From assembly GCA_038891615.1 (NCBI GenBank), contig JAWADY010000001.1:128001-192000 (forward strand): a DNA stretch of 64,000 bases. Reading direction: 5' to 3'. The notes beneath the pieces are model-generated. The model was given only the letters and a program-made list of their open reading frames with translations. It was not told the DNA's origin and ran no database searches. Of the stretch, positions 1 to 64,000 are shown one piece after another. The translations under genes were made by a program, and so were the position numbers. Source of the DNA: Candidatus Woesearchaeota archaeon (lineage in GTDB: Archaea; Nanobdellota; Nanobdellia; Woesearchaeales; ARS49). How positions within the stretch are numbered: position 1 is the first letter of the stretch; each line of letters begins with the position of its first letter.

Positions 1-1
1 G

Positions 2-151
2 CTTGAAGAGGTAAGCGAAAAACTTCTCAATTGCATAACAACAAAACCAGTTGTTGCTTCATACGCTTCAGCAATTGCAATCCAATATTTAACACAAAAA
101 ATCAATGAAGTGTTTAAAGGCTTTAAAACCAACGGAAAACCTTCTGCCTAG
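2..151 (+). CDS. 3' end of a gene truncated by the window edge (hypothetical)
   Basis: Open frame from position 2 (LEEVSEKLLNC...GKPSA) to TAG at 149-151, converging on the PhoU-like gene. Confidence 0.5.
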   Translation, partial: LEEVSEKLLNCITTKPVVASYASAIAIQYLTQKINEVFKGFKTNGKPSA

Positions 152-178
152 TCTCCTTACAAGATTTGTTCAACTAAT

Positions 179-1111
179 TCAGGATTGATATTGACTTGAA
201 GGTATTTTTAAGATTAATATTGGACCGAGCGCATCAAATATTTGATGTGCTAGCATGTGAAGATGATGAATAATGACTATTTCTGTCTTTTTTTTCTTTT
301 TTTTCAACAGTTCCAATCCATTCTTAATTACTTTCTCTTTTTTCAACAAACTTTCTTCGACCAACTTTGGATCGAAGTTATAAAAGAGATTATAATGCCC
401 TCTCAAAGAAGAATTTATTTCTTTGAAGTATTCAAGCACTTCAAGACTTGGTTCATAGTCTTTCATTTTTTCAAGATCTTTATACAAATATTTATATCCA
501 TCAGCTATATTTTCTAGAAGGTCAATGAGATTATAAATTGGTCCAATCAATGGATAATTTATTGGATATCCCTTATTCAAAATTCGCCTGCAAGCAACTG
601 AAAACCTGTTATTTGCTTCTTCAAGAGCTATCAACTCACTGAAGTTTCTAAAGGCTTTATCTCTTAATGACTTGTAGCCTTCATCAGCCATGGAAAGAAG
701 AAGAGTGAATATTCTTCTAAGCATTTGTTCGAACCCTTCAATGTGGCCAGAAACATTTTTTATTACGTATTGATGTGCTGACTGTTCAACTATTTCATAT
801 CCTATCATCGCCTTGCTGATTAAAGCTGCGATGTCTTCGCTAACACCAGGAGAATCAACGATTATTTTTATTTCGTCCACACCTTTCTTGTAAAGCGCAT
901 AAATGATTGATGTAATTTTTTTTCCATAATCAGAAACTTTTATTTCAACCCTTTCTACTTTTGGCAAAGCTGAAGCAAAAATTCTTATTGTGTTACTATC
1001 TATAAGCAAGTCAAGCTCATCGCCTTTTTTGATATTGTTTTTTTCACACCATTCTTTCGGAAGGGAAACTAGTTTACTTGAATTAGCAATTTGTATTACC
1101 TTTCTTTTCAT
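179..1111 (-). CDS. AbrB-domain / PhoU-family phosphate uptake regulator
   Basis: N-terminal AbrB-like RKVIQIANSSKLVSLPKEW..GDEL followed by PhoU helical repeats (LENIAD). Confidence 0.85.
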   Translation of the reverse strand: MKRKVIQIANSSKLVSLPKEWCEKNNIKKGDELDLLIDSNTIRIFASALPKVERVEIKVSDYGKKITSIIYALYKKGVDEIKIIVDSPGVSEDIAALISKAMIGYEIVEQSAHQYVIKNVSGHIEGFEQMLRRIFTLLLSMADEGYKSLRDKAFRNFSELIALEEANNRFSVACRRILNKGYPINYPLIGPIYNLIDLLENIADGYKYLYKDLEKMKDYEPSLEVLEYFKEINSSLRGHYNLFYNFDPKLVEESLLKKEKVIKNGLELLKKKKKKTEIVIIHHLHMLAHQIFDALGPILILKIPSSQYQS

Positions 1112-1303
1112 TTATCCCACCTACAGCAATTGAGATTTCTCCTTCGCAATAGGAATTAAAGTGATATATAAAATTTTCTTTTTTTATATAATTTTTTTAC
1201 TTTTATATAAAATTTATAATTTATAATCCAAAAATATAAATATACCATCAATATACATTAGTTCGAAAAAATTCCGAACGCCTGCAAAGCAGGAGGTGGG
1301 GAA

Positions 1304-1492
1304 ATGGAATATTGGGAAAGTGAAGAAGAACATACAGATTTTGGAGAGCTTGATGACACCTCTTTCGCATTTGAAGAATTAAATGAAGAAGACGAAGAAG
1401 AGCTTTGGGAAGATGAAGACGAGTTGTCAATAGCCGAGCAAGGCTTTTTGAAAGGTGAAAGGCTTGCAAGAAAGCGTGACAAAGATTATTAA
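1304..1492 (+). CDS. small highly acidic protein
   Basis: Strong RBS GGAGGTGG upstream; Asp/Glu-rich 62 aa ending EDELSIAEQGFLKG. Confidence 0.7.
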   Translation: MEYWESEEEHTDFGELDDTSFAFEELNEEDEEELWEDEDELSIAEQGFLKGERLARKRDKDY

Positions 1493-1662
1493 TTTGTCAA
1501 CTTAAAGATTATCAAATGCATTGCATAAGGCACATAAGCTATGAAGAGTTTGCAGAAGATGCAAACAAAAAAAATGAACCAGTCTGAAAAAGGCTGAAAA
1601 CTACCGACTGGCTTGATACGTTAAAAACTGTTGGGATTTCAAAGTCTTCACTCACTTGATCG

Positions 1663-1698
1663 ACGAACCCACCGGTCCGGTGACCGGTGGGTGCTCGT
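1663..1698. repeat. GC-rich inverted repeat (hairpin) between convergent genes
   Basis: ACCCACCGGTC (1667-1677) / GACCGGTGGGT (1682-1692), perfect 11-bp stem with a 4-nt loop, extendable by ACGA/TCGT. Confidence 0.7.
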
Positions 1699-1720
1699 TC
1701 TTTGCCATTTGAATCTAATC

Positions 1721-2452
1721 TTATAGAAGGTCTTTTGTTCTTCCAAAATAGAGTATTTCAAAATTTTTTTCATCAAAAACAAAAATCTCAAATTCTCCTG
1801 CCATCTTCTGAAGAAAAGGACTCAACATCTTGCCATACAATATGTCATTTCCTATTGTTGCGGTTGTAAACGATGGCAAAACAATCATCGTTCTTCCATT
1901 CCACCTTCCTTTAAGAAAGCATTTGTACTTTTCCACCTTAGGACCTTCGCGGAAGCTAACAGCCGGATGTTCATTGCCTATGATGATGGTTTTTATTTTT
2001 TTACTAAAAGTTTTTGGCAAGCTGTGACCATGTGTTATTAGCACATCCTCATACGAATAAGCATCAACAACTTTCAAGCCTTTTTTCTTTGCAATTGGGT
2101 CGAGAAACACATCATGGTTTCCTTTTACAAGCACAACTTCCTGGCATCTTTCAAGCAAGAAGTCAACAAGGTTTAAAATCTCCCGCCATTCTTGACTTAG
2201 TATTTCTCCAAATTCTTGCTTCATGTCGCCGTTTATAACAACTGTTCTTACCTGAAAACCCCTGCTGGCAAGGTTCTCAAAAATTGCTTTTATCATTTTA
2301 ACGGTATTTTTGTAATGAAATCTTGGCAACAAGATACCGACTTTCTCAGCCGCCTCTTCAATTCCAAGATGAAGGTCGCTAATTACCAAAGCTTTGTACT
2401 TTTGAAGATAAAGTCCTAGCCCTATTGTTTCAATCCCTTCACATATCTTCAT
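1721..2452 (-). CDS. metallophosphoesterase (Lhr-associated MPE-like)
   Basis: Calcineurin-like motifs SDLHLG, NGD, GNHD, THGH, GNEHP; ATGA overlap with the lhr stop. Confidence 0.88.
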   Translation of the reverse strand: MKICEGIETIGLGLYLQKYKALVISDLHLGIEEAAEKVGILLPRFHYKNTVKMIKAIFENLASRGFQVRTVVINGDMKQEFGEILSQEWREILNLVDFLLERCQEVVLVKGNHDVFLDPIAKKKGLKVVDAYSYEDVLITHGHSLPKTFSKKIKTIIIGNEHPAVSFREGPKVEKYKCFLKGRWNGRTMIVLPSFTTATIGNDILYGKMLSPFLQKMAGEFEIFVFDEKNFEILYFGRTKDLL

Positions 2453-5100
2453 CTTTCAGCCTCATTCTTCTTCAGCGAATTCTCTTCAGCAACCTCTGGC
2501 GCGCTTATTAGACAAATTTTTGCAAGAACAAACTGATGCATCCTTCGTAAAAACTCATATTTATCTTCAATTTTCAATACATCAAGATGCCCTTGCAATG
2601 AAATATTAAATGCGAATGGACTTGGAATCGTCGTACTGACCTCTACTATCTTAATTTTGCCATCTTCAATCCATTGCAACACATTTTTTGTGTTTTCAAT
2701 ATCCATCAGATCCTCAAGGACCTCTCGTCTTGCTTCTTTTACTATTGGAAAGTTTGGGTCTATTCCCATAAGGACATTTAGCAAAATCTGAGAAGAAATT
2801 TGCTGCATTCCAACCCGTTTTTTATGCCCCATATAGTTCCTTAAAATCATTAATGACCTGGATGCGCAATGCCTGAACCTCCTCTTGAAAGCTTCAGAAT
2901 GCGCTATAGCTGCACTAAGAATGCTTTCAAGCTTTTCAGATTTTATCAGCTTCAAGATTGTCATAATCGATATCCTCTTATCACCGCTTATAAAAAATCC
3001 ATTGTCATTTATTCCAATTTCTACATCTCTATGATGACTTCTATAGATAGCATAAGCAAGAGCTCGGCTTAAGCAATCATTAACGCGTCTGCCAAAAAGC
3101 GTGTGGAAGATTATCTTGTTGTTCTTGCGTTCATCATCGCTGTAATACTCTATAAGAATTTGTTTATCTGTTGGAATTTTTTTAATATAATCAAATTGCT
3201 CCTTAAAATAGGAATATATTGCGTTTGCGGCATTGTCATCAACATAAAGATATTCATGAATAAATTTTGTTATTTCTTCTTTTGTTTTTTTCATTTCTAT
3301 CTTTTCTGCAAGCAAGCGCCTAAACTTGCCAATCTCGAGTGCAAGGTCAAAACTCAGAGGAAGCATTTCGCTAACCCAGCTAGGAACTGTTGGGGGTCTA
3401 TTTGCTGAAGCTGAAACCTGCACAGTCATCCCTCGCGAATACTTAAACATGTAAGTCTCTCCTCCTAGCACAAATGTGTCGCCTGGCCTCAGGCGTTCGA
3501 CAAATCCTTCATCAAGATGGCCTATTACTTGATCACCCAATTTTACTGTTACAAATGTTTCATCTGGAATTGTGCCTATGTTCATCATATAGATTGGTCT
3601 TCCCATTTTTCCTTTGCTACCAATCTTCCCTTCGTGGCGCCAGATTTTTGCGTATATGTGTCTGTCACAAAGCTCTGCAAAATTTCCAGCAAGATAGTCC
3701 AGGATAGAATTAAAATCTCCCCAACTTAAGTCCTTATAGCAATAGCTTTTTCTTATTGTTTCAAACACTTCTCGTTCATCCCAAACATTTTCAAGGACCA
3801 TTCCAACAATGTGTTGGCACAATACATCAAGGCAGTTTTTTGGAATATGAATTTTGTCAATCTTTTTTTCAAGAGCGGACTTAAGCAGGACAGAACATTC
3901 AACCAAGTCGTCTCTGTCCATCACTATTATCCGACCTTTCACAGTATCGCATAGCCTATGTCCTGAACGTCCAACTCTTTGCAAAAATCTAGCAACCGAT
4001 TTTGGTGAACCTAAACATATCACAAGGTCTATATAACCGATATCAATTCCAAGTTCGAGTGAAGTCGAACAGACAACGACCTTAAGTTGGCCAGCTCTAA
4101 GCTTTTGTTCTATGTGATCACGTATGCCTTTTGCCAAAGAACTATGATGTGCGCCAATATTTCCAATATATTTTGACGGAAATTTTTCTTTGAGATGGTC
4201 AACGACGCGTTCTGTTGCGCTTCTCGTATTTGTGAAAATGAGGGTTGTTTTGTGTGCCTGAATAAGCTCATCAATCAGTCTGTACATTGCTTCGTGCATC
4301 ACCTTATGTGGTGTATCTATAAGGTTTGGAACAGGACAAAGAACCTTCAAATCAATGCTTTTAGGGAATTGAACATCAACTATTTTGCATCCCCTTTCGG
4401 CTCCTACAAGAAAGCGCGCAACTTCTTCAAGCGGCGAAACTGTAGCCGAAAGGCCTATCCTACAAATGGCTGGAGAATATCTGCTCAATCGTTCTAATGA
4501 AAGAGAAAGATGAACCCCTCGTTTGTTTTCTGCCAAAGCATGGATTTCATCAACAATGATCCATTCAACTTCTTTAAGGTGTTCAATGAAACGTTTTGAT
4601 GATAAAACAATCGCAAGCGATTCCGGAGTTGTGATGAGGATGTGAGGTACTTTCTGCAGCATTTTTTGTTTTTCAGTTGCACTTGTGTCTCCTGTTCTTA
4701 CAGCAACACGTATCCCAAGAGGCTTGCCAGCGATTCTCTCAATCTCTTTCAAAGGCGCCAACAGGTTTACTGCAATATCCTTATTCAATGCTTTCAACGG
4801 ACTAACATATATGCAATAAACTTTGTCCTTAAGAATGCCTTTTAGACTCGAATCAACAAGCTCATTGAGAATTGAAAGAAAAGCTGTCAAAGTTTTTGTC
4901 CCTCCTGTTGGAGCCGAAATAAGTATGTTTTCTCGCTTTTGTATTGGTAATACCCCAAAGAGTTGTGGTTGTGAAAAATAGCTGAACCTACTAAAAAACC
5001 ATTTCTCAACCACAGGGTGAAGGATTGATCTTATCTCCATTTCGCTCTGTGGCTTTTCAATAACTTCTATTTTTGCGTCGTTCATTCTGTTTTGGTCCAT
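2449..5100 (-). CDS. lhr: Lhr-family ATP-dependent SF2 helicase
   Basis: APTGGTKT Walker A, RTGDT, TTPESL, DEIH, SAT, HHSSL, SLELGID, QRVGRSGH, MNIGTIPD. Confidence 0.95.
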   Translation of the reverse strand: MDQNRMNDAKIEVIEKPQSEMEIRSILHPVVEKWFFSRFSYFSQPQLFGVLPIQKRENILISAPTGGTKTLTAFLSILNELVDSSLKGILKDKVYCIYVSPLKALNKDIAVNLLAPLKEIERIAGKPLGIRVAVRTGDTSATEKQKMLQKVPHILITTPESLAIVLSSKRFIEHLKEVEWIIVDEIHALAENKRGVHLSLSLERLSRYSPAICRIGLSATVSPLEEVARFLVGAERGCKIVDVQFPKSIDLKVLCPVPNLIDTPHKVMHEAMYRLIDELIQAHKTTLIFTNTRSATERVVDHLKEKFPSKYIGNIGAHHSSLAKGIRDHIEQKLRAGQLKVVVCSTSLELGIDIGYIDLVICLGSPKSVARFLQRVGRSGHRLCDTVKGRIIVMDRDDLVECSVLLKSALEKKIDKIHIPKNCLDVLCQHIVGMVLENVWDEREVFETIRKSYCYKDLSWGDFNSILDYLAGNFAELCDRHIYAKIWRHEGKIGSKGKMGRPIYMMNIGTIPDETFVTVKLGDQVIGHLDEGFVERLRPGDTFVLGGETYMFKYSRGMTVQVSASANRPPTVPSWVSEMLPLSFDLALEIGKFRRLLAEKIEMKKTKEEITKFIHEYLYVDDNAANAIYSYFKEQFDYIKKIPTDKQILIEYYSDDERKNNKIIFHTLFGRRVNDCLSRALAYAIYRSHHRDVEIGINDNGFFISGDKRISIMTILKLIKSEKLESILSAAIAHSEAFKRRFRHCASRSLMILRNYMGHKKRVGMQQISSQILLNVLMGIDPNFPIVKEARREVLEDLMDIENTKNVLQWIEDGKIKIVEVSTTIPSPFAFNISLQGHLDVLKIEDKYEFLRRMHQFVLAKICLISAPEVAEENSLKKNEAER

Positions 5101-5246
5101 TTTGTTTGTTCAATTTTATTTCAATATTTAAAATAAATTATGGGAAAATACCATCATGCCTTATGTAAATTGCCTTTTTAAAGTTGATGACTTAGCTTTG
5201 CTTTCTGACACCCTCCTTGAAGTAGTGTCATAAGCCTTACTGAAAT

Positions 5247-5828
5247 TCAACTAGCTCGCAGCAAAAGCCCGCCTAGCACTAAGAAACCAACTGAAAAGGC
5301 AAGGAGTCCAAAATAGACCTTTTTGTTCCACACAAAAACCTTCTGGCCATCCAACATCCAAAAGGGCAGGAGATTAAAAAGGGCTAACCATGAGTTTATG
5401 TGAAAGCCATAAATGCTAATGCGACTTAAATGTGTTCCTGGTAAAAGCAATGTTAAAAAGAAAAAAACAAGTGCAATGGCAAGGCTTGCGAAAGGCCCTG
5501 CTGCAGCAATTTTACCTTTGTACCTTTGGCTTCCTGGTCCATGTATGAAAACGCCGCCAGGGGCTACAAAAACAAAACCAAAAAGGCTGAGCAAAATTGC
5601 AAGAAGTAACATCGAGTCAAAAGACCTGAACTCTGCCAAACAGCCATGTTTTTGTGCAACCCACTTATGACTAAGTTCATGCGCTAAGAAACCTATTCCC
5701 ACAGTTACAGCTGATATTAAAATTGTAAGCAAAAAGTCTGAACCAAATGATACGCCGTGAGATGCAATTGCAAAAGCAATAGATACTGCTAACCACGCTT
5801 TGAGTATATCCTTTGTTTCTGTACGCAT
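5247..5828 (-). CDS. site-2 protease (M50) family membrane metalloprotease
   Basis: HELSH, AAAGP, FNLLPFWMLDG, multiple TM helices. Confidence 0.92.
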   Translation of the reverse strand: MRTETKDILKAWLAVSIAFAIASHGVSFGSDFLLTILISAVTVGIGFLAHELSHKWVAQKHGCLAEFRSFDSMLLLAILLSLFGFVFVAPGGVFIHGPGSQRYKGKIAAAGPFASLAIALVFFFLTLLLPGTHLSRISIYGFHINSWLALFNLLPFWMLDGQKVFVWNKKVYFGLLAFSVGFLVLGGLLLRAS

Positions 5829-5959
5829 TTTATGCAGTCCTAAAGCATTGCCACTGTTTATAAGTCTTTCTCGGAAATGCCATGAAAAAGTGGTCGCAAT
5901 GTTTTAAATATCAAAAAACTTTTTATATGATTTCAATAAGCTTCACAAACTTACTTAAA

Positions 5960-6232
5960 ATGAGCTATTGGAAAAAATGGGCTGAAAGCTACGCCAAGAA
6001 GAATCAAAGAGAGGTTTGGTTGCCAGAGGATTACAACAAGCTTTGTTGTGAATTTGCAAAACAGTTTAACTCAAAATCAAACTTGAAAGAGCTTGAAGAA
6101 ATTATAGGCCCCGGCGCCTCTCGCATGGATATGCAGGCATGGCCTTCTCAATATTGGATAAACTATTGGAGGTGCTTTCAGAGAATTTTTGAAAATGTGC
6201 TCATTCTTGTCAAATACAAAATTGGCAGTTAA
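5960..6232 (+). CDS. hypothetical protein
   Basis: ORF 5882-6232; ATG at 5960 preferred because a TATA-like TTTTATAT lies upstream; no family recognised. Confidence 0.45.
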   Translation: MSYWKKWAESYAKKNQREVWLPEDYNKLCCEFAKQFNSKSNLKELEEIIGPGASRMDMQAWPSQYWINYWRCFQRIFENVLILVKYKIGS

Positions 6233-6250
6233 ACTTAGAAAGGAAGAAAA

Positions 6251-6586
6251 ATGCCAAAAATAAAAGAGGAAACAAACTTTCAAAAAAAGGTTTATAGCCT
6301 CTGTAGGCTTGTGCCAAAGGGAAGGGTTACAACCTATAAAGAAATCGGAAGAGCACTTGGCGGTAAGGGCCAGGTCTATCGGGCAGTAGGCGTTGCTCTT
6401 AGTAAGAGCTCTCATTCACCAAGAGTGCCATGTCATAGAGTTGTGAATAGCAATGGAAGTGTTGGCGGATTTGCCCATGGGGTATCCAAAAAAATTTCTC
6501 TCCTACAAAAAGAAGGTGTATATGTAAGAAATGGTAGAGTAGTTGATTTTGATAAGATTCTATTCAAGTTCAAAAGGTTTAAATAG
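6251..6586 (+). CDS. ogt: methylated-DNA--protein-cysteine methyltransferase (MGMT, C-terminal domain only)
   Basis: VPKGRVTTY, RAVG, active-site PCHRVV, LLQKEG. Confidence 0.9.
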   Translation: MPKIKEETNFQKKVYSLCRLVPKGRVTTYKEIGRALGGKGQVYRAVGVALSKSSHSPRVPCHRVVNSNGSVGGFAHGVSKKISLLQKEGVYVRNGRVVDFDKILFKFKRFK

Positions 6587-6618
6587 GGCTCTGTGCTGAA
6601 GATTTTCAAAACAAAAGA

Positions 6619-6990
6619 GTGATGGTGATGCTTATGGTTGAGCAAGGCGGAATAAACATAAACATTGTTGATGGTGGAGCGTTTTTTGCTCACGAGGTGT
6701 CAGCAAACTTCACTCCAACACAGCTTACGCTTGATTTTAAGTGCATTACGCCAAGGATCGACCCAAGGGGAAAGGGAAAGCCTTCATTTCAGATGATTCA
6801 TAATGTCATAATGATGGAACCTTGGCACGCAAAAGAGTTTGTAAACATGCTTAAAGCAGTCATAGAGCGCTATGAAGAAGAGTATGGCGCAATAAAAAAG
6901 CCGGCTGCACTTGAAAAGGCAGAAAAGAAACAAAAGGCTATGAAGAAAGAAGTTAACCGAGGAGAAGGGACACCTGCTTATTTAGGTTAA
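6619..6990 (+). CDS. DUF3467-like hypothetical protein
   Basis: FFAHEVSANFTPTQLTLDF...VIMMEPWHAKEF pattern. Confidence 0.65.
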   Translation: MMVMLMVEQGGININIVDGGAFFAHEVSANFTPTQLTLDFKCITPRIDPRGKGKPSFQMIHNVIMMEPWHAKEFVNMLKAVIERYEEEYGAIKKPAALEKAEKKQKAMKKEVNRGEGTPAYLG

Positions 6991-7108
6991 AAGCATTCAA
7001 CTCTTTCGTATGTACTTCTTTTTAATCCAATACAGCATCGATACGGATTCCTGAGTCTCCAAAGTATTTTGCGATAGCTTTTTATAGCCGTCTAATTCAA
7101 GTTTCCTC

Positions 7109-7312
7109 ATGACAAATGCTCTAGAAAGCTGGATAAAAGAGCTTGAAAAAAGGGTTGCAGAAATAGGACCCAAAGAAATAGAAAAAATCCAGGTTTTTGT
7201 GAGAAGATGCCCAAGGTGCAAGCAACTTTCTTTGGAATTTGACCCAAACACAGGGATAATAAGATGCTCTCGTTGTGGGTTTGAGTACAAACTTGTTATG
7301 GGAAAGCAGTAG
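7109..7312 (+). CDS. small zinc-ribbon protein
   Basis: CPRC...CSRCG. Confidence 0.75.
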   Translation: MTNALESWIKELEKRVAEIGPKEIEKIQVFVRRCPRCKQLSLEFDPNTGIIRCSRCGFEYKLVMGKQ

Positions 7313-7317
7313 GAAAA

Positions 7318-8007
7318 ATGAGTGAACAAAGAAAAGTAGATAGGAAGGAGGGACGTAAAATGAAATTGCCATCAGCACAGAGAGTTGGTGTTTTTGTTGA
7401 TGTGCAAAACCTCTACTACAGCGCAAGGTTCATCTACAATGCAAAGGTAAATTTCAAAACAATATTAGAGGATGCAGTCCAAGGAAGAAACCTAATTCGT
7501 GCAATCGCATATGTCATACGAGCAGAAGAAGAAGTAAAAAAAGAAGCATTTTTTGAAGCTTTGCACAAGATTGGTTTTGAGGTCAAGGCAAAGGACCTGC
7601 AGGTATTTTATGGGGGTGCAAAAAAAGGAGACTGGGATATTGGGATTGCGATGGATGCAATCGAGCTTGCACCAAAGCTTGATACTGTCGTACTAATATC
7701 AGGAGATGGTGATTTTGTCCCTCTTGTTGAACACCTCAAGAGGGCGTTAGGCTGCCGTGTCGAAGTAATGTGTTTTGGAAAAAGCGGCTCTTCCAAATTG
7801 ATTGAAGCCGCGGACAGTTTCATTGACCTTGATAGTAATCCACGAAGATATTTGATTAAAAAGATTAGTGCACGAGAAGCTGAAAGGACATCTGGAGAAG
7901 AAAAATTTGCGAGCCAGCGCTTGGTTCCAGAAACTCATCTAATGTCTGGCAAAGGTGCTGAAATAGAGAAGGTCAGACGAAAAGGAGGACTTGAAGAATT
8001 GGATTAA
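7318..8007 (+). CDS. NYN domain (LabA/DUF88) protein
   Basis: VFVDVQNL, KGDWDIGIAMD, SGDGDF, LIEAADSFID. Confidence 0.92.
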   Translation: MSEQRKVDRKEGRKMKLPSAQRVGVFVDVQNLYYSARFIYNAKVNFKTILEDAVQGRNLIRAIAYVIRAEEEVKKEAFFEALHKIGFEVKAKDLQVFYGGAKKGDWDIGIAMDAIELAPKLDTVVLISGDGDFVPLVEHLKRALGCRVEVMCFGKSGSSKLIEAADSFIDLDSNPRRYLIKKISAREAERTSGEEKFASQRLVPETHLMSGKGAEIEKVRRKGGLEELD

Positions 8008-8044
8008 AAACATCTGTGCTTGAAAGATAGATAAGGTGCTTAAA

Positions 8045-8377
8045 ATGGTTGCTGAAATAAACAAAGAAACATATTCGCAAGAGGTTCTGAAAAGCAGACT
8101 TCCTGTCATTGTTGATTTCTTTGCAGACTGGTGCGGCCCTTGTCACATGCTAAAACCTATTTTTGAAAAGCTTGAAAATGACCCAGAATTTAAAGGCAAG
8201 CTTAAATTTGCAAAAATTGATATAGAAAAGAACAAAGACATTGCAGAGAAAAACCTCATTCTCGGAATACCCTGTTTAGTCCTTTTTAGTGATGGAAAAG
8301 AGGTTGGTAGAATTGTTGGAGCATATCCAGAACATGAAGTGAAGGAAAAAATAAAGGAAATTCTAAAAAGAATATAA
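8045..8377 (+). CDS. trxA: thioredoxin
   Basis: VDFFADWCGPC active site; IP motif. Confidence 0.95.
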   Translation: MVAEINKETYSQEVLKSRLPVIVDFFADWCGPCHMLKPIFEKLENDPEFKGKLKFAKIDIEKNKDIAEKNLILGIPCLVLFSDGKEVGRIVGAYPEHEVKEKIKEILKRI

Positions 8378-8394
8378 CTAACCTTTAGTATTCT

Positions 8395-9165
8395 TCACAC
8401 ATGAATGAGGATGCCAAGCAGCCAAATGACTGCAATTCCAGAAAGAAACAGCAGAAAATTTATTCCAGCCTTTTTAACAGATTCTGCATGATGCATCTCA
8501 GGCACAAGGTCTGCTAATGCGATATAGATGAACCCTCCTGCTGAAAAAGGAAGAAGCAACATGCTTATGTTGGCAACCTTTTCTACAAAGAAAAAAGCTG
8601 CAAATGCGCCTATAAACGCAGCCAGGGCTGAAACAAAGTTCCAAAAAAGAGCTTTTAGCCTACTGAAGCCAGAATAAACAAGTATCCCAAAGTCGCCTAT
8701 CTCTTGAGGAATTTCATGAAGCATGACTGCAAGCGTAGTTATTACGCCGAGCGGATAGGCTACAAGAAAGGTTGTTGCAATGATTGCACCGTCTAGAAAA
8801 TTATGTATGCCATCTCCCAAAATGTTTAAATATGGTAATGCAGTTGTTCTTTCTCTGTGTTTGCCTGCTGTTTTGTGACTTAAATGAAAATGATGGTACC
8901 AATAGAAAAATGTTTCAACCCCAAAAAAGGTTATCGTGCCTATAAGTGTTAGAACAAAAACAGTTTCTGCAGAAAGTTGCTCAACTGTTTCAGGTAGCAT
9001 CTCAAGAAAAGCAGTGCCAATAAGAGCCCCTGCCGCAAAGGAAATTAAAAAAAATATTAATCTGTCTAACATCTTTTTGGTTAATATCAAAGTTAGTGCT
9101 CCAATTAATGATATAATGCTTACGATTCCAACAGCAATTGCGATTTGTGCAATAACAGGAATCAC
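8395..9165 (-). CDS. ZIP family divalent metal transporter
   Basis: GDGIHNFLDG, HEIPQEIGDF, His-rich loop, ~8 TM. Confidence 0.93.
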   Translation of the reverse strand: MIPVIAQIAIAVGIVSIISLIGALTLILTKKMLDRLIFFLISFAAGALIGTAFLEMLPETVEQLSAETVFVLTLIGTITFFGVETFFYWYHHFHLSHKTAGKHRERTTALPYLNILGDGIHNFLDGAIIATTFLVAYPLGVITTLAVMLHEIPQEIGDFGILVYSGFSRLKALFWNFVSALAAFIGAFAAFFFVEKVANISMLLLPFSAGGFIYIALADLVPEMHHAESVKKAGINFLLFLSGIAVIWLLGILIHV

Positions 9166-9278
9166 TTTTCTACCTCTTTTGCATTTTTCATGCTTTCAGC
9201 CAAAAGTTTCTATAAAAAACTTTCGTTGCTTGATGATGAAAACAAAAAATTAAAAACCTTATGCACTTCTAAAAATGC

Positions 9279-9950
9279 ATGCTAAAAACCCCTTTGCTCA
9301 TTGTTAATTTTAAGGCATATCCTTCAGCTATTGGAAGACAAGCAGTTCAGCTTGCAAGTGTTTGCGAGAAAATAGCGAGAAAGTTTGGAATAGAAATTGC
9401 TGTTGCAACTCAATCAGCTGATATATGTGCCGTTTCTGATAAGGTAACAATTCCTGTGCTTGCACAACATGTTGACCCATTTAGCTCAGGTCCACATACA
9501 GGATCTATCATTCCACTGGCGGTCAAAGCCGCTGGAGCAACCGGGACTTTCTTGAATCATTCAGAAAAAAGGATGGCTTTTAAAGAGTTAACAATTGCTA
9601 ACATGTTTGCAAAAAAGGCAGGACTTCAAACAATAATTTTTGCAGCATCACCGGCTAAAGCAGTAAAGGCGGCAAGTCTAAAACCAAGACCTGATTTTAT
9701 TGCGATAGAGCCCCCTGAACTTATTGGCGGCAAGAGAGCGGTTTCGCAAGCAAAGCCAGAGGTTATTACTGCGACAACTCAAAGAATAACTAACATCCCA
9801 ATAATATGTGGTGCAGGGATAAAAACAGCCGAAGATGTTCGAAAAGCGATAAAGCTTGGTGCCGTTGGAGTGGCTGTTGCTTCTGGTGTTGTACTTTCAA
9901 AAAGCCCTGAAGGAGCGCTTAGGGAGCTTGCGCTTGGGCTACTTGGCTAA
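9279..9950 (+). CDS. tpiA: triosephosphate isomerase (archaeal type)
   Basis: NFKAY, AQHVD, NHSE, IEPPELIG, CGAGI, VASGV. Confidence 0.96.
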   Translation: MLKTPLLIVNFKAYPSAIGRQAVQLASVCEKIARKFGIEIAVATQSADICAVSDKVTIPVLAQHVDPFSSGPHTGSIIPLAVKAAGATGTFLNHSEKRMAFKELTIANMFAKKAGLQTIIFAASPAKAVKAASLKPRPDFIAIEPPELIGGKRAVSQAKPEVITATTQRITNIPIICGAGIKTAEDVRKAIKLGAVGVAVASGVVLSKSPEGALRELALGLLG

Positions 9951-9958
9951 AACTAAAG

Positions 9959-10597
9959 CTATACTACTTCTACAACCAGTCTTCTTGGTCTTTTGTCAGG
10001 ATAAAGTAAACCACGGTTGTTGTCTTTCCAGCAATTCGTTTCGTCGACATTCTGAATTGTGCTTCCATTAAAAACGCAAATGTTGAATGTGTAAATTCCA
10101 GGCCTCGTCGAGGCTGTATTGGAAAGCTTTGGTTCAATGCTGACAAACAATGGGATTGTTTTAAACTCATTAGGCTTTATTTTTTGTGCACTTTTGTCAT
10201 ATCGAAGCCAATTTTTATTGATGTATGCCTGCTCTGCAATGGTTATTTCAGTAGTTCCATCTGGCGTAAACGCTCTGTCAAATCCAACCATAACATAAAA
10301 GTTTTGCTCATCTAGGAGAATGTTTTGTACGCCAATTCCAAAAACAGCAGAATCTTTTATACCTAACTTTTTTTGCGCAGGCAATACTGCAACTATTTCT
10401 CCTGCTGAGATAAGGCTTTCAAGCTCTTGTTCTGTTTTTTCATCAAGCACGGTCTGTGTTTCTTTTGCTTTAAAAAATATGTTTCTAAGCACAACCATTG
10501 AGCTTCCAAAAATGACTATTGAAATGATAAGAAGAACAATAAAAGTCATGGAAACTTCTATGCCCTTTTTTTGTTTGGGCAGGTGCACAACAATCAC
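9959..10597 (-). CDS. putative class III signal peptide (pilin-like) surface protein
   Basis: KKG|IEVSMTFIVLLIISIVIF: basic-Gly then a hydrophobic helix; beta-rich C-terminus. Confidence 0.6.
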   Translation of the reverse strand: MIVVHLPKQKKGIEVSMTFIVLLIISIVIFGSSMVVLRNIFFKAKETQTVLDEKTEQELESLISAGEIVAVLPAQKKLGIKDSAVFGIGVQNILLDEQNFYVMVGFDRAFTPDGTTEITIAEQAYINKNWLRYDKSAQKIKPNEFKTIPLFVSIEPKLSNTASTRPGIYTFNICVFNGSTIQNVDETNCWKDNNRGLLYPDKRPRRLVVEVV

Positions 10598-10601
10598 CGA
10601 G

Positions 10602-10829
10602 CTATCTCACGTGCTCAAACTCCCTTTTCAGAAACCAAACAAAAAGGAGCAATAGCACAATACCTGCAACAAAATAATAAAATCCATCTGCAAGGCTTCT
10701 TGAAACAGTCAAATAAAAGCCGTAGAGAAGTACAACAATCCCAGCAAGCAACCATTTGTCAAGAACAAGCTTCATTATTTCAAACTCTTCACTTGCTGTT
10801 AGCATTCGTTTTGACGCCGGTTTTGGCAT
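10602..10829 (-). CDS. small two-TM membrane protein
   Basis: EEFEIMKLVLDK followed by 2 TM helices; RBS AGGTGA. Confidence 0.7.
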   Translation of the reverse strand: MPKPASKRMLTASEEFEIMKLVLDKWLLAGIVVLLYGFYLTVSRSLADGFYYFVAGIVLLLLFVWFLKREFEHVR

Positions 10830-10838
10830 TTTATCACC

Positions 10839-11378
10839 TTATGCAACTGTTATGAATGAACTTTTGCTGGCGTATACAGGGTCATCATGTAAGGTCTGGC
10901 AACTCGCATTAGTGTAAGACATCACTTCAATAACAAATGCAAAGGTTCCAGCCCTTCTTGGAGTTGTCATAAAAACTGGAATTATAGTTGTGCCAGCAGG
11001 TGGAAGCCTTAGACAATCCCCAGTGACTCTAACATTGAATTCCTCTGTTCCTGGGTCGCTCAAATTTGTATCAAATCTTGTTGCTATTTTATAGTTTAAT
11101 TCTCTTCCTAACATATTTTGGATTCCAATAGCAATTGTTTTGCCTTCGCCTCTCACAAGCTGCATTGATGTCGGAAAAGATATCCTTTCTCCACTTGCCC
11201 TTAACTGTTGTGTTATCTGCTCACGAACTTGTGCAGTAATTTCTTCTTGCAAACCAGTAATTCCCCTAAACTGACCACGGATGAAAACAAGCGCAAGTCC
11301 TAGAACAGTGATTGCAATTACCACAATGACAATTACGTTTATAGAAAGCTCAAGCGCAGCCTTTTTACCCTCTACCAT
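10839..11378 (-). CDS. putative class III signal peptide (pilin-like) surface protein
   Basis: RBS GAGGTG before ATG 11378; MVEGKKA|ALELSINVIVIVVIAITVLGLAL; Ig-like C-terminus with a Cys pair. Confidence 0.65.
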   Translation of the reverse strand: MVEGKKAALELSINVIVIVVIAITVLGLALVFIRGQFRGITGLQEEITAQVREQITQQLRASGERISFPTSMQLVRGEGKTIAIGIQNMLGRELNYKIATRFDTNLSDPGTEEFNVRVTGDCLRLPPAGTTIIPVFMTTPRRAGTFAFVIEVMSYTNASCQTLHDDPVYASKSSFITVA

Positions 11379-11455
11379 CGCACACCTCTTTTTATGCAGT
11401 TTTTCCAAATAAAAGTTTGAATATCTTTATAAAGCTTTCTACACCTTTGTTTTGA

Positions 11456-12052
11456 ATGCTAAATAAAAAAGAGAGAATGCTCTTTAGTGAAGAGCTTGGC
11501 ATAAAGCTCACCAAAAAACCATCAGAAAAAGAGCTTTTTAAATGGTTTCTCGCAGCCATTCTTTTTGGGAAGCCAATACAATTTGGAGTCGCAAAAAGAA
11601 CATTTCAGCTGTTTATTTTAAGAAAGCTGACATCTCCAAAGGCAATTCTTGTTACAGGATGGGATAGACTGGTTGAGCTTCTTGACCTTGGAGGATATGT
11701 CCGTTACGATTTCAGCACTGCAACAAAACTTCTCGAGGTCATGCAAAAATTGCAAAAAGATTATGCCGGAAGTCTTTGGAAGCTTCACGAGTCTGCAGCA
11801 GATTCTGCCGACCTTGAAAAAAGATTGATGGATTTTAAAGGAATTGGCCCTGTAACCACTAACATTTTCCTTCGAGAGCTCAGAGCTGTTTGGCCAAAGG
11901 CAGACCCTGAGCCTCTACCAGCTGTGAAAGAAATGGCAAGAAAGCTAAAAATAAAGCTGCCAAAAAACAGAAAAGCAGACACTTTCATCAGGATTGAAGC
12001 ATCTCTAATAAGGAAATGGCTTGCCTCAAAACATAAAAAAAGGCAGGTCTAA
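11456..12052 (+). CDS. HhH-GPD superfamily DNA glycosylase-like protein
   Basis: ELFKWFLAAILFG, GYVRYD, HhH motif FKGIGPVTTNIFLRELR. Confidence 0.8.
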   Translation: MLNKKERMLFSEELGIKLTKKPSEKELFKWFLAAILFGKPIQFGVAKRTFQLFILRKLTSPKAILVTGWDRLVELLDLGGYVRYDFSTATKLLEVMQKLQKDYAGSLWKLHESAADSADLEKRLMDFKGIGPVTTNIFLRELRAVWPKADPEPLPAVKEMARKLKIKLPKNRKADTFIRIEASLIRKWLASKHKKRQV

Positions 12053-12178
12053 GAAGGAATCATAAACAACAATATCATAATTGCCACTACAGCTAAACAT
12101 CCTTTTTTAGCCAAAGAGTTTTAGTCTTAAAACAAGAAAAGCACAAAATCTAAAAAGTCTTTTACGCTGTTTTTTGAT

Positions 12179-13579
12179 ATGAAAAAACCAACAAAAACCC
12201 TTTCAGGAGTAACGCCGGTTGCAGTAATGACAGAACCTCGTGCTTGCGACCATGGAACCTGCGTTTATTGCCCAAGCCTTGGAGTTTCACAAAGCTACAC
12301 TCCCCGCTCGCCTGCGGTAATGAGAGCGTTGCGTGTGGGATATGACCCCTTTGGTCAAGTAAGGACAAGACTTGAACATTACAAGGCAATGGGTCATTCG
12401 AGGGACAAGATTGAACTGATAGTAATGGGTGGAACTTTTTTGCAATATCCTCTTGACTACCAATACTCCTTTATCAAGCGATGTTATGATGCATTGAATG
12501 GAAAAGAAGCGAGAAATCTTGCTGTTGCAAAGAAAATAAACGAAAGAGCAAAGCACCGTTGTGTTGCCCTTTGCATTGAAACAAGACCAGACAATTGTAC
12601 CGAGAACGATATCAAAAGAATGCTCGATTTTGGCACAACAAGGGTTGAGTTAGGAATCCAAATGCCAGATGACCAGCTTTACGCCATAACCAAACGAGGG
12701 CATTCTGTTAGGGATGTTGTCGAGGCAACAGCGAGGCTCAAGGATTGTGGTTTCAAAGTCGGTTATCACATCATGCCAGGACTTCCAGGAAGCACTCCTG
12801 AAAAAGATCTTGCAATGTTCAAACAGATTTTTGATGACGAAAACTTTAGACCCGATCAAGTAAAGATATATCCAACACAGGTTGTCAAAGGAGCTGAGCT
12901 TGCAGAATGGTATGCTCAAGGCATCTACGAGCCTTACTCAGACCATGTTATTGAGGAACTTTTAGAGAAAATGATTCTTATGGTGCCTGAATATTGCAGG
13001 GTGATGAGAATAATGCGGGAGATTCCTCCGATGTATCTTGTTGCAGGCACAAAATGGGTTAATTTTAGAGCAAAGATTGAGGAAAAGCTCAGAAAAAAGC
13101 ATAGGGCAGATGTCAAGGAAATAAGGTTAAGAGAGATTGGACTTGCTATGCGTGATGGGGTGAAAATAGATCAAAAAATTGAAATAAAAGTACTGCCATA
13201 TGCAGCAAGCAAAGGAAAAGAATATTTTATAAGTGTTGTCAACAACCAGAACATACTATTCGGATTGTGCAGGCTTAGGATTCCCCACAAGACTTTTCTT
13301 CCTGAGCTTCATGATGCTGCTCTTGTACGAGAGTTACATGTTTATGGGCAGACGGTTGGGCTTAAAGATGTGATAGATAAGGTTTGCGCTGACACGACAA
13401 TGTTGAGAGTGTGGCAGCACAAGGGCCTTGGAAAAAGGCTCATGGAAGAAGCTGAAAGAATTGCAAAAGAAGAAGGGATGAGAAGGATTGCGGTTATTAG
13501 TGGAGTTGGTGTTCGCGAGTATTACAGAAAACTTGGCTATAGGCTTAATGGAAGTTATATGTGTAAAACCTTAGGATGA
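12179..13579 (+). CDS. elp3: Elp3 tRNA uridine(34) acetyltransferase (radical SAM + KAT)
   Basis: CDHGTCVYCP, QSYT, ETRPD, VELG, KIYP, VRELHVYG, QHKGLG, ISGVGVREYY. Confidence 0.96.
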   Translation: MKKPTKTLSGVTPVAVMTEPRACDHGTCVYCPSLGVSQSYTPRSPAVMRALRVGYDPFGQVRTRLEHYKAMGHSRDKIELIVMGGTFLQYPLDYQYSFIKRCYDALNGKEARNLAVAKKINERAKHRCVALCIETRPDNCTENDIKRMLDFGTTRVELGIQMPDDQLYAITKRGHSVRDVVEATARLKDCGFKVGYHIMPGLPGSTPEKDLAMFKQIFDDENFRPDQVKIYPTQVVKGAELAEWYAQGIYEPYSDHVIEELLEKMILMVPEYCRVMRIMREIPPMYLVAGTKWVNFRAKIEEKLRKKHRADVKEIRLREIGLAMRDGVKIDQKIEIKVLPYAASKGKEYFISVVNNQNILFGLCRLRIPHKTFLPELHDAALVRELHVYGQTVGLKDVIDKVCADTTMLRVWQHKGLGKRLMEEAERIAKEEGMRRIAVISGVGVREYYRKLGYRLNGSYMCKTLG

Positions 13580-13631
13580 TAAGTTTTGAGAAAAAGAGCG
13601 TTCTTTTACAACGAGCTTTAATGAGTTTTAT

Positions 13632-14222
13632 TTATTTCTTTGTATACTTTAGGCGTTCGTCACCACAGAGATTTATATAAACAGATTTCCACCAGTCCGA
13701 AGCGTGTATGTTTGGGTCATAAACTAATTTACTTATTATTTTGCGTTGATTACCACTGAGTATCCGATTTTTCGGCACATTCTTCTTTTTTGCCAGCTCG
13801 TCATAAATGCCAAGCAAGTGGTCGTAGAGCTGTCCATCTGCATTAATTTTGCCTATTTTAGCAATTTTATTTGTTTTAAGATAAGGAACAAGGTGCTCGA
13901 GAACAACGCCAAATCCTAAAAAGTCATCATAGGCATCAAGCTTTTCTTTTAAAGGCTCTTTTGCAAAATAATCTAGCAAATTTGAATTATTCTCAAGATT
14001 TAACTTTTTCAGTTCTCCTTTAAGCCTTTCTCGGCTTATTGGTATATCTGGGAGAGGGTTGCTCGTATAGTTGTTTTCGCTAACTTTTTTTTCAGAAACA
14101 GCTTCCCAAACAACATCTCTCCTTATTTCCTTCTTTCCTTCGTGTAGGACTAGATACACATTATAGCGATTAAAACTCGTTGGCTCATAGTCAATAAAGG
14201 CTTCAATTCCGTCAGCTTCCAT
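13632..14222 (-). CDS. hypothetical protein
   Basis: ORF from 14279; ATG 14222 preferred (AGGAG RBS, TTTATATA upstream); no family recognised. Confidence 0.6.
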   Translation of the reverse strand: MEADGIEAFIDYEPTSFNRYNVYLVLHEGKKEIRRDVVWEAVSEKKVSENNYTSNPLPDIPISRERLKGELKKLNLENNSNLLDYFAKEPLKEKLDAYDDFLGFGVVLEHLVPYLKTNKIAKIGKINADGQLYDHLLGIYDELAKKKNVPKNRILSGNQRKIISKLVYDPNIHASDWWKSVYINLCGDERLKYTKK

Positions 14223-14275
14223 AGTTTCGCTCCTTAAAAAGAGACAAGAATACAAATGGATATATAAATGTTTTG

Positions 14276-15724
14276 TCACTTCACAGTTATTATTTCCTCA
14301 TGTAAACGTATCCTGTTCTTACCTGTTCTTTTTGCTGCCAAAAGAGCACCATCTGAAGCCTTAATGGTAAGATTCAGTGCTTCAATCAGCTTCTCTTCAG
14401 AAACGGCTAATCCTGTTCCTTTGAATGTTGCAACACCACCGCTGACAGTCACAGCAGCCCTATCATATATGCCAAGTTTTGGTAAAATCTCTTTCGTCTT
14501 TTCCTCTAAAGAAGCCTTAATCCTTTCTGCAATGACATAAGCATCACTTTGATTTGCAAAAACCGCTAAAACAAATTCCTCGCCTCCGAATCTACAAAGG
14601 AGGTCCTCCCGCCTTTTAAGTGATGCAATGGAATTTGATACTATTTTCAAGACAGCATCTCCAATATCGTGACCATATTTATCATTTATTTGTTTGAAAT
14701 CGTCTATGTCAAAAAAGATTATAGAAAGCTGTGCACCAAGCTGTTGAGCAGCCATGAATCGCTTTTTTAAGTCTCTATCAAAATATCTTCTATTGAACAG
14801 CCTCGTCAATGGGTCTGTGATGGACTCCCATGCTCTCTCAAAAAATGTTGTTTTCAACTTGTATAAAGACATTGTTCCATATCTTGAAAGCGTGGCTTTA
14901 CACGCATCATCCAGAAGACCAGAATATGCATGCAATCGAGAGAGGTACTCCAAAACCTCTTCAGGTGTTGTCAGAGTTCTCAAATCTTTTTTGATATCAG
15001 CCAGAGTTATCTTCTTGTATTTTGAGACAAGCCTCTTAAGTTTTGTTACAACTGATATTTTCTCCTTCAAAAACTTATTGAGAGGCTCAACTATTCTAGA
15101 TTTTTCTTCATAAACAAGTTGGTAGAGGTTGCTTGCAGCTGCTGCTAGCTTTGTTTTCAGCCATTCCAGCTCTTCCTTGCCTGCCCTTTCCAACGACTGG
15201 AGTACATCAAGTTCAATGTCTAAATTTGCTTGCTCGCGTGTGATAAGCTCAGCTAAAGAGTTGACGATTCTTGCCAACTCCTCTTCGATGCTCCACTCCG
15301 TCCGTTTTAGCTCTAATGAAAGAGCCACTTGCTGAGATAAAGCGGATAGCTTTTCTTTTAGTGCATCCCCAGGCTTACCTTCGGCATAAGCCTTTTGTAT
15401 CAGCGCAAGTTCTTGCGTGAAAATAGAATCTTCAACAGGCCTTAGAGCAAGCTCTTTTTTCCGAATCTCCTCTTCCTCTTTTTTGTATTTCAAAATCTCT
15501 TCAAATGCAACCTTTAGGTCTTTTTCGATTTTATCAATGAGTGGTTTTAAAGAGACATCTTTTCCAGCAATTTTGTCGCTTATCGCATCTATAAGCCGTA
15601 TGACATCCTTTCTATGGTCCCGCAATGAAGAAATTCTTTTTTCAAAACTGGCTATGACCTCCTGCTCATGCACACCAAGCTGCAGGAGCAGGTCTAATAT
15701 TTTTTGAATATCGTTGTTTGACAT
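14276..15724 (-). CDS. coiled-coil + GGDEF-domain diguanylate cyclase
   Basis: TDPLTRLFNRR, DIDDFKQINDKYGHDIGD, RRED I-site, RFGGEEF, TVSGG, AAKRTGKNR; N-terminal ~290 aa helical. Confidence 0.93.
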   Translation of the reverse strand: MSNNDIQKILDLLLQLGVHEQEVIASFEKRISSLRDHRKDVIRLIDAISDKIAGKDVSLKPLIDKIEKDLKVAFEEILKYKKEEEEIRKKELALRPVEDSIFTQELALIQKAYAEGKPGDALKEKLSALSQQVALSLELKRTEWSIEEELARIVNSLAELITREQANLDIELDVLQSLERAGKEELEWLKTKLAAAASNLYQLVYEEKSRIVEPLNKFLKEKISVVTKLKRLVSKYKKITLADIKKDLRTLTTPEEVLEYLSRLHAYSGLLDDACKATLSRYGTMSLYKLKTTFFERAWESITDPLTRLFNRRYFDRDLKKRFMAAQQLGAQLSIIFFDIDDFKQINDKYGHDIGDAVLKIVSNSIASLKRREDLLCRFGGEEFVLAVFANQSDAYVIAERIKASLEEKTKEILPKLGIYDRAAVTVSGGVATFKGTGLAVSEEKLIEALNLTIKASDGALLAAKRTGKNRIRLHEEIITVK

Positions 15725-15727
15725 GCC

Positions 15728-16846
15728 TTAAAGAATAAACATCTTTTCAACAATCTTTTTTGCCTTTTCGCGTTTTCTTTGATGACTTTTAAGGAATCTT
15801 TCAAGCTTTGTAATAAGGATCTGCTTTAGCTCACTAGTGAGCAGGCTACCACTTTTGTAATCATCATAAATCTTTTGCAGCTTTGCATCATCAGGTTCGA
15901 ATAATGCCCGTAAGTATTGGAATGCAACATCGATATCAGGATTGCCGCCTTTTTTTCTATGTTCTGCAATTGTTGGCTGACCTCCTGAAAAAGCATATTT
16001 TCTTATTTTTAACGCCACCTCTTCAAGGCTGTCTGTCAACGCTATGAATGATGTTGGATCCGATGAAGACATCTTCCCACCCTTTAAGCCTGGAATGAAA
16101 ATATGATAGATTGAACTGGGTTGAAAAAACTTCAGCCCTTTTATTCTTTGACAAATGTCTCTAGTTAATCTTATGTGAGGATCTTGGTCAATCCCGACAG
16201 GAACAACGACAGGCATCGATCCCTCGAATTCAGGAAGTTGTGGATGCAATATGTCGGAAGCTTGCAAAAGTGCAGAAATCATTTTTCCAGGAGTAATCTC
16301 ACCATAAACCGATTTGAACTCATTAAAAGTGACATATCTTGCTACTAAATTCTGCAATCTATAATATGCATTTGATTTGGTTGCATTGTTTGAACGGCCG
16401 CTTTGAAAGTAAATGTCACAGTTCTTGCGCTTAAGCCCAAGAGCAAAATAGTTTGTTATGTAATCATCCAAAGCTATTCTCCTGCTTTCTTCAAGGCTTT
16501 GCGCTCTTGCTGTGTATGCCTCGATGTCTGCAACTGCAATGTAAAGTCTTGCACCGAGCCTTTGCCAAAAAATCATTTGTTGTGCAACAAGCATGTGACC
16601 AAGATGAAACTTTCCGGTTGGCATTAGCCCTGTCATCATGACAAAAGGCTTTTTTGCTTTTATGGAATCAAGAATTTGTTGCAAATCCCTATGAGCAAAA
16701 ATTATTCTACGCCTAAAAAGATGGCTTTCTTCAAACTCTTTCGGAAGCCTCTCAATCAAGGAAAGCCCAAACTCCTTCACGAGCCTTGAATAATCTATTT
16801 TTCCAGAAACCTCCCAAGGGGTTATAAATGTTTCATCACGCTGCAT
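15728..16846 (-). CDS. trpS: tryptophanyl-tRNA synthetase (archaeal type)
   Basis: ITPWEV, FAHRD, HLGH (HIGH), VPVGIDQDPH, KMSSS, KYAFSGG. Confidence 0.96.
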   Translation of the reverse strand: MQRDETFITPWEVSGKIDYSRLVKEFGLSLIERLPKEFEESHLFRRRIIFAHRDLQQILDSIKAKKPFVMMTGLMPTGKFHLGHMLVAQQMIFWQRLGARLYIAVADIEAYTARAQSLEESRRIALDDYITNYFALGLKRKNCDIYFQSGRSNNATKSNAYYRLQNLVARYVTFNEFKSVYGEITPGKMISALLQASDILHPQLPEFEGSMPVVVPVGIDQDPHIRLTRDICQRIKGLKFFQPSSIYHIFIPGLKGGKMSSSDPTSFIALTDSLEEVALKIRKYAFSGGQPTIAEHRKKGGNPDIDVAFQYLRALFEPDDAKLQKIYDDYKSGSLLTSELKQILITKLERFLKSHQRKREKAKKIVEKMFIL

Positions 16847-16895
16847 AAGTAGTTGGCTACTAAAGGCTTATTTAAAGCTAGCGCTCATGAAGGCT

Positions 16896-18746
16896 TTACA
16901 AAGCAATCTCCACATCTCTACCGAATATTTTTTTAAGGCTTTCAAACAGAGCCTCTCTTACAAAAACGCGCTGTGGAATTGCAATCCTTACTAATGCTTT
17001 TTCGAGCTCTTCAGGACTTGCATCTTCAAGTTCACCAAGACTACCATCTGGGTTTATTTTTGCTTTAGAAATCTTCTTTGGTTCTGCATCGATATCGTGA
17101 GTTATGAAAGCTGTTTCGCCCAAAAGCAAAACTTCGCCAAATTTTTCTCCGCGTTTTACTTTTATTTTCGCCCTCTCAAGCTCATAAACCCGTTTGCGTT
17201 GCATCCACTCAACAATCGCTCTTATGAATTCGCTTGCCTCACGTCTAACCTTTTCAACTTCAACCTTCGTAAGCTTGCCCGAATCGTAATCCTGCCGTGC
17301 TTTCATAATTGAATGTAAGAGCCTTGCCAATTTCGGAGAAAGTTTTCCTGTTGCAACAAGTTTTTCTTCAAATAAATCAACAAGTTCTGCTTCAGGAATG
17401 TTCTCGCGGCCTTCAAGCCTCAGCGCATCCCGCAGAACAGCCAGAATGCTATCATAAATGTTCAACACAGATTCTCTATCTTTCAACTCTTGTATTTTTG
17501 CAAAAAGCTCTTTAATCTTTTTCAGATAGTCTTCAGCGCCTGTCAGCAGCTGGTCTACTTCAACGCCTGAGATTTGTTTTTTCTCTGCATGCTCAAGCTC
17601 CTTCCTTGTAGCAATAACTTTTTCAAGTAAATTGACATCCTTATTCTCAAGCATCCCTTCTTTTTTAACAAAAATCTCTCGCATTAGTTCAGGTGTTTCC
17701 TTTGGGGTTGGTGGTGGCAAACCATAAAGCATTAAGGCAGCTTGACTTGGAGTTAGGACTGCCCAAAAAATGTCTTCCATCCCTATATCACGGAGTTTGA
17801 ATCTTGCGCGCTCTAACATCTGCTCTCCACCAGACATGAACATATCAATAGCTTCTACACTAGGTTTTATTCGTCCCATCCTGAGAAGCTGCTTCCATGG
17901 CATGAAGATTCCTCTGTCATAAAATGGCACGCCGTCCCTCAAAAATGTAAAAATGACAGGATTTGCTTCTCTGATGTTGTCCCAAAACTCTGTGAGAATG
18001 TATACCTGGATGTTCAGCTTATTTCTAATGCCGGTTATCTCTCCGGCTTCAATTCCCATTCCTATGATTATCGCCCTTAGCTTATCCTTGAGTTCTGCCC
18101 TCGTCATCCTCTTCACATCCGTATCGTCAATGACGACAAAAACATCTATATCTGATTCCTTTGTTGCACGGCCTTGAACAAGGCTTCCTGCAAGCACATA
18201 AGCAACAATGTATTTCTCAAACTTTTTCAGGACCATATTCTTATGAATCTCTGCAATTTTTATTGCTGAGAGCATTCCTCTGTCAAATATTGGTGCTGAA
18301 AGTGCTATCATTTCAAGAAAATCATACTTTCCATCATAGCAAGCTTGCCAAACTTCTGAAAGCAAAAGGGCTTGAGGAGCAAGGTTTGGGTCAATTTCCT
18401 TTGCGGAGGCTTCAAGTATTGAAACTAATTTTCCTTTCAATTCATCTTTTGTCATCTTTGTAGGTTCTGTATCATCGACAAGCACGAGTATGTTTATTTT
18501 CTTCTCTTTGTCAGGTTTTTCTATGTCTTCTTTGCTTGGAGGAAGAAGCGCAATTCCGACGATATATTTTTCAAATTTTTCAAGTATCAACTTTTGGAAA
18601 CGCTCTAATTTTGCTTTTATTTCAGCAAGTTTTTCCTGAAGTTCCTTTGGTAGCTTTTCAATACCTTCGACAGCTTGGCCAGCAGTGCCACCCATTTTTT
18701 TTGTTTCATCCTCCTTCTTTACAGTTTCTTTTGCTTTTTTTGCCAT
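16896..18746 (-). CDS. duplicated nucleotidyltransferase (MNT) - HEPN fusion protein
   Basis: Second NTase copy GSLVQG...SDIDV; first copy degenerate; HEPN-like region with RKELEH; second degenerate HEPN-like region. Confidence 0.8.
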   Translation of the reverse strand: MAKKAKETVKKEDETKKMGGTAGQAVEGIEKLPKELQEKLAEIKAKLERFQKLILEKFEKYIVGIALLPPSKEDIEKPDKEKKINILVLVDDTEPTKMTKDELKGKLVSILEASAKEIDPNLAPQALLLSEVWQACYDGKYDFLEMIALSAPIFDRGMLSAIKIAEIHKNMVLKKFEKYIVAYVLAGSLVQGRATKESDIDVFVVIDDTDVKRMTRAELKDKLRAIIIGMGIEAGEITGIRNKLNIQVYILTEFWDNIREANPVIFTFLRDGVPFYDRGIFMPWKQLLRMGRIKPSVEAIDMFMSGGEQMLERARFKLRDIGMEDIFWAVLTPSQAALMLYGLPPPTPKETPELMREIFVKKEGMLENKDVNLLEKVIATRKELEHAEKKQISGVEVDQLLTGAEDYLKKIKELFAKIQELKDRESVLNIYDSILAVLRDALRLEGRENIPEAELVDLFEEKLVATGKLSPKLARLLHSIMKARQDYDSGKLTKVEVEKVRREASEFIRAIVEWMQRKRVYELERAKIKVKRGEKFGEVLLLGETAFITHDIDAEPKKISKAKINPDGSLGELEDASPEELEKALVRIAIPQRVFVREALFESLKKIFGRDVEIAL

Positions 18747-18756
18747 TCAAATCACC

Positions 18757-19527
18757 TTACTGTTGCAAGAGCACGATTTGTTCAAGAGGTCTTGGCACGC
18801 TTATGGAACCTGAAGCGAATTGATAGAAAAGGGCAAGAGGACTCACTCCTTTTGAGAGCTGTTCTGAAACAAAGTTGAAAGCAACATCATGAATACCGTT
18901 TTGCGCTGGCCTTGATAAAAAAGGAGCTATTGACTTTGAAAGTCCAGCCACGTCATTTTCATAGATAGTTTTCATCCACCCAAAGCTAAATGCGTATGCT
19001 TTTGCTTCCTCGTCAATAGGATTCTGCAAGCTTTTTGTCAATACATGACCAATCTCATGACCCACTGTCAGCATAACCTTATCTAAATGACCTTTTTTTA
19101 CGAACACTCTGCTTATTCCGCGCTCTTCATTTAATGAAAACCCTTCTACAATGCCAGCAGCGTTGTTCATACGCGAGAACTCCTCTGGCTCACAAAGTTC
19201 TATTGCAATATTTCCTGGGAATTCCTTCTTCATCATAAGCTTGAATGTCTTCCTAATGTATTCAAAAATCTCAGAGAGCTCACTGACAAAGGGCGAGGTT
19301 GGTCTGTTTTTTAGAAGGAAATTCTCGGCAACAAAAAAATGACTAAGGCTTTTATGCGAAAGAGAAAAGTTGTAATCAGACAGATGACTTTCATGCTCAT
19401 AACCACGAATGTCTGGAAATTGAATATGATAATTTTGATTGGATCGAGGAATATAGCCAAAAACAGGTTGGAAAAAATAAGTCCTTACAACCGGAAATGT
19501 AGAGTAATAAATACTTCCCATTTTCAT
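18757..19527 (-). CDS. zincin metallopeptidase-like protein (IrrE/ImmA-like motif)
   Basis: LTVGHEIGHVL...EEAKAYAF. Confidence 0.7.
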   Translation of the reverse strand: MKMGSIYYSTFPVVRTYFFQPVFGYIPRSNQNYHIQFPDIRGYEHESHLSDYNFSLSHKSLSHFFVAENFLLKNRPTSPFVSELSEIFEYIRKTFKLMMKKEFPGNIAIELCEPEEFSRMNNAAGIVEGFSLNEERGISRVFVKKGHLDKVMLTVGHEIGHVLTKSLQNPIDEEAKAYAFSFGWMKTIYENDVAGLSKSIAPFLSRPAQNGIHDVAFNFVSEQLSKGVSPLALFYQFASGSISVPRPLEQIVLLQQ

Positions 19528-19538
19528 TCAAAAACTTT

Positions 19539-19745
19539 TTATTTCAGCTTTTCTTCTAGAGGTTTTTTGGCTTTTTTTGCTTCCTCGACAATGTCCACTC
19601 CTAAATCCTTCAGCGCTTTGATGTGCATTTGCATTAGTTGCTCTACTATTGCCACAAGCCTTACAAGTTCCTCACGCTCTTTTGCGAGTGTCGTAAGCGA
19701 GCCCTTATGAAAGCCTATTTGTTCTTCTTTTGAAACTTCTGCCAT
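19539..19745 (-). CDS. small conserved-looking coiled-coil protein
   Basis: RBS GGGGTGA; EQIGFHKGSLTTLAKEREEL...HIKALKDLGV. Confidence 0.75.
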   Translation of the reverse strand: MAEVSKEEQIGFHKGSLTTLAKEREELVRLVAIVEQLMQMHIKALKDLGVDIVEEAKKAKKPLEEKLK

Positions 19746-19921
19746 TTTTCACCCCCAATAATAGGAAATATTACATCAAGCACACTATTTAAAGATGGTG
19801 TGACAAAAAAGTCATAGTAGCTGGTTTTGTTGAAAAACAAAAACCACATATTTTGAAAATGTGGTGTTAATTGTTGATGATTTCTTCAAGAACAAAAAGA
19901 ATATTTTTTGCCAAAACAAAA

Positions 19922-20026
19922 CGCCACCGCCCGGATTTGAACCGGGAATCCCTTGCGGGACTGGTTTGCTTTAAGCCAAATAGGCTTGTTCAAGACCAGC
20001 GCACTACCAGGTTATGCGACGGTGGC
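19922..20026 (-). tRNA. tRNA-Ser(UGA) with 22-nt intron at 37/38 (19967-19988)
   Basis: GCCACCG/CGGTGGC acceptor, G73, CTGGT-CT-TGA-A|intron|A-ACCAG, long variable arm TCCCGCAAGGGA, TTCAAAT T-loop. Confidence 0.93.
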
Positions 20027-20090
20027 GTGAAAGCAAATACAACAATAAAAAGAAATGAATGGGATTTATAAATTTTGGTCTTCTACATAC

Positions 20091-20894
20091 TTATTCTATT
20101 TTGAAGACCATTGACTTTGGTGTTTGAGTGGAAAAAATTAGGCTAAACTTGTTTATAGGTTTACCAGTGAAAAGCCTTTTGACAACAGCTTTTTCTGACA
20201 CACCATCCAAAAGTTTTATTGTGTCTTCGGTAACAAAAAGATATGCTGTTGTTGCACAGTCCGCATAGCTAGAAGGTTCAAGGTTGCGAGAAATCTTTTG
20301 CTCACATGCAAGCATTTTAAAAATCTCAGTTGAGAGTTTATCGTCTTCAGTGGTCAGTGCCTTTTCAAGCCAAAAAAATATTTCTGCGTCTTTTTCATTT
20401 TCAAGGTTAAATGCGCGGGCGCCTTTTGGAAGCGCACAGGGCAAGGCATTTGTCGCTTTTAATCTGCGCACACCATAGTAGGCTACCACGAATACTGCTA
20501 CGAGAATTATAAGAGCAAAAACAACTGCTATTGCTTTTTTGCCTCCACTTCGAACAGGGCTTGTGCCAGCAGAATTGTTTTTTGCATTGTTAAAGCCTTT
20601 ATGTTTTTTGTTCGGGTTGCGGGCATTTTTTGAGTTTGAAACGGGTTTTGATACTTTTGGTTGACGCTTTGCTATGATTGCATTTGCCGCTCTAGAAACA
20701 TATTTTGCCTGGGAAACGCGCTTAGTCTGTTCATTAAAACCTGTTTCGCTTTTCACTCTTTCAGTGTTGTTTATTTCCTTTTCAAGCTCGTCAAACTCGC
20801 GATTCAACTCGAAAGAAGTCTGAGCCTTTTCAGCCTTTTCCTTTTCAAGTTCTTCAGCAACATCCAGTGAAGTTGACCAATGCGACATTTGCAC
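20091..20894 (-). CDS. hypothetical single-TM membrane protein
   Basis: Charged/low-complexity N-half, TM AIAVVFALIILVAVFVVAYYGV, C-terminal domain with Cys. Confidence 0.65.
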   Translation of the reverse strand: MQMSHWSTSLDVAEELEKEKAEKAQTSFELNREFDELEKEINNTERVKSETGFNEQTKRVSQAKYVSRAANAIIAKRQPKVSKPVSNSKNARNPNKKHKGFNNAKNNSAGTSPVRSGGKKAIAVVFALIILVAVFVVAYYGVRRLKATNALPCALPKGARAFNLENEKDAEIFFWLEKALTTEDDKLSTEIFKMLACEQKISRNLEPSSYADCATTAYLFVTEDTIKLLDGVSEKAVVKRLFTGKPINKFSLIFSTQTPKSMVFKIE

Positions 20895-20945
20895 ACTCCT
20901 GTTTGTGACACGATTCTAAAGTGGTGGTTTAAAAGCTTTGTTGTT

Positions 20946-21434
20946 TTAAAATAGACTAATTTCTTTTATCCTCGCTGCATAAAATTCCTTTTTTGTGAGG
21001 ACAGAGCCAACGCGCCAAAGAATAAAACCAATTACAAAAAAACTAATGGCAAGGACTGTTACGCTTGGCACTGTTCGCTCGAGATAAGCTGCGATTGCAG
21101 GACCAACGGCTGGAAAATAATCGACAAGAGGCATAAGAATCACTTCCTTGCCAAAAAGTATGAAAAGAATGGCGAGAATTCCAGGGACAAAAGTCATCAA
21201 GCCAAGCCTCTTTACTGTCTGCCCAAAAGAGCCTTCCACCATGAGCATTATTAAGATTGCAATACCAACAAGTGCAATTGATGCAGTGAAAGCCCTTGGC
21301 GCAAAATGTGTTTGAATGACAACAAGAGGGATTAAAGCCGTAAGACCAGTAACATAAGCAAGTCTTGCAAGATAACGCGCAATAGCCCTAAAAATCACAG
21401 TTACAAGCCCCTTTTTTTGTTGCATTATTAACAT
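20946..21434 (-). CDS. hypothetical multi-TM membrane protein
   Basis: ~4 hydrophobic helices. Confidence 0.65.
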   Translation of the reverse strand: MLIMQQKKGLVTVIFRAIARYLARLAYVTGLTALIPLVVIQTHFAPRAFTASIALVGIAILIMLMVEGSFGQTVKRLGLMTFVPGILAILFILFGKEVILMPLVDYFPAVGPAIAAYLERTVPSVTVLAISFFVIGFILWRVGSVLTKKEFYAARIKEISLF

Positions 21435-21530
21435 GAAATGCCATCTTTTAAAAATATTTTTGTTTAAAAACTTAGTGAATTTTCAACAGAAATTACTGCC
21501 TCTTATTACATAGAAAAAATAAGGAATCTG

Positions 21531-22238
21531 TCAAAGCATCCCAGGAGCCAAAGGTGCTTTTTTCTTTATCTCACCGACATATCTGCAATACTCACAGCTC
21601 TCAGATTGTTTTGGAATGCCGCCTTCAAGAATTTGATATGCCCTTTTTATTAGTGCCACAGCATCATCAGCTTTTATTTCAACCTTGCGAAGGTCTGAGT
21701 GGAATGCTATGCTGGTTTTTTCATTGCTGCTCAGAATTCCTTCGGGGTGCAAGAAAAGTAGATATGCATAATCATGTGTTTTATGTCCATTGTTTCTTAG
21801 GAGGAAATTGTAAATCGAAAGCTGAGGTAGGTAATAATCTATAGTGTTTTCTTTTGCAGCCGAACCGCGCGTTTTGAAATCTAGCACAACAAGTTTGTCA
21901 TCAACTATAAGAAGATCATCAATTGCCCCCTTAATGACACTCCCCTTATCATCCTTCCAATTTAGACCTTTTAAATTGTTTCTCCAAACACTAAGAAGTG
22001 AATATTCTTTGAAAAGATTTGCCTTACCTTTGAGCTGAGCGAGCATTGGCGGAAGCTCATTTTTGCTCCTAAAAGAATCAAAGTGTTCTTTAATTATCCT
22101 GTCTATGCCAGACGGAAGAGTGGGAAAAGCGCCACGTGGCCTCACAATACCTTTTTTAAAATGAAGCCAAAAGCACCTTGGGCATTCATCTAAGATGTTA
22201 AGGGTTGATGCAGTGAAATTATACCCCATAGTAGTCAA
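21531..22238 (-). CDS. PD-(D/E)XK nuclease, Cas4/RecB-like
   Basis: CPRCFW, GAIDD, VLDFKT, QLSIY, C-terminal CEYC. Confidence 0.88.
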   Translation of the reverse strand: MTTMGYNFTASTLNILDECPRCFWLHFKKGIVRPRGAFPTLPSGIDRIIKEHFDSFRSKNELPPMLAQLKGKANLFKEYSLLSVWRNNLKGLNWKDDKGSVIKGAIDDLLIVDDKLVVLDFKTRGSAAKENTIDYYLPQLSIYNFLLRNNGHKTHDYAYLLFLHPEGILSSNEKTSIAFHSDLRKVEIKADDAVALIKRAYQILEGGIPKQSESCEYCRYVGEIKKKAPLAPGML

Positions 22239-22407
22239 TTTATGTTGATGGGTTTATAAGGTTTGCTAATACTTTATAATAAATTGGTTAGCAAATGCCA
22301 AAGCAAAAATAGCTTCTGCCATTCAGCTTTGATTGTTAGTCTTCATTATTTTACAGTCGTCACATAAACAGAAAAATTTAAATAAAAGATGCGTATGACC
22401 ATTTTCT

Positions 22408-23409
22408 ATGCCGATAGAACTTAAACAATTAAAAGGGGAAGAATTTATAAAAAAGATATTATCCGGAGAAAAGGATTTCAGTGGAATAAAACTAGAAGTT
22501 GGGTTTGATCTTTCTGGCCATGAAGCTTTTGGACAACTATGCGCATATCTGAAAAAAGAAGACCTCCAAAAAAACCCCATCATATTAAGTGCATCTGAAT
22601 TGCAAGGAATTATAGCAAAAGGAATATATCTTCCATATGTGAAGGCAGACGTAGTTAATCTAAGAAAAGCAAATCTCGAAGAAGCTTATCTGAAGAATGC
22701 AGAAATGAAACTAGCAAACCTTGAAAAAGCAAACCTTAAAGGAGCAGACCTTGAAAAAGCAGACCTTTACAAAGCAAGATTTTACAGAGCATATCTTGAG
22801 AAAACAAACCTCAGCGGAGCAATTCTTTCTCGTGCAAACTTCAAACAAGCATATCTTGCAAAAGCAGACCTAAAAAGCACAAACCTTTATGGAGCAACTC
22901 TCTCAGAAGCAAACCTCTATGAAGCAAACATTGAAGAGGCAAACCTTTACAACACGGATCTTAGCAAAGCAAATCTTGAGAGGGCATGCTTACGGTCAGC
23001 AGACCTGAGCGAAGCAGATCTGTCTTCAGCAGAACTTTTTGAAGCGAACATTGAAAAAGCAAATTTAAGTGCGACAAAGTGCATGTTTTCAAATTTCAGA
23101 AGGGCAAACCTTAAAGAAGCAAATCTTTCCAGGGCAAACTTTGAGTGCGCAAACCTTTCCGAAGCATATCTGGAAAAAGCAAACCTTTCTAAAGCAGATT
23201 TCGAAGAAGCTGACCTTTGGAAAGCAAAGCTTAAGGAAGCAGACGTTTCAAGAACAACCTTTTATAAAACAAACCTTGAAGATGTCAAGGATATAGAATC
23301 TGCATTAAATTTAGAACGCGCACTTTTTGAAGCAGTCACAATTTCAGAAAAAGAAAGGAAAATTTTTGAAAAAATATTTGCAGAAAAAAAATTTTTCGTT
23401 GTTGAATAA
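22408..23409 (+). CDS. pentapeptide repeat protein
   Basis: Long run of A(N/D)LxxA-type pentapeptides (ANLEKANLKGADLEKADL...). Confidence 0.95.
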   Translation: MPIELKQLKGEEFIKKILSGEKDFSGIKLEVGFDLSGHEAFGQLCAYLKKEDLQKNPIILSASELQGIIAKGIYLPYVKADVVNLRKANLEEAYLKNAEMKLANLEKANLKGADLEKADLYKARFYRAYLEKTNLSGAILSRANFKQAYLAKADLKSTNLYGATLSEANLYEANIEEANLYNTDLSKANLERACLRSADLSEADLSSAELFEANIEKANLSATKCMFSNFRRANLKEANLSRANFECANLSEAYLEKANLSKADFEEADLWKAKLKEADVSRTTFYKTNLEDVKDIESALNLERALFEAVTISEKERKIFEKIFAEKKFFVVE

Positions 23410-23751
23410 GATTTTTGATTTTCTATTTTAATCCAAAAAGAATTTGTTTCAAGACAAATTCTGATATAACTTAGCTATCAAATGTTTTTATAAAGGTTTG
23501 GAAGACATTCCTATACCTAATAGTAAGAACTATGTTAAGTATTTGAATCTTTCAGTTAGTATATAGCAATATTTATATGCTAAATTTAATATAACTGACT
23601 AGTATGGGAAAAATTAAAATAGAAGGTTATGTTGCGAACTATGCGAGCATGAATTGTGGTTCCTTTAAGGTTACAAAACCAAAGAGCTAAAAGTGTGTCC
23701 TAAATGCAAAAGCCTTTATTGGAATAGGCCAAGAAAAAAAGGTGAAATAAG

Positions 23752-25773
23752 ATGCAACTTGATGATGAACTAAAACAAGACCTCATAAAAATGATAGAAG
23801 AAGGCAAAGAGATTCCTGAATCTTTCAAAAATCTTCTATTTCCGCCTAAAGAAGAGCCAAAAGAGATGGAGTTGAAATATGGCATTAAGGAAAGAGAGGA
23901 AGACATTTTGGCTGACACAATGGCAATGCCATTTCAGCCTGTAAAGCAGTTTGGCAATGTGAAGGAAGGCGAATGGCACAACATGCTTATTTTTGGCGAC
24001 AACTTGCAGGCATTAAAGTATCTGAAAAAACTTCAGGACGAAGGAAAACTAGAAAAGATAAAACTTGTTTTCATTGACCCTCCATTTGGCACAGGAGACA
24101 TTTACGATGCAAAAGGCGAACCTGCTTATTCTGCAAAACTACAAGGAGCAGAATTCATTGAGTTTTTAAGAAAAAGATTAATTTTCTTAAGAGAATTGCT
24201 TGCAGATGACGGAAGCATTTATGTTAGGATGGATTATCATTTCGGACATTATGTTAAAGTCATAATGGATGAGATTTTTGGGAAGGAGAATTTTAGGAAT
24301 GAGATAGTTGTTAGAAGATCTACACAAATGGGAACTACAGCAGATAGATTTCCAACAGCTTTGGATTCTATTTTTTGGTACTCTGTAGACTCGAATAATT
24401 TTATTTTTAATCAAATAAAACGAAAAAGAATTTGTAGGTATTGCGGACAGGAAAGAAAATCTCAATGGATTTTAATGCATTCGCCGGGAATAAGACACCC
24501 TCCTGAAAGAATATTTTTTGGCAGAAAGTTATTACCACCGAAAGGAAGGCACTGGACTTTTATACAAGAAAAAATTGATGCTTTAATTAAGAAAGGCGAA
24601 CTGAGAATAAACAAAAAGATAAAATATATTGATCTAGAAGGAAAAGAAATAATTGGAATGCCAGAATACCTCCAATCACCAGAAGAGACAGTTGATTCAA
24701 ATTGGTCAGATATTTCAGGATACAGCAAAACGTGGAACTACCCTACTGAAAATTCCGAGGAACTCTTAGAGAGAGTAATCTCAGCATCCTCAAATCCTGG
24801 CGACCTTGTTCTCGATTGCTTTGCAGGCAGCGGCACAACTGGAGCGGTAGCTGAAAAGCTTGGCAGAAGATGGATTATGGTTGATTGTTCCAAGCTGGCA
24901 ATTTATACAATGATAAAGAGATTGCATAATTTGAGAAAAGAAATTGGCAACAAAGGCGAGCCTCTAAAGCCAAAGCCGTTTGTTCTTTATAATGCTGGCT
25001 TGTATGAAGATCATGACTTTATTTTAAAGATGGGTGAAGAGAATTTCAAGAGGTTTGCTCTTGATTTGTTCCAAGCAGAGCCGAAAGATTTTGATATTAA
25101 TGGCTTGAAAATGGATGGAGTTTTGTTTAATTGTCCTGTGAAGGTTTTCTCTCAAAAAGGCTATTTGACAGAGGAGTATATTGACCAATTACATGAAACA
25201 GTTGGAGAATACATCAAGGCAAGAATGTTTATTATTGCACCAGCAAGCAGAGTTTATTTCTTGCAGGATTACATAGAAAAGGATGGAATAAGATATTATG
25301 TTCTAAGAATTCCTTACTCTGTTATTGATGAATTGCATAAAAGAGCTTTCACAAGACCTTTACAGCCGACTTCTGCTAAAGATATTAATCAAAATATAGA
25401 ACAAGTGGGATTTGATTTTATACATCCGCCGAATGTCAAGGCAGAATATTTCAGAAGAAAGCCAAAAGATAAACTGATTGAAGAAGAGCTTGTTATTGAA
25501 ATAAAAGAGTTTGAAGCTGTGCAGAGAGCAAAAGAACCTATTGAATTCAAAGATTCTAAAGAAGCTTTGAGTATGGTTCTAATTGACAAAGATTACAATG
25601 GCAAATACTTCAATATGACTGACTACTTTTTTGCAGATGATATCAAAAAAGAAGGCTACAAAGTAAGAATCCCTGCAAAAGAAGTTGGTGAGAAGGTTTG
25701 CATCATTTACTTGGATATTTTTGGGAATGAGAGGGTTGAGGTTAAGGAGATAAAGGAGTTTAAGAGAGGATGA
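23752..25773 (+). CDS. mod: type III restriction-modification DNA methyltransferase (Mod)
   Basis: LIFGDNL, IDPPF (motif IV), FRNEIV, YPTE, DCFAGSGTT (motif I); beta-class order; C-terminal DIFGNE. Confidence 0.92.
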   Translation: MQLDDELKQDLIKMIEEGKEIPESFKNLLFPPKEEPKEMELKYGIKEREEDILADTMAMPFQPVKQFGNVKEGEWHNMLIFGDNLQALKYLKKLQDEGKLEKIKLVFIDPPFGTGDIYDAKGEPAYSAKLQGAEFIEFLRKRLIFLRELLADDGSIYVRMDYHFGHYVKVIMDEIFGKENFRNEIVVRRSTQMGTTADRFPTALDSIFWYSVDSNNFIFNQIKRKRICRYCGQERKSQWILMHSPGIRHPPERIFFGRKLLPPKGRHWTFIQEKIDALIKKGELRINKKIKYIDLEGKEIIGMPEYLQSPEETVDSNWSDISGYSKTWNYPTENSEELLERVISASSNPGDLVLDCFAGSGTTGAVAEKLGRRWIMVDCSKLAIYTMIKRLHNLRKEIGNKGEPLKPKPFVLYNAGLYEDHDFILKMGEENFKRFALDLFQAEPKDFDINGLKMDGVLFNCPVKVFSQKGYLTEEYIDQLHETVGEYIKARMFIIAPASRVYFLQDYIEKDGIRYYVLRIPYSVIDELHKRAFTRPLQPTSAKDINQNIEQVGFDFIHPPNVKAEYFRRKPKDKLIEEELVIEIKEFEAVQRAKEPIEFKDSKEALSMVLIDKDYNGKYFNMTDYFFADDIKKEGYKVRIPAKEVGEKVCIIYLDIFGNERVEVKEIKEFKRG

Positions 25774-25774
25774 A

Positions 25775-26584
25775 ATGTTTCAAAATTTCCCATTCAATAT
25801 CAAAACACTTAGTTTTTTGATAGCAATAATCGCTGGTATTTTACTCTATTTTGGTAAGGTTATTAGTGATACTAAAGTTGAAAAATACAATAAATTAGAT
25901 TTTTATATTGAAGGTTTATTCTTTTCATCAATTTATTTGTTCTTGCCATTTGTAATTGGATACTACCTTTTTTCTATTAACTGGTTTAAATTCCAAATGT
26001 GGGTTTACGTCTTTATTCAAATTTTAATTCTCGGCTGCTTATCCTGGAATTTTAGAGCACATAATCTCTTAAGAAAGTTTGGTTTAATCAAGGAATTTAA
26101 GAATAGATTTAATAGGAAGATAGAAGAACTTCGGGCTCAAAAAACAGCCATCACCAAATTCATTTCAAAAGAAAGAGAAAGTTGGTTTAAAAAGAAATTT
26201 GGCTTTGATTTTATACAACTGAACATTCTTACATTTTATGATATTCCGATTAAAATTTTTGGTAACAAGAATGTTTTATTTTTATTTTCACTAGCTACAT
26301 TTTTATCAATATTCTACACAATTTCAAATAATTTTATATTAGCAGCATTCTCATTTGTAATTGGTTTTTTTATACTAACAATGATTGCAGTTGCTTATGG
26401 ATTCGGAGATGCTCATTACCCACCATCTAAAATAACTTTGTTGGATGGTAAAGTAATAGAGGGTGATATTATCAAATTCTCTGACGACTTTGTTTTCGTG
26501 TTAAATGAAAATGAAAAAATCTTCGTGAACAAAGACCAAATAAAAACAATAAAGCTGAGCTTATGGAAGGTGAAAAGAAAATGA
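25775..26584 (+). CDS. multi-TM membrane protein with putative C-terminal Sm/LSm-like barrel, inserted between mod and res
   Basis: ~5-6 TM helices; ITLLDGKVIEGDIIKFSDDFVFV...IFVNKDQIKTI; starts 1 nt after the mod stop, its stop overlaps the res ATG. Confidence 0.75.
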   Translation: MFQNFPFNIKTLSFLIAIIAGILLYFGKVISDTKVEKYNKLDFYIEGLFFSSIYLFLPFVIGYYLFSINWFKFQMWVYVFIQILILGCLSWNFRAHNLLRKFGLIKEFKNRFNRKIEELRAQKTAITKFISKERESWFKKKFGFDFIQLNILTFYDIPIKIFGNKNVLFLFSLATFLSIFYTISNNFILAAFSFVIGFFILTMIAVAYGFGDAHYPPSKITLLDGKVIEGDIIKFSDDFVFVLNENEKIFVNKDQIKTIKLSLWKVKRK

Positions 26585-29100
26585 CACCCATCAGAGTCAA
26601 TGAGCTAGTCTTGCAGGTTACAAAGAACATTGATCCAGAGAAGTTGGACTTGGATAAGTATGAAGATTTTCTTGAGGAGCTTTGCGGGCATAGGGAATTC
26701 CAGAAAGAGGCAATAAGAACCGCTGTTAGGTTTCTCTTGAGTGGTGAATATAAAAATACAGAGGATTTGGCGAGAGAAAATTTTGAGAAAAATCCAGCGC
26801 TAAAGGAATATTATAGAAGCTTTGATAATTTTAGAAACAAGCTGGAATTTCCTGACAAGCTTGCTTGCACGATTGACTTGGCAACAGCAACAGGAAAAAG
26901 TTGGGTGATGTACGGAATTGCACAGATTCTCTTATGCGAAGGGGCTGTGGATCAGGTACTGATTTTATGCCCATCAAGAACTGTTAAGAGAGAACTCTTG
27001 AAGAAATTTGAAAAATTTGTGATTGATAAAAATCTTAGAGCGGCATTGCAGGACGAATCAATTCCTATAAAGGTAACTCCTAGCATAACAGATGCTTCAA
27101 GAACAATAAAGAAATGGGATATTTGCATAGATAATGTTCACAAAACTTACCATCACGTTACTTCTTCTGTTTCTGATAGCTTAAAAGGAAAGGGAGAAAG
27201 AACTCTTGTTCTGAATGATGAATCTCATCATATAATGAGTCCAGAAGCAGAATCTTACAAAGCAGACATAGAAGCAATGAAAGAATGGAAGAAATTCTTA
27301 CTAGATGAAAAATACAATTTCAAGTTCATTGTCGGTTTTACAGGAACACCTTACATAGGGAATGAATATGCACGAGATGTTGTTTATAGATATAGTATTA
27401 TGCAAGCAATGGAAGGGGATTTAGCAGGTAATTTTGTTATTAAAAAAGTAGAATATCTGAAGGAATCCAATGCTAAAACTTGGTCACAGAAATTAGAAGA
27501 GATTTACGCGAACCACCAGAGAAACAAGAAGATATGGGACAAGGCGGATAAGCACATTACAATTTTTGTAACTCAAACTATCAATAAAGCTGAGAAATTA
27601 GCAAATGAGATCAAGAATTTTCTTATTGATAAGGAAAAAATAACACTTGATAAAGCAGAGAAGAAAGTTTTGGTTGTAACATCAAGCCCAAAGCACGAAG
27701 CAAACAGGGAAATACTGAAGGAGGTTGATGATGCAAAAAATCCTGTTGAGTGGATTGTTTCTGTAAGTATGCTTAGTGAGGGCTGGGATGTAGACAATGT
27801 TTTCCAAATTGTTCCACATGAAGAAAGAGCTTTTAATTCAAAGTTGTTAATTGCGCAGGTTTTGGGTAGAGGATTAAGAGTTCCTAAGACTTATCTTTCT
27901 GAACAGCCAACCGTCATAGTTTACAACCATTACAAATGGGGAGAAGCAATAAGGGAACTAGTGGAAGAAGTAATGGATTATGAAAAAAGAGTAAGAAGTT
28001 ACATCGTAGACAAGGAAAAGGATTACAATTTTGAATTGCACAACATGAAATATGAAAAGATAGAGGTTCAAAAGAAATTACATCCTCAAAAAGGAAAATA
28101 CAAAATACCCAAGATTCCTGAGCTGAGCACGCAATCAGGTATCAAAAAATTAAGAACAACTTATTTCCAAATAAAAGAACAAAAAGAAAAGGAAGTAGTT
28201 ACGCAAATTCCAGTAAAATTGTACAGCATAGAAAGAACAGTTAACGACATTATCAATAAATTAGAAGAATTCTACGAAGAACGCGGAATGAAGTGTCCTT
28301 ATAAAATAGATAAACTAAAACTCAAAGCAGAAATAGAACATTCTTTAAAGAGAGCAGATCCTGAAAAGACTGGAATGCTTACTGAAGAGAACAAAAACAG
28401 AATAGAAAGAGCCTTTGATGTTTTGAAGAGGGAAGCAACCGGAACGACTGTAATAAAAAGAGTTTCCCAGGCACCTTACATAATAAAAACAAGAGATATC
28501 CCCACGGCAAGCGCAAAAGTTTCAGAGTTTCTAAAGAACAAAGCAATGGTTTATGAGGAAACTTCAATAAAACTATCTAAAAAGGAAGATAGAGAACTTA
28601 TAGAAGAGGCTAGCAACGAAGCTCCTCGCAAGAATGTGATTATTATAGAAAACAAATACTTGTTTAGATGCCCTTTGAATGTTGTAATTCTTTCTCATAA
28701 CAATGAAAGGGAGTTTGCAAGGTATTTAGCAATGCCAGAATATGCACAAAAAATAGATGCTTGGATTAAGTCTGTTGACAGAGGATTTTATGATGTTCCG
28801 TATACATATCGTAAAGGTTCTCATCAAGTTTGGGCAAAATTCAACCCAGACTTTTTTATCAAGATAGGAAAGGACATTTTAGTTGTAGAGATAAAATCTG
28901 ACGAAGATATCACCGAACAAAATAAAGCCAAATTGAAATATGCCAGAATTCACTTTGAAGAGTTGAATAAAAAGCAGAAGAAAGTCAAATATTATTTTAA
29001 GTTCCTTTCTCCACAGGATTTTCCACAGTTTTTTGAAGCCATAAAATCTGGAAATTATGCGAAATATACTAGTAATCTTGAAGCTGAATTAAGGGGTTGA
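26581..29100 (+). CDS. res: type III restriction enzyme Res subunit (SF2 helicase + PD-(D/E)XK nuclease)
   Basis: LATATGKS, NDESHH, FTGTP, LSEGWD, QVLGRGLR, FNPDFF...VVEIK; RBS GAAGGTGA before ATG 26581. Confidence 0.92.
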   Translation: MTPIRVNELVLQVTKNIDPEKLDLDKYEDFLEELCGHREFQKEAIRTAVRFLLSGEYKNTEDLARENFEKNPALKEYYRSFDNFRNKLEFPDKLACTIDLATATGKSWVMYGIAQILLCEGAVDQVLILCPSRTVKRELLKKFEKFVIDKNLRAALQDESIPIKVTPSITDASRTIKKWDICIDNVHKTYHHVTSSVSDSLKGKGERTLVLNDESHHIMSPEAESYKADIEAMKEWKKFLLDEKYNFKFIVGFTGTPYIGNEYARDVVYRYSIMQAMEGDLAGNFVIKKVEYLKESNAKTWSQKLEEIYANHQRNKKIWDKADKHITIFVTQTINKAEKLANEIKNFLIDKEKITLDKAEKKVLVVTSSPKHEANREILKEVDDAKNPVEWIVSVSMLSEGWDVDNVFQIVPHEERAFNSKLLIAQVLGRGLRVPKTYLSEQPTVIVYNHYKWGEAIRELVEEVMDYEKRVRSYIVDKEKDYNFELHNMKYEKIEVQKKLHPQKGKYKIPKIPELSTQSGIKKLRTTYFQIKEQKEKEVVTQIPVKLYSIERTVNDIINKLEEFYEERGMKCPYKIDKLKLKAEIEHSLKRADPEKTGMLTEENKNRIERAFDVLKREATGTTVIKRVSQAPYIIKTRDIPTASAKVSEFLKNKAMVYEETSIKLSKKEDRELIEEASNEAPRKNVIIIENKYLFRCPLNVVILSHNNEREFARYLAMPEYAQKIDAWIKSVDRGFYDVPYTYRKGSHQVWAKFNPDFFIKIGKDILVVEIKSDEDITEQNKAKLKYARIHFEELNKKQKKVKYYFKFLSPQDFPQFFEAIKSGNYAKYTSNLEAELRG

Positions 29101-29233
29101 CAAGGGATAACTTAACCATACAACATAAGAAAATTGCCCTATCGCACCAATTCGGCTTAAGAATCATCACTCGTTATTGTGACAGAGAGGACATTCGTAA
29201 CTTTTATAAATCACACAAATCTCCATTTTTCAC

Positions 29234-29758
29234 ATGGCGAGACTTCGCAAGTTTGTGGCATACAGGCATCTTGAAACACCTTACACAAGGTTTAGCAAGT
29301 ATAAGAATAAAAACTATGTTAGGGCAAGGCCTGTCTGCAAGGTTGTACGTTTTTATGCAGGAGAGGTAGAAAAGCCTTTTGAGTACGAGTTGCAACTTGT
29401 TTCAAAGGACGACCTTCAAATAAGAGATAATGCCATTGAGTCAGCAAGGCAATGTTCAACAAGGGTCCTTGAAAAGGCTCTTGGGAAAACAGGCTATTTT
29501 CTCCAATGTAGGATATATCCTCATCATGTTCTTAGGGAAAACCCTCTTGCAACAGGGGCGGGTGCAGATAGAATGTCGACTGGAATGGCAAGGCCTTTTG
29601 GAAAATCAATTGGGATTGCTGCACAAATAAAAAAGGGTAAAATTCTCTTCATTGCACGCGTGAATAAGCAACATCTTGGACTAGCAAGAACAGCTCTTAA
29701 GCGTGCTGCTGGAAAGCTTCCCTGTTCCACTTCGATTCTTACCCTTAAATTGAAGTGA
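29234..29758 (+). CDS. rpl10e: 50S ribosomal protein uL16 (L10e)
   Basis: QIRDNAIESAR, YPHHVLREN, GAGADRMSTGM..FGK. Confidence 0.97.
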   Translation: MARLRKFVAYRHLETPYTRFSKYKNKNYVRARPVCKVVRFYAGEVEKPFEYELQLVSKDDLQIRDNAIESARQCSTRVLEKALGKTGYFLQCRIYPHHVLRENPLATGAGADRMSTGMARPFGKSIGIAAQIKKGKILFIARVNKQHLGLARTALKRAAGKLPCSTSILTLKLK

Positions 29759-29798
29759 TGTGCTCTTTTGGAAAGCCTGACAAACTTAGGCGGTTTTT

Positions 29799-30815
29799 AT
29801 GAACAACGGACTTGAGGAAGAGTTAGAAAAGTTCAAAAATATAACCAAAACCATTTTTGCACATTATGCGAGATGGAACGGATATTCCTATACAGACTAT
29901 CTGAAGTTTCAGGAAGGGTTTACGGAAATTGTGAAGGCGCATGTAAGAAAAGAAAGACGCCTTGAGAACAAACTGCGCCCCTACCTAAAAAAATATTCGC
30001 AAGATTACATAGAAGATTTTAGGCAATGGGCCCTCTCTAGTGAAGAGTGCTTATTTAACGATGTAGCGAAGTCTGACAAAATTTTTGTTGGAGACTTTCA
30101 CACGGTAAAACAACCAAAAGAAATGCTACTCCAGATTGCGCAGGCGATTTTGAACAAAGGCAGGCCAGTAACAATCTGTCTTGAAATGGTACTTTCAAGA
30201 CAACAACAGCTTCTTGAAAGTTATTTGGCAGGCCGAGTGTCAGAGCGCGAATTTTTGAACAAGATTAATTATTATAAGGATTGGGGATTCTGTTGGCCTT
30301 ATTATAGGCAAATTTTCGAGTTCGCATCAAAACACAAAGAGATGGTAAAATTGGTTGGAATAGACTCTAACAGAAATGCTTTCAATTGTTATCTTAGGGA
30401 TGACCATGCTGCCAAAATCATTTACTCAGAAATCAAAAACAGCCCAGAAAGGGCTGTGATTGTATTCGCGGGAGATCTCCACATAGCCAGCAAACACTTG
30501 CCATACAAAACAAAAAAGCTGATTGGGCAGGATGCAAAAAGCTTGATTATATACCAAAACAAAAGTTCAATCTATTGGAGTCTTGGTAGGGAAGGAAAGT
30601 TGAAGGAGGAAGGGCTAATAAAAGGCGTTGTCAAGATTGGGGATAAAGGTTATTGCGTTTTAAACATTCACCCAGCGATAAAATGGTTTTCATATCTTGT
30701 TTGGGAAAAACAAAGGAAAATAAAATCAAAGACAGCAATTGAGAACATATACAAGAAATGCGCACAAATTGTCGAAGAGCTGTGCAAATGCAAAAAAGAC
30801 AAAAGTCTTAAATAA
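29799..30815 (+). CDS. ChaN-like (TraB/TIKI/ChaN superfamily) protein
   Basis: VGDFH, LEMV, WGFCWPYY..IFEFA, RD, AGDLH. Confidence 0.7.
   Translation: MNNGLEEELEKFKNITKTIFAHYARWNGYSYTDYLKFQEGFTEIVKAHVRKERRLENKLRPYLKKYSQDYIEDFRQWALSSEECLFNDVAKSDKIFVGDFHTVKQPKEMLLQIAQAILNKGRPVTICLEMVLSRQQQLLESYLAGRVSEREFLNKINYYKDWGFCWPYYRQIFEFASKHKEMVKLVGIDSNRNAFNCYLRDDHAAKIIYSEIKNSPERAVIVFAGDLHIASKHLPYKTKKLIGQDAKSLIIYQNKSSIYWSLGREGKLKEEGLIKGVVKIGDKGYCVLNIHPAIKWFSYLVWEKQRKIKSKTAIENIYKKCAQIVEELCKCKKDKSLK
30807..30814 (+). promoter_or_regulatory. TATA box of the putative ncRNA
   Basis: CTTAAATA preceded by a purine-rich BRE-like AAAAG, with 22 nt between it and G30837; same spacing as TTTAAATA (50172-50179) to tRNA-Leu. 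Confidence 0.55.
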
Positions 30816-30836
30816 GACATCTACTTATGGCCTTTT

Positions 30837-30932
30837 GCCGCGCAGGGCATCCTGGGGAGGTGATGCATAGTTGCAATGACTGTGTATTCCTCTTGGAGAT
30901 CGATGATTTCCAACCAGGCCTAGAGCAGCGGC
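30837..30932 (+). ncRNA. putative structured non-coding RNA of unknown family (three-way junction)
   Basis: GCCGC/GCGGC closing stem, CCTGG/CCAGG, two hairpins with several G-U pairs, GC-rich in AT-rich context, own TATA box. Confidence 0.6.
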
Positions 30933-30945
30933 ACGTTATAATAAG

Positions 30946-31440
30946 TCAATCAAGTGTGGTAGTAAATTTTTCGCCTTCGAGGTGAAAAAGCCTTTTTACA
31001 AATTTTTTTTCTAAAACGGAATTGAGAACTCTACCGATGAAAAGCATGTGATCTCCTAGTTGAATCTCCTGTGCAAGTTGACATTCTAACCATCCTGCTG
31101 CTTCCTTCACAAGTGGTGCATCGATTTTCTCAGCCTGACCTTTTGTCAAACCAGCATCGCGCCACTTGTCAGTATGATGAAGATGAATGCTTCTTGCGCA
31201 TTTTATTGTAGCAGCCGCTAACTCAAAAGGAATAAAATTGACAACAAAACATCCTGCCTGGCGAAGTATCTCAATCTCTGCTTTGGCGCTTACTGCGATA
31301 AGATACATGGGAGGGTTCTGCGAGGCAGGGCAATGCCAAGTTACTGGAAAGAGTTCGTCATGCTCGAGTTCCTTTCCATGAATCACAGGTCTTCCTCTAC
31401 AACTGACAAGAATTATCTGCAAAGGATTATATATCAGCAT
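30946..31440 (-). CDS. flavin reductase (DIM6/NTAB) family protein
   Basis: PPMYLIAV, FVVNF, APLVKEA..WLEC, GDHMLFIGRV. Confidence 0.9.
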   Translation of the reverse strand: MLIYNPLQIILVSCRGRPVIHGKELEHDELFPVTWHCPASQNPPMYLIAVSAKAEIEILRQAGCFVVNFIPFELAAATIKCARSIHLHHTDKWRDAGLTKGQAEKIDAPLVKEAAGWLECQLAQEIQLGDHMLFIGRVLNSVLEKKFVKRLFHLEGEKFTTTLD

Positions 31441-32026
31441 TCCATTTAATACCTCTTTTTAGTTGCTTTTTGCAAACAAAAATAAAATCTTTTTCTTGGT
31501 TTAACTCTTTTTCAATGAGAAACATCTTTCTTATTAGTTCTGTAAGGCGCGAGGCGTTCTTTGCTTTTTTCAATACTGTTATTGCTACCTTGCCTGTCGG
31601 CTTGCAAATTCTTCCCATTTCTTTTAGGGCGGTTGATGGCTCGTCAAAGTTGTGCAGTGCTGTAACACAGATTACAAAATCAAAAGAATTATCAGGAAAA
31701 GGAATTTGTTCAGCACGCGCTATTTTTACCTCAAAAGGGGCTTGTGCGGCAAGCTCTTTACAAGGCTCTATACCGATAAGCCTACACCGATTGGGGGCAA
31801 ACACCCTTGCCGAAAGTCCGATACCACAACCTACATCAAGAATAACATTCCCTTCTCGAGGCTTAAGCTCATCGGCTATTATTGAAAGTTTTTTTAGCTG
31901 TTCTTCACCATAGAGCTCTTCATAACCCGAAGCAATAGCGGCATAAAACTTGACCATGCCTGATTTTTGCGAGACCATTTTGATGCAGTTCAGAAACGCT
32001 TTTATCTTTGCAAGCCCTTTTAACAA
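31427..32026 (-). CDS. class I SAM-dependent methyltransferase (Methyltransf_11/UbiE-like)
   Basis: ILDVGCGIG, AEQIPFPDNSFD, ICKPTG; true start probably downstream of 32026. Confidence 0.9.
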   Translation of the reverse strand: MLKGLAKIKAFLNCIKMVSQKSGMVKFYAAIASGYEELYGEEQLKKLSIIADELKPREGNVILDVGCGIGLSARVFAPNRCRLIGIEPCKELAAQAPFEVKIARAEQIPFPDNSFDFVICVTALHNFDEPSTALKEMGRICKPTGKVAITVLKKAKNASRLTELIRKMFLIEKELNQEKDFIFVCKKQLKRGIKWNADI

Positions 32027-32104
32027 CGCAAATTTTTAAATCCATCGATAACAAAAGAGAATGCAAAATGTTTATCATGCCTGCAAAACAAACAAAAAAG
32101 AAAA

Positions 32105-33262
32105 ATGATATACGAACCTCGTGAGGATAGCTTTTTATTACAGGAATGGGTTAGAAAGTTTGCGAGAGGAGTTGTGCTTGATGTTGGCACAGGCTCTGGA
32201 ATTCAGGCAGTGACAGCAGCTAAAAAGAGAACAGTAAAAAAGGTTGTTGCAATTGATATTTCAAAGGAAGCAGTTGCACAGTGCAAGAAAGCCATCAGAA
32301 ACAAAAAAATTACATTTCTACAGAGCGACCTCTTTTCAAATGTTAAAGGGTCATTTGATACAATAATCTTCAACCCTCCTTATCTTCCAACAGAGCCTGG
32401 AATACCCAAGGATGTTAGTGTTGAAGGCGGTAGAAAAGGCTACGAAACCCTAGTGCGTTTTCTCGAAGGAGCAAGCAGGTATCTTAAGCAGGACGGAATA
32501 ATACTTATCGTTTTTTCTTCACTTACAAAAAAAGCAAAGGTCGATGAAGCGTTAAAAAACTACATGTTTGAACACAAAACACTTGCAACGCGAAAGTTAG
32601 CCTTTGAAGAGCTTTATGTTTATCTCATCACTAAAAGCCAACTGATGAGGACTCTTGAGAAAAAAGGTATTTCAGACATAAGATATTTTGCAAAAGGAAA
32701 AAGAGGAGTTATCTACACAGGCATAATGCATGGAAAAAAGGTTGCGATAAAGGTAAAAAGAATGGAGAGTCTTGCACTTGGGCGGATAAGAAATGAAGCA
32801 AAAACGCTAAAGATAGTAAACAGACTCGGAATTGGTCCAAAGCTGCTTTTAGCAGGTCCCGGTTTTGTTGTTTATGAGTTTGTTGAAGGAGAATATTTGA
32901 AAGACTGGATTGTTGATGCACGACAAGACCAGGTAAAAAAAGTTTTCAATAGCCTTTTTCAGCAAGCGTATAGGCTTGATAAGATATGTCTAAACAAAGA
33001 GGAAATGCACAGACCATTCAAGCATGCAATTGTAGGTAAAAATGAAAAGGTCACATTGATTGATTTTGAACGCGCAAGAAAGGTCAAAGCAAACAAGGTA
33101 AAAAATGTAACACAGTTGTGCCAATTTGTTTTTTCATTACAAAAGCTGCTCGAGAAAAAAGGGCTGAAGATTGATAAGAAAAATCTTTTGTCATTAGCAA
33201 AGTCGTACAAGGCAGAACCTTCAGAAGAAAGACTTAAAGCAATTATTAGGCAGATTGGGTAG
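32105..33262 (+). CDS. HemK/PrmC-like methyltransferase fused to an archaeal RIO/Bud32-like protein kinase domain
   Basis: IYEPREDS, LDVGTGSG, FNPPYLP, GGRKG; then AKGKRG, VAIK, NEA, YEFVEG, LIDFE. Confidence 0.85.
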   Translation: MIYEPREDSFLLQEWVRKFARGVVLDVGTGSGIQAVTAAKKRTVKKVVAIDISKEAVAQCKKAIRNKKITFLQSDLFSNVKGSFDTIIFNPPYLPTEPGIPKDVSVEGGRKGYETLVRFLEGASRYLKQDGIILIVFSSLTKKAKVDEALKNYMFEHKTLATRKLAFEELYVYLITKSQLMRTLEKKGISDIRYFAKGKRGVIYTGIMHGKKVAIKVKRMESLALGRIRNEAKTLKIVNRLGIGPKLLLAGPGFVVYEFVEGEYLKDWIVDARQDQVKKVFNSLFQQAYRLDKICLNKEEMHRPFKHAIVGKNEKVTLIDFERARKVKANKVKNVTQLCQFVFSLQKLLEKKGLKIDKKNLLSLAKSYKAEPSEERLKAIIRQIG

Positions 33263-33296
33263 TTAACTATCTAAATGCTGAGAGAATTGAATGGGC

Positions 33297-33812
33297 TCAA
33301 ACAAAAACTTTGTAGCCACCAAGCACTTCTAAACCATACTTTTCCTTGATTTCTTTTAACTTTTCGTCACTGCAACTATCAAGCTTTATAGCTATTCTTT
33401 CTCCTATTTTCATCAGCATCACTTCCTTTAACTTTGAACCATCTTCTTTTAGCAACCATTGTTCAAATTCTATGAGATTTTCCAACTTCGACTCTAGCAT
33501 GAGCTTATTCAGCCCCTTATCCGTTTCTTCAACTAGCTTCTTTGCATTTTGATAGATTCTTGTGAACGCCTTCCCTATCCTTGCAGGATCGCATTGGTCA
33601 AGTGGAATCCTGTTATCCTTACCTGGACCATTTAGATGCGTGTACATGATTCGCAAGAGCGCACGCTTTGACTGGATGTCAGCAGAAAAGTTATCAACAC
33701 GCACTCCAACTTCAGAGCACTTCTCAATAAAGCATTTCGCTCTTTCGTATTCACTCCAGCTTTTGTTGGCATAAAAGTAGAGGTTATCAAACATAACGGT
33801 TTGATGGTTCAT
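33297..33812 (-). CDS. hypothetical protein
   Basis: 171-aa ORF starting 8 nt after the tfb stop. Confidence 0.6.
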   Translation of the reverse strand: MNHQTVMFDNLYFYANKSWSEYERAKCFIEKCSEVGVRVDNFSADIQSKRALLRIMYTHLNGPGKDNRIPLDQCDPARIGKAFTRIYQNAKKLVEETDKGLNKLMLESKLENLIEFEQWLLKEDGSKLKEVMLMKIGERIAIKLDSCSDEKLKEIKEKYGLEVLGGYKVFV

Positions 33813-33820
33813 TTTAAATC

Positions 33821-34747
33821 CTATTTACCTTTTTTCTTCTGTTGCTTTTTAAGCTCTTTTTCAAGCTTCAGTTTTTCAAGAAGTTCCTTGTACCTATTTC
33901 TGATTGTAACCTCAGTAACACCTGCAACATCAGCAACTTCCCGTTGGGTACGCTTTTCTCCGTGCATTAGAGCAGAAACATAGAGCGCGGCTGCTGCAAT
34001 ACCAGTCGGTCCTCTCCCCGAGGTTAACTCTTCTGCCTGTGCCCGTTCGAGTATTTCGACAGCTTTTGTCTGAACTTCCGGACTCAGCTTGAGCGAGCTT
34101 GCAAACCTTGCAATATAATCAGCTGGATTACTCGGGAGTATGCTTATTCCCAGTTCACGAGTGATAAAACGATATGTTCTACCAATTTCTTTTTTATCTA
34201 TTGCAGAAGCTTCAGAGAGTTCGTCAAGAGTCCTTGGAACCTCATGGCGTCTACAGGCTGCATACAACGCACCGGCTATAACCGATTCCATTGACCTTCC
34301 CCTAACAAGCCCACGTTGAACTGCTTGCGTGTAAATCATTGCAGCTTCTTCATCAACCGACTTTGGAAGTTTTAGAAAGCTTGAAACCCTTTTCAGCTCA
34401 GCAAGTGCGAGCTTGAGGTTTCTTTCAAGTGCAGTTGAAATTCTGTATTGCCATTTCCTCAAGCGAAAAAACTTGTTCCTATCCTTTGAGCCAAGCGCGA
34501 GAAGGTCTGACTTTTGACCAACTTCAGTGCCTATTCCCTGATCAAACTGTGTATAGGTAAGAGGCGCACCTGCTCTTGCTTTACTTTCACTGCCAGCTTC
34601 TGACTCAAAGTCGCGCCATTCTTGACCAAACTCAACCATCTTATCTTCAACAACAAGCCCGCAATCACGACAGATAATCTCGCCTTTATCGCGGTTAACA
34701 AAAAGATTTATGCTTTTGCATTCAGGACATTTTTTAATGTAATACAT
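33821..34747 (-). CDS. tfb: transcription initiation factor IIB
   Basis: CPEC..C..CG Zn ribbon, EWR, ERNL, RGRS, PRTL, GRGP, GVTEVTIRNRY. Confidence 0.97.
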   Translation of the reverse strand: MYYIKKCPECKSINLFVNRDKGEIICRDCGLVVEDKMVEFGQEWRDFESEAGSESKARAGAPLTYTQFDQGIGTEVGQKSDLLALGSKDRNKFFRLRKWQYRISTALERNLKLALAELKRVSSFLKLPKSVDEEAAMIYTQAVQRGLVRGRSMESVIAGALYAACRRHEVPRTLDELSEASAIDKKEIGRTYRFITRELGISILPSNPADYIARFASSLKLSPEVQTKAVEILERAQAEELTSGRGPTGIAAAALYVSALMHGEKRTQREVADVAGVTEVTIRNRYKELLEKLKLEKELKKQQKKKGK

Positions 34748-34932
34748 TCTATTTCACCCCTTATTTCAAAAATTTTGTCTTTTGCGATAGGGCAACATAC
34801 AAATTATAAAATATATAACCCATCACAGTTAATTTTATAAATGATTTCGAAAAACAGTATATAAATCTTTCGGTTTTTGAGATATAAAGTAAAAGTCACT
34901 CAAGGTACAGGCTTACGAAACAATACCAAAAA

Positions 34933-35550
34933 TTAACAACCAAATTCGTTATCTATCTGACAAGCTGTAGAATTTACTTTTATTTTTGGAGTTCCCGGCT
35001 CTTTGCCCGTTGCAATATAATTTTCAACACTTGTTGTATTCCATTCATGTTCATGATTCCATAAGTTCCAGAAATACCGCCATTCATTCCAGCCTATTCC
35101 AAGATGTTTTACATAAATACCATTTTCAGCAAGCATCTTACCAATCTTTCTACCACTCATGCATGAAATGCTGTAACAGTAAACAACAATATCTTTATTT
35201 GGATTTTTTGCCCTCAGTTCTTTGAATGAGCTAACAATTCTCTTAACATCAACATAAGCGGGTGTGTTAGGGTCTTTGTAAGCAGGGATACTGACTGCTC
35301 CAACAATATGTCCCTTTTCATATTCTTCTTGGCTTCTTAAATCAACTAGAATAAAATTATCATCCCCTTTGTCCATGGCCTTTCTTATAGAATGTGGACT
35401 TACATGAACAGCGTTTTCAGTCAGATAAAAATCTTTTATTAGGTCTTCTTGGGTTGGGGTTTGTAGATTTAACACTAGAAATGTGGATAGAATTCCTGCT
35501 AATGAACCAAAAACAATTGCTAAAATTATTATTTTAAGCGATGATTTCAT
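34933..35550 (-). CDS. membrane-anchored rhodanese-like domain protein
   Basis: N-terminal TM, LVDLRSQEEY..GHIVGA, VVYCYS. Confidence 0.88.
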   Translation of the reverse strand: MKSSLKIIILAIVFGSLAGILSTFLVLNLQTPTQEDLIKDFYLTENAVHVSPHSIRKAMDKGDDNFILVDLRSQEEYEKGHIVGAVSIPAYKDPNTPAYVDVKRIVSSFKELRAKNPNKDIVVYCYSISCMSGRKIGKMLAENGIYVKHLGIGWNEWRYFWNLWNHEHEWNTTSVENYIATGKEPGTPKIKVNSTACQIDNEFGC

Positions 35551-35796
35551 ATTTCATCTCTCCAATTTGAAATTAATGTACCTGGCTATTTTTAAATATT
35601 TTCTTTTTATGAAGGTAGAATCTTTAATAAAATTCAACGTATCTGCTACTTAGCTTAATCGCAACCAGCCACCTGTTTCTCCCCCCGCTGTTTCGCAAGG
35701 AATCGCCAAACTTGTTAGAATAAAGAATCCTCATAGAGGAGAACCAGATTTAAAATGAACAGAAAAGCCTAAGAAAATTTATATTTATCAAGCACT

Positions 35797-36915
35797 TTGA
35801 AAACCACAATGAAAACAGGAATTGCATATCTTCCTTTGCATGGTGGGAGCTGCCCGGTATGGCTTTTTTCAAAAATGAAAGCCCTTTGCGGGGCCATTTC
35901 TGAAATAATCATAGAGGAATATGGCTTATCAGAGTTCTTGAAAAGGCTCTCAAATCCTTTTTTCTTTCAGTCGCTGGGTTGCGCACTAGGTTTTGACTGG
36001 CACTCCTCAGGCATTACAACAACAGTATGCGGCGCGCTGAAAGAAGCGCTTAATGAGAAAGAGCTGGGAATCAAAGTTGCAGGAGGAAAAGGAAAGACTT
36101 CAAGAAAAACGCCTACAGAGGTTAAATATTTCTCAGATAAGTTTAATCTTTCAAGCTCAAAATGCGAGGACCTGATTAGGGCATCGAGGCTCTCTGCAAA
36201 AGTGGACAACGCTCTTGTTCAGGACAACTACCAACTTTATCATCACACATTTATTTTGACAGAGAAAGGAGAATGGGCAGTAATTCAGCAAGGGATGAAT
36301 CCAGTTTGTGGCTTTGCTAGAAGGTATCATTGGTTGTCAAATTCAGTTACTGATTTTGTGGAAGAACCACATTCTGCTATATGTTGCCAAAGAAAAGAAA
36401 CAAATGTTTTGGATATAACCTCAAGAAATAGCAGGGAAGTCAGAAAGCTCTCATTAGATTTGGTAAAAGATGGTGAAGCAATTAAGTTTGTAGACAGGCC
36501 GCTAAACATTCAAAATCTCAAAAGCCGCTTGCCAGGCCTGCTAAAGATGCCAGCAAATCACTGGATAAAAAATGAACTTAAAATGAACGAAGAAACATTA
36601 AAAAGAGCTTCAGACATCCAACCATCAACATACGAAGAGCTCATCCTGGTTAAAGGTTTTGGCCCGCGACACGTAAGAGCGCTTGCACTGATATCCGAGC
36701 TTATATATGGTGCAAGCGCAAGTTGGAAAGACCCTGTAAATTTTAGTTTTGCACTCGGAGGAAAGGACGGCACGCCATATCCAGTGGATAAAAGGATTTA
36801 CGAAGACACAATCACAATTTTAGGAGAGGCTTTGCACAAAGCAAAGCTTGGACAAAATGAAAAGCTTCAAGCATTTGCACGATTGGGAAGGGCCTTTAAG
36901 GTGGAGCTACCTTAA
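35797..36915 (+). CDS. DUF763 domain protein
   Basis: LPLHGG..P.WL, GFDWHSSG.TT, SRLSAKVD, QQGM, ARRYHW, GGKDG.P.PV. Confidence 0.9.
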   Translation: MKTTMKTGIAYLPLHGGSCPVWLFSKMKALCGAISEIIIEEYGLSEFLKRLSNPFFFQSLGCALGFDWHSSGITTTVCGALKEALNEKELGIKVAGGKGKTSRKTPTEVKYFSDKFNLSSSKCEDLIRASRLSAKVDNALVQDNYQLYHHTFILTEKGEWAVIQQGMNPVCGFARRYHWLSNSVTDFVEEPHSAICCQRKETNVLDITSRNSREVRKLSLDLVKDGEAIKFVDRPLNIQNLKSRLPGLLKMPANHWIKNELKMNEETLKRASDIQPSTYEELILVKGFGPRHVRALALISELIYGASASWKDPVNFSFALGGKDGTPYPVDKRIYEDTITILGEALHKAKLGQNEKLQAFARLGRAFKVELP

Positions 36916-36937
36916 GCTATAAAAAAGAAAAAAAGTT

Positions 36938-37927
36938 TTATTTAATCAGCCTTGAAGCTTTTTCTCGCAAAAGCCTTATCCTGCTGGCAATGTCGTTTGT
37001 TGAGGTGTTTTGAACCTCAGGCGTCCATTCGCCAACTCCATTCTCAACCAGCTTTGCAGAATGTTCCATCCCTTGCCTCTCAAACTCGTATAGCTCTTTA
37101 ACAATGCGCACAATTTCATCTGCTTGTTGGAACCTCTTTTTGAAATCCTCAAAACTTCCAAACTTGTTGTATTCTTGAACGAAAAGCCCGAGTTGTTCAG
37201 AATAAACCTTAGCTGCTAGCAAAAGCTCAGTATATTTGGCTAGCAACCCTTCAACAGCTCCGGCTCTAGCTTTATAGAATGCAAGTTTTGAAATTGCGAA
37301 CTCGGCATCATTTATGCGTTCCTTTGAAAAAGTATCCAGCCGTCGAAGATTGCTTCTCAGTTCAAATACCTCATCAGCCAGTCCTGGAATGTTCTCGTTT
37401 ATTGGATTTTTCTCAAGCAACTTTTTTCTTTCAGAACATTTGTATTCTAACATTGTTTGCAACTCTTCTCCTTTTTTTTGGGAAAGCTCTGCGCTATGGA
37501 TGTTTATATAAACGGCTCTTTCCAAAGCATCAATTGACTTGTTATAAAGCTGAAGGGTTTCTGTTGCGTTTCGGCAAAGCTCCTCAAGGTTTTTTGAAAA
37601 GGTAGAATAAAGTTCCCTTTTTTCAGCAGCTCTTTTTGTCTCAACACGCCTGCTTACATTTTCTTTTATTTCAGCGGCTTTTTTCGGACTTACTGCTTTC
37701 AAAATAAAGAGTTGAATTTTTTCAAGCAAAGTGTAATCTTTTTCCAACGGCGTATTTCCCCTACAGATTATTTCATAGAATTGCTTAAAGCGTTCAGATG
37801 AAGTATTGATTTTATCGTCAGGCACAAGCCTTGAGATTTCTGGAATTTTGGTTACATAAGTATTTAGTAACTGGTTAACACACTCACAAATCTCCTTAAC
37901 ATCTCCATTCTGAGTGTATGTCGGCAT
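36938..37927 (-). CDS. hypothetical coiled-coil protein
   Basis: RBS GGAGGTG before ATG 37927; long heptad-rich helices. Confidence 0.7.
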   Translation of the reverse strand: MPTYTQNGDVKEICECVNQLLNTYVTKIPEISRLVPDDKINTSSERFKQFYEIICRGNTPLEKDYTLLEKIQLFILKAVSPKKAAEIKENVSRRVETKRAAEKRELYSTFSKNLEELCRNATETLQLYNKSIDALERAVYINIHSAELSQKKGEELQTMLEYKCSERKKLLEKNPINENIPGLADEVFELRSNLRRLDTFSKERINDAEFAISKLAFYKARAGAVEGLLAKYTELLLAAKVYSEQLGLFVQEYNKFGSFEDFKKRFQQADEIVRIVKELYEFERQGMEHSAKLVENGVGEWTPEVQNTSTNDIASRIRLLREKASRLIK

Positions 37928-37969
37928 GACACGCACCTCCTTTTATTTAAATTGAGCTTCTCATGAACC

Positions 37970-38314
37970 TTACTTGTTTTGGGTTAGCAGGTTCACAATC
38001 TCTTGCTCGGTGAACTCGCGCTTCTTTAACACAAACTCCTTTTCACGAACCAGATCGTCAAGTGATTTTTTCACATCCTCTCTAAACTCTAGCGCCTTTG
38101 CATAAATTTTGTTCATGTCATCATAGCTTTTGTTTGCTATGCGCTCAATTTCAATATTTTTAATCTGCTCGCAGTGCGCATAACCTTTTCTAAAACCGAT
38201 GAGTTGTCCTTTGTCAATTCCTTTGCCGTAATATAAGCACCCACCAACACCAAAACCTATCCCTCCATAAAAAGCAAGTCTTGCCAAAAACCCAACAAAT
38301 TGAGCTATTGCCAC
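37970..38314 (-). CDS. hypothetical protein with Gly-rich TM and coiled coil
   Basis: RBS GGAGGTG, GTG start; FYGGIGFGVGGCLYYG. Confidence 0.7.
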   Translation of the reverse strand: MAIAQFVGFLARLAFYGGIGFGVGGCLYYGKGIDKGQLIGFRKGYAHCEQIKNIEIERIANKSYDDMNKIYAKALEFREDVKKSLDDLVREKEFVLKKREFTEQEIVNLLTQNK

Positions 38315-38495
38315 TTGTCACACCTCCTTTGAGATTGTCATTAAATTTTTTAATTTGTTGATTATTGCTTATGAAGCAGTTTTAATATTACTTACTGAGA
38401 GAAATTCGGAAAATGTTCGAATTAAACAAAATTTTTACCTAATGGATATAACTTTTTTGTTAGAAATGCAAACAAGAAAAAAACTTCCACAACAC

Positions 38496-38807
38496 TTATC
38501 GTTTTCCCAAGTCTGTTTTTGGGTTTTCCATAGGGTCAAGAGAATAGTGCTTAGATTTTTCAACAGATACGCTTGGGTCAAGTTGTGTAAGTGCTTTCTC
38601 CAGCTCTGAAAAGCTATTTTCAGATATATCCTTTGTTGATTTTCCAACAATCCAGTCTTTTAATTTTTCAGAATCAAAATAAGAGACTGTAAGACCACGC
38701 TTCTCAAGCTCTGCAGTAATGCTTTCTCTCAGGCCTCTAATGTTTGCGTTGTAATGTATCTTCAAATATTGTTCGCGCTGTTCTTCAAAAATGTCTTGTT
38801 CTGCCAT
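38496..38807 (-). CDS. hypothetical protein
   Basis: ATG directly abuts the stop of the S8 peptidase. Confidence 0.6.
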   Translation of the reverse strand: MAEQDIFEEQREQYLKIHYNANIRGLRESITAELEKRGLTVSYFDSEKLKDWIVGKSTKDISENSFSELEKALTQLDPSVSVEKSKHYSLDPMENPKTDLGKR

Positions 38808-40136
38808 TTAATCCACCAAGAGCTTAATCATCTTTTTAAAAATTTTGTATCCAATCACTTCACTGTGCTCTTCGGAGAGCGTTTGTGCAATCCCTACGGC
38901 AATGTCTGCCCTCACAAGGCCAGCACCATATTTTTCTTTTCTAAAGAATTCACCGGCACCAAGCGGAAGGCAACTATCTTTCAATAATTGCTCATAATAC
39001 TCTGGTCTTAAGCCCGGCTTCAAGCTTATAAGTAGCGCTCCAACACCTGCAGCGAGAGGAGCTGACATTGATGTTCCAGAATACTTTGCATAACGATTTG
39101 CAGGAATTGAAGATAAAATATCAACACCTGGAGCAGACAAATCGACACTTTCATCAATGTTACTGAATTCAGCATGTTTGTTTTCACTATCAACAGCCGC
39201 AACAGAAATCACTCCTTGATAAGCTGCAGGATAGCTTTTGCCCCAGCCAAAATTTCCTGATGCGGCAAAAACAAGGATGCCTCTTAAAACTGCTTCCTTA
39301 ATGATTTCTTCTTCAAGTTCTGAATACAAGGTAGAACCTATCGACATAGACATCACATTAACCTTTTTATTAATTCCCCATTCAATGGCACGAACAATAT
39401 CCACCTCGCTACCATAGCCATAACTGTTAAGGACTTTTGCTGAATAAAGGTCACAAAGAGTTGCGACGCCTGTATTTAAACCAGCCAATAGACCCGTGAC
39501 ATGCGTTCCGTGACCATTATCATCAAAAGGGTCATTGCTGTTATGTACAAAGTTATACCCCTTTTCAGGCTTGGCGAAGAGCTTGCACAACTCCTTATGG
39601 TTATAGTCAACCCCAGTATCAAGCACAAGCACTTTCGTTCCTTCCCCTTTTGTTACCTTCTGAGCTTCCTTTGCACCAATCTGCTCAAGATGACCAAAGC
39701 TGTTTGGTGATGAAAGCTCTTGTTTTGAAAAGCGCTCTGATAAAAGCAGTTCTGGAAGGAAAAAATTGTAAGCAAGCCTTGCATCAAAGCCCTTAGAGCA
39801 AAGCCTGTCGCGAATTTCTACAGCCTCTACCGCAGGCACCTGCATTGCTGCATAACCAATGCTTGAAAAGCAATAAAGCTGAAAACCAAATTCTTTTGCT
39901 AAAGAAGATACAAGCTCGTCGAGGCATTGGCCTCTTCCAACTTTTATTATAACTTCATGGAACTTTCTTCTCTTGTTTATTGCAGAATCAAGGATCTGCT
40001 TTCGTGCTTCTATTCCAAGCTGTTCTACAGGAATCCCAAGCTCTTTTGCTACAAACTTGTAAAGCTCAGAAAGCTCTGAAAAAAAAGATTTAAATTCCTC
40101 TCCAAGCCCTCTTTTTAGTTCATCAAAAACAGACAT
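38808..40136 (-). CDS. S8 family (subtilisin-like) serine peptidase, no evident signal peptide
   Basis: LDTGVD, NGHGTHVTG, ASGN, SGTSMSAP. Confidence 0.95.
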   Translation of the reverse strand: MSVFDELKRGLGEEFKSFFSELSELYKFVAKELGIPVEQLGIEARKQILDSAINKRRKFHEVIIKVGRGQCLDELVSSLAKEFGFQLYCFSSIGYAAMQVPAVEAVEIRDRLCSKGFDARLAYNFFLPELLLSERFSKQELSSPNSFGHLEQIGAKEAQKVTKGEGTKVLVLDTGVDYNHKELCKLFAKPEKGYNFVHNSNDPFDDNGHGTHVTGLLAGLNTGVATLCDLYSAKVLNSYGYGSEVDIVRAIEWGINKKVNVMSMSIGSTLYSELEEEIIKEAVLRGILVFAASGNFGWGKSYPAAYQGVISVAAVDSENKHAEFSNIDESVDLSAPGVDILSSIPANRYAKYSGTSMSAPLAAGVGALLISLKPGLRPEYYEQLLKDSCLPLGAGEFFRKEKYGAGLVRADIAVGIAQTLSEEHSEVIGYKIFKKMIKLLVD

Positions 40137-40281
40137 GTCGTGGCTTTTGTTTTCGCTTAAGAAATTGATTTCCTACAAAAAATCGAAAAATATTTATCAC
40201 ATATGAATAAAATCTTTGCCCTTTGTAAAAAAGTTAAAATAGGGCTCGCACCATCAAAAGATTTTCAAAAAAAGCAAAAAT

Positions 40282-40509
40282 TTAGTCAGCGACTATCATC
40301 GTTGAAGTGAGCTTCACTCCCTTTATTCCACGAATCGTGTTCAGAACAAAAGGTCCAAGGGCTTCAGCATTTGGAACCTCTGCCTTTACGATAACATCCC
40401 ATTCTCCAAAAAGCATATGCGCGTCTTTTACTCCACTAGTTGCTTTTAATTGCTCAAACACGGTTTTTTCATGACCTGCATCAACTGCAATAAGCACATA
40501 AGCTAACAT
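40282..40509 (-). CDS. Lrp/AsnC ligand-binding (RAM) domain protein
   Basis: AYVLI, LFGEWDVIVK, IRGIKGV..TSTMI. Confidence 0.9.
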   Translation of the reverse strand: MLAYVLIAVDAGHEKTVFEQLKATSGVKDAHMLFGEWDVIVKAEVPNAEALGPFVLNTIRGIKGVKLTSTMIVAD

Positions 40510-40598
40510 TTTAACCCCCTTTAGTCTTCTAAGCGGTTAAACTATTTAAATATTTGCCTAAAAAAATTTTTATATGGTTTGATGAAAGGAATGCAAAT

Positions 40599-40693
40599 GC
40601 CCCTGTAGCATAGAAGCTATTGCGCAGCCTTGGTATCAACAAATTTGCTGCCAACGCAGGCTGAGGTCGCGGGTGCAACTCCCGCCAGGGGCT
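40599..40693 (+). tRNA. tRNA-Thr(GGU) with 22-nt intron at 37/38 (40636-40657)
   Basis: GCCCCTG/CAGGGGC, U73, CAGCC-TT-GGT-A|intron|A-GGCTG; atypical D-loop AGAAGCTA and T-loop TGCAACT. Confidence 0.88.
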
Positions 40694-40818
40694 TACAAAA
40701 CAAAAATGTTGCAGCAATTCAGCATCCTAGCAAAATCAACGCTTTAAAAGAACCAAAATGTTTAAATAATGAAAATATTCCGACTTTACCTAAAATCGTC
40801 GATAGTGAGGTGGGGATT

Positions 40819-41583
40819 ATGTACAATGAAGTTGCAAAAGAATCTGAACTCTGGTTAAATCATGCAGAACAAATGCATGTCTGGTCATTGACTGGCTCGC
40901 TTGAATACGTTGTTGAAAGAGTAAAATCCTTAGAAAAAGAAACAGCGCCATGGTTAGGAAAAGATGCTGATTTCACAAAACTTGAGCTGGCATCGGCTTA
41001 TGATATCGCACAACTTAGGCTTGCATCAAATGAGTTGTACATAAACAATAGATCTGTTTGGATTTCAGAAAACATAAATTATTTTCCAAAAGAGAAAAAG
41101 GTTGTTATTGCAGCTAAAAGAAATAACCCAATTCTAAAGGGTTCAAATCCAGCCCTTGCAACTTATTGTCATAGGCAAGGAAGAGAGCTTGAGCTCGAAG
41201 AAAACATTGCCAAATCCCTTTACGATCTTGCAGAGAAAGATATTGCAAAGGCAAAAAGGAGTGGTGCATTACTCCTTTCGGAAATTCCATCATTTATTCC
41301 TTCAAACAGACTATCAGAAGAAGCCATCAGCATATTCCTTTTTGGAGACCTAGCAAAAGAATATGGCCTTTTCTTAAAAAAGCATGGCATCAAGAGCGTT
41401 CCTATTCATGTTCTAAAAAGAGAAGCATTCTGCACAGTTGATAAACCATTTGCTAAGCCTTTTCTGCTAACAGGATTGAAAGAGGGGTCGGCAATCGTCG
41501 GTGATAACGGAAATCTCTGCAGCATAGCCAGCCTCTTTTATGCAGTTCGCCGCATTTATTTCAACGGCCATGGAAATGTTTGA
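40819..41583 (+). CDS. hypothetical protein (possible CLec/DGR-target-like C-terminus)
   Basis: RBS GAGGTGG before ATG 40819 (the upstream part of the listed ORF overlaps the tRNA); ends SAIVGDNGNLCSIASLFYAVRR. Confidence 0.65.
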   Translation: MYNEVAKESELWLNHAEQMHVWSLTGSLEYVVERVKSLEKETAPWLGKDADFTKLELASAYDIAQLRLASNELYINNRSVWISENINYFPKEKKVVIAAKRNNPILKGSNPALATYCHRQGRELELEENIAKSLYDLAEKDIAKAKRSGALLLSEIPSFIPSNRLSEEAISIFLFGDLAKEYGLFLKKHGIKSVPIHVLKREAFCTVDKPFAKPFLLTGLKEGSAIVGDNGNLCSIASLFYAVRRIYFNGHGNV

Positions 41584-41647
41584 TTAAAGGTAGAAAACAA
41601 GAAAGCTTTAAATAATGCTTCTCGGTTATTTGACAAGAGGTGATATT

Positions 41648-41800
41648 ATGGCAACAAAAACACTTGGAGCAGTCATGTTGATCGGCGCGATTGTAGCAGG
41701 ATGGATTGCTTTGCGCGCTCAAAGATGGGATTCTGTTTTGCTTGCGCTTGTACTTTTTGTGATGTCAATTCACCATCTAACCACAAGAAAACATAAATAA
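41648..41800 (+). CDS. small two-TM membrane protein
   Basis: RBS GAGGTGA; MATKTLGAVMLIGAIVAGW... Confidence 0.65.
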   Translation: MATKTLGAVMLIGAIVAGWIALRAQRWDSVLLALVLFVMSIHHLTTRKHK

Positions 41801-41820
41801 AATAATTCAAGCAAAGGGCC

Positions 41821-41938
41821 GGGCCCATGGTCTAGTGGTTATGACGTCTGCTTGACGACGCGCTTTTGCTCAAAAGATAAAAAGGCAAAGAGCGTGCCAA
41901 AATGCAGGAGGTCGCCGGTTCGAATCCGGCTGGGCCCA
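41821..41938 (+). tRNA. tRNA-Val(GAC) with 45-nt intron at 37/38 (41858-41902)
   Basis: GGGCCCA/TGGGCCC, A73, TCTGC-TT-GAC-G|intron|T-GCAGG, TTCGAAT; intron stem CGCGCTTTTGC/GCAAAGAGCGTG. Confidence 0.93.
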
Positions 41939-42043
41939 TTAAAAGACTGCGATTCTTTTACGAGATGTTGAGCGCAAAAACCCAGTGGCAATATTTTTAA
42001 AGCAATCTTTATATAGTATGTCACAAAAAGAGGAAAAAACAGA

Positions 42044-43105
42044 ATGCCTCCAAGAGATAAGAAGCCAATCGCGGACTATCTTAAATATTTTTTCCTCGCT
42101 CTCTTCTTCTTTGTCATTTATATTACTTATCTTTTTGTTAAGCCATTTATTGTCACAACTGTGTCTGGAGCACTGATAGCATTTGCCTTTTATCCTTTGT
42201 ACAAGTGGCTGCACAGAAAAATAACAAGCAAGTCAATTTCTGCATTAATTGTTTCACTTATCATTCTCCTTTTAATGCTTTTACCTGTAGTGCTTCTGGC
42301 AGATGATGTTGCCAAGGAATCAAGATTCATATACCTCCGGGTTAAACAGCGCCTTGCTTCTGAAAACGTACTTGGCCTAAAGTGCGATACTGATGAAGGG
42401 CTCCTTTGTTCTCTAAATCGTCTCCTTGGAGAGCCTGAAGTAAAAGCGTACGTGCAAGAAATAATAGGAAAGGGTGCAAGCTATGTTGTCATAAATATGT
42501 CGAAGCTTATCCTTTCACTGCCGCAGATATTTTTGCAGCTTTTTGTGCTATTTTTTGTTGTCTTTTATTTCTTGGTTGAAGGAGATGTTTTTATTGAAAA
42601 GCTTAAAAAAATTTTGCCATTGGCAAGACATCATAGAGAGCAAATTTTTGAAAAGATAAGTTCAATGACTTCTGCTGTGTTGTATGGAAGCATAGTTGTC
42701 GCGCTATTACAAGGTCTACTTGGGGGAATTGGTTTTCTTATCTTTAAAGCAGGCTCACCAATAATCTGGGGACTTGTAATGACAATATTTTCACTAGTTC
42801 CATTTGTTGGAACAGCAGCAATTTGGGTCCCTGCTGGAATAAATCTTATAGTCTCTGGCAATCAAGCAAATGGAATTGGCTTGCTAATCTATGGTACACT
42901 TATTATTTCGTCACTAGATAACTTGCTAAGACCAAAACTGATAGGGGGCAAGGCAAAAGTTCATCCGGTGCTTGTGCTGCTAGGTGCGCTTGGCGGTATA
43001 GCATTCATAGGTCCTGTTGGTTTCTTGATAGGCCCAATTGTTACTGCGCTGCTTAAGGCATTTGTTGACATTTACGAGACAGAACACGTAGCGGGTCATA
43101 TGTAA
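42044..43105 (+). CDS. AI-2E family transporter
   Basis: PLYKWL, FYFLVEG, ALLQG, VPFVG, DNLLRP, HP..VLLG..GG, GFLIGP. Confidence 0.93.
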   Translation: MPPRDKKPIADYLKYFFLALFFFVIYITYLFVKPFIVTTVSGALIAFAFYPLYKWLHRKITSKSISALIVSLIILLLMLLPVVLLADDVAKESRFIYLRVKQRLASENVLGLKCDTDEGLLCSLNRLLGEPEVKAYVQEIIGKGASYVVINMSKLILSLPQIFLQLFVLFFVVFYFLVEGDVFIEKLKKILPLARHHREQIFEKISSMTSAVLYGSIVVALLQGLLGGIGFLIFKAGSPIIWGLVMTIFSLVPFVGTAAIWVPAGINLIVSGNQANGIGLLIYGTLIISSLDNLLRPKLIGGKAKVHPVLVLLGALGGIAFIGPVGFLIGPIVTALLKAFVDIYETEHVAGHM

Positions 43106-43136
43106 GTCTGAAGAAGAAAGCCAGCAAAGATATAAA

Positions 43137-44630
43137 ATGAAACTTATTGTAAAGGATATGGACATAGCAACTGGTGGAACGCAGATAGTAATCCTAAATA
43201 AGGCTGATGCAGAAGCACTTGACCTACATCCAATGGACAGACTTCTTGTTAGAAAGGGAAATAAGAAGACCATAAGTGTCCTTGACATTGCTGAAAGTGA
43301 AAAGGCTGTTCCAAGAGGGAAAATTGGTCTTTTTGAAGAAGTGCTGGATGCGCTAGGCGCTGTTGAAGGAGACATTGTTCAAATATCTTTTGAAAAAAAG
43401 CCAGAATCTGTTGGTTATATAAAAGAGAAACTTGATGGGAAAGAATTGAGCTATGATAAAATATACGAAATAGTAAAGGACATTGTAGATAATAAGCTTA
43501 CCGACATTGAACTTAGCAGCTATATAACTGCGAATTATACAAGAGGGATGACTACAAAAGAGATTGTCGCACTTACAAAGGCGATGATTGCAACCGGTTC
43601 TGTGCTGAAACTAAAAGAAAGACCAATTGTTGACCTACATTCAATAGGCGGCGTACCAGGCAACAGGACAACGCTAATAGTTGTACCGATTCTTGTAGCT
43701 GCAGGCTTGAAAGTTCCAAAGACATCAAGCAGGGCAATAACATCTCCTGCAGGAACAGCAGATACGATGGAGGTTTTTTGTAATGTCATGTTGCCAATGA
43801 AAAAGCTGGAGCAGATTGTAAAGAAGGTTGGAGGTTTTATTGTGTGGGGAGGCTCTGTTAACCTTGCGCCGGCAGACGATAGGATAATAAAGGTTGAATA
43901 TCCCCTTGCGCTTGATGCAGAAGGTCAAATGCTTGCATCAATATTGGCAAAAAAGCTTTCAGTGAATGCAACAAACCTTCTTGTTGAAATTCCGGTTGGA
44001 AAGGGCGCAAAGGTTGAAAGCTTAGAGAGGGCCTTGCATCTTAAGCATCATTTTGAACTTCTGTCAAAAGAGCTTTGGATTTCAACAAAGGTCATGATAA
44101 CAGATGGTTCTCAGCCGGTTGGAAGAGGGATAGGACCTGCTCTTGAGGCAAGAGATTGCCTTTGGGTGCTGATGAATGACCCTCGCGGGCCAAAAGACCT
44201 AAAACAAAAATCTATCGAAATGGCTGGCGAGCTACTTGAATTTTCAGGTAAGGTAGCAAAAGGAAAGGGAAAAGAATTTGCAGCAACGCTTCTTGAAAAT
44301 GGAAGTGCTTACAAAAAATTTTCCGAAATAATATCAGCACAGGAAGGAAAGCTCACATTGCCTGACGATATACTTCTGGGCAACAATGTGTATGAGGTTC
44401 GGTCAGAAACGAAGGGAATTGTCAAAAGGATCGAAAATGCTGTTGTGACAAAGATAGCAAGGCTGGCTGGCGCGCCAATTGACAAGAGGGCAGGTTTATA
44501 TCTTCACAAAAAGTCAGGAGAATCGGTTTCAAAAGGTGAGATTTTGTTTACAATTTACGCAGAAAGTGCGGAAAAGCTTAAATATGCTGTTGATGTTGCA
44601 AAAAAGATGCCTGCATTTGTTATCGAATAA
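43137..44630 (+). CDS. AMP phosphorylase (archaeal thymidine-phosphorylase family)
   Basis: N-terminal double-psi barrel, DLHSIGGVPGN, KTSSRAITSPAGTAD, LAPADD, QPVGRGIGPALEA. Confidence 0.93.
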   Translation: MKLIVKDMDIATGGTQIVILNKADAEALDLHPMDRLLVRKGNKKTISVLDIAESEKAVPRGKIGLFEEVLDALGAVEGDIVQISFEKKPESVGYIKEKLDGKELSYDKIYEIVKDIVDNKLTDIELSSYITANYTRGMTTKEIVALTKAMIATGSVLKLKERPIVDLHSIGGVPGNRTTLIVVPILVAAGLKVPKTSSRAITSPAGTADTMEVFCNVMLPMKKLEQIVKKVGGFIVWGGSVNLAPADDRIIKVEYPLALDAEGQMLASILAKKLSVNATNLLVEIPVGKGAKVESLERALHLKHHFELLSKELWISTKVMITDGSQPVGRGIGPALEARDCLWVLMNDPRGPKDLKQKSIEMAGELLEFSGKVAKGKGKEFAATLLENGSAYKKFSEIISAQEGKLTLPDDILLGNNVYEVRSETKGIVKRIENAVVTKIARLAGAPIDKRAGLYLHKKSGESVSKGEILFTIYAESAEKLKYAVDVAKKMPAFVIE

Positions 44631-44673
44631 AAAAGAAAAATAAAAAATTTGTAGGACTTAAAAAGGGGTTAGT

Positions 44674-45129
44674 GTGGCAAGAATTTTCGGCTACGAAATA
44701 ACAGATACAGACAAGGCATACCTGCTCATACTAGTTTATTTTGTAGGAGTTATACTTATATGGCGAGGGATATGGGAAATAAATGACCGCATTCCAATTC
44801 TTAAAAGCCCTTATGTCTCACTCTTTTTGGGACTTCTTATTCTGACACTTACGGGTTACATATTTAGAGAATTTGACCCACTAGCACAACGGCTCAATAG
44901 ACTAACAAGGATAGTTCATACAGTTGTTAGCGACATAAAGCGGGGAGCTCTTGCGACAATACATTATTATGATGAGGTGCACAAGAAGCACAAAAAAATT
45001 GACCCAAAATCAATAATGCGGGTAGAGCATGGTTATATCGTTACAAAAGACAAATGTGGTGAACACTTTGTCCCAATGCACAGGGTGACCAGGATACACC
45101 ACAAAGGCAAAATCATTTGGCGCAAATAG
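44674..45129 (+). CDS. membrane protein with C-terminal MJ1316/DUF504-like RNA-repair domain
   Basis: 2 TM (VILIWRGIW) then HFVPMHRVTRIHHKGKIIWRK. Confidence 0.7.
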   Translation: MARIFGYEITDTDKAYLLILVYFVGVILIWRGIWEINDRIPILKSPYVSLFLGLLILTLTGYIFREFDPLAQRLNRLTRIVHTVVSDIKRGALATIHYYDEVHKKHKKIDPKSIMRVEHGYIVTKDKCGEHFVPMHRVTRIHHKGKIIWRK

Positions 45130-45342
45130 TCACAAGACAAAATTCTATTAAAATTAAGCAAGAATTAGATTGAGATAGCAATCTAGCAATCAAATGTTAG
45201 CCATAATCGCTGTTCTGCGTACTGGAAGAAGGAAATGGCTGAAAAGCGAAAAACGATGAACTTAGGTTTTTCGCTAAACAAGCATCGCTAACTTTACAAC
45301 TTAGAGCTAGAGAGACTTATCTGTTCAAACTGTAATGATTCA

Positions 45343-46626
45343 TTATGAAAAACTGTTTAATGATGTTTGAGAATCCGAGAAAATGGCTTTTTGATTGCTT
45401 TTACTAGTTTGTTCTTTCGAAACTCTGATTTGAATAGCGTCAAGGATTGGTTTTCCATATTCACCATCAAAGCCAGGTTTAAAAGTAATCCTTTGCTCAC
45501 GGTTGGCAAGAATTGCATTGACGATTTTCTCGTCAACAAGAGCCGTAAGTTCCTCTGGTCTGGCGCTGATTAAAACTGCAAACTCTGTACCAAAGCGCTC
45601 AATGAGTTTGTTGTAAATTTGCCAAACCTTTTTGGAATAAACAGCAGAGCCCATAATTCCTGCAATTAGCTCAGATAAGGGGATTAGCTTCTTATAGTCA
45701 GCTGCACCATCTGGCTTGTAGCCTTCAGGTCTGTCTGCAAGCTCTTCGACTCTGTGCGCGACTCCAATTGTGACTGGTTTGGCGCATTTTGGACAAATCT
45801 TTTTGAGTGCGGCCGTTTCTTTAGGTGAAAGACAGACTCCACAATTCCTGTGACCATCATAGTGATACTTTCCTTCTTCTGGAAAGAATTCGATAGTTTC
45901 TATAACTTTTTTGCAGCGAATCGCCTTAATAAGCTCATCATAACTTATCTCATTAACATCAAAAACAGTCACCTCGCGACCTATTCTCCATGGCCAATAG
46001 CTGTGGCTGTCGGAGAAAGAGAGGATAGAAACGTTGTCAAGCTGTGAGATCCTCCAATTCATTGCAGGATCAGAACTCAAGCCCGTCTCGATGGCATGTA
46101 TATCTTTTGTTCTATCCTCAAAGCATTCCTTTAATGAGTCAAATCCCGACATTGAGCCAAAAAGGCTAAACCACGGGGTCCAGGCATGAGCTGGAATTAT
46201 CTCAATCCTATCATCAATTTCCTTCATTAGCTCAACAAAGCTTGGACAAGAAATGCCAAACATTGGTCTCCCATCATAATCAAGCCTTCCTTTCTTCGAT
46301 AATTGGACATTTATTTCTTCAACTACTCTAAAACTTGGAGCAAGAACGATGTTATGAATGCGCCTGCCCTTTCCCTTCTGGTTATAGATAAGTGAAATTT
46401 CGGTTTGAAGAACAAAAGGCATACCAGACTTTGTCCTTAGAATGCCATTTTCTTCGACAAGACTTTCTTTGAGCTCTTTAAGCCAGAGGGGGTGAGTAAA
46501 ATCGCCAGTGCCCAATAGCCCTATTCCTTTAATTCTTGCCCATTTTTCAAGATTAGGAATGGTCAAATCTTTGCTTGTTGCCCTTGCATATCTTCCATGA
46601 ATGTGTAAGTCAGCTACGAGTCTCAT
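45343..46626 (-). CDS. endonuclease Q family (PHP domain) protein
   Basis: DLHIH, GTGDFTHP, PAHAWTPW, ETGLSSD, SDSHS, GKYH.DGHR.C, CPKC, PGFDGEYG. Confidence 0.9.
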   Translation of the reverse strand: MRLVADLHIHGRYARATSKDLTIPNLEKWARIKGIGLLGTGDFTHPLWLKELKESLVEENGILRTKSGMPFVLQTEISLIYNQKGKGRRIHNIVLAPSFRVVEEINVQLSKKGRLDYDGRPMFGISCPSFVELMKEIDDRIEIIPAHAWTPWFSLFGSMSGFDSLKECFEDRTKDIHAIETGLSSDPAMNWRISQLDNVSILSFSDSHSYWPWRIGREVTVFDVNEISYDELIKAIRCKKVIETIEFFPEEGKYHYDGHRNCGVCLSPKETAALKKICPKCAKPVTIGVAHRVEELADRPEGYKPDGAADYKKLIPLSELIAGIMGSAVYSKKVWQIYNKLIERFGTEFAVLISARPEELTALVDEKIVNAILANREQRITFKPGFDGEYGKPILDAIQIRVSKEQTSKSNQKAIFSDSQTSLNSFS

Positions 46627-46644
46627 GTTTGCACGGGAAATTAG

Positions 46645-47613
46645 TTACGAAGCAATTACCCCTTTAAGGATTAGCTCAACAATTACAAAAAGGACATAAA
46701 GCATTAATAAAGCTATTCCCAAGTGCAAATCAAGCTTCCTTGCAGAGTGAATGAATGCTGTAAAAACAATCGCGACAGCCATCATAAATACTGCACTTGC
46801 AAGAAAAAGAACAAGATTCCCAATGATTGGATAGATGAGTGCTGTTACTCCAAGGACAGCTGTTGAATTCATCACAACAGAACCAAGCAAATCGCCCAGC
46901 GCCATTTCAGGATGATGCTTCAGAACGGCAGTTGTTTCAAAAATTAGCTCTGGAAAGGATGTTCCAATAGCTATGAAAAAAAGGCCTACTAGTATTGTAG
47001 GAATCCGAAGGTCAAGCGCCAATGCCGAACCATATCGTACAACATATTCTGCACTATAAAAAAGGAGAAACAATCCGAAAATAAAAACAAGGGGAGAAAG
47101 AACTACCTCCCATTTTGGAAAGCTGTTTTCAATTCTCCCATGCATCTTTGGTCTTTGCTTTACAAGCGTAGAAAGGTAAAAGAGAAAAACAGCTACTAAT
47201 ATAAAACCATCAAACCGTGAAAGCTCGCCATCAATAAACATGAGAACTACAGGGAGTGCAGAAATCAGCACCATCCAAAACGCCTGTTTTTTTATTTGAG
47301 CACCTTCAGCACCCTTTAGTGCAATTTTTCTGCCAATCAAAGAAATTATTCCGCCAACGAACGCAATATCAGCTATGTTTGAACCAATAACATTTCCAAG
47401 GGAAAGAGCTGGTTTCGCTGCAAGCGCAGAGGCAATGCCAACAAAAAGCTCTGGCAATGATGTTGAAAAAGCCATCAAAATAAAAGCAGTAACAAACTCG
47501 CTAAGCCTAAGAAAGGACGCCATCCTTGAGACTGCACGGACAAGCAGAGAGCCGGCAAACACTAGCACAAGACAAAAAATTATGAATACAAGAAGATTCT
47601 GCAACAAGGCCAT
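46645..47613 (-). CDS. sodium:calcium antiporter (CaCA family)
   Basis: Two alpha repeats STSLPEL..GNVIGSN and GTSFPEL..GDLLGS. Confidence 0.93.
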   Translation of the reverse strand: MALLQNLLVFIIFCLVLVFAGSLLVRAVSRMASFLRLSEFVTAFILMAFSTSLPELFVGIASALAAKPALSLGNVIGSNIADIAFVGGIISLIGRKIALKGAEGAQIKKQAFWMVLISALPVVLMFIDGELSRFDGFILVAVFLFYLSTLVKQRPKMHGRIENSFPKWEVVLSPLVFIFGLFLLFYSAEYVVRYGSALALDLRIPTILVGLFFIAIGTSFPELIFETTAVLKHHPEMALGDLLGSVVMNSTAVLGVTALIYPIIGNLVLFLASAVFMMAVAIVFTAFIHSARKLDLHLGIALLMLYVLFVIVELILKGVIAS

Positions 47614-47687
47614 TTTAAAAACAAACAAATAATAGTTTTTATAGTTTTCTATGAACGGTATCAAAATTCGCAAAAAATATAAACTTA

Positions 47688-48659
47688 TTGCATTTTAATA
47701 AAAAAATGGCGAGCGTTCATATAGAAAAAACTGCAACTAACTATGTGCTTACGCTGGTTAATACTTTTGAATGTCTTGAGTCCTTAAAGAAAAAATATGA
47801 AATTGCGCAGAAGAACATTAGCGAACTAGAAAGGCTTGTTTTGCAACCATTTAAGGAAGCGTTGGTGAGAGATCTTCTAAAAGATAAGTCAGTGGGTTGG
47901 ATGGGTAGTGAAAAGAGGGTTAGCTGTATCAAAAAAAAGGTTTACGAGTACAGCGATTGGTATGCAGAGGTTAAAATCGTAAAACAGCAGAAAAAACATG
48001 CCTATAAACAATACATTGATGAATTTCTGAGATATACCAGCAATGTTGAGCATGATGTTAGGATTGGAAACAGGCTACCTTATGCAGAGCTTGAGAAAGA
48101 AAGCGTTTACATATTGGCTAAGCATTTGAACACGAAGCTTCAGTGGTATTTTGACCGAGAGACAGAAAAAGAAAATAAGGCAAGCATAAAGTTTGGTTCA
48201 AAAAAGCCATTGAATATCAGTGAGATAACTTTGTTCCCATGTGAAGATTATTCAAAATTAAACGAAAGGAATTTTGAAATTGCGGTAAAGGCTGATTATT
48301 TTGTTGGGCGAGAGAAAGAGGTCGTCAAACAATATGAAGAAAAGGTCAAAGAAAGAATTGCAGAGAGTGCTGCAATAAAACCTGAAGAAGGGAAATTTCC
48401 TCAAAAATCAGTAGCAATTGAAAGTGAAGGATACGAGGTTGAAATCGAACCAAGAACGAGCGTAAGTTATGCAGATGTTTTTAATTCGGTAAAAAATGAT
48501 TTACTTGAGATATCAAAAGGGAATTACGAAGGTAGAGAAGCTTATTCCCCTAGAAAGTTGAAAGGAAAGCATTTTGTGGAAGCTGAAAAAACGATAATAC
48601 ATGTTAATATGCTTTGCAATAATTGGGGAGTAAAGAAAATTGCTTACTATTTCTACTGA
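47688..48659 (+). CDS. hypothetical protein
   Basis: 323-aa ORF, no family recognised; possible internal duplication. Confidence 0.65.
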   Translation: MHFNKKMASVHIEKTATNYVLTLVNTFECLESLKKKYEIAQKNISELERLVLQPFKEALVRDLLKDKSVGWMGSEKRVSCIKKKVYEYSDWYAEVKIVKQQKKHAYKQYIDEFLRYTSNVEHDVRIGNRLPYAELEKESVYILAKHLNTKLQWYFDRETEKENKASIKFGSKKPLNISEITLFPCEDYSKLNERNFEIAVKADYFVGREKEVVKQYEEKVKERIAESAAIKPEEGKFPQKSVAIESEGYEVEIEPRTSVSYADVFNSVKNDLLEISKGNYEGREAYSPRKLKGKHFVEAEKTIIHVNMLCNNWGVKKIAYYFY

Positions 48660-48692
48660 AATAATTTTTGCAAAAATGATACAGTCATTACG

Positions 48693-49289
48693 GTGCAATC
48701 AAACAAAACATTTATTAATATTAATCAGATGATGCCAATTATGGAAACAGGGTACAAAGTTTGTGATGCAATGACAGAGCAGCCTGTCACCATAAGTCCC
48801 GATGCAACTCTGCAGCAGTGCGCCTTGCTAATGTCAAAGGAACATGTCGGAGCCCTGCTCGTAAAAGAAGGAGAGAAGATTGTTGGCATATTGACAGAAC
48901 GGGACATTGTCAGAAAGGCTGTTGCCAAAAATGTAAGTCCGTCTTCAAAAAAGGCTCGCGACATAATGGAAACCGCACTAAAAACAATAAGCCCAGAAAA
49001 GGATATTCTTGAAGCGTTAAAAATAATGCGTGACTATAACATAAGGCATCTTCCGGTTATTGACAGAGGAAAATTTCTTGGAGTTATAACACTAAAAGAC
49101 ATATTGAAAATACATCCAGAACTATTTGAGATAATGGTTGAGAAAATAGAAATAAGGGAGGCAGAGCGCAAGCTCGCAATCAAAGGAAAAGTGCGTGAAG
49201 GGATTTGTCAGAATTGCGGAAAGTATTCTGATGATTTAAGGTATGTTGAAGGGCAGATGATGTGCCCTGACTGCAGGGAAGAATGGTAG
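48693..49289 (+). CDS. CBS-pair protein with C-terminal zinc ribbon
   Basis: GILTERDIV, IRHLPV, GICQNCG...CPDC; true start likely an ATG near 48729-48741. Confidence 0.92.
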   Translation: MQSNKTFININQMMPIMETGYKVCDAMTEQPVTISPDATLQQCALLMSKEHVGALLVKEGEKIVGILTERDIVRKAVAKNVSPSSKKARDIMETALKTISPEKDILEALKIMRDYNIRHLPVIDRGKFLGVITLKDILKIHPELFEIMVEKIEIREAERKLAIKGKVREGICQNCGKYSDDLRYVEGQMMCPDCREEW

Positions 49290-49300
49290 CCGAATGAGAC

Positions 49301-49630
49301 TTGTGCTCACACCTTTTCTTAAAACAATTTAAGCAAAAAATGCAACAAAAAGAAAAAAGCATAGGACTGCGCATATTAATAAGAGGGAAAGTTCAAGGGG
49401 TATTTTTCAGAGACTTTGTGAAAAGGAGCGCTGACGCTCTAGGGCTAACAGGCTGGGTGCGGAATGTTTCAGATGGTTCTGTGGAAGTTTTTGCAGAAGG
49501 AGAGAGAAGCAAACTCCTAGACCTTCTAGAAAAATGCAAAAGAGGACCTCAATTTGCCGTTGTAGAAGCTATTGAAACAGAATGGTTCGAAGCAAAAAAG
49601 AAGGACAAAGGATTTAAAATAATTTACTAA
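49301..49630 (+). CDS. acyP: acylphosphatase
   Basis: GKVQGVFFR, GWVRN..DGSVE, GP. Confidence 0.95.
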   Translation: MCSHLFLKQFKQKMQQKEKSIGLRILIRGKVQGVFFRDFVKRSADALGLTGWVRNVSDGSVEVFAEGERSKLLDLLEKCKRGPQFAVVEAIETEWFEAKKKDKGFKIIY

Positions 49631-50070
49631 AACTTAGGCGGATTGCGGGAAAGGTCTGTGATATCGCTCTCGTTTTCTTTTCCCTTTCTTCTAGATAGAA
49701 GATAGGCATAAAAGCAGTTAAGAAAACTATATAAAGAAAAAGCAAAAGAAACGCCTGCTATTGTTGATTTCTTTTCAATATCTTTAAAACTAAGAACCAT
49801 TACTGGATTACTCCTAAGATAGCTGAGCTCATTTACTTTTTCAATATAGAGCATTTTCACTTTGCCTTCTAAAGCAGCCAAGTCGTACAAAGTCACCTTT
49901 TTTAATTCGTCCTCAAGAAATTTAATCCGTGTTGCGGCCTTCACTGCAGGACTCTGATACGTTAGGTCATAGAGCGCGTTGAATCCAATCGCTCCAAACC
50001 CGATTCCACAAGTCAAAAAAATTTCGGCAGCAAACTTTTTTGCAATTTCAACCAAACCCATCCATCCCAC
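49627..50070 (-). CDS. hypothetical membrane protein
   Basis: Two hydrophobic segments flanking a helical region. Confidence 0.55.
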   Translation of the reverse strand: MGWMGLVEIAKKFAAEIFLTCGIGFGAIGFNALYDLTYQSPAVKAATRIKFLEDELKKVTLYDLAALEGKVKMLYIEKVNELSYLRSNPVMVLSFKDIEKKSTIAGVSFAFSLYSFLNCFYAYLLSRRKGKENESDITDLSRNPPKF

Positions 50071-50201
50071 CCCATTTTATTTGAACTTCAAGCTCTTATT
50101 AAAGCTTTCTAAAATATTCATAGATGCGGAAACTGGATGACATAAAAGCTAAATGAAATGAGCCAATAACCTTTAAATATGCACTTTTCAACTTTTTCTT
50201 T

Positions 50202-50286
50202 GCGACGGTGCCAGAGTCTGGAAAATGGGCGGGACTTAAGATCCCGTGGCTTAGTGCCTACGCAGGTTCAAATCCTGCCCGTCGCA
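50202..50286 (+). tRNA. tRNA-Leu(UAA), intronless
   Basis: GCGACGG/CCGTCGC, A73, CGGGA-CT-TAA-GA-TCCCG, variable arm, TTCAAAT; TATA TTTAAATA at 50172-50179. Confidence 0.95.
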
Positions 50287-50366
50287 TGTCTTCCAAAAGC
50301 ATTAGATTTTGTGTTCAACTCAACCATAGCACAACCTTTTTAAACATAAAGCCTGTCGATGTGTTT

Positions 50367-51842
50367 ATGCCTAAAAGTGAAGCTGCAAAAGAAAGAAAAA
50401 CAGACGAAGGAATAACCGCAAATAAAGAAAAGGATTTCTCAGAGTGGTATCAACAAGTGCTCATAAAAGGAGAGTTGATTGATTATTCTCCTGTTTCTGG
50501 ATGCTATGTCATGAGGCCAACTTCTTACGCTATTTGGGAGCGCATCCAAAGTTTGATGGATGAGAAATTTAAAGAGATGGGTGTAAGGAATGTTTACTTT
50601 CCAATGTTAATACCAGAATCTTTGCTGAAAAAAGAATCAGAACATGTCGCAGGCTTTTCACCAGAAGTTGCCTGGGTTACGCAAGGAGGCGATAAGCAGC
50701 TTCCAGAACGCCTTGCAATTAGGCCAACTTCAGAAACGATAATGTATGCACTTTTTGCAAAATGGATACGCTCGCATAGAGACTTACCACTGAAGATAAA
50801 TCAGTGGTGCAACATCGTGCGTTGGGAGTTTAGAGACCCTGTGCCTTTTTTGCGAGCAAGGGAGTTTTTGTGGCAAGAGGGCCACACAGTATTTGCAACA
50901 AAAGAAGAAGCAGAAAAAGAAACCTTTCAAATTCTTCAGCTCTATCGCACTATTTTGGAAGATTTTTTTTCAATTCCTGTTATTGCTGGTCGAAAATCCG
51001 AAAAAGAAAAATTTGCAGGTGCAGAATACACCCTAAGCCTCGAGACCTTCTTGCCTAATGGAAAGGCAATTCAATGCTGCACTTCGCATCACCTAGGCCA
51101 GCGCTTTGGAAAGGCATTTGGGATAGAATTTTTTGATGCTGATGGAAACAAAAAGTATCCTTGGCAAAATAGTTGGGGTTTATCGACACGAACAATAGGG
51201 ATAATGGTAATGATGCATTCAGACAATAAGGGGCTTGTGATACCTCCAAAACTTTCACCCTTGCATGCTGTCATCGTACCAATCTACTATGCTGATTCAA
51301 AAAAGAGTGTTCTTTCAGAAGCAAAAATGATTGCGGAAGACTTGAAAAAAGCAGGGTTCAATATTTTAGTGGATGAACGCGAGGAATATACGCCTGGATG
51401 GAAATTCAATGAATGGGAATTGCATGGCGTTCCCCTAAGGTTAGAGATTGGACCAAAGGATGTCGAAAAGAAGCAAGTTGTGATTGTGCGCAGGGATAAC
51501 GGAGAAAGAGAAGCTGTGAAGGTTACAGAGCTTCGGCAAAAAGTTACCCAGCTTCTGGAGACAATACAAAAGGCCCTCTTTGAAAAAGCAAAAAGCACTC
51601 TCACTGCTTCGATATTTGAAGCAAAAGACTGGAATGAGTTTGTGGCAGCGATAGAAGGAAAAAAGCTTGTTCGTGCAGCCTGGTGTGAAAAGGTTGAGTG
51701 TGAAGAACAAATAAAGACAAAAACAGGTGGCGCAAAATCGGTTTGTATACCTCTTGAACAACCAAACAATATTCCAAACAAGAAGTGCATCCATTGCGAA
51801 AACAGAGCTACGGTTGTTGCCTTTTTTGCGAAGAGCTATTAA
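50367..51842 (+). CDS. proS: prolyl-tRNA synthetase (archaeal/eukaryotic type)
   Basis: DFSEWY, RPTSET, RWE, FLRAREFLWQEGHT, QNSWGLSTR, GVPLRLEIGP, C-terminal AKSY; start moved downstream of the tRNA. Confidence 0.97.
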   Translation: MPKSEAAKERKTDEGITANKEKDFSEWYQQVLIKGELIDYSPVSGCYVMRPTSYAIWERIQSLMDEKFKEMGVRNVYFPMLIPESLLKKESEHVAGFSPEVAWVTQGGDKQLPERLAIRPTSETIMYALFAKWIRSHRDLPLKINQWCNIVRWEFRDPVPFLRAREFLWQEGHTVFATKEEAEKETFQILQLYRTILEDFFSIPVIAGRKSEKEKFAGAEYTLSLETFLPNGKAIQCCTSHHLGQRFGKAFGIEFFDADGNKKYPWQNSWGLSTRTIGIMVMMHSDNKGLVIPPKLSPLHAVIVPIYYADSKKSVLSEAKMIAEDLKKAGFNILVDEREEYTPGWKFNEWELHGVPLRLEIGPKDVEKKQVVIVRRDNGEREAVKVTELRQKVTQLLETIQKALFEKAKSTLTASIFEAKDWNEFVAAIEGKKLVRAAWCEKVECEEQIKTKTGGAKSVCIPLEQPNNIPNKKCIHCENRATVVAFFAKSY

Positions 51843-52042
51843 AGATAAAAGTAATTGTTTTAATCAAACTACAGCAATATTGTGTACCTTAAGGGTTCAG
51901 AAGCTGTAAAGACAATACAAGGTGGAGCAGTTGTTGCAGCAAACAAATCCCTAAGAATAACTAATTAGTGGCTGGAAAGATTTATAAAGAAGATAGGATA
52001 TGCCTTAATTAGGAAAGGTATAAATAATTTTTAAATTGGGGG

Positions 52043-52423
52043 TTGATTGTTGTGGCAAGAAAAAAGATGGCTACAAAAGTACGGAAAAAACCAGCAAAAA
52101 AAACTGTTAAAAAAACTCCTGCTAAAAAAAGGGCGGGTCGAGCAGTAGCTGTTAAAAAAGTTGTTGCAGGCGTGCCAGAAAAGAGGCTTGTTGGAAAGAT
52201 AACTCATTTCTATGACAGGATATCAGTTGCAGTTGTTGATGTCCTTGACACGCTTGCGATTGGTGATAAGATACAGATCGAAGGACATGGAAGGAGCTTC
52301 CAGCAAACTGTTGACTCAATGCAAATAGAGCACAAACCTGTCAAAACAGCAAAGAAAGGACAAAGTATCGGGCTAAAGGTTGTGCAATCAGTAAAAGAAG
52401 GCGACCTGGTATTTAAGGTTTAG
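52043..52423 (+). CDS. Lys-rich tail + EF-Tu domain II / U32 C-terminal-like beta-barrel protein
   Basis: VGKITHFYDRISVAVV, GDKIQIEG, SMQIEH, A.KGQSIGLK. Confidence 0.8.
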   Translation: MIVVARKKMATKVRKKPAKKTVKKTPAKKRAGRAVAVKKVVAGVPEKRLVGKITHFYDRISVAVVDVLDTLAIGDKIQIEGHGRSFQQTVDSMQIEHKPVKTAKKGQSIGLKVVQSVKEGDLVFKV

Positions 52424-52521
52424 AGAGACAACCGCGAGCAATAGAAAACTTTAAATAGTAGTAGTGGCGAAAGAAAAGAAGATTTTCTTAAAAATTAATT
52501 ATAATTATAACGAGTGTTTGA

Positions 52522-53169
52522 ATGATGGAAAGCGACAAAGAGGTCAAAACGCTAAAAGGAACAACCACTGTTGGCATTGTCTGCAGGGATGGAGTTGTTC
52601 TTGCTGCTGACAAGCGAGCAACTGCTGGCCTTGTTTTTAGCAAAAAAGAGAAAAAAATTCATCCAATAGCAGACAACATGGTTGTTGCAATGGCAGGTTT
52701 GGTATCAGACGCACAACTTCTGATAAAGTTGATAAAGGCTGAACTAAAGCTCAAAGACCTTCAAACAGGAAGATATTCAAATGTAAAAGAGGCTGCAAAT
52801 CTTCTAGCAGGAATGCTTTATATGAACATAAGAAAGATGACAATGGTGCCTGGAATTGTGGCTTTCTTGCTAGCAGGAAAGGATAATGAAGGATTCCACC
52901 TCTATAACCTTGGTATCGATGGTTCGATAACAAAATTTGATGATTATACTTCTGAAGGTTCTGGCTCTGTTTTTGCTCTTGGCGTGCTTGAAGCGAACTA
53001 CAAGAAGGGGATAGGTATTGATGAAGGGATAAAGCTGGCTGTTCGCACGGTGAATGCTGCGCTGCAAAGAGACCCAAACACTGGTAATGGCATCGACGTG
53101 GTGACTGTAACCGACGAAGGGATAAAGACAGTGCTTGAGAAGGAGCTTGTGGAGCGGCTGGAAGCTTAA
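52522..53169 (+). CDS. psmB: proteasome subunit beta
   Basis: Propeptide G|TTTVG, AADKRAT, GSGS, RD..TG. Confidence 0.96.
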   Translation: MMESDKEVKTLKGTTTVGIVCRDGVVLAADKRATAGLVFSKKEKKIHPIADNMVVAMAGLVSDAQLLIKLIKAELKLKDLQTGRYSNVKEAANLLAGMLYMNIRKMTMVPGIVAFLLAGKDNEGFHLYNLGIDGSITKFDDYTSEGSGSVFALGVLEANYKKGIGIDEGIKLAVRTVNAALQRDPNTGNGIDVVTVTDEGIKTVLEKELVERLEA

Positions 53170-53259
53170 AGTTCCAAAAATCAGAAAGGCAACTCACAAA
53201 AGCATTCTGGACTTAAGAAGATAATAGGTAGAGTTAAGCTTAAGTAAAATGCTAGAAAA

Positions 53260-55149
53260 ATGGCAGAGATAATTAAGGAAATCCTAAAGATGCTCCCTTC
53301 GGGAGTCATCTCTGATAGCGCATTTGAGGGAGCGAATATTGTATTTTATACAAAGGACAAGGATTTTTTCCTTAACCCTGGAGAGAGCATCAAAAAGGCT
53401 GTCGATGAATTCAAAAAAAGGATAGAGTTAAGACCAGACCCAAGCATCACGCTTGAGCCTGAAAATGCGGAAAAAGAAATAAAAAATATCCTACCTGAAG
53501 AGGCAGGAATTGGCCAGATTCTTTTTGACCCTCAAAGAAGTATTGTTGTTATTGAAACAGAAAAACCAGGCCTTGCGATTGGCAAACAAGGAGCGCTGCT
53601 GCATGAGATAAAAAAGAGAACATTCTGGGTTCCAGTTATGAGAAGAATGCCTACAATCCGTTCCCAAATATTGGAGAACATACGTGGTGTTCTTTATCAA
53701 TACTCAGATTACAGAAGAAAGTTTCTTGACAGGGTTGGCCACAGGATTTATGACGGTTGGCGACGGGAAAAGAAAGAGGAATGGATAAGGGTTAGCTTCC
53801 TCGGCGGAGCAAGACATGTTGGAAGGAGTTGCATGTTTTTGCAAACACAGGAATCTAGAATTCTTCTCGATTGCGGGATAAATGTTGCTTCAGAAACCGA
53901 GGCATTTCCATCCCTTGATGCACCTGAGTTCAACATAAAAGACCTTGATGCGGTCGTTGTCACACACAGTCATCTTGACCACATCGGCTTTGTACCTTAC
54001 CTTTTCAAATACGGCTATGAGGGCCCTGTTTATTGTACCGAACCTGTTAGAGACATCGGCTCTTTGCTTCTAATTGACTACATCAAAATAATGAAGTCAG
54101 AAAACAAACCTTTAGTTTATGATGTGGAGGATGTGAAAGAAATGGTCAAGCACACCATCACCCTAAACTATGGAGAGGTGAGCGACATAACTCCTGATGT
54201 CAGGCTGACACTGTACAATGCAGGCCATATTCTTGGAAGCGCAATGGCACATCTTCATATTGGAAATGGCTTGCATAACATTCTTTACACAGGCGATATG
54301 AAGTTTGGAAGGATGCAACTCCTTGAGCCAGCAGAGTATAGGTTCCCAAGGCTTGAAACGGTTATTATTGAAAGCACTTACGGAGGTAAAGCAAATGTTC
54401 TTCCACCATTTCAGGAGCAAAACGAATATCTAAAAAGAATTATAAAAGAAACCGTTAAGCGTGGGGGCAAGGTGCTGATGCCGGTCCTTGGTTCAGGAAG
54501 AGCACAGGACATGATAGTCATGCTTGATGGAATGGTAAGAGCAGGCGAGCTTGAGCCTGTACCAGTCTATATCGATGGTCTTGTTTGGGATATCACAGCA
54601 ATACATACTGCTTATCCTGAATTTATGTCGGTTCAGATAAGAAAGCAAATCATCCACAAGGATCAAAATCCTTTCTTAAATGAGATATTCAAACGCATTG
54701 GGAGTCAAAAGGAAAGAATGGAAGTTATCGAAGAAAAAGGGCCGGGAGTTATACTTGCAACTTCTGGCATGCTTGTTGGAGGGCCCTCAGTCGAATACCT
54801 AAAGCATCTTGCAGACAATCCAAGAAACAGCCTTGTCTTTTCATGCTATCAGGCTGAAGGCTCCCTTGGTTACAGAATTCAGCATGGTGAAACAGAGCTA
54901 GTTTTCCGCGATGGTAAAAAGGAAGAAATTTGCCCATTAAAGATGGAAGTACACAAACTTGAGATAACTGACCACTCAGATAGAAAACAGCTAATGAACT
55001 TTATCTACAAAGTGACGCCAACACCAAAGAAGGTCATTGTTGTGCATGGAGAAAACTCGCGGTGCCTTGACTTAGCAAGTTCAATTCACAAACAACTAAA
55101 GATTGAAACTGTTGCACCACGCGTTCTTGAAGCAATAAGATTAAAATGA
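53260..55149 (+). CDS. beta-CASP ribonuclease aCPSF1 (FttA), KH + MBL + beta-CASP
   Basis: FEGA, RPDP, KPGLAIGK, VGRS, HSHLDH, AGHILGS, ESTYG, TSGML.GG, HGE; adjacent to psmB as commonly seen in archaea. Confidence 0.96.
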   Translation: MAEIIKEILKMLPSGVISDSAFEGANIVFYTKDKDFFLNPGESIKKAVDEFKKRIELRPDPSITLEPENAEKEIKNILPEEAGIGQILFDPQRSIVVIETEKPGLAIGKQGALLHEIKKRTFWVPVMRRMPTIRSQILENIRGVLYQYSDYRRKFLDRVGHRIYDGWRREKKEEWIRVSFLGGARHVGRSCMFLQTQESRILLDCGINVASETEAFPSLDAPEFNIKDLDAVVVTHSHLDHIGFVPYLFKYGYEGPVYCTEPVRDIGSLLLIDYIKIMKSENKPLVYDVEDVKEMVKHTITLNYGEVSDITPDVRLTLYNAGHILGSAMAHLHIGNGLHNILYTGDMKFGRMQLLEPAEYRFPRLETVIIESTYGGKANVLPPFQEQNEYLKRIIKETVKRGGKVLMPVLGSGRAQDMIVMLDGMVRAGELEPVPVYIDGLVWDITAIHTAYPEFMSVQIRKQIIHKDQNPFLNEIFKRIGSQKERMEVIEEKGPGVILATSGMLVGGPSVEYLKHLADNPRNSLVFSCYQAEGSLGYRIQHGETELVFRDGKKEEICPLKMEVHKLEITDHSDRKQLMNFIYKVTPTPKKVIVVHGENSRCLDLASSIHKQLKIETVAPRVLEAIRLK

Positions 55150-55184
55150 GCTACTAGAAATTAACCTAGTTAAACGCTTTTTGA

Positions 55185-55257
55185 CGCCCCTGCCGGGAAT
55201 CGAACCCGGGTCGCAGGCTCCGGAGGCCCGCATCCTATCCAACTGAACGACAGGGGC
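55185..55257 (-). tRNA. tRNA-Arg(CCG), intronless
   Basis: GCCCCTG/CAGGGGC, G73, CGGGC-CT-CCG-GA-GCCTG, TTCGATT. Confidence 0.95.
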
Positions 55258-55484
55258 AGAGCTGATTTGTCTTCGAGACTTAAAAAGCCTTCGAGGCAAG
55301 GGGAAAAAGCTTTTAAAAAATAAGATTTATTGTGGAGTTGAAGGCTTAAAAAGCATGCAAAAAAGCATTTTGATGACAAACAGATTGCTGATTAAGCCCG
55401 TGCGCATTAGTCATAAAGTCTACATTTGGTGACAGAAGATGCCAATTGAGAATGCATGAATGCAAGAAAAGAGGTTGATGAAGA

Positions 55485-56177
55485 ATGAAAGAGGGTCCAA
55501 CAAAAGAATCGTTAAGAATGACACCTGAAGAAAGGCTTGCAAAACAACTGCCGATTCTCAAAAAACTCTATCCTAAAGCTGAAACAGCCCTTGTACATGA
55601 CACTCCTTGGGAGCTTCTCGTTGCAACAATTCTCTCTGCTCAGTGCACCGACAAAGTGACCAACAAGGTAACGAAAGAGCTTTTCCAGCGATTCAAAACA
55701 CCGCAAGATTTTGCAAAACTTACTCCTGAACAACTTCAACCACACATAAAGAGCATTACTTTCTTTAGAAACAAAAGTAAAAATATCATTGCCTGTGCCA
55801 GAATGATTGTTGAAAAATTTGGTGGAGAGGTGCCGACTCGCATGGAAGAACTTCTTCAGTTGCCAGGAGTTGCAAGGAAAACAGCGAACATAGTTCTTGC
55901 TTCAGGCTTTGGCAAAGCTGAAGGAATTGCCGTTGATACCCATGTAAAGCGAGTTGCATTTAGACTAGGACTGACAAAAAATACATCCCCTGAAAAAATA
56001 GAACAAGACCTCATGCGTATTGTGCCAAAAAACGAATGGAGAGCATTCAGTTATCGCATAATAGACCATGGCAGAGCAATATGCCAAGCAAAAAAAGCGC
56101 GTTGTGATATCTGTCCATTAAATAAAGTCTGTCCTTCTGCATTTAGAGTGAGTGGTTGGAATAGCTACAAAGGATAG
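55485..56177 (+). CDS. nth: endonuclease III
   Basis: LVATILSAQCTD, LPGVARKTA, VDTHV, C..KKARCDICPL...C FeS motif. Confidence 0.96.
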   Translation: MKEGPTKESLRMTPEERLAKQLPILKKLYPKAETALVHDTPWELLVATILSAQCTDKVTNKVTKELFQRFKTPQDFAKLTPEQLQPHIKSITFFRNKSKNIIACARMIVEKFGGEVPTRMEELLQLPGVARKTANIVLASGFGKAEGIAVDTHVKRVAFRLGLTKNTSPEKIEQDLMRIVPKNEWRAFSYRIIDHGRAICQAKKARCDICPLNKVCPSAFRVSGWNSYKG

Positions 56178-56200
56178 ATTTACCAGTTTTAGTTTCTTTA

Positions 56201-56965
56201 TCAAATACTGAATGCCTTTCTCGCCTCTTCCAGTTGCTCAAGTGTTCCAATGTCAAACCACATACCCTCAAAAACATAGCCGTAAACAGGCTGCCGTTCA
56301 CAAAGCCAAGAAAGAAAGTCTCCAGTGTTATCGCTTTTATGACCGTATGAATGATAAATGATTAACCAATCAACTGCGTATTTTGGGAAGATATAGCAAG
56401 CAGTACTAACAAGACTCGTTTTTGGCACTTTTGGCTTCTCTTCGAAACTAATTATCCTCTTATCTGAATCCAGTTCAACAACACCGTATTTTCCTGCCGC
56501 TTTTGCGCAATCCTTTATGTCATAGATGGCAACAGAAGCACCGCTTTTTGAATAATAGAAACTTATGAAGTCTTCTAGTGAAAAGTCAAAAAGGTTGTCG
56601 CCTCCAATAATGAGCAAGTCTTTGTTGAGAAGGGCCTTTTTCTTTACAGCAAAAGTTATGTCGCCAATCGCACCAAGCCTATCATAATGAGATGTTGCAC
56701 CGTCATCAACAATCTCAATTTTGTCTTTGCTTTTGCAGGCAATCATGCTTTTGCTTGCGTAACAATCCAACCACTTTGTAAAATCGTCTTTGAAACGCAA
56801 ATTTGTAACAATGAAGATTTTATCAAAATCTTTAATGCTTAAAATTTTTTCAACAATGTGCTCTAGAATTGGTTTTTCACCCACTTCGAGAAGAGGTTTT
56901 GGAGTTTTTTGTGTAAGTGGATACAACCTTGTTCCATAGCCTGCTGCAAGTATTATTGAATCCAT
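56201..56965 (-). CDS. sugar-phosphate nucleotidyltransferase family protein
   Basis: LAAGYGTRLYPLT..PKPLL, GGDN, FEEKP, WFDIGT. Confidence 0.93.
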   Translation of the reverse strand: MDSIILAAGYGTRLYPLTQKTPKPLLEVGEKPILEHIVEKILSIKDFDKIFIVTNLRFKDDFTKWLDCYASKSMIACKSKDKIEIVDDGATSHYDRLGAIGDITFAVKKKALLNKDLLIIGGDNLFDFSLEDFISFYYSKSGASVAIYDIKDCAKAAGKYGVVELDSDKRIISFEEKPKVPKTSLVSTACYIFPKYAVDWLIIYHSYGHKSDNTGDFLSWLCERQPVYGYVFEGMWFDIGTLEQLEEARKAFSI

Positions 56966-57098
56966 ATCGATGCATTTATGCAGCCATGGTTAATAAAACT
57001 TCTGAAACAAACAGATATAAACAATTCGTCGGAACTGAGCGAAAGATTTAAATATTAAAAGAGGAAAGCTTAAGAAAAAACAATGAGGTGATTGAACA

Positions 57099-57269
57099 AT
57101 GGTTTTTCCAGAAAAACTGCCAGGTTGGCTAAATTGGATAGTGTTGCTAATAGGCCTTTTGTACCTGCTAAAAGATTTGAATGTGGCAGGGTTTGGATGG
57201 TGGAGCCTTAATTGGTGGACAGTTCTATTCTTGGTTTGGGGATTAGCAAAGGCATTCAACCTTAAGTAA
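57099..57269 (+). CDS. 56-aa Trp-rich small membrane protein (absent from the ORF track)
   Basis: RBS GAGGTGA; MVFPEKLPGWLNWIVLLIGLLYLLKDLNVAGFGWWSLNWWTVLFLVWGLAKAFNLK; T-rich run after the stop. Confidence 0.75.
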   Translation: MVFPEKLPGWLNWIVLLIGLLYLLKDLNVAGFGWWSLNWWTVLFLVWGLAKAFNLK

Positions 57270-57423
57270 AGAGTTTGTTTGCTTTTTCTTTTTGTTTTCA
57301 TTTTTATTGTTTGTAGCTTTATACAAAAAATTCTATAATAGAAGAAACACAAAAGGCAATAAGCCATACAAAACGTAATATTTATATAGTAATTTTACTA
57401 CCAATAGGTAAATACATCTACTG

Positions 57424-57969
57424 ATGAATGTAATTAAGATGACTAAATCATGGTTGGTGGCGGCATTTGCGTTTGTTTTTGTAGTCGGACTCATTTTTGG
57501 AAAATTTGCTAGTGCAACAAAAATTGATTCTGTTTTGAAGGAACGTTCTGAACTGCAGAATGAGTCAACAAAAGGCTACATTGTTGAAAAGGGCACAAAC
57601 GAGCGCCCTTCGCCGTTTGATTGGATAAAAGAGGGTCAGATAGAGTTTAACAAGAATGGTGTTTTAATCAAAGTTCCTAACGCTGTCTGGGCAAAAGTTA
57701 TTGACACAAACTCAATGGACCCTGTGATTGATGCTGAAGTGGATCTCATTGAGATAGTTCCGGCGTCTCCAGAAAACATACATGTTGGGGACATTGTAAG
57801 TTATGAATCAAAAAGTGTAGAAGCAACGATTGTCCACAGGGTTGTAGAGACCGGCTATGATGAAAATGGTTGGTATGCAATAATGAAAGGCGACAACAAT
57901 CCAAATGAAGACCCTGAAAAGGTACGCTGGGAACAAATAAAGAGGATAGTTGTTGCGATAATTTATTGA
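57424..57969 (+). CDS. signal peptidase I-like (S26) protein
   Basis: N-terminal TM, NSMDP, GDIV, IVHRV, KGDNN..DP. Confidence 0.85.
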   Translation: MNVIKMTKSWLVAAFAFVFVVGLIFGKFASATKIDSVLKERSELQNESTKGYIVEKGTNERPSPFDWIKEGQIEFNKNGVLIKVPNAVWAKVIDTNSMDPVIDAEVDLIEIVPASPENIHVGDIVSYESKSVEATIVHRVVETGYDENGWYAIMKGDNNPNEDPEKVRWEQIKRIVVAIIY

Positions 57970-57977
57970 GGTGGAAA

Positions 57978-58244
57978 ATGAAAGAGAAAACCAATCTTGA
58001 AATGCTCTTGAAGGAAATCGCCAAAAAGGCAACAAGTCTTGCTTTGATCGGAGGCTTGCTTCTTGGCTCTTATGGCTGTAGGGGTCTGACAGAAGTCCGC
58101 ATATTAAAATATACAATTAATAGAGAAGATAATGCAAAACCAGCTTACTGCCCAAGTCAACCAGCCACAAACATTTACAATAGCCCTGCAATGCAGCCAA
58201 AGAAATCCCCAAACTGTATTTTTGAGTTAGAGATAAGATATTGA
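57978..58244 (+). CDS. hypothetical, possible lipoprotein
   Basis: RBS GAGGTGG; hydrophobic stretch ending YGC. Confidence 0.5.
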   Translation: MKEKTNLEMLLKEIAKKATSLALIGGLLLGSYGCRGLTEVRILKYTINREDNAKPAYCPSQPATNIYNSPAMQPKKSPNCIFELEIRY

Positions 58245-58325
58245 TATTAAGGCTCTCACATCAAATAGACAGGAAAAGGATTTGATGCAGTTAAGCTTAA
58301 ATATTTCTTTTTTAAGATTCTGCAA

Positions 58326-59213
58326 ATGAATAATTCAGAGCTTGAAAAGTGGCACGAGGCTGGCAGGATTGCTGCCAAAGCACTCGAATATGGCACGAGC
58401 CTCATAAAAAAAGGCGCTGTTGTTCGGGAGGTTTGTGACCTTATTGACCAAAAAATTGTTGAGCTTGGAGCAAAGCCAGCATGGCCAAGCCAAGTGAGCA
58501 TAAACCATATTGCAGCCCATTTTACTCCTGATGAGGATGATGGCTCTGTTTTTGGTGAAGACCTTGTAAGCCTTGATGTCGGAGCTTCTGTAGATGGATA
58601 CATTGGTGACACCGCCTCAACTATAGACCTAAGTGGAAAATGGACTACGCTTGTGAGAACTGCTTTAAAGGCGCTGGAGGAAGCAGTAAAAGAAGTGAAG
58701 CATGGTGCAAGATTGAGCGACATAGGGACGAGAATACAAGAGACAATCACTGCGGGCGGGTTTTCACCAATAAAAAATCTCTCAGGACATGGAATTTCAA
58801 GATTTGTGATACACGACAGACCGATTGTTCCAAATCACACCACTGGAAGCCCAGAAAGACTAGTTGAAGGGCAGGTCATAGCAATTGAACCTTTCGCAAC
58901 AACCGGCAGGGGAATGGTCCGCGAAGCTGAATCCTGCAACATTTTTTCCTTAGAAAAGCACAGGCCAGTGAGAAGCCCTTTTGCAAGGGAAATACAAGAT
59001 TTCATTGAGGATAATTATGGACCATTGCCTTTTACAACGAGATGGATTGCAAAGCGTTTTGGCGCAGGAAAGGCAAAGCTTGGACTGCGCGAGCTTATGG
59101 CAGTAGGGGCTCTTCACAAATACCCACCACTTATTGAAGCGAGTAATGGCATGGTTGCTGTTTTTGAGAAAACCCTCCTCGTAACCCAAAATGGATGTGA
59201 AATTCTAACATAG
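58326..59213 (+). CDS. map: methionine aminopeptidase type II
   Basis: AAHFTP, DVGASVDGYIGDTA, NLSGH, AIEPF, YPPL. Confidence 0.96.
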   Translation: MNNSELEKWHEAGRIAAKALEYGTSLIKKGAVVREVCDLIDQKIVELGAKPAWPSQVSINHIAAHFTPDEDDGSVFGEDLVSLDVGASVDGYIGDTASTIDLSGKWTTLVRTALKALEEAVKEVKHGARLSDIGTRIQETITAGGFSPIKNLSGHGISRFVIHDRPIVPNHTTGSPERLVEGQVIAIEPFATTGRGMVREAESCNIFSLEKHRPVRSPFAREIQDFIEDNYGPLPFTTRWIAKRFGAGKAKLGLRELMAVGALHKYPPLIEASNGMVAVFEKTLLVTQNGCEILT

Positions 59214-59273
59214 CTTGAAAAATTTAATAGCAAATAATTTTAAATAGTTGGAGGAGAAGTTAGACTTGGGGCT

Positions 59274-61343
59274 ATGATAATTAATTCAATAAATCTCAGA
59301 AACATCAGGAGTTATGTTAATGAGCGCATAAATTTTCCAGAAGGTAGTATCCTTCTTTCTGGAGATGTTGGAGCAGGCAAAACAACAATTCTTCTAGCAA
59401 TCGAGTTTGCACTTTTTGGAATTCTTCGTGGAGAGGTTTCCGGTAGCTCTCTTCTCAGGAATGGTACGGAGAGTGGTTATGTTGAGCTTAGCCTTGAGCT
59501 TGGTGGAAAGCCAATCGTAATAAAGAGAACGCTAAGGCGTTCAAAAGGCAGCGTTGAGCAAGAATCTGGTGAAATATCAATCGATGGAATGCGACAGGTA
59601 CTAACGGCTACAGAGCTGAAGTCAAGAATTTTGTCGCTAATGGGATACCCCTTAGAGCTTGCAAGCAAGAGCAAGTCACTAATATACAGATACACAGTCT
59701 ACACCCCTCAAGATGAAATGAAAAGAATACTTTTTGAGGACAAAGAAAGTAGGCTAGACATATTAAGAAGGGTTTTCTTTATTGACAAATATAGAAGGAT
59801 AAAAGACAACACCACGATTTTTATAAGGCAACTACGCGAGCAACTACGCGAACTTGAGGGCGAGACTGCGGACTTGGATTATAAAACAAAAAGGTTGAAT
59901 GAAAAGAAGGATGAGCTTGCTGCAATTGAGATAAAACTGGTTAATGCATCATCTATCCTAAAGACTGCAAAAGAGTTTGTTGAAGTCGTCAGGAAGAAGT
60001 GCGCCGAGGCTGAGGCTATCTTGATAAAAGCGAACGAACTGAAAAGGAGCTTTGATGTTTTAAAAGCAGAGCTGGAGGGGGTGAATGAGCAAAAAGAAAG
60101 AACTCTTAAGGAGGCTGAGCTGCTAAAAAAACAAATCGGCGAGCTTGATGCGTTACTTGGAGAAGGGAGAAGTGAAGCGCATAAGGAAGTTATTTCAGAA
60201 CTTATCTCTAAAAAAAACCAAGAGCTTGATAGGTGTGAAAAGGAGATTCTGACCCAGAGGGAACATGTTGCATCGCTGAAAAACCAAAAAAGGCTTTCGG
60301 AAGATACAATATTAAAAATCTCAAAGCTAGAAAGTTGTCCTTTGTGTCTGCAAAAAGTTTCGGAAGAGCACAAGAAAAAAATAATGAGCAGAGAGGAAAC
60401 AGCTCTATCAAAGCTGGAAAAAGAGCTGGAAGAGCATCTTAAAATGATTGAAAATCTTGAGAAACAAAAAAGAGAAATAAAAGCAGAACTTGAGGCATTG
60501 AAAAAGAAAGAAGAAGAAGCTTTTGCAATTAAGCTTAAAGCTGAAAGCCTTATTGAAAAACGGCAACAGCTTTCTTCAAGACTTACTATTATTAAATCAC
60601 TCGAAGAGCGCGCAAGGAATCTAAGCAAAAAAATATCCGAGAATGAAGTCGTGCTTAAAACCCTTCAAACAGCTAGAGAGGATTATGAAAAGGCCCGCAA
60701 AGAACTGGACTTTGCCTTGGAAAAAGAAAAATGGGCAGAAGTTGAGTATGGAAAACTTCTGAAAGAAAAGGAAAGCCTTGTTTATGTTGTAAAGGAACTT
60801 GAAGCTGAGGTCCAAAAAAAGCTAAATGCTAAAGCAAAAATCGAACAAACAAAGCAATTGATTTCTTGGCTTGGAGAAAACTTTATTTCAATGATTGAAG
60901 CAATGGAAAAGGCAGTGATGGCTCGTGTGCATTCGCAGTTTAACGAACTTTTTACAAGGTGGTTCAACCTTCTCGTTGATGATGAACTAATCGCAGCAAG
61001 ACTTGATGAAGAATTCAGCCCAGTGCTCGAACAGAACGGCTATGAAACACCTGTAGAAAGCCTTAGCGGAGGTGAAAAGACCGCCTGCGCCCTCGCCTAC
61101 AGGCTTGCCTTAAACAAGGTCATAAACGACCTTATACACGGAATCCAGACAAAAGATGTGATAATTCTAGACGAACCAACAGACGGTTTCAGCAACAATC
61201 AGCTTGACCGCATGCGTGATGTTCTAAACCAGTTAGGCTTAAGACAAATAATCCTCGTTAGTCATGAAGAAAAGATAGAAAGCTTTGTAGAGCATGTCAT
61301 TAAGATATCAAAGAATGAGCATGTGAGTCAGGTTTGTGTATAA
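59274..61343 (+). CDS. Rad50/SbcC-like SMC-family ATPase
   Basis: GDVGAGKTT, Q-loop YTPQ, coiled coils with CPLC hook, LSGGE, ILDEPT, SH. Confidence 0.92.
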   Translation: MIINSINLRNIRSYVNERINFPEGSILLSGDVGAGKTTILLAIEFALFGILRGEVSGSSLLRNGTESGYVELSLELGGKPIVIKRTLRRSKGSVEQESGEISIDGMRQVLTATELKSRILSLMGYPLELASKSKSLIYRYTVYTPQDEMKRILFEDKESRLDILRRVFFIDKYRRIKDNTTIFIRQLREQLRELEGETADLDYKTKRLNEKKDELAAIEIKLVNASSILKTAKEFVEVVRKKCAEAEAILIKANELKRSFDVLKAELEGVNEQKERTLKEAELLKKQIGELDALLGEGRSEAHKEVISELISKKNQELDRCEKEILTQREHVASLKNQKRLSEDTILKISKLESCPLCLQKVSEEHKKKIMSREETALSKLEKELEEHLKMIENLEKQKREIKAELEALKKKEEEAFAIKLKAESLIEKRQQLSSRLTIIKSLEERARNLSKKISENEVVLKTLQTAREDYEKARKELDFALEKEKWAEVEYGKLLKEKESLVYVVKELEAEVQKKLNAKAKIEQTKQLISWLGENFISMIEAMEKAVMARVHSQFNELFTRWFNLLVDDELIAARLDEEFSPVLEQNGYETPVESLSGGEKTACALAYRLALNKVINDLIHGIQTKDVIILDEPTDGFSNNQLDRMRDVLNQLGLRQIILVSHEEKIESFVEHVIKISKNEHVSQVCV

Positions 61344-61430
61344 ATGATTGTCAAGAAATGTCTTTGAAAAAGGACCAATGGCTACAAAAGCTTGAGCTTG
61401 CGCAAACTTTATAAATAAGATGAATTAAGT

Positions 61431-62888
61431 TTGTTTATGCAAAAAAAGAGCGTACTTCTCGGATTTGTTTCAGTAACCCTTCTGACACTTTTAGCGAGCA
61501 TTGCTTTGGCATCTTTTGAATTTAATGTTGATGTAGCTCCTGAAGGAGCAGTCATAAAAATGAATGACAGTGCAGAGTTCACTCTAAGCGTTAGTCACAA
61601 TTCGCGAAATGTCGAATCTTTTGAAATATACTCTCCAGAAGTACAGTGGGATATACGAACAGAACCGCCAGGGCTATTAAAAGTTGCTCCAGGTGAAAAG
61701 GGAGAAACAAAACTTGTAATAAGGCCAGTATACATATCAAACCCAGGCTACTATTATGTTGTTATTCATGTGAGACCAATCGGCCGCGACATTCTTGTCA
61801 GAAAAGCTTTTGTGGTTGGAGTTCTACCAGCCTATCAAATACCTGGAGAGTATTCGCCTTCAATAAAGCTTTCCCCGAGCGTTGAAAAACTAATAGACCC
61901 AAGGGCTGAAAGCGTTGTGAAATTAACAGTAGAAAACCTGAACAGACGTGAGCTTGGTCAAATCGCAATCAGGCTTAGAAGCAATACAATAAATAAAGAT
62001 ATCTCATCATCACTTGGGCCTTTCGAGAGGAAATCATTTGATTTTAAAGTCTTTTTAGACCCACTAACTCCCCCACAGAAGGATGTGTTGACCGCCACCG
62101 TTTTCCTGCAACTGCCAGAAGGAACATATCAAATTGAGGCGGAACCTATCCCGTTTGAAATTTTGGCTTATGGCGAAATAACCGAGCAAACAGATGTCTC
62201 AAAGGGATTCTTAAAAACAACTAAAACAATCACATTTACCAATACAGGCAACTCACGTCAGAAAAAGGAATTTCTAGAGAAAAAGGCATTTTTCAAAAGT
62301 TGGTTTACTTCTTTCAATGAAGACTATGACAGAATTAAGGTCGTAGACAGGACTAATTACTACTCATGGAATATTGAGCTTGGTGTTGGCGAAAAGAAAG
62401 TTTTGATAATTACAACAAACTATAACCCACCTGCTTATCTCGCACTTGCTGTAATTGCTGGACTGCTCTTGTATTACCTTTTAAGGAGTCCTCTTGTATT
62501 AGTAAAATCAGCAACAATCCTAACCGCGCGTGAGGGCGGAGTATCTGAGTTCAAGATTCTGTTGAGGGTAAAAAACAGAAGTTCGAGAGCGCTGAAAAAT
62601 GTTTCAATACTTGACAGCATTCCAAGAATCGCAGATATTGTTCGCGACTTTGAGCTTGGAACCACAAAGCCTGAAAAAATATTAAGACACGAAAGCCGCG
62701 GCACAATGTTGAAGTGGCGTTTCAGCGAACTTGAACCATCTGAAGAAAGGCTCATAACGTATAGGATTTCTTCAAAGCTAAACATAATAGGCGGTGTCAC
62801 ATTGCCGGTTGCTGTTGCAAAGTTTGAGGTAAGAGATGGTGTTGAGCGAGTTACAAGAAGCAATGCGCCAGTTGTTGGGCTGATGTAA
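61431..62888 (+). CDS. secreted/membrane-anchored Ig-like multi-domain surface protein
   Basis: Signal peptide, beta-sandwich repeats, TM (YLALAVIAGLLLYYLL), C-terminal DUF11-like domain. Confidence 0.75.
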   Translation: MFMQKKSVLLGFVSVTLLTLLASIALASFEFNVDVAPEGAVIKMNDSAEFTLSVSHNSRNVESFEIYSPEVQWDIRTEPPGLLKVAPGEKGETKLVIRPVYISNPGYYYVVIHVRPIGRDILVRKAFVVGVLPAYQIPGEYSPSIKLSPSVEKLIDPRAESVVKLTVENLNRRELGQIAIRLRSNTINKDISSSLGPFERKSFDFKVFLDPLTPPQKDVLTATVFLQLPEGTYQIEAEPIPFEILAYGEITEQTDVSKGFLKTTKTITFTNTGNSRQKKEFLEKKAFFKSWFTSFNEDYDRIKVVDRTNYYSWNIELGVGEKKVLIITTNYNPPAYLALAVIAGLLLYYLLRSPLVLVKSATILTAREGGVSEFKILLRVKNRSSRALKNVSILDSIPRIADIVRDFELGTTKPEKILRHESRGTMLKWRFSELEPSEERLITYRISSKLNIIGGVTLPVAVAKFEVRDGVERVTRSNAPVVGLM

Positions 62889-63115
62889 TTAATAATAAAA
62901 AGGAAATTTTTTGTTTACTTGCCTTTTCTCCTTCAAGAAAAAAATCTAAATTTTGTTGAGAAGGAGTTTGTTCATCTCAAATTTAGGCACAAAGGTTTTT
63001 GGGCGAATATTTTAAAAATAGTCGGCTTCCCTTTTTTTAAGGTGCTCAGGAATGATTTAATGAGAAATAAAGGTCGTAGTTAAATTTTTAAACAGTTACG
63101 ACTGCTTAAAAACAT

Positions 63116-63242
63116 CCCCGCGTAGCTCAACGGTGGAGCGTCCGGCTGTAGCTGAAAAGCGCCCGTAGACAAGGTATTTGCCATGGATGACAACGGGTCA
63201 GCCGAACCCGGAAGGCTGCTGGTTCGAATCCGGCCGCGGGGA
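63116..63242 (+). tRNA. tRNA-Tyr(GUA) with 55-nt intron at 37/38 (63152-63206)
   Basis: C1-G72 acceptor CCCCGCG/CGCGGGG, A73, TCCGG-CT-GTA-G|intron|C-CCGGA, TTCGAAT. Confidence 0.93.
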
Positions 63243-63314
63243 CTCCTTGCTATGGCTAGGAAAACAAAAATTTTAGTCGCTTAAGAAAAACGAAATCAGC
63301 CTAAAGCTTATTGT

Positions 63315-63962
63315 TCATTTTTTTAATATTTTCTTTATATAACCGAACTGATCATGGAATATGTGAGCACTTGTGGAAAATGTTGTTATAGAGCCTGCGT
63401 CACAGCCAAGTTTTTTTCTTACATAATCTTGCAACACATATATCTGATAAATGTTAGCAGGCCATCCAAAGAAAAAGTCGTTTGACCTTATCACTGCGGT
63501 AAGGTTGAGTCTGTTCTCTCTCAACTTTAAATCGATCATCACAAGTCCTGGGATGTCACGTTTCATCACATTGCTGTCCTCTTTTGGGTCCCAAAGTGAG
63601 AGAACAGCTCTTCTGGAATTTGGAATCTCTTTTAGTAAAGGAATTATGAAATCGTTTATCTGATTTATTTTGCCTTGAAAATTAAATAACCTGGGTCCAT
63701 AGCTATATGAATAATCCGGCGCAAGCTTATTGGCAAGCATAACCTTTGCAATCTCATCAAACGGAGGATATTTCCAATTACCAAAAGTGTTTAAAAGCTG
63801 CATTGGTCTTGTTATGTCTTGTTCTGGATTTTTTATTTGCACCCCAAAGTTAAGCAATTCTCTGCACATCCTGTTGTTCTCGTCCATGAAATCCATTCCT
63901 CTTTTGAGTATCGTGGCAAGGCTTTGTTTCCATGCTTCCAATGCTGTTCTTGTGATTATCAT
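63315..63962 (-). CDS. thymidylate synthase (ThyA)-like protein lacking the catalytic Cys
   Basis: YSYGPRL, SRRA...WDP, IPGL (in place of PC), RSND, WPAN, SAHIF. Confidence 0.85.
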   Translation of the reverse strand: MIITRTALEAWKQSLATILKRGMDFMDENNRMCRELLNFGVQIKNPEQDITRPMQLLNTFGNWKYPPFDEIAKVMLANKLAPDYSYSYGPRLFNFQGKINQINDFIIPLLKEIPNSRRAVLSLWDPKEDSNVMKRDIPGLVMIDLKLRENRLNLTAVIRSNDFFFGWPANIYQIYVLQDYVRKKLGCDAGSITTFSTSAHIFHDQFGYIKKILKK

Positions 63963-63964
63963 CT

Positions 63965-64000
63965 TCAGGTCAAAAACTGCTCCAATCTTACATTTAATTC
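63965..64000 (-). CDS. 3' end of a gene truncated by the window edge
   Basis: ...ELNVRLEQFLT then TGA (63965-63967), 2 nt before the ThyA-like ATG. Confidence 0.45.
   Translation of the reverse strand, partial: ELNVRLEQFLT

Follow-up and report, generated by a model that had tools for sequence, protein, structure and literature searches.

The 64,000 nucleotides of archaeal DNA analysed here (the window) contain a gene for a GGDEF diguanylate cyclase of 482 aa (14276..15724, minus strand, ATG start) that is real and confirmed as native to its Candidatus Woesearchaeota genome. Residues 1-300 of the protein define a new, previously undescribed and lineage-wide family of helical-bundle cyclases, the members of which now number ~50, and within the taxonomic family GGDEF cyclases in general are near-universal and often multiple. 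The order we take to be Woesearchaeales and the class Nanoarchaeia. It would seem probable that the window protein is an active, native and cytosolic cyclase of the Woesearchaeales, long inherited and controlled by dimerisation.

The cyclase is the sole GGDEF match in a 661-kb genome of 5 contigs (97.9% complete, 0.19% contaminated), and the region from 11000 to 19600 is found as one unbroken piece, with 0 differences, in contigs of 4/4 public runs from two studies, labelled as hot-spring metagenome. These four runs are a possible source of the window DNA, so that they exclude a slip in binning or joining rather than provide independent biology. The original prediction that the gene is a native archaeal one, and neither a bacterial contaminant, a misassembly nor a one-off transfer, is borne out on each count, as the runs span the cyclase and its neighbours unbroken, full-length orthologues occur in 12 of the family's genera and also outside the family, and the same architecture is present in 25/77 family genomes, with purifying selection acting on both domains. 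Over four pairs dN/dS is 0.08-0.28; in two of these dS is saturated, and in the cleanest pair the two domains stand at 0.10 and 0.11. An Rfam scan of 11000-22000 returned one tRNA and one chance match only.

That contamination, misassembly or a recent single transfer could nevertheless account for the gene is hardly credible. Among 472 ORFs of the genome the codon-usage score does stand at the 7th percentile, which is low but within range (GC is 0.397 and GC3 is at the 44th percentile of the same ORFs), and the best single-sequence database matches are bacterial-type GGDEF domains at ~40% identity; these matches, however, cover the GGDEF part only, and the named relatives are Candidatus Woesearchaeota. 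In a FastTree phylogeny of 191 GGDEF domains the window protein falls in a 12-member clade of its family (support 0.92) and 12 further family members form a second clade (0.92), with deep branches unresolved. One origin of the 25 family GGDEF domains is not rejected (p-AU 0.81, 62 rows), the constrained tree in this test outscoring the quick free one by 19.4 log units, and such trees do not reveal the donor or the age of the domain.

The catalytic domain

The catalytic part of the protein (residues 302-471; 14312..14821, minus strand) matches Pfam GGDEF (PF00990) along the full profile (positions 2-161) with an E value of 2.1e-35 and 122 bits against a cut-off of 23.8. All of the catalytic motifs that had been predicted are there with the expected spacing, namely the wide turn D304-P-L-T307, D339-I-D341-D-F-K344, N347, H352, G355-D356, R378-F-G380GEEF384 and K465..G468-K-N470, the GGEEF active-site loop (G380-F384, with Arg378 ahead of it) lying at 14573..14587 on the minus strand. 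The class I GGDEF set is complete (D304/T307, D339, K344, N347, D356 and GGEEF with the preceding Arg), the roles of the DxLT turn, the metal Asp, the transition-state Lys and the guanine-reading Asn/Asp being established knowledge and set out in section 2.4 of PMC13725321. The same section gives a Ser as the signature of the Hypr GGDEFs, which are cGAMP synthases, and as the guanine-reading position is Asp356 the window protein does not belong with these. In an AlphaFold model of the 482-aa protein (pLDDT 82, pTM 0.48) the GGDEF part aligns with PleD and GcbC at Z 23.8, with an rmsd of 2.0-2.2 A over 162-169 residues.

A feedback I-site had also been predicted, and in the window protein the motif RRED (R371-D374; 14603..14614, minus strand) does lie five residues before R378-F-GGEEF384. 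This does not extend to its closest kin, with the Arg of RxxD kept in just 4/12 of the nearest orthologues and in 17/26 members of the helical-bundle family. Across the same 26 members GG[DE]E is retained throughout (26/26), the final Phe of GG[DE]EF is present in 15 and absent in 11, and the transition-state Lys has become Gly in five; the last two observations imply that activity can decay in this family.

Such degeneration of catalytic residues in part of the family is what might be expected of a weak or silent cyclase that acts mainly as a GTP- or c-di-GMP-binding scaffold, its helical domain working by protein contact, as is the lack of a dedicated phosphodiesterase in the lineage (EAL in 0/77 genomes, strong HD-GYP in 3/77), and catalysis-independent phenotypes have been reported for several archaeal GGDEFs (PMC13725321, section 2.13). 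For the window protein a scaffold role is nonetheless unlikely, since the residues for metal, guanine and the transition state are all intact in this member and its 11 nearest relatives, and purifying selection acts on the GGDEF part. An active enzyme is preferred, and GGDEF enzymology would then have two GGDEF domains each binding GTP and Mg2+ (D339, E382) and reading guanine via N347/D356, with c-di-GMP made only when the two domains meet; product bound at R371/D374 would cap the output in the window member.

The helical-bundle domain and the downstream partner gene

The N-terminal ~290 aa had been described as a soluble coiled coil with no recognisable bacterial sensor domain. The second part of this stands, with no Pfam family over cut-off in residues 1-300 (14825..15724, minus strand) of any family member, but the model gives a helical bundle with a small helical cap and a signalling helix rather than a single coiled coil. 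In the predicted layout a bundle of long helices (~11-218) is followed by the cap and then by the signalling helix (273-302), which runs into the DxLT wide turn. Residues 239-256, the most conserved N-terminal part (I239, T240, D243, P254, E256; 14957..15010, minus strand), are predicted to sit in the cap immediately ahead of the signalling helix and are a candidate for the input or dimer contact. Among the structures listed, designed four-helix bundles and the sensor domain of QseE come closest to the bundle (Z 11.5-12.6, a generic level), and as the comparison was made within the full-length model the lack of a specific fold match is provisional; the ESM Atlas gave no match for the domain. 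The 300-aa helical domain would be the dimerisation and input module and, as the signalling helix enters the DxLT turn in the way it does in the stalks of WspR, DgcB and SiaD, a rearrangement of the bundle would be expected to switch the enzyme.

Used as the sole query, residues 1-300 find matches in 16/76 family genomes, and a 17-row N-terminal profile finds the domain in 25/77 family genomes (17 of the 25 being alignment seeds and 8 new) from 12/29 genera, with one copy in each, and in 22/393 genomes from other families of the order, a distribution that upholds the suggestion of a lineage-specific domain. It is fused to GGDEF in 25/25 family loci and in 10/10 of the loci examined outside the family (10 of the 22, including one unpublished genome, G445). 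Word-based protein searches recovered three to four full-length members, with candidate lists dominated by GGDEF and coiled-coil sequences, and pattern scans for the family gave 0 and then 3 loci in genome contigs, 1 in metagenomes and, with two patterns, 0 in viral contigs.

Upstream of the cyclase on the same strand is a class I tRNA synthetase gene of the W/Y family (15728..16846, minus strand; Pfam), which from its motifs we presume to be an archaeal-type trpS, and the cyclase ATG does lie 3 nt past its stop as originally noted. The inference of an archaeal housekeeping operon has not survived, in that trpS adjoins the cyclase in 1/25 loci (upstream DNA being short or absent for G067, G026 and G020); the synteny is not conserved and the synthetase is not a conserved part of the module. 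Gene names read from the sequences give the neighbours in other members as eIF2-gamma and phosphomannomutase on either side, HerA ahead, or others, and the window cyclase has neither a kinase nor a phosphatase gene next to it.

Directly after the cyclase is a conserved ORF that was absent from the original prediction, a gene of 196 aa (13632..14222, minus strand), which has no Pfam family and no fold match. It starts at an ATG with a purine-rich Shine-Dalgarno-like site, in a frame open from 14279, where a GTG overlaps the stop of the cyclase. This partner is directly downstream and co-oriented in 8/25 genomes from five genera, all inside the 12-member clade (7 of the 8 loci are profile seeds and G016 is new, with G059, weak at E 0.029, not among the 8); beside 16/25 cyclases it was not found at E<=0.1 and beside one it is weak. 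In leave-one-out searches 6/7 core partners recover each other with E values from 5e-8 to 3e-21 and the seventh gives 0.18. The partner stays behind the cyclase across differing upstream neighbours, and G022 carries a partner paralogue without a cyclase. Genomes of other families yielded 0/393, the one weak match being a neighbour in G220 (E 0.006), and when 1.84 billion representatives were searched exhaustively with the profile 15 matches emerged, 14 of them of the partner family.

Several further candidates were set aside. The fifteenth match, P0135, is a chance match to a repeat protein, and a match in G062 (E 0.008, four stops) was likewise dropped as chance. Downstream ORFs of G015, G072, G074, G059, G071 and G026 look partner-like by eye but have leave-one-out E values of 0.049 or worse and were not counted, the profile-profile probability with the partner standing at 53% in the case of G059/G071 and at 0.3% in that of the G015 group. 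A second class of small helical neighbours failed the leave-one-out search, with a best E of 0.0085 and 6/7 above 0.6 or absent.

The partner is modelled with a pLDDT of 84 and pTM of 0.83 as a three-stranded meander plus helices, for which Foldseek returned nothing at E<=0.001, VIA-align over 48,161 chains gave a best Z of 3.9 and the ESM Atlas gave no match at 0.8 or above; rows for RNase H/actin-like and ferritin folds were weak and were rejected as generic. Its invariant residues are D99, G124 and G157, and the acidic D84 and D99 together with a G-x-Q motif are retained among partners at ~20% identity, with no invariant RxxD, RxxxR or metal-site motif. A complex prediction of cyclase and partner scored 0.00 in two runs in which the controls did not fold, and so favours neither side.

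SiaC is encoded in the same gene cluster as SiaD, and by analogy the co-transcribed 196-aa protein could be the cognate regulator of the cyclase, by attaching to its helical domain in the way that SiaC does to the stalk of SiaD; we regard this as a serious possibility that falls some way short of probable. The partner might instead be the output or off-switch, a new c-di-GMP receptor or hydrolase that would make of the two genes a self-contained signalling cassette, a reading that is on the unlikely side although not negligible. It gains from a genome without any known receptor or EAL/HD-GYP enzyme, from the retention of D84, D99 and G-x-Q despite such low identity and from the way in which the partner follows the cyclase when the pair changes its chromosomal place, but the motifs that would mark a receptor or a metal site are not invariant, and with 14 matches in 1.84 billion and 0/393 genomes of other families the partner is too narrowly distributed to serve the GGDEFs found in 163/401 genomes of the class. 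A two-gene module that shifts its chromosomal place and whose second gene evolves fast also brings to mind defence, with a cyclic dinucleotide made on infection and the partner as a toxic effector; this is very improbable, given that the loci read have housekeeping neighbours and no defence islands, that there is a single copy per genome and no viral-contig match with the two patterns, and that no effector fold was recognised in the partner.

Prevalence of GGDEF proteins and the rest of the circuit

Intact GGDEF proteins had been regarded as rare in archaea, a view that fails for this lineage. Matches to PF00990 are present in 72/76 other genomes of the family and in 113/151 relatives overall (G009, G024, G034, G046, G053, G062 and G066 among them being unpublished), and 43/76 family genomes have two or more by hand count, these being matches and not strict copy numbers. 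An even sample of the class gives 163/401 genomes, a raw count that includes some weak matches and possibly some on contaminant contigs. From the 31 top-scoring loci 28 ORFs with intact motifs were obtained, and by eye these mostly have GAF- or PocR-GAF-like N-termini.

The remainder of a canonical circuit is far scarcer than the cyclases. With positive controls in each case, profile searches of the window genome (97.9% complete) found 0 EAL (PF00563), 0 HD_5 (PF13487), 0 HD (PF01966), 0 PilZ, 0 MshEN and 0 ComFB, and no match to diadenylate cyclase (DAC), so that the absence of EAL, HD-GYP and PilZ proteins first noted for the window extends to the whole genome, which has no complete canonical c-di-GMP circuit, being without a known phosphodiesterase or receptor. 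It does encode two DHH-DHHA1 proteins and one ATPase of the VirB11/T2SSE family (C2:105947-106657). Across the family EAL is found in 0/77 genomes and MshEN over cut-off in 0/77, and HD_5 is found in 12/77, three of these being strong HD-GYP proteins beside a sigma-70-like gene (one in the unpublished G066), a neighbour that suggests a transferred or foreign segment. The c-di-GMP riboswitch RF01051 was found in 0/77 family genomes, though no control genome matched either, and regular-expression scans with receptor motifs gave matches at chance level only.

PilZ is present in 4/77 family genomes, all of one genus, as single-domain proteins at one conserved locus, and the three sequences inspected (one annotated as MEM2916014.1) have both RxxxR and DxSxxG. 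The helical-bundle family is found in 0/8 genomes of this genus, but GAF-like GGDEFs are present there, so that c-di-GMP is probably read inside some Woesearchaeota. As only 4/77 relatives have PilZ, most Woesearchaeota must read c-di-GMP by something else.

A messenger aimed at another cell would explain many cyclases with almost no receptors or phosphodiesterases, the host-dependent archaeon using c-di-GMP to make a bacterium, be it host or neighbour, turn sessile and form a biofilm. The counts over cut-off (GGDEF 72/76 vs EAL 0/77, PilZ 4/77 and MshEN 0/77) have this shape, and cyclase genes are 1.7-fold commoner in the genomes of sediment-attached ultra-small prokaryotes, for CPR and DPANN pooled (PMC9938205). 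By inspection, however, the window protein has neither an export signal nor a membrane anchor, and relatives have sensor-fused paralogues and PilZ proteins that speak for a circuit inside the cell, all of which leaves an extracellular target as quite improbable.

For the internal circuit that we prefer, the receptor would lie outside the known families, and c-di-GMP would probably be removed either by an enzyme that is neither EAL nor HD-GYP, for which the two DHH-DHHA1 proteins are candidates, or by dilution. By analogy the likeliest output would be control of attachment through type IV pilus machinery. The Woesearchaeales and the class to which they belong might operate an ancient c-di-GMP network of their own with many enzymes, and such a network, having cyclases in ~95% of the family and in ~40% of class genomes but next to no EAL, HD-GYP, PilZ or MshEN proteins, would have to rely on undescribed receptors and off-switches. 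That this is so, with the bundle cyclase and its new-fold partner as a cognate pair and the partner as the first cyclase regulator, or the first c-di-GMP receptor, to be specific to archaea, is put forward as a whole with rather more doubt than confidence.

With a single cyclase and no known receptor encoded in its 661 kb, this genome offers a minimal setting in which to look for the archaeal c-di-GMP target, and a screen for c-di-GMP binding would involve ~620 proteins. There are, furthermore, concrete proteins to examine, which are the undescribed input domain, the partner without a fold match and the PilZ proteins of the sister genus.

Relation to published work and to known systems

An archaeal cyclase as such has already been published. 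Earlier papers (PMC5847659, PMC10249747, PMC10086821) treat archaeal GGDEFs as nearly absent or as possible contamination, but a 2026 study in Molecular Microbiology (PMC13725321) reports that several archaeal GGDEFs, including some from DPANN, are active in Salmonella and E. coli reporters, with 2/11 cloned MAG proteins consistently active in all three assays, and archaeal synthesis of c-di-GMP can thus no longer be presented as an open first. By the account of PMC10249747 and PMC13725321, no archaeal cell has yet been found to contain c-di-GMP. The text of PMC13725321 describes archaeal GGDEFs as sporadic and not multicopy, makes no systematic survey and names distribution, phosphodiesterases and receptors as open questions; our lineage counts, with cyclases near-universal and often multiple, stand in contrast to this description. 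The present analysis adds a family of helical-bundle cyclases together with its partner, the prevalence of GGDEFs across the lineage and the PilZ proteins of a sister genus, and these additions make the open questions of that study testable.

The archaeal GGDEFs of PMC13725321 are of the same enzyme class as the window protein and come from DPANN genomes, and its text, as far as available, does not describe the helical N-terminal domain or the partner gene. One member of the helical-bundle family is, however, contained in its supplement, where MBI4145595.1 (Candidatus Woesearchaeota) is listed with a template and cloning primers; as far as available, the plasmid table and the main text do not mention it, and no mutant or result is given for it. 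This protein is 100% identical to the family member of G048 and, aligned along its full length, has 25% identity to the window protein (E 4e-27). As far as their text is available PMC12448109 and PMC13375341 contain nothing further on DPANN, and a literature search from which subscription journals were largely outside scope found no paper on GGDEF prevalence in Woesearchaeota, the helical domain, the partner or archaeal PilZ.

Amongst bacterial enzymes, WspR, DgcB, SadC and PleD share with the window cyclase the class I GGDEF domain, the RxxD I-site and a helix leading into the DxLT turn (Z 22.7-23.8; Foldseek E 3e-14), but the window cyclase is without a REC, GAF, PAS or membrane domain and its input domain is outside Pfam. 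The Hypr GGDEFs have the same fold (6d9m, Z 23.1) and differ in having Ser where the window protein has Asp356. The closest parallel in organisation is SiaD-SiaC of Pseudomonas aeruginosa, in which a stalk cyclase is activated by a small partner (PMC8457831). Here too there are differences, in that the N-terminus of the window cyclase is a 300-aa bundle and not a plain stalk, adjacent kinase or phosphatase genes are lacking, SiaC is not among the fold-search rows for the partner (best Z 3.9) and the partner has no Pfam family. SiaD (PDB 7e6g) nevertheless resembles the window protein in being soluble, in its long stalk of helices and in lacking a classical sensor, its GGDEF domain and helix align at Z 22.2, and a small gene is likewise linked to the window-type cyclase in 8/25 loci from five genera (seven of these loci being profile seeds).

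Surroundings of the module in the window

Two genes upstream of the cyclase, and like it on the minus strand, lies an ORF (16896-18746) for a 616-aa protein with a Pol-beta nucleotidyltransferase domain at residues 174-226, a domain that is apparently duplicated within the protein. About 3 kb downstream of the cyclase-partner module are two pilin-like ORFs, both on the minus strand (9959-10597 and 10839-11408), whose N-termini resemble class III signal peptides, with KKG or KKA followed by a hydrophobic helix; neither has a match in Pfam.

Rfam matches a tRNA over 105 bases (19922-20026, minus strand), which is absent from the ARAGORN list and probably contains an intron. A tRNA-Pyl (CTA anticodon) called by ARAGORN next to a tRNA-Cys in genome G000 (contig C3:51975-52069) may be a miscalled intron-containing tRNA. 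GC falls to 0.33-0.35 across ~23-29 kb, a stretch that begins with plus-strand ORFs for a pentapeptide-repeat protein (22408-23409) and a DNA methyltransferase-like protein (23752-25773), and that is a possible restriction-modification island.

GGDEF genes elsewhere in the family

In relatives the interval between the genes for eIF2-gamma and phosphomannomutase varies in content from genome to genome (loci L034, L035, L043-L049, L060, L074 and L077), holding a lone cyclase, a cyclase with its partner in either orientation, or a lone partner paralogue, and has the appearance of a hot spot for insertion or rearrangement. Read by eye, PocR-GAF-GGDEF or GAF-GGDEF is the most frequent form among the family's GGDEF proteins (L003, L005, L007, L010, L011, L016, L021 and others), with a conserved Cys inside a 'TCxN' motif and a C-terminal tail beyond the GGDEF domain that is also conserved. 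The records for L084 and L085 are titled 'uncultured Methanosarcinales archaeon', yet their genomes are assigned to the same Woesearchaeota family, and such labels could mislead surveys of GGDEF distribution.

HD-GYP and PilZ proteins in relatives

Within a single archaeal genus, three genomes encode intact-looking HD-GYP proteins (loci L086-L088; G066, unpublished, G069 and G075), and there the gene is convergent with one for a sigma-70 region 2/4 protein; a sigma factor of bacterial type is odd in Woesearchaeota and may reflect transfer or contamination.

Single-domain PilZ proteins, with RxxxR and DxSxxG motifs intact in the three sequences read, are found in four of the eight genomes of one Woesearchaeota genus (G029, G001, G052 and G068, listed with loci L126 at 1432-1869, L127 at 1435-1848, L128 at 1369-1806, and L129). 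The locus is conserved, flanked on one side by an ArsR-type regulator with a SIMPL gene and on the other by a glycogen-debranching-like gene. These proteins are candidate archaeal c-di-GMP receptors.

Follow-up and report, generated by a model that had tools for sequence, protein, structure and literature searches.

A strand-specific, unusually stable predicted RNA fold between convergent genes of a Woesearchaeales archaeon: a candidate small RNA gene

Introduction

RNA genes were reportedly sought by Klein, Misulovin and Eddy in 2002 as stretches whose GC content sets them off from the rest of the genome. The element described here, a 98-nt stretch of an archaeal genome that is predicted to fold into a rod ending in a three-way junction, can be compared with several kinds of described RNA. 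With the lineage-specific orphan small RNAs of archaea it shares a length of about 100 nt, an archaeal-type box, a terminal helix, a three-way junction, a GC content over the genome mean and the lack of an Rfam family; however, those RNAs rest on conservation or on transcripts, whereas the element is known here from its sequence alone. No description of such an RNA came up in the portions of the literature that were accessible to our search.

The S domain of the SRP RNA (helix 5 and the junction of helices 6 and 8) offers another comparison, in that the element is likewise a rod with internal loops ending in a three-way junction, and its CAGG and AGCAG motifs face each other in the lower loop. 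Unlike the S domain, it has no GNRA-capped helix 8, and its hairpin loops are GCAAU and GAU. The likeness to tRNA lies in the GC-rich terminal helix (GCCGC/GCGGC), which is followed by an unpaired-looking A resembling a discriminator base, in the spacing of the box and the T-1/G+1 start, which are as in the tRNA genes of this genome, and, by eye, in the loop of hairpin A, which begins with UGCAA like the T-loops of both tRNA-Thr. The element nevertheless lacks a cloverleaf and the T arm of the GGTTCRAATCC type that the tRNAs examined in this genome carry.

As far as the accessible parts of the reports go, bulge-helix-bulge (BHB)-dependent processing of RNAs other than introns exists in archaea (PMC4731332, PMC3218864, PMC12558985), and the BHB-flanked clients of the endonuclease include the permuted SRP RNA of Thermoproteus (PMC4731332) and permuted tRNAs (PMC3218864). 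The element resembles the BHB-flanked RNAs (tRNA introns, pre-rRNA processing stems, permuted SRP RNA and permuted tRNAs) in having 3-nt loops on opposite strands of a 4-bp helix with the correct polarity, placed at the base of a folded domain, but it is one base out of register, has an extra facing A and has a short outer helix.

Results

The element lies on the + strand of the window, by which we mean the whole stretch of 64,000 nucleotides that was analysed and to which all coordinates without a contig name refer. The genome assembly comprises 661,270 bases in 5 contigs, with 41% GC and 97.9% completeness, and DNA of the host occurs in hot-spring metagenomes. The host stands apart from its relatives: for ribosomal protein L10e, its identity to the counterparts in 40 family genomes does not exceed 72%, and its genus has no second genome in the set. 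The intergenic gap that holds the element (30816-30945) separates two convergent genes. The upstream one, co-oriented with the element, is a ChaN/Tiki-like gene of 338 aa (29799-30815, + strand; Pfam PF04187, E 9.9e-23), and the element begins 20 nt past its stop codon. Of 77 family genomes, 2 have this gene; the copy outside the host is 29% identical and has no such element downstream, and among 5.8 billion proteins the ChaN-like protein matched only itself. On the other side lies a flavin-reductase-like gene of 164 aa (30946-31440, minus strand; Pfam PF01613, E 1.4e-21), with orthologues in 46 of the 77 family genomes, the host included; its 3' UTR would be antisense to the element. As the initial annotation had noted, no co-oriented gene lies directly downstream, the adjacent gene being convergent and the next + strand gene starting at 32105, and a riboswitch or cis-regulatory leader was rejected on this ground.

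The minimum free energy (MFE) structure of 30836-30933 (+ strand, 98 nt) has a free energy of -47.9 kcal/mol, with 40 pairs and 18 unpaired bases. In it, P1 joins 30836-30843 to 30925-30933 with A30927 bulged, and is followed by a 1x3 internal loop (A30844 against AGA 30922-30924), a 4-bp helix (30845-30848 with 30918-30921), an AUC bulge (30849-30851) and a second 4-bp helix (30852-30855 with 30914-30917). The 5' strand of the rod is 30836-30855; its 3' strand (30914-30933) is composed of 30914-30917, 30918-30921, AGA 30922-30924, GC 30925-30926, A30927 and GCGGCA 30928-30933. The rod ends in a three-way junction with one unpaired base, A30913, from which emerge hairpin A (30856-30893; 16 pairs, 5 of them G-U, with U30861 bulged and a GCAAU loop) and hairpin B (30894-30912; 8 pairs and a GAU loop). 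Each of the helices originally proposed is present in the sequence where it had been placed. The lower-stem register given with them (AGG/CCT, a GCAT bulge and CCTGG/CCAGG) exists as an alternative with the same number of pairs, but the MFE prefers the register with the AUC bulge; at 60 °C and above, ViennaRNA shifts one base pair of the rod toward the alternative register, a CAU bulge replacing AUC. The fold is predicted to persist at 70-80 °C, and hairpin A to 80 °C. There are 7 G-U pairs in the MFE structure, all on the + strand, and no A-C mismatches inside helices; since 7 of 7 non-Watson-Crick pairs are thus G-U on the + strand, the pattern fits selection on an RNA rather than a DNA palindrome. 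The initial annotation had counted four G-U pairs in favour of the + strand, which is the number in its own helices; the strand preference holds, with the count in the MFE structure being 7.

The stability of the fold was judged against shuffled sequence and against the rest of the genome. Dinucleotide shuffles of the element (n=200) gave -30.85 +/- 3.66 kcal/mol, none of them (0/200) folding as well as the element, which has a z of -4.66. The reverse complement, in contrast, was ordinary, with -29.6 kcal/mol and 42 of 200 shuffles as good, and its z of -0.93 against -4.66 for the + strand bears out the preference for the + strand that had been claimed. A difference between strands as large as that of the element (18.3 kcal/mol) was seen in 9 of 4,835 random windows. 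When 98-nt windows were sampled at random from the same genome, none of 15,014 reached -47.9 kcal/mol, the best being -41.9 kcal/mol; after adjustment for GC the z of the element was -4.71, and only one of the 15,014 windows, located in an intron-rich tRNA-like gene, was lower. The element has a GC content of 0.55, against a genome mean of 0.41. Outside long ORFs there are 61 GC-rich (at least 0.54) windows of 98 nt, and known stable RNAs account for 46 of them. Among the remaining 15, only the element folds exceptionally (-4.71, the other 14 ranging from +0.7 to -3.2), and those 14 showed no Rfam match, no match to the covariance model R1 described below and no comparable fold.

Searches for known families gave nothing at the element. 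At gathering scores, Rfam found only 4 tRNAs in the whole window, and at E up to 10 it returned 5 chance-level matches in 30700-31050, none of which covers the element. One intron model touches the last 10 bases of the element with 13.4 bits at E up to 10. The initial annotation, which had been made without databases, could not match the element to tRNA, 5S, RNase P, C/D, H/ACA or small ribozymes, and the Rfam search agreed with it on all of these. The tRNA model (RF00005) gave no match at E up to 10, and ARAGORN found no tRNA either with or without introns; at least one intron-rich tRNA-like gene of this genome is also missed by Rfam, yet it keeps the T-arm motif that is absent from the element. 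Three other stable RNAs have their own genes elsewhere in the genome and gave no match at the element: 5S rRNA (RF00001) at C3:95877-95989 with 70.2 bits, archaeal SRP RNA (RF01857) in a full-length copy at C2:11806-12078 with 146.1 bits, and archaeal RNase P RNA (RF00373) at C3:2713-3090 with 131.6 bits. The resemblance of CAGG and AGCAG to SRP helix 8, pointed out at the start together with the missing GNRA-capped helix, is real to the extent that the two motifs oppose each other in the lower loop, with RF01857 unmatched. A C/D box sRNA was rejected: the best C-like word is GUGAUGC (6 of 7 positions of RUGAUGA), CUGA is absent from the element, the stretches that would have to act as guides are taken up by pairing in the hairpins, and the element shows no complementarity of at least 10 nt to the rRNA operon. 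So was an H/ACA sRNA, there being no ACA in or just past the element and its internal loops being a 1x3 loop and a 3-nt bulge. A hammerhead or other small self-cleaving ribozyme was set aside in view of the single unpaired junction base and the lack of an Rfam match, and readings as a permuted tRNA, a split-tRNA half, a K-turn, a SECIS element or an mRNA intron were dropped after comparison by eye with the fold. The 73-nt piece 30851-30923, considered by itself as a permuted tRNA, has three arms but neither the T-arm motif nor a U33 anticodon loop. No TROVE/Ro60 gene was found in the genome.

We then asked whether the element has relatives. It is a single copy in its own genome, and BLAST against 61 genomes gave foreign matches of only 14-34 nt, the best with an E of 0.009. 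A covariance model (R1) was made from the one sequence and its MFE structure, and the query itself scores 113 bits with it. R1 was run over 101 relatives, over 151 genomes of the phylum and, with laxer filters, over 40 family genomes, these sets overlapping, and it recovered the query alone apart from two weak matches. The covariance-model search of DPANN genomes that had been suggested as a check has thus been carried out, but it recovered no homologue. These negative counts include the unpublished genomes G009, G034, G024, G101, G116 and G077, which no positive claim uses. Both weak matches were rejected: the one in G063 (17.3 bits) is inside a 661-aa ORF and scores at most 5.9 bits with the filters off, and the one in G006 (14 bits) is inside a 702-aa ORF and has a fold z of -0.81. 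The locus is not syntenic in relatives; nothing similar was found at 29 L10e loci (best 10.4 bits), and no similar fold was found at 28 flavin-reductase loci. At the flavin-reductase locus of one relative there are three AT-rich perfect hairpins instead.

Sequence collections were no more productive. A metagenome scan with the ChaN-like protein gave 75 pattern matches, none of which was confirmed, and a two-part DNA pattern found nothing in metagenomes; its two matches in bacterial genomes score 6.0 and 8.4 bits with R1 and are put down to chance. Of two 19-mers searched in viral contigs, one had no match and the other had 2, both in GC-rich, coding-looking sequence. One of these viral matches reached 17.6 bits over 50 nt because the 19-mer is common to both sequences, both hairpins being absent from it. 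All such matches of the collection scans in GC-rich bacteria and phages are what chance would produce. Four metagenome DNA runs from two studies, searched at 80% likeness and possibly including the source of this DNA, contained contigs identical over 551 bases, with no variant. Since no search found a homologue, support from covariation is absent.

For comparison with the sequence upstream of the fold, we aligned what precedes 27 genes for stable RNAs in this genome, namely those of 24 tRNAs, 5S, SRP and RNase P. In most of these references the box is (A/C)TTT(A/T)(A/T)AA and starts 30-35 nt before the mature 5' end. A TATA-like box upstream of the element, CTTAAATA (30807-30814, + strand), was scored with a position-weight matrix; it overlaps the TAA stop (30813-30815) of the ChaN-like gene and lies 22 nt before G30837, in a register (-30 to -23) identical to that of TTTAAATA before tRNA-Leu(UAA). 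The first helix starts within one base of the start predicted by the tRNA-Leu spacing, and the element has T at -1 and G at +1, as do many tRNA genes of this genome. However, of the tRNA-type promoter that had been claimed, only the spacing is reproduced exactly: CTTAAATA scores 2.3 bits, below all 27 references (4.0-12.2 bits), and 14% of random genome positions score as high. Its first box position is C, where T is found at 26 of the 27 matrix-picked reference sites. The word CTTAAA conforms to YTTAWA, the classical consensus of box A in archaea. The same word can be made out by eye at about the same offset before tRNA-Ala(CGC), at a site that was not picked by the matrix. The box is therefore a plausible and well-placed, but putative, promoter of the element.

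Directly 5' of the fold is a T4 tract (30833-30836, + strand), the last T of which precedes the putative start G30837, and this tract is possibly a weak terminator of the ChaN-like gene. Oligo-T is absent directly after the fold, the first T5 being 34 nt downstream, and many stable RNA genes of this genome have TTT within 10 nt of the 3' end. The first oligo-T signals on the + strand (30967-31010) are T5 at 30967-30971, T5 at 30993-30997 and T8 at 31003-31010, which fall within the 3' end of the gene on the minus strand; a + strand transcript may end at one of them. The element was rejected as a hairpin-plus-T-run terminator; the only terminator-like site in the scan is at 30967-30989.

Discussion

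The locus holds a single-copy, strand-specific fold of exceptional predicted stability, and our preferred explanation, held tentatively and with slightly less than even confidence, is that it is a candidate gene for a stable RNA, specific to the lineage and separately transcribed, whose shape underlies its action. The weak TATA-like box at 30807-30814 would direct initiation at G30837 or next to it. This would yield about 97 nt of RNA, which may be cut down from a primary transcript of about 135 nt that ends at the T5 of 30967-30971. The GC-rich terminal helix would lock the two ends of the RNA together, and the RNA would presumably be stable in the cell. It may serve as a protein-binding scaffold or as a processing substrate rather than by base-pairing with other RNAs. 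As for targets, no complementarity of at least 14 nt was found elsewhere in the genome and none of at least 10 nt to the rRNA operon, and the 13-mer complementarities (3 seen) are close to the 2 or so that we estimate to be expected by chance. With 80 of 98 bases paired and no antisense target in the genome, action through shape is the mode that we infer. DPANN archaea have very small genomes with little spare DNA, and because an element that outfolds all sampled stretches is kept in such a genome, it is a reasonable candidate for an RNA with a function.

An explanation without a separate gene is that the element belongs to the 3' UTR of the ChaN-like mRNA, which would read through the weak T4 and be shielded by the fold from exonucleases at its 3' end, or that the fold insulates the converging units. 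The element is indeed on the same strand as the ChaN-like gene, a short distance past its stop; both gene and element are unique to the lineage; the promoter match is weak; and other gene ends, in the genome and in relatives, also carry hairpins. Yet a single hairpin would suffice for such a role, and those other gene-end hairpins are far simpler than a rod of 98 nt with a three-way junction. The T4 tract between the stop codon and the fold, the coincidence of the fold start with the start predicted from the TATA-like box, and the lack of a T-run behind the fold also argue against a 3'-UTR origin, which we consider unlikely. One could also envisage that the element is a functionless or decaying GC-rich insert specific to the lineage, for example a remnant of an RNA gene or of a mobile sequence, whose fold was inherited and is now unselected. 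The failure to find a homologue in the genomes and collections searched would be expected of such an insert, as would the lack of synteny at the locus, and the copies in the 4 runs, all identical, give no sign of selection. Non-functional DNA of this size would, however, be unusual in a 661-kb genome, and 40 mismatch-free pairs with 7 G-U pairs on one strand are unlike the neutral decay of a palindrome. If A-C and G-U were equally likely under decay, such a bias would arise about 1 time in 64, counting either strand, an estimate that overstates the case, G-U pairs being selected by the MFE itself. On balance an unselected insert seems improbable to us. The existence of an open frame of 52 codons across the element (30827-30985), with a Cys/His pattern, and of a ribosome-binding-site-like GGAGGTGAT inside it raises the further question of a small protein gene, encoded by this frame or by a shorter one within it. 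No homologue was found among 5.8 billion proteins at lengths of 28-91 aa, the frame begins ahead of the base where transcription is predicted to start and shares 40 nt with the convergent gene, and GGAGGTGAT is buried in hairpin A, the usable start codons after it giving only 2 or 15 codons; we regard a protein product as scarcely credible.

The base of the rod permits yet another reading, in which the element is a substrate of the tRNA-splicing endonuclease, the helix 30845-30848/30918-30921 mimicking the BHB motif. Cleavage and ligation by RtcB would then set free a circle of 73 nt (30851-30923) that includes the junction together with hairpins A and B. The 3-nt loops (AUC and AGA) around the 4-bp helix have the polarity shown by the true intron motifs of the host's tRNA-Asp, Tyr, Val, Ala and Ser, and EndA and RtcB are both encoded. 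In archaea, RNAs other than tRNA are known to be circularised in a BHB-dependent way, to judge from the accessible parts of two reports (PMC4731332, PMC12558985). Against this, in every register the two strands differ by one base, with 7 or 8 nt of one strand and 6 or 7 nt of the other lying between the outer helices; the AGA loop is opposed by A30844, and after no more than 2 pairs the outer helix is interrupted by a further bulge; and loosely defined BHB-type motifs turned out to be common by chance in the same motif scan. In this genome the true BHB motifs have at most one mismatch in the central helix, and EndA is a single gene with a reading frame of 177 aa. EndA of the homotetramer type is the strict kind, which is relevant if the host enzyme is of that type. 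We therefore hold it very doubtful that the element is cut. If the near-BHB base is cut after all, the splicing machinery of archaea would have in the element a new client that is not a tRNA. A bolder form of the proposal, very unlikely in our estimation, makes the element the founding member of a new stable RNA family, restricted among archaea to an unsampled hot-spring genus of DPANN, transcribed like a tRNA and either converted at its near-BHB base by the endonuclease and RtcB into a three-armed 73-nt circle or acting as a tRNA-shaped decoy or scaffold.

Returning to the separately transcribed stable RNA, the element would, if transcribed, represent a new RNA family in a group whose non-coding RNAs are almost unexplored. 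Its present value is that of a target for RNA sequencing, as a single sequence in one population, and not that of a result. In weighing an RNA gene we had counted against it the weak box, the lack of a homologue and the lack of oligo-T directly 3' of the fold, as well as the composition of hairpin A, in which A-U and G-U pairs abound whereas the tRNA stems of this genome are GC-rich. Counted in its favour was a fold that is predicted to be heat-stable, in an organism found in hot-spring metagenomes.

Intron- and insert-bearing tRNA genes

Two tRNA genes in the window carry introns, tRNA-Val(GAC) at 41821-41938 (intron of 45 nt) and tRNA-Tyr(GUA) at 63116-63242 (intron of 55 nt), and the bulge-helix-bulge (BHB) motifs of both introns are near-canonical, the central helix of each having a single mismatch. 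Words resembling C/D boxes were seen by eye within the Tyr and Asp tRNA introns.

Elsewhere in the 661-kb genome (G000), a 161-nt tRNA-like gene, L080 (contig C1, 60103-60263, + strand), has the look of a class II tRNA, with an acceptor stem, a D arm and a T arm GCAGGTTCAAATCCTGC, and harbors a strongly folded insert of about 77 nt or more (−75.7 kcal/mol). ARAGORN called this locus as tRNA-Phe with an intron, and Rfam did not detect it, neither at gathering scores nor at an E value of 0.01. When sequences were inspected by eye, a candidate tRNA-Thr(CGU) gene, L085 (contig C3, 102353-102450, − strand), was recognized, in which the D-arm region would hold an insert; this candidate was neither called by ARAGORN nor matched by Rfam. 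ARAGORN found no tRNA-His or tRNA-Gln in the genome, and therefore further intron-disrupted tRNA genes probably await annotation.

Also outside the window, two near-identical copies of a GC-rich 40-nt trailer (C1, 69505-69544 and 209330-209369) each lie 3' of a tRNA gene. One of these genes is tRNA-Lys(CUU); the other was assigned to Glu by ARAGORN and to Lys(UUU) by eye.

The ChaN/Tiki-like gene and terminator-like hairpins

The ChaN/Tiki-like gene (29799-30815) upstream of the predicted three-armed RNA is nearly unique, being present in 2 of the 77 family genomes. A search of its protein against 5.8 billion proteins returned only a self-match (called at 274 aa, from a contig of 4.3 kb), and the Pfam domain match is limited to the first half of the domain.

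On the other side of the element, at 30967-31010 (+ strand), a hairpin resembling a terminator is accompanied by T5, T5 and T8 tracts; it falls within the final codons of the flavin-reductase gene, which is encoded on the minus strand. In the related genome G102 (locus L111, contig C38), the flavin-reductase orthologue is followed closely downstream by a tandem of three near-perfect, AT-rich hairpins on the convergent strand, with a z score of −4.69 at 29% GC. These hairpins look like bidirectional terminators, and they are unrelated to the element at 30836-30933. In an intergenic region of the archaeal genome itself, outside the window (G000, C3, 125033-125251, − strand), GC-rich hairpins are followed by long T-runs and resemble the intrinsic terminators of bacteria.
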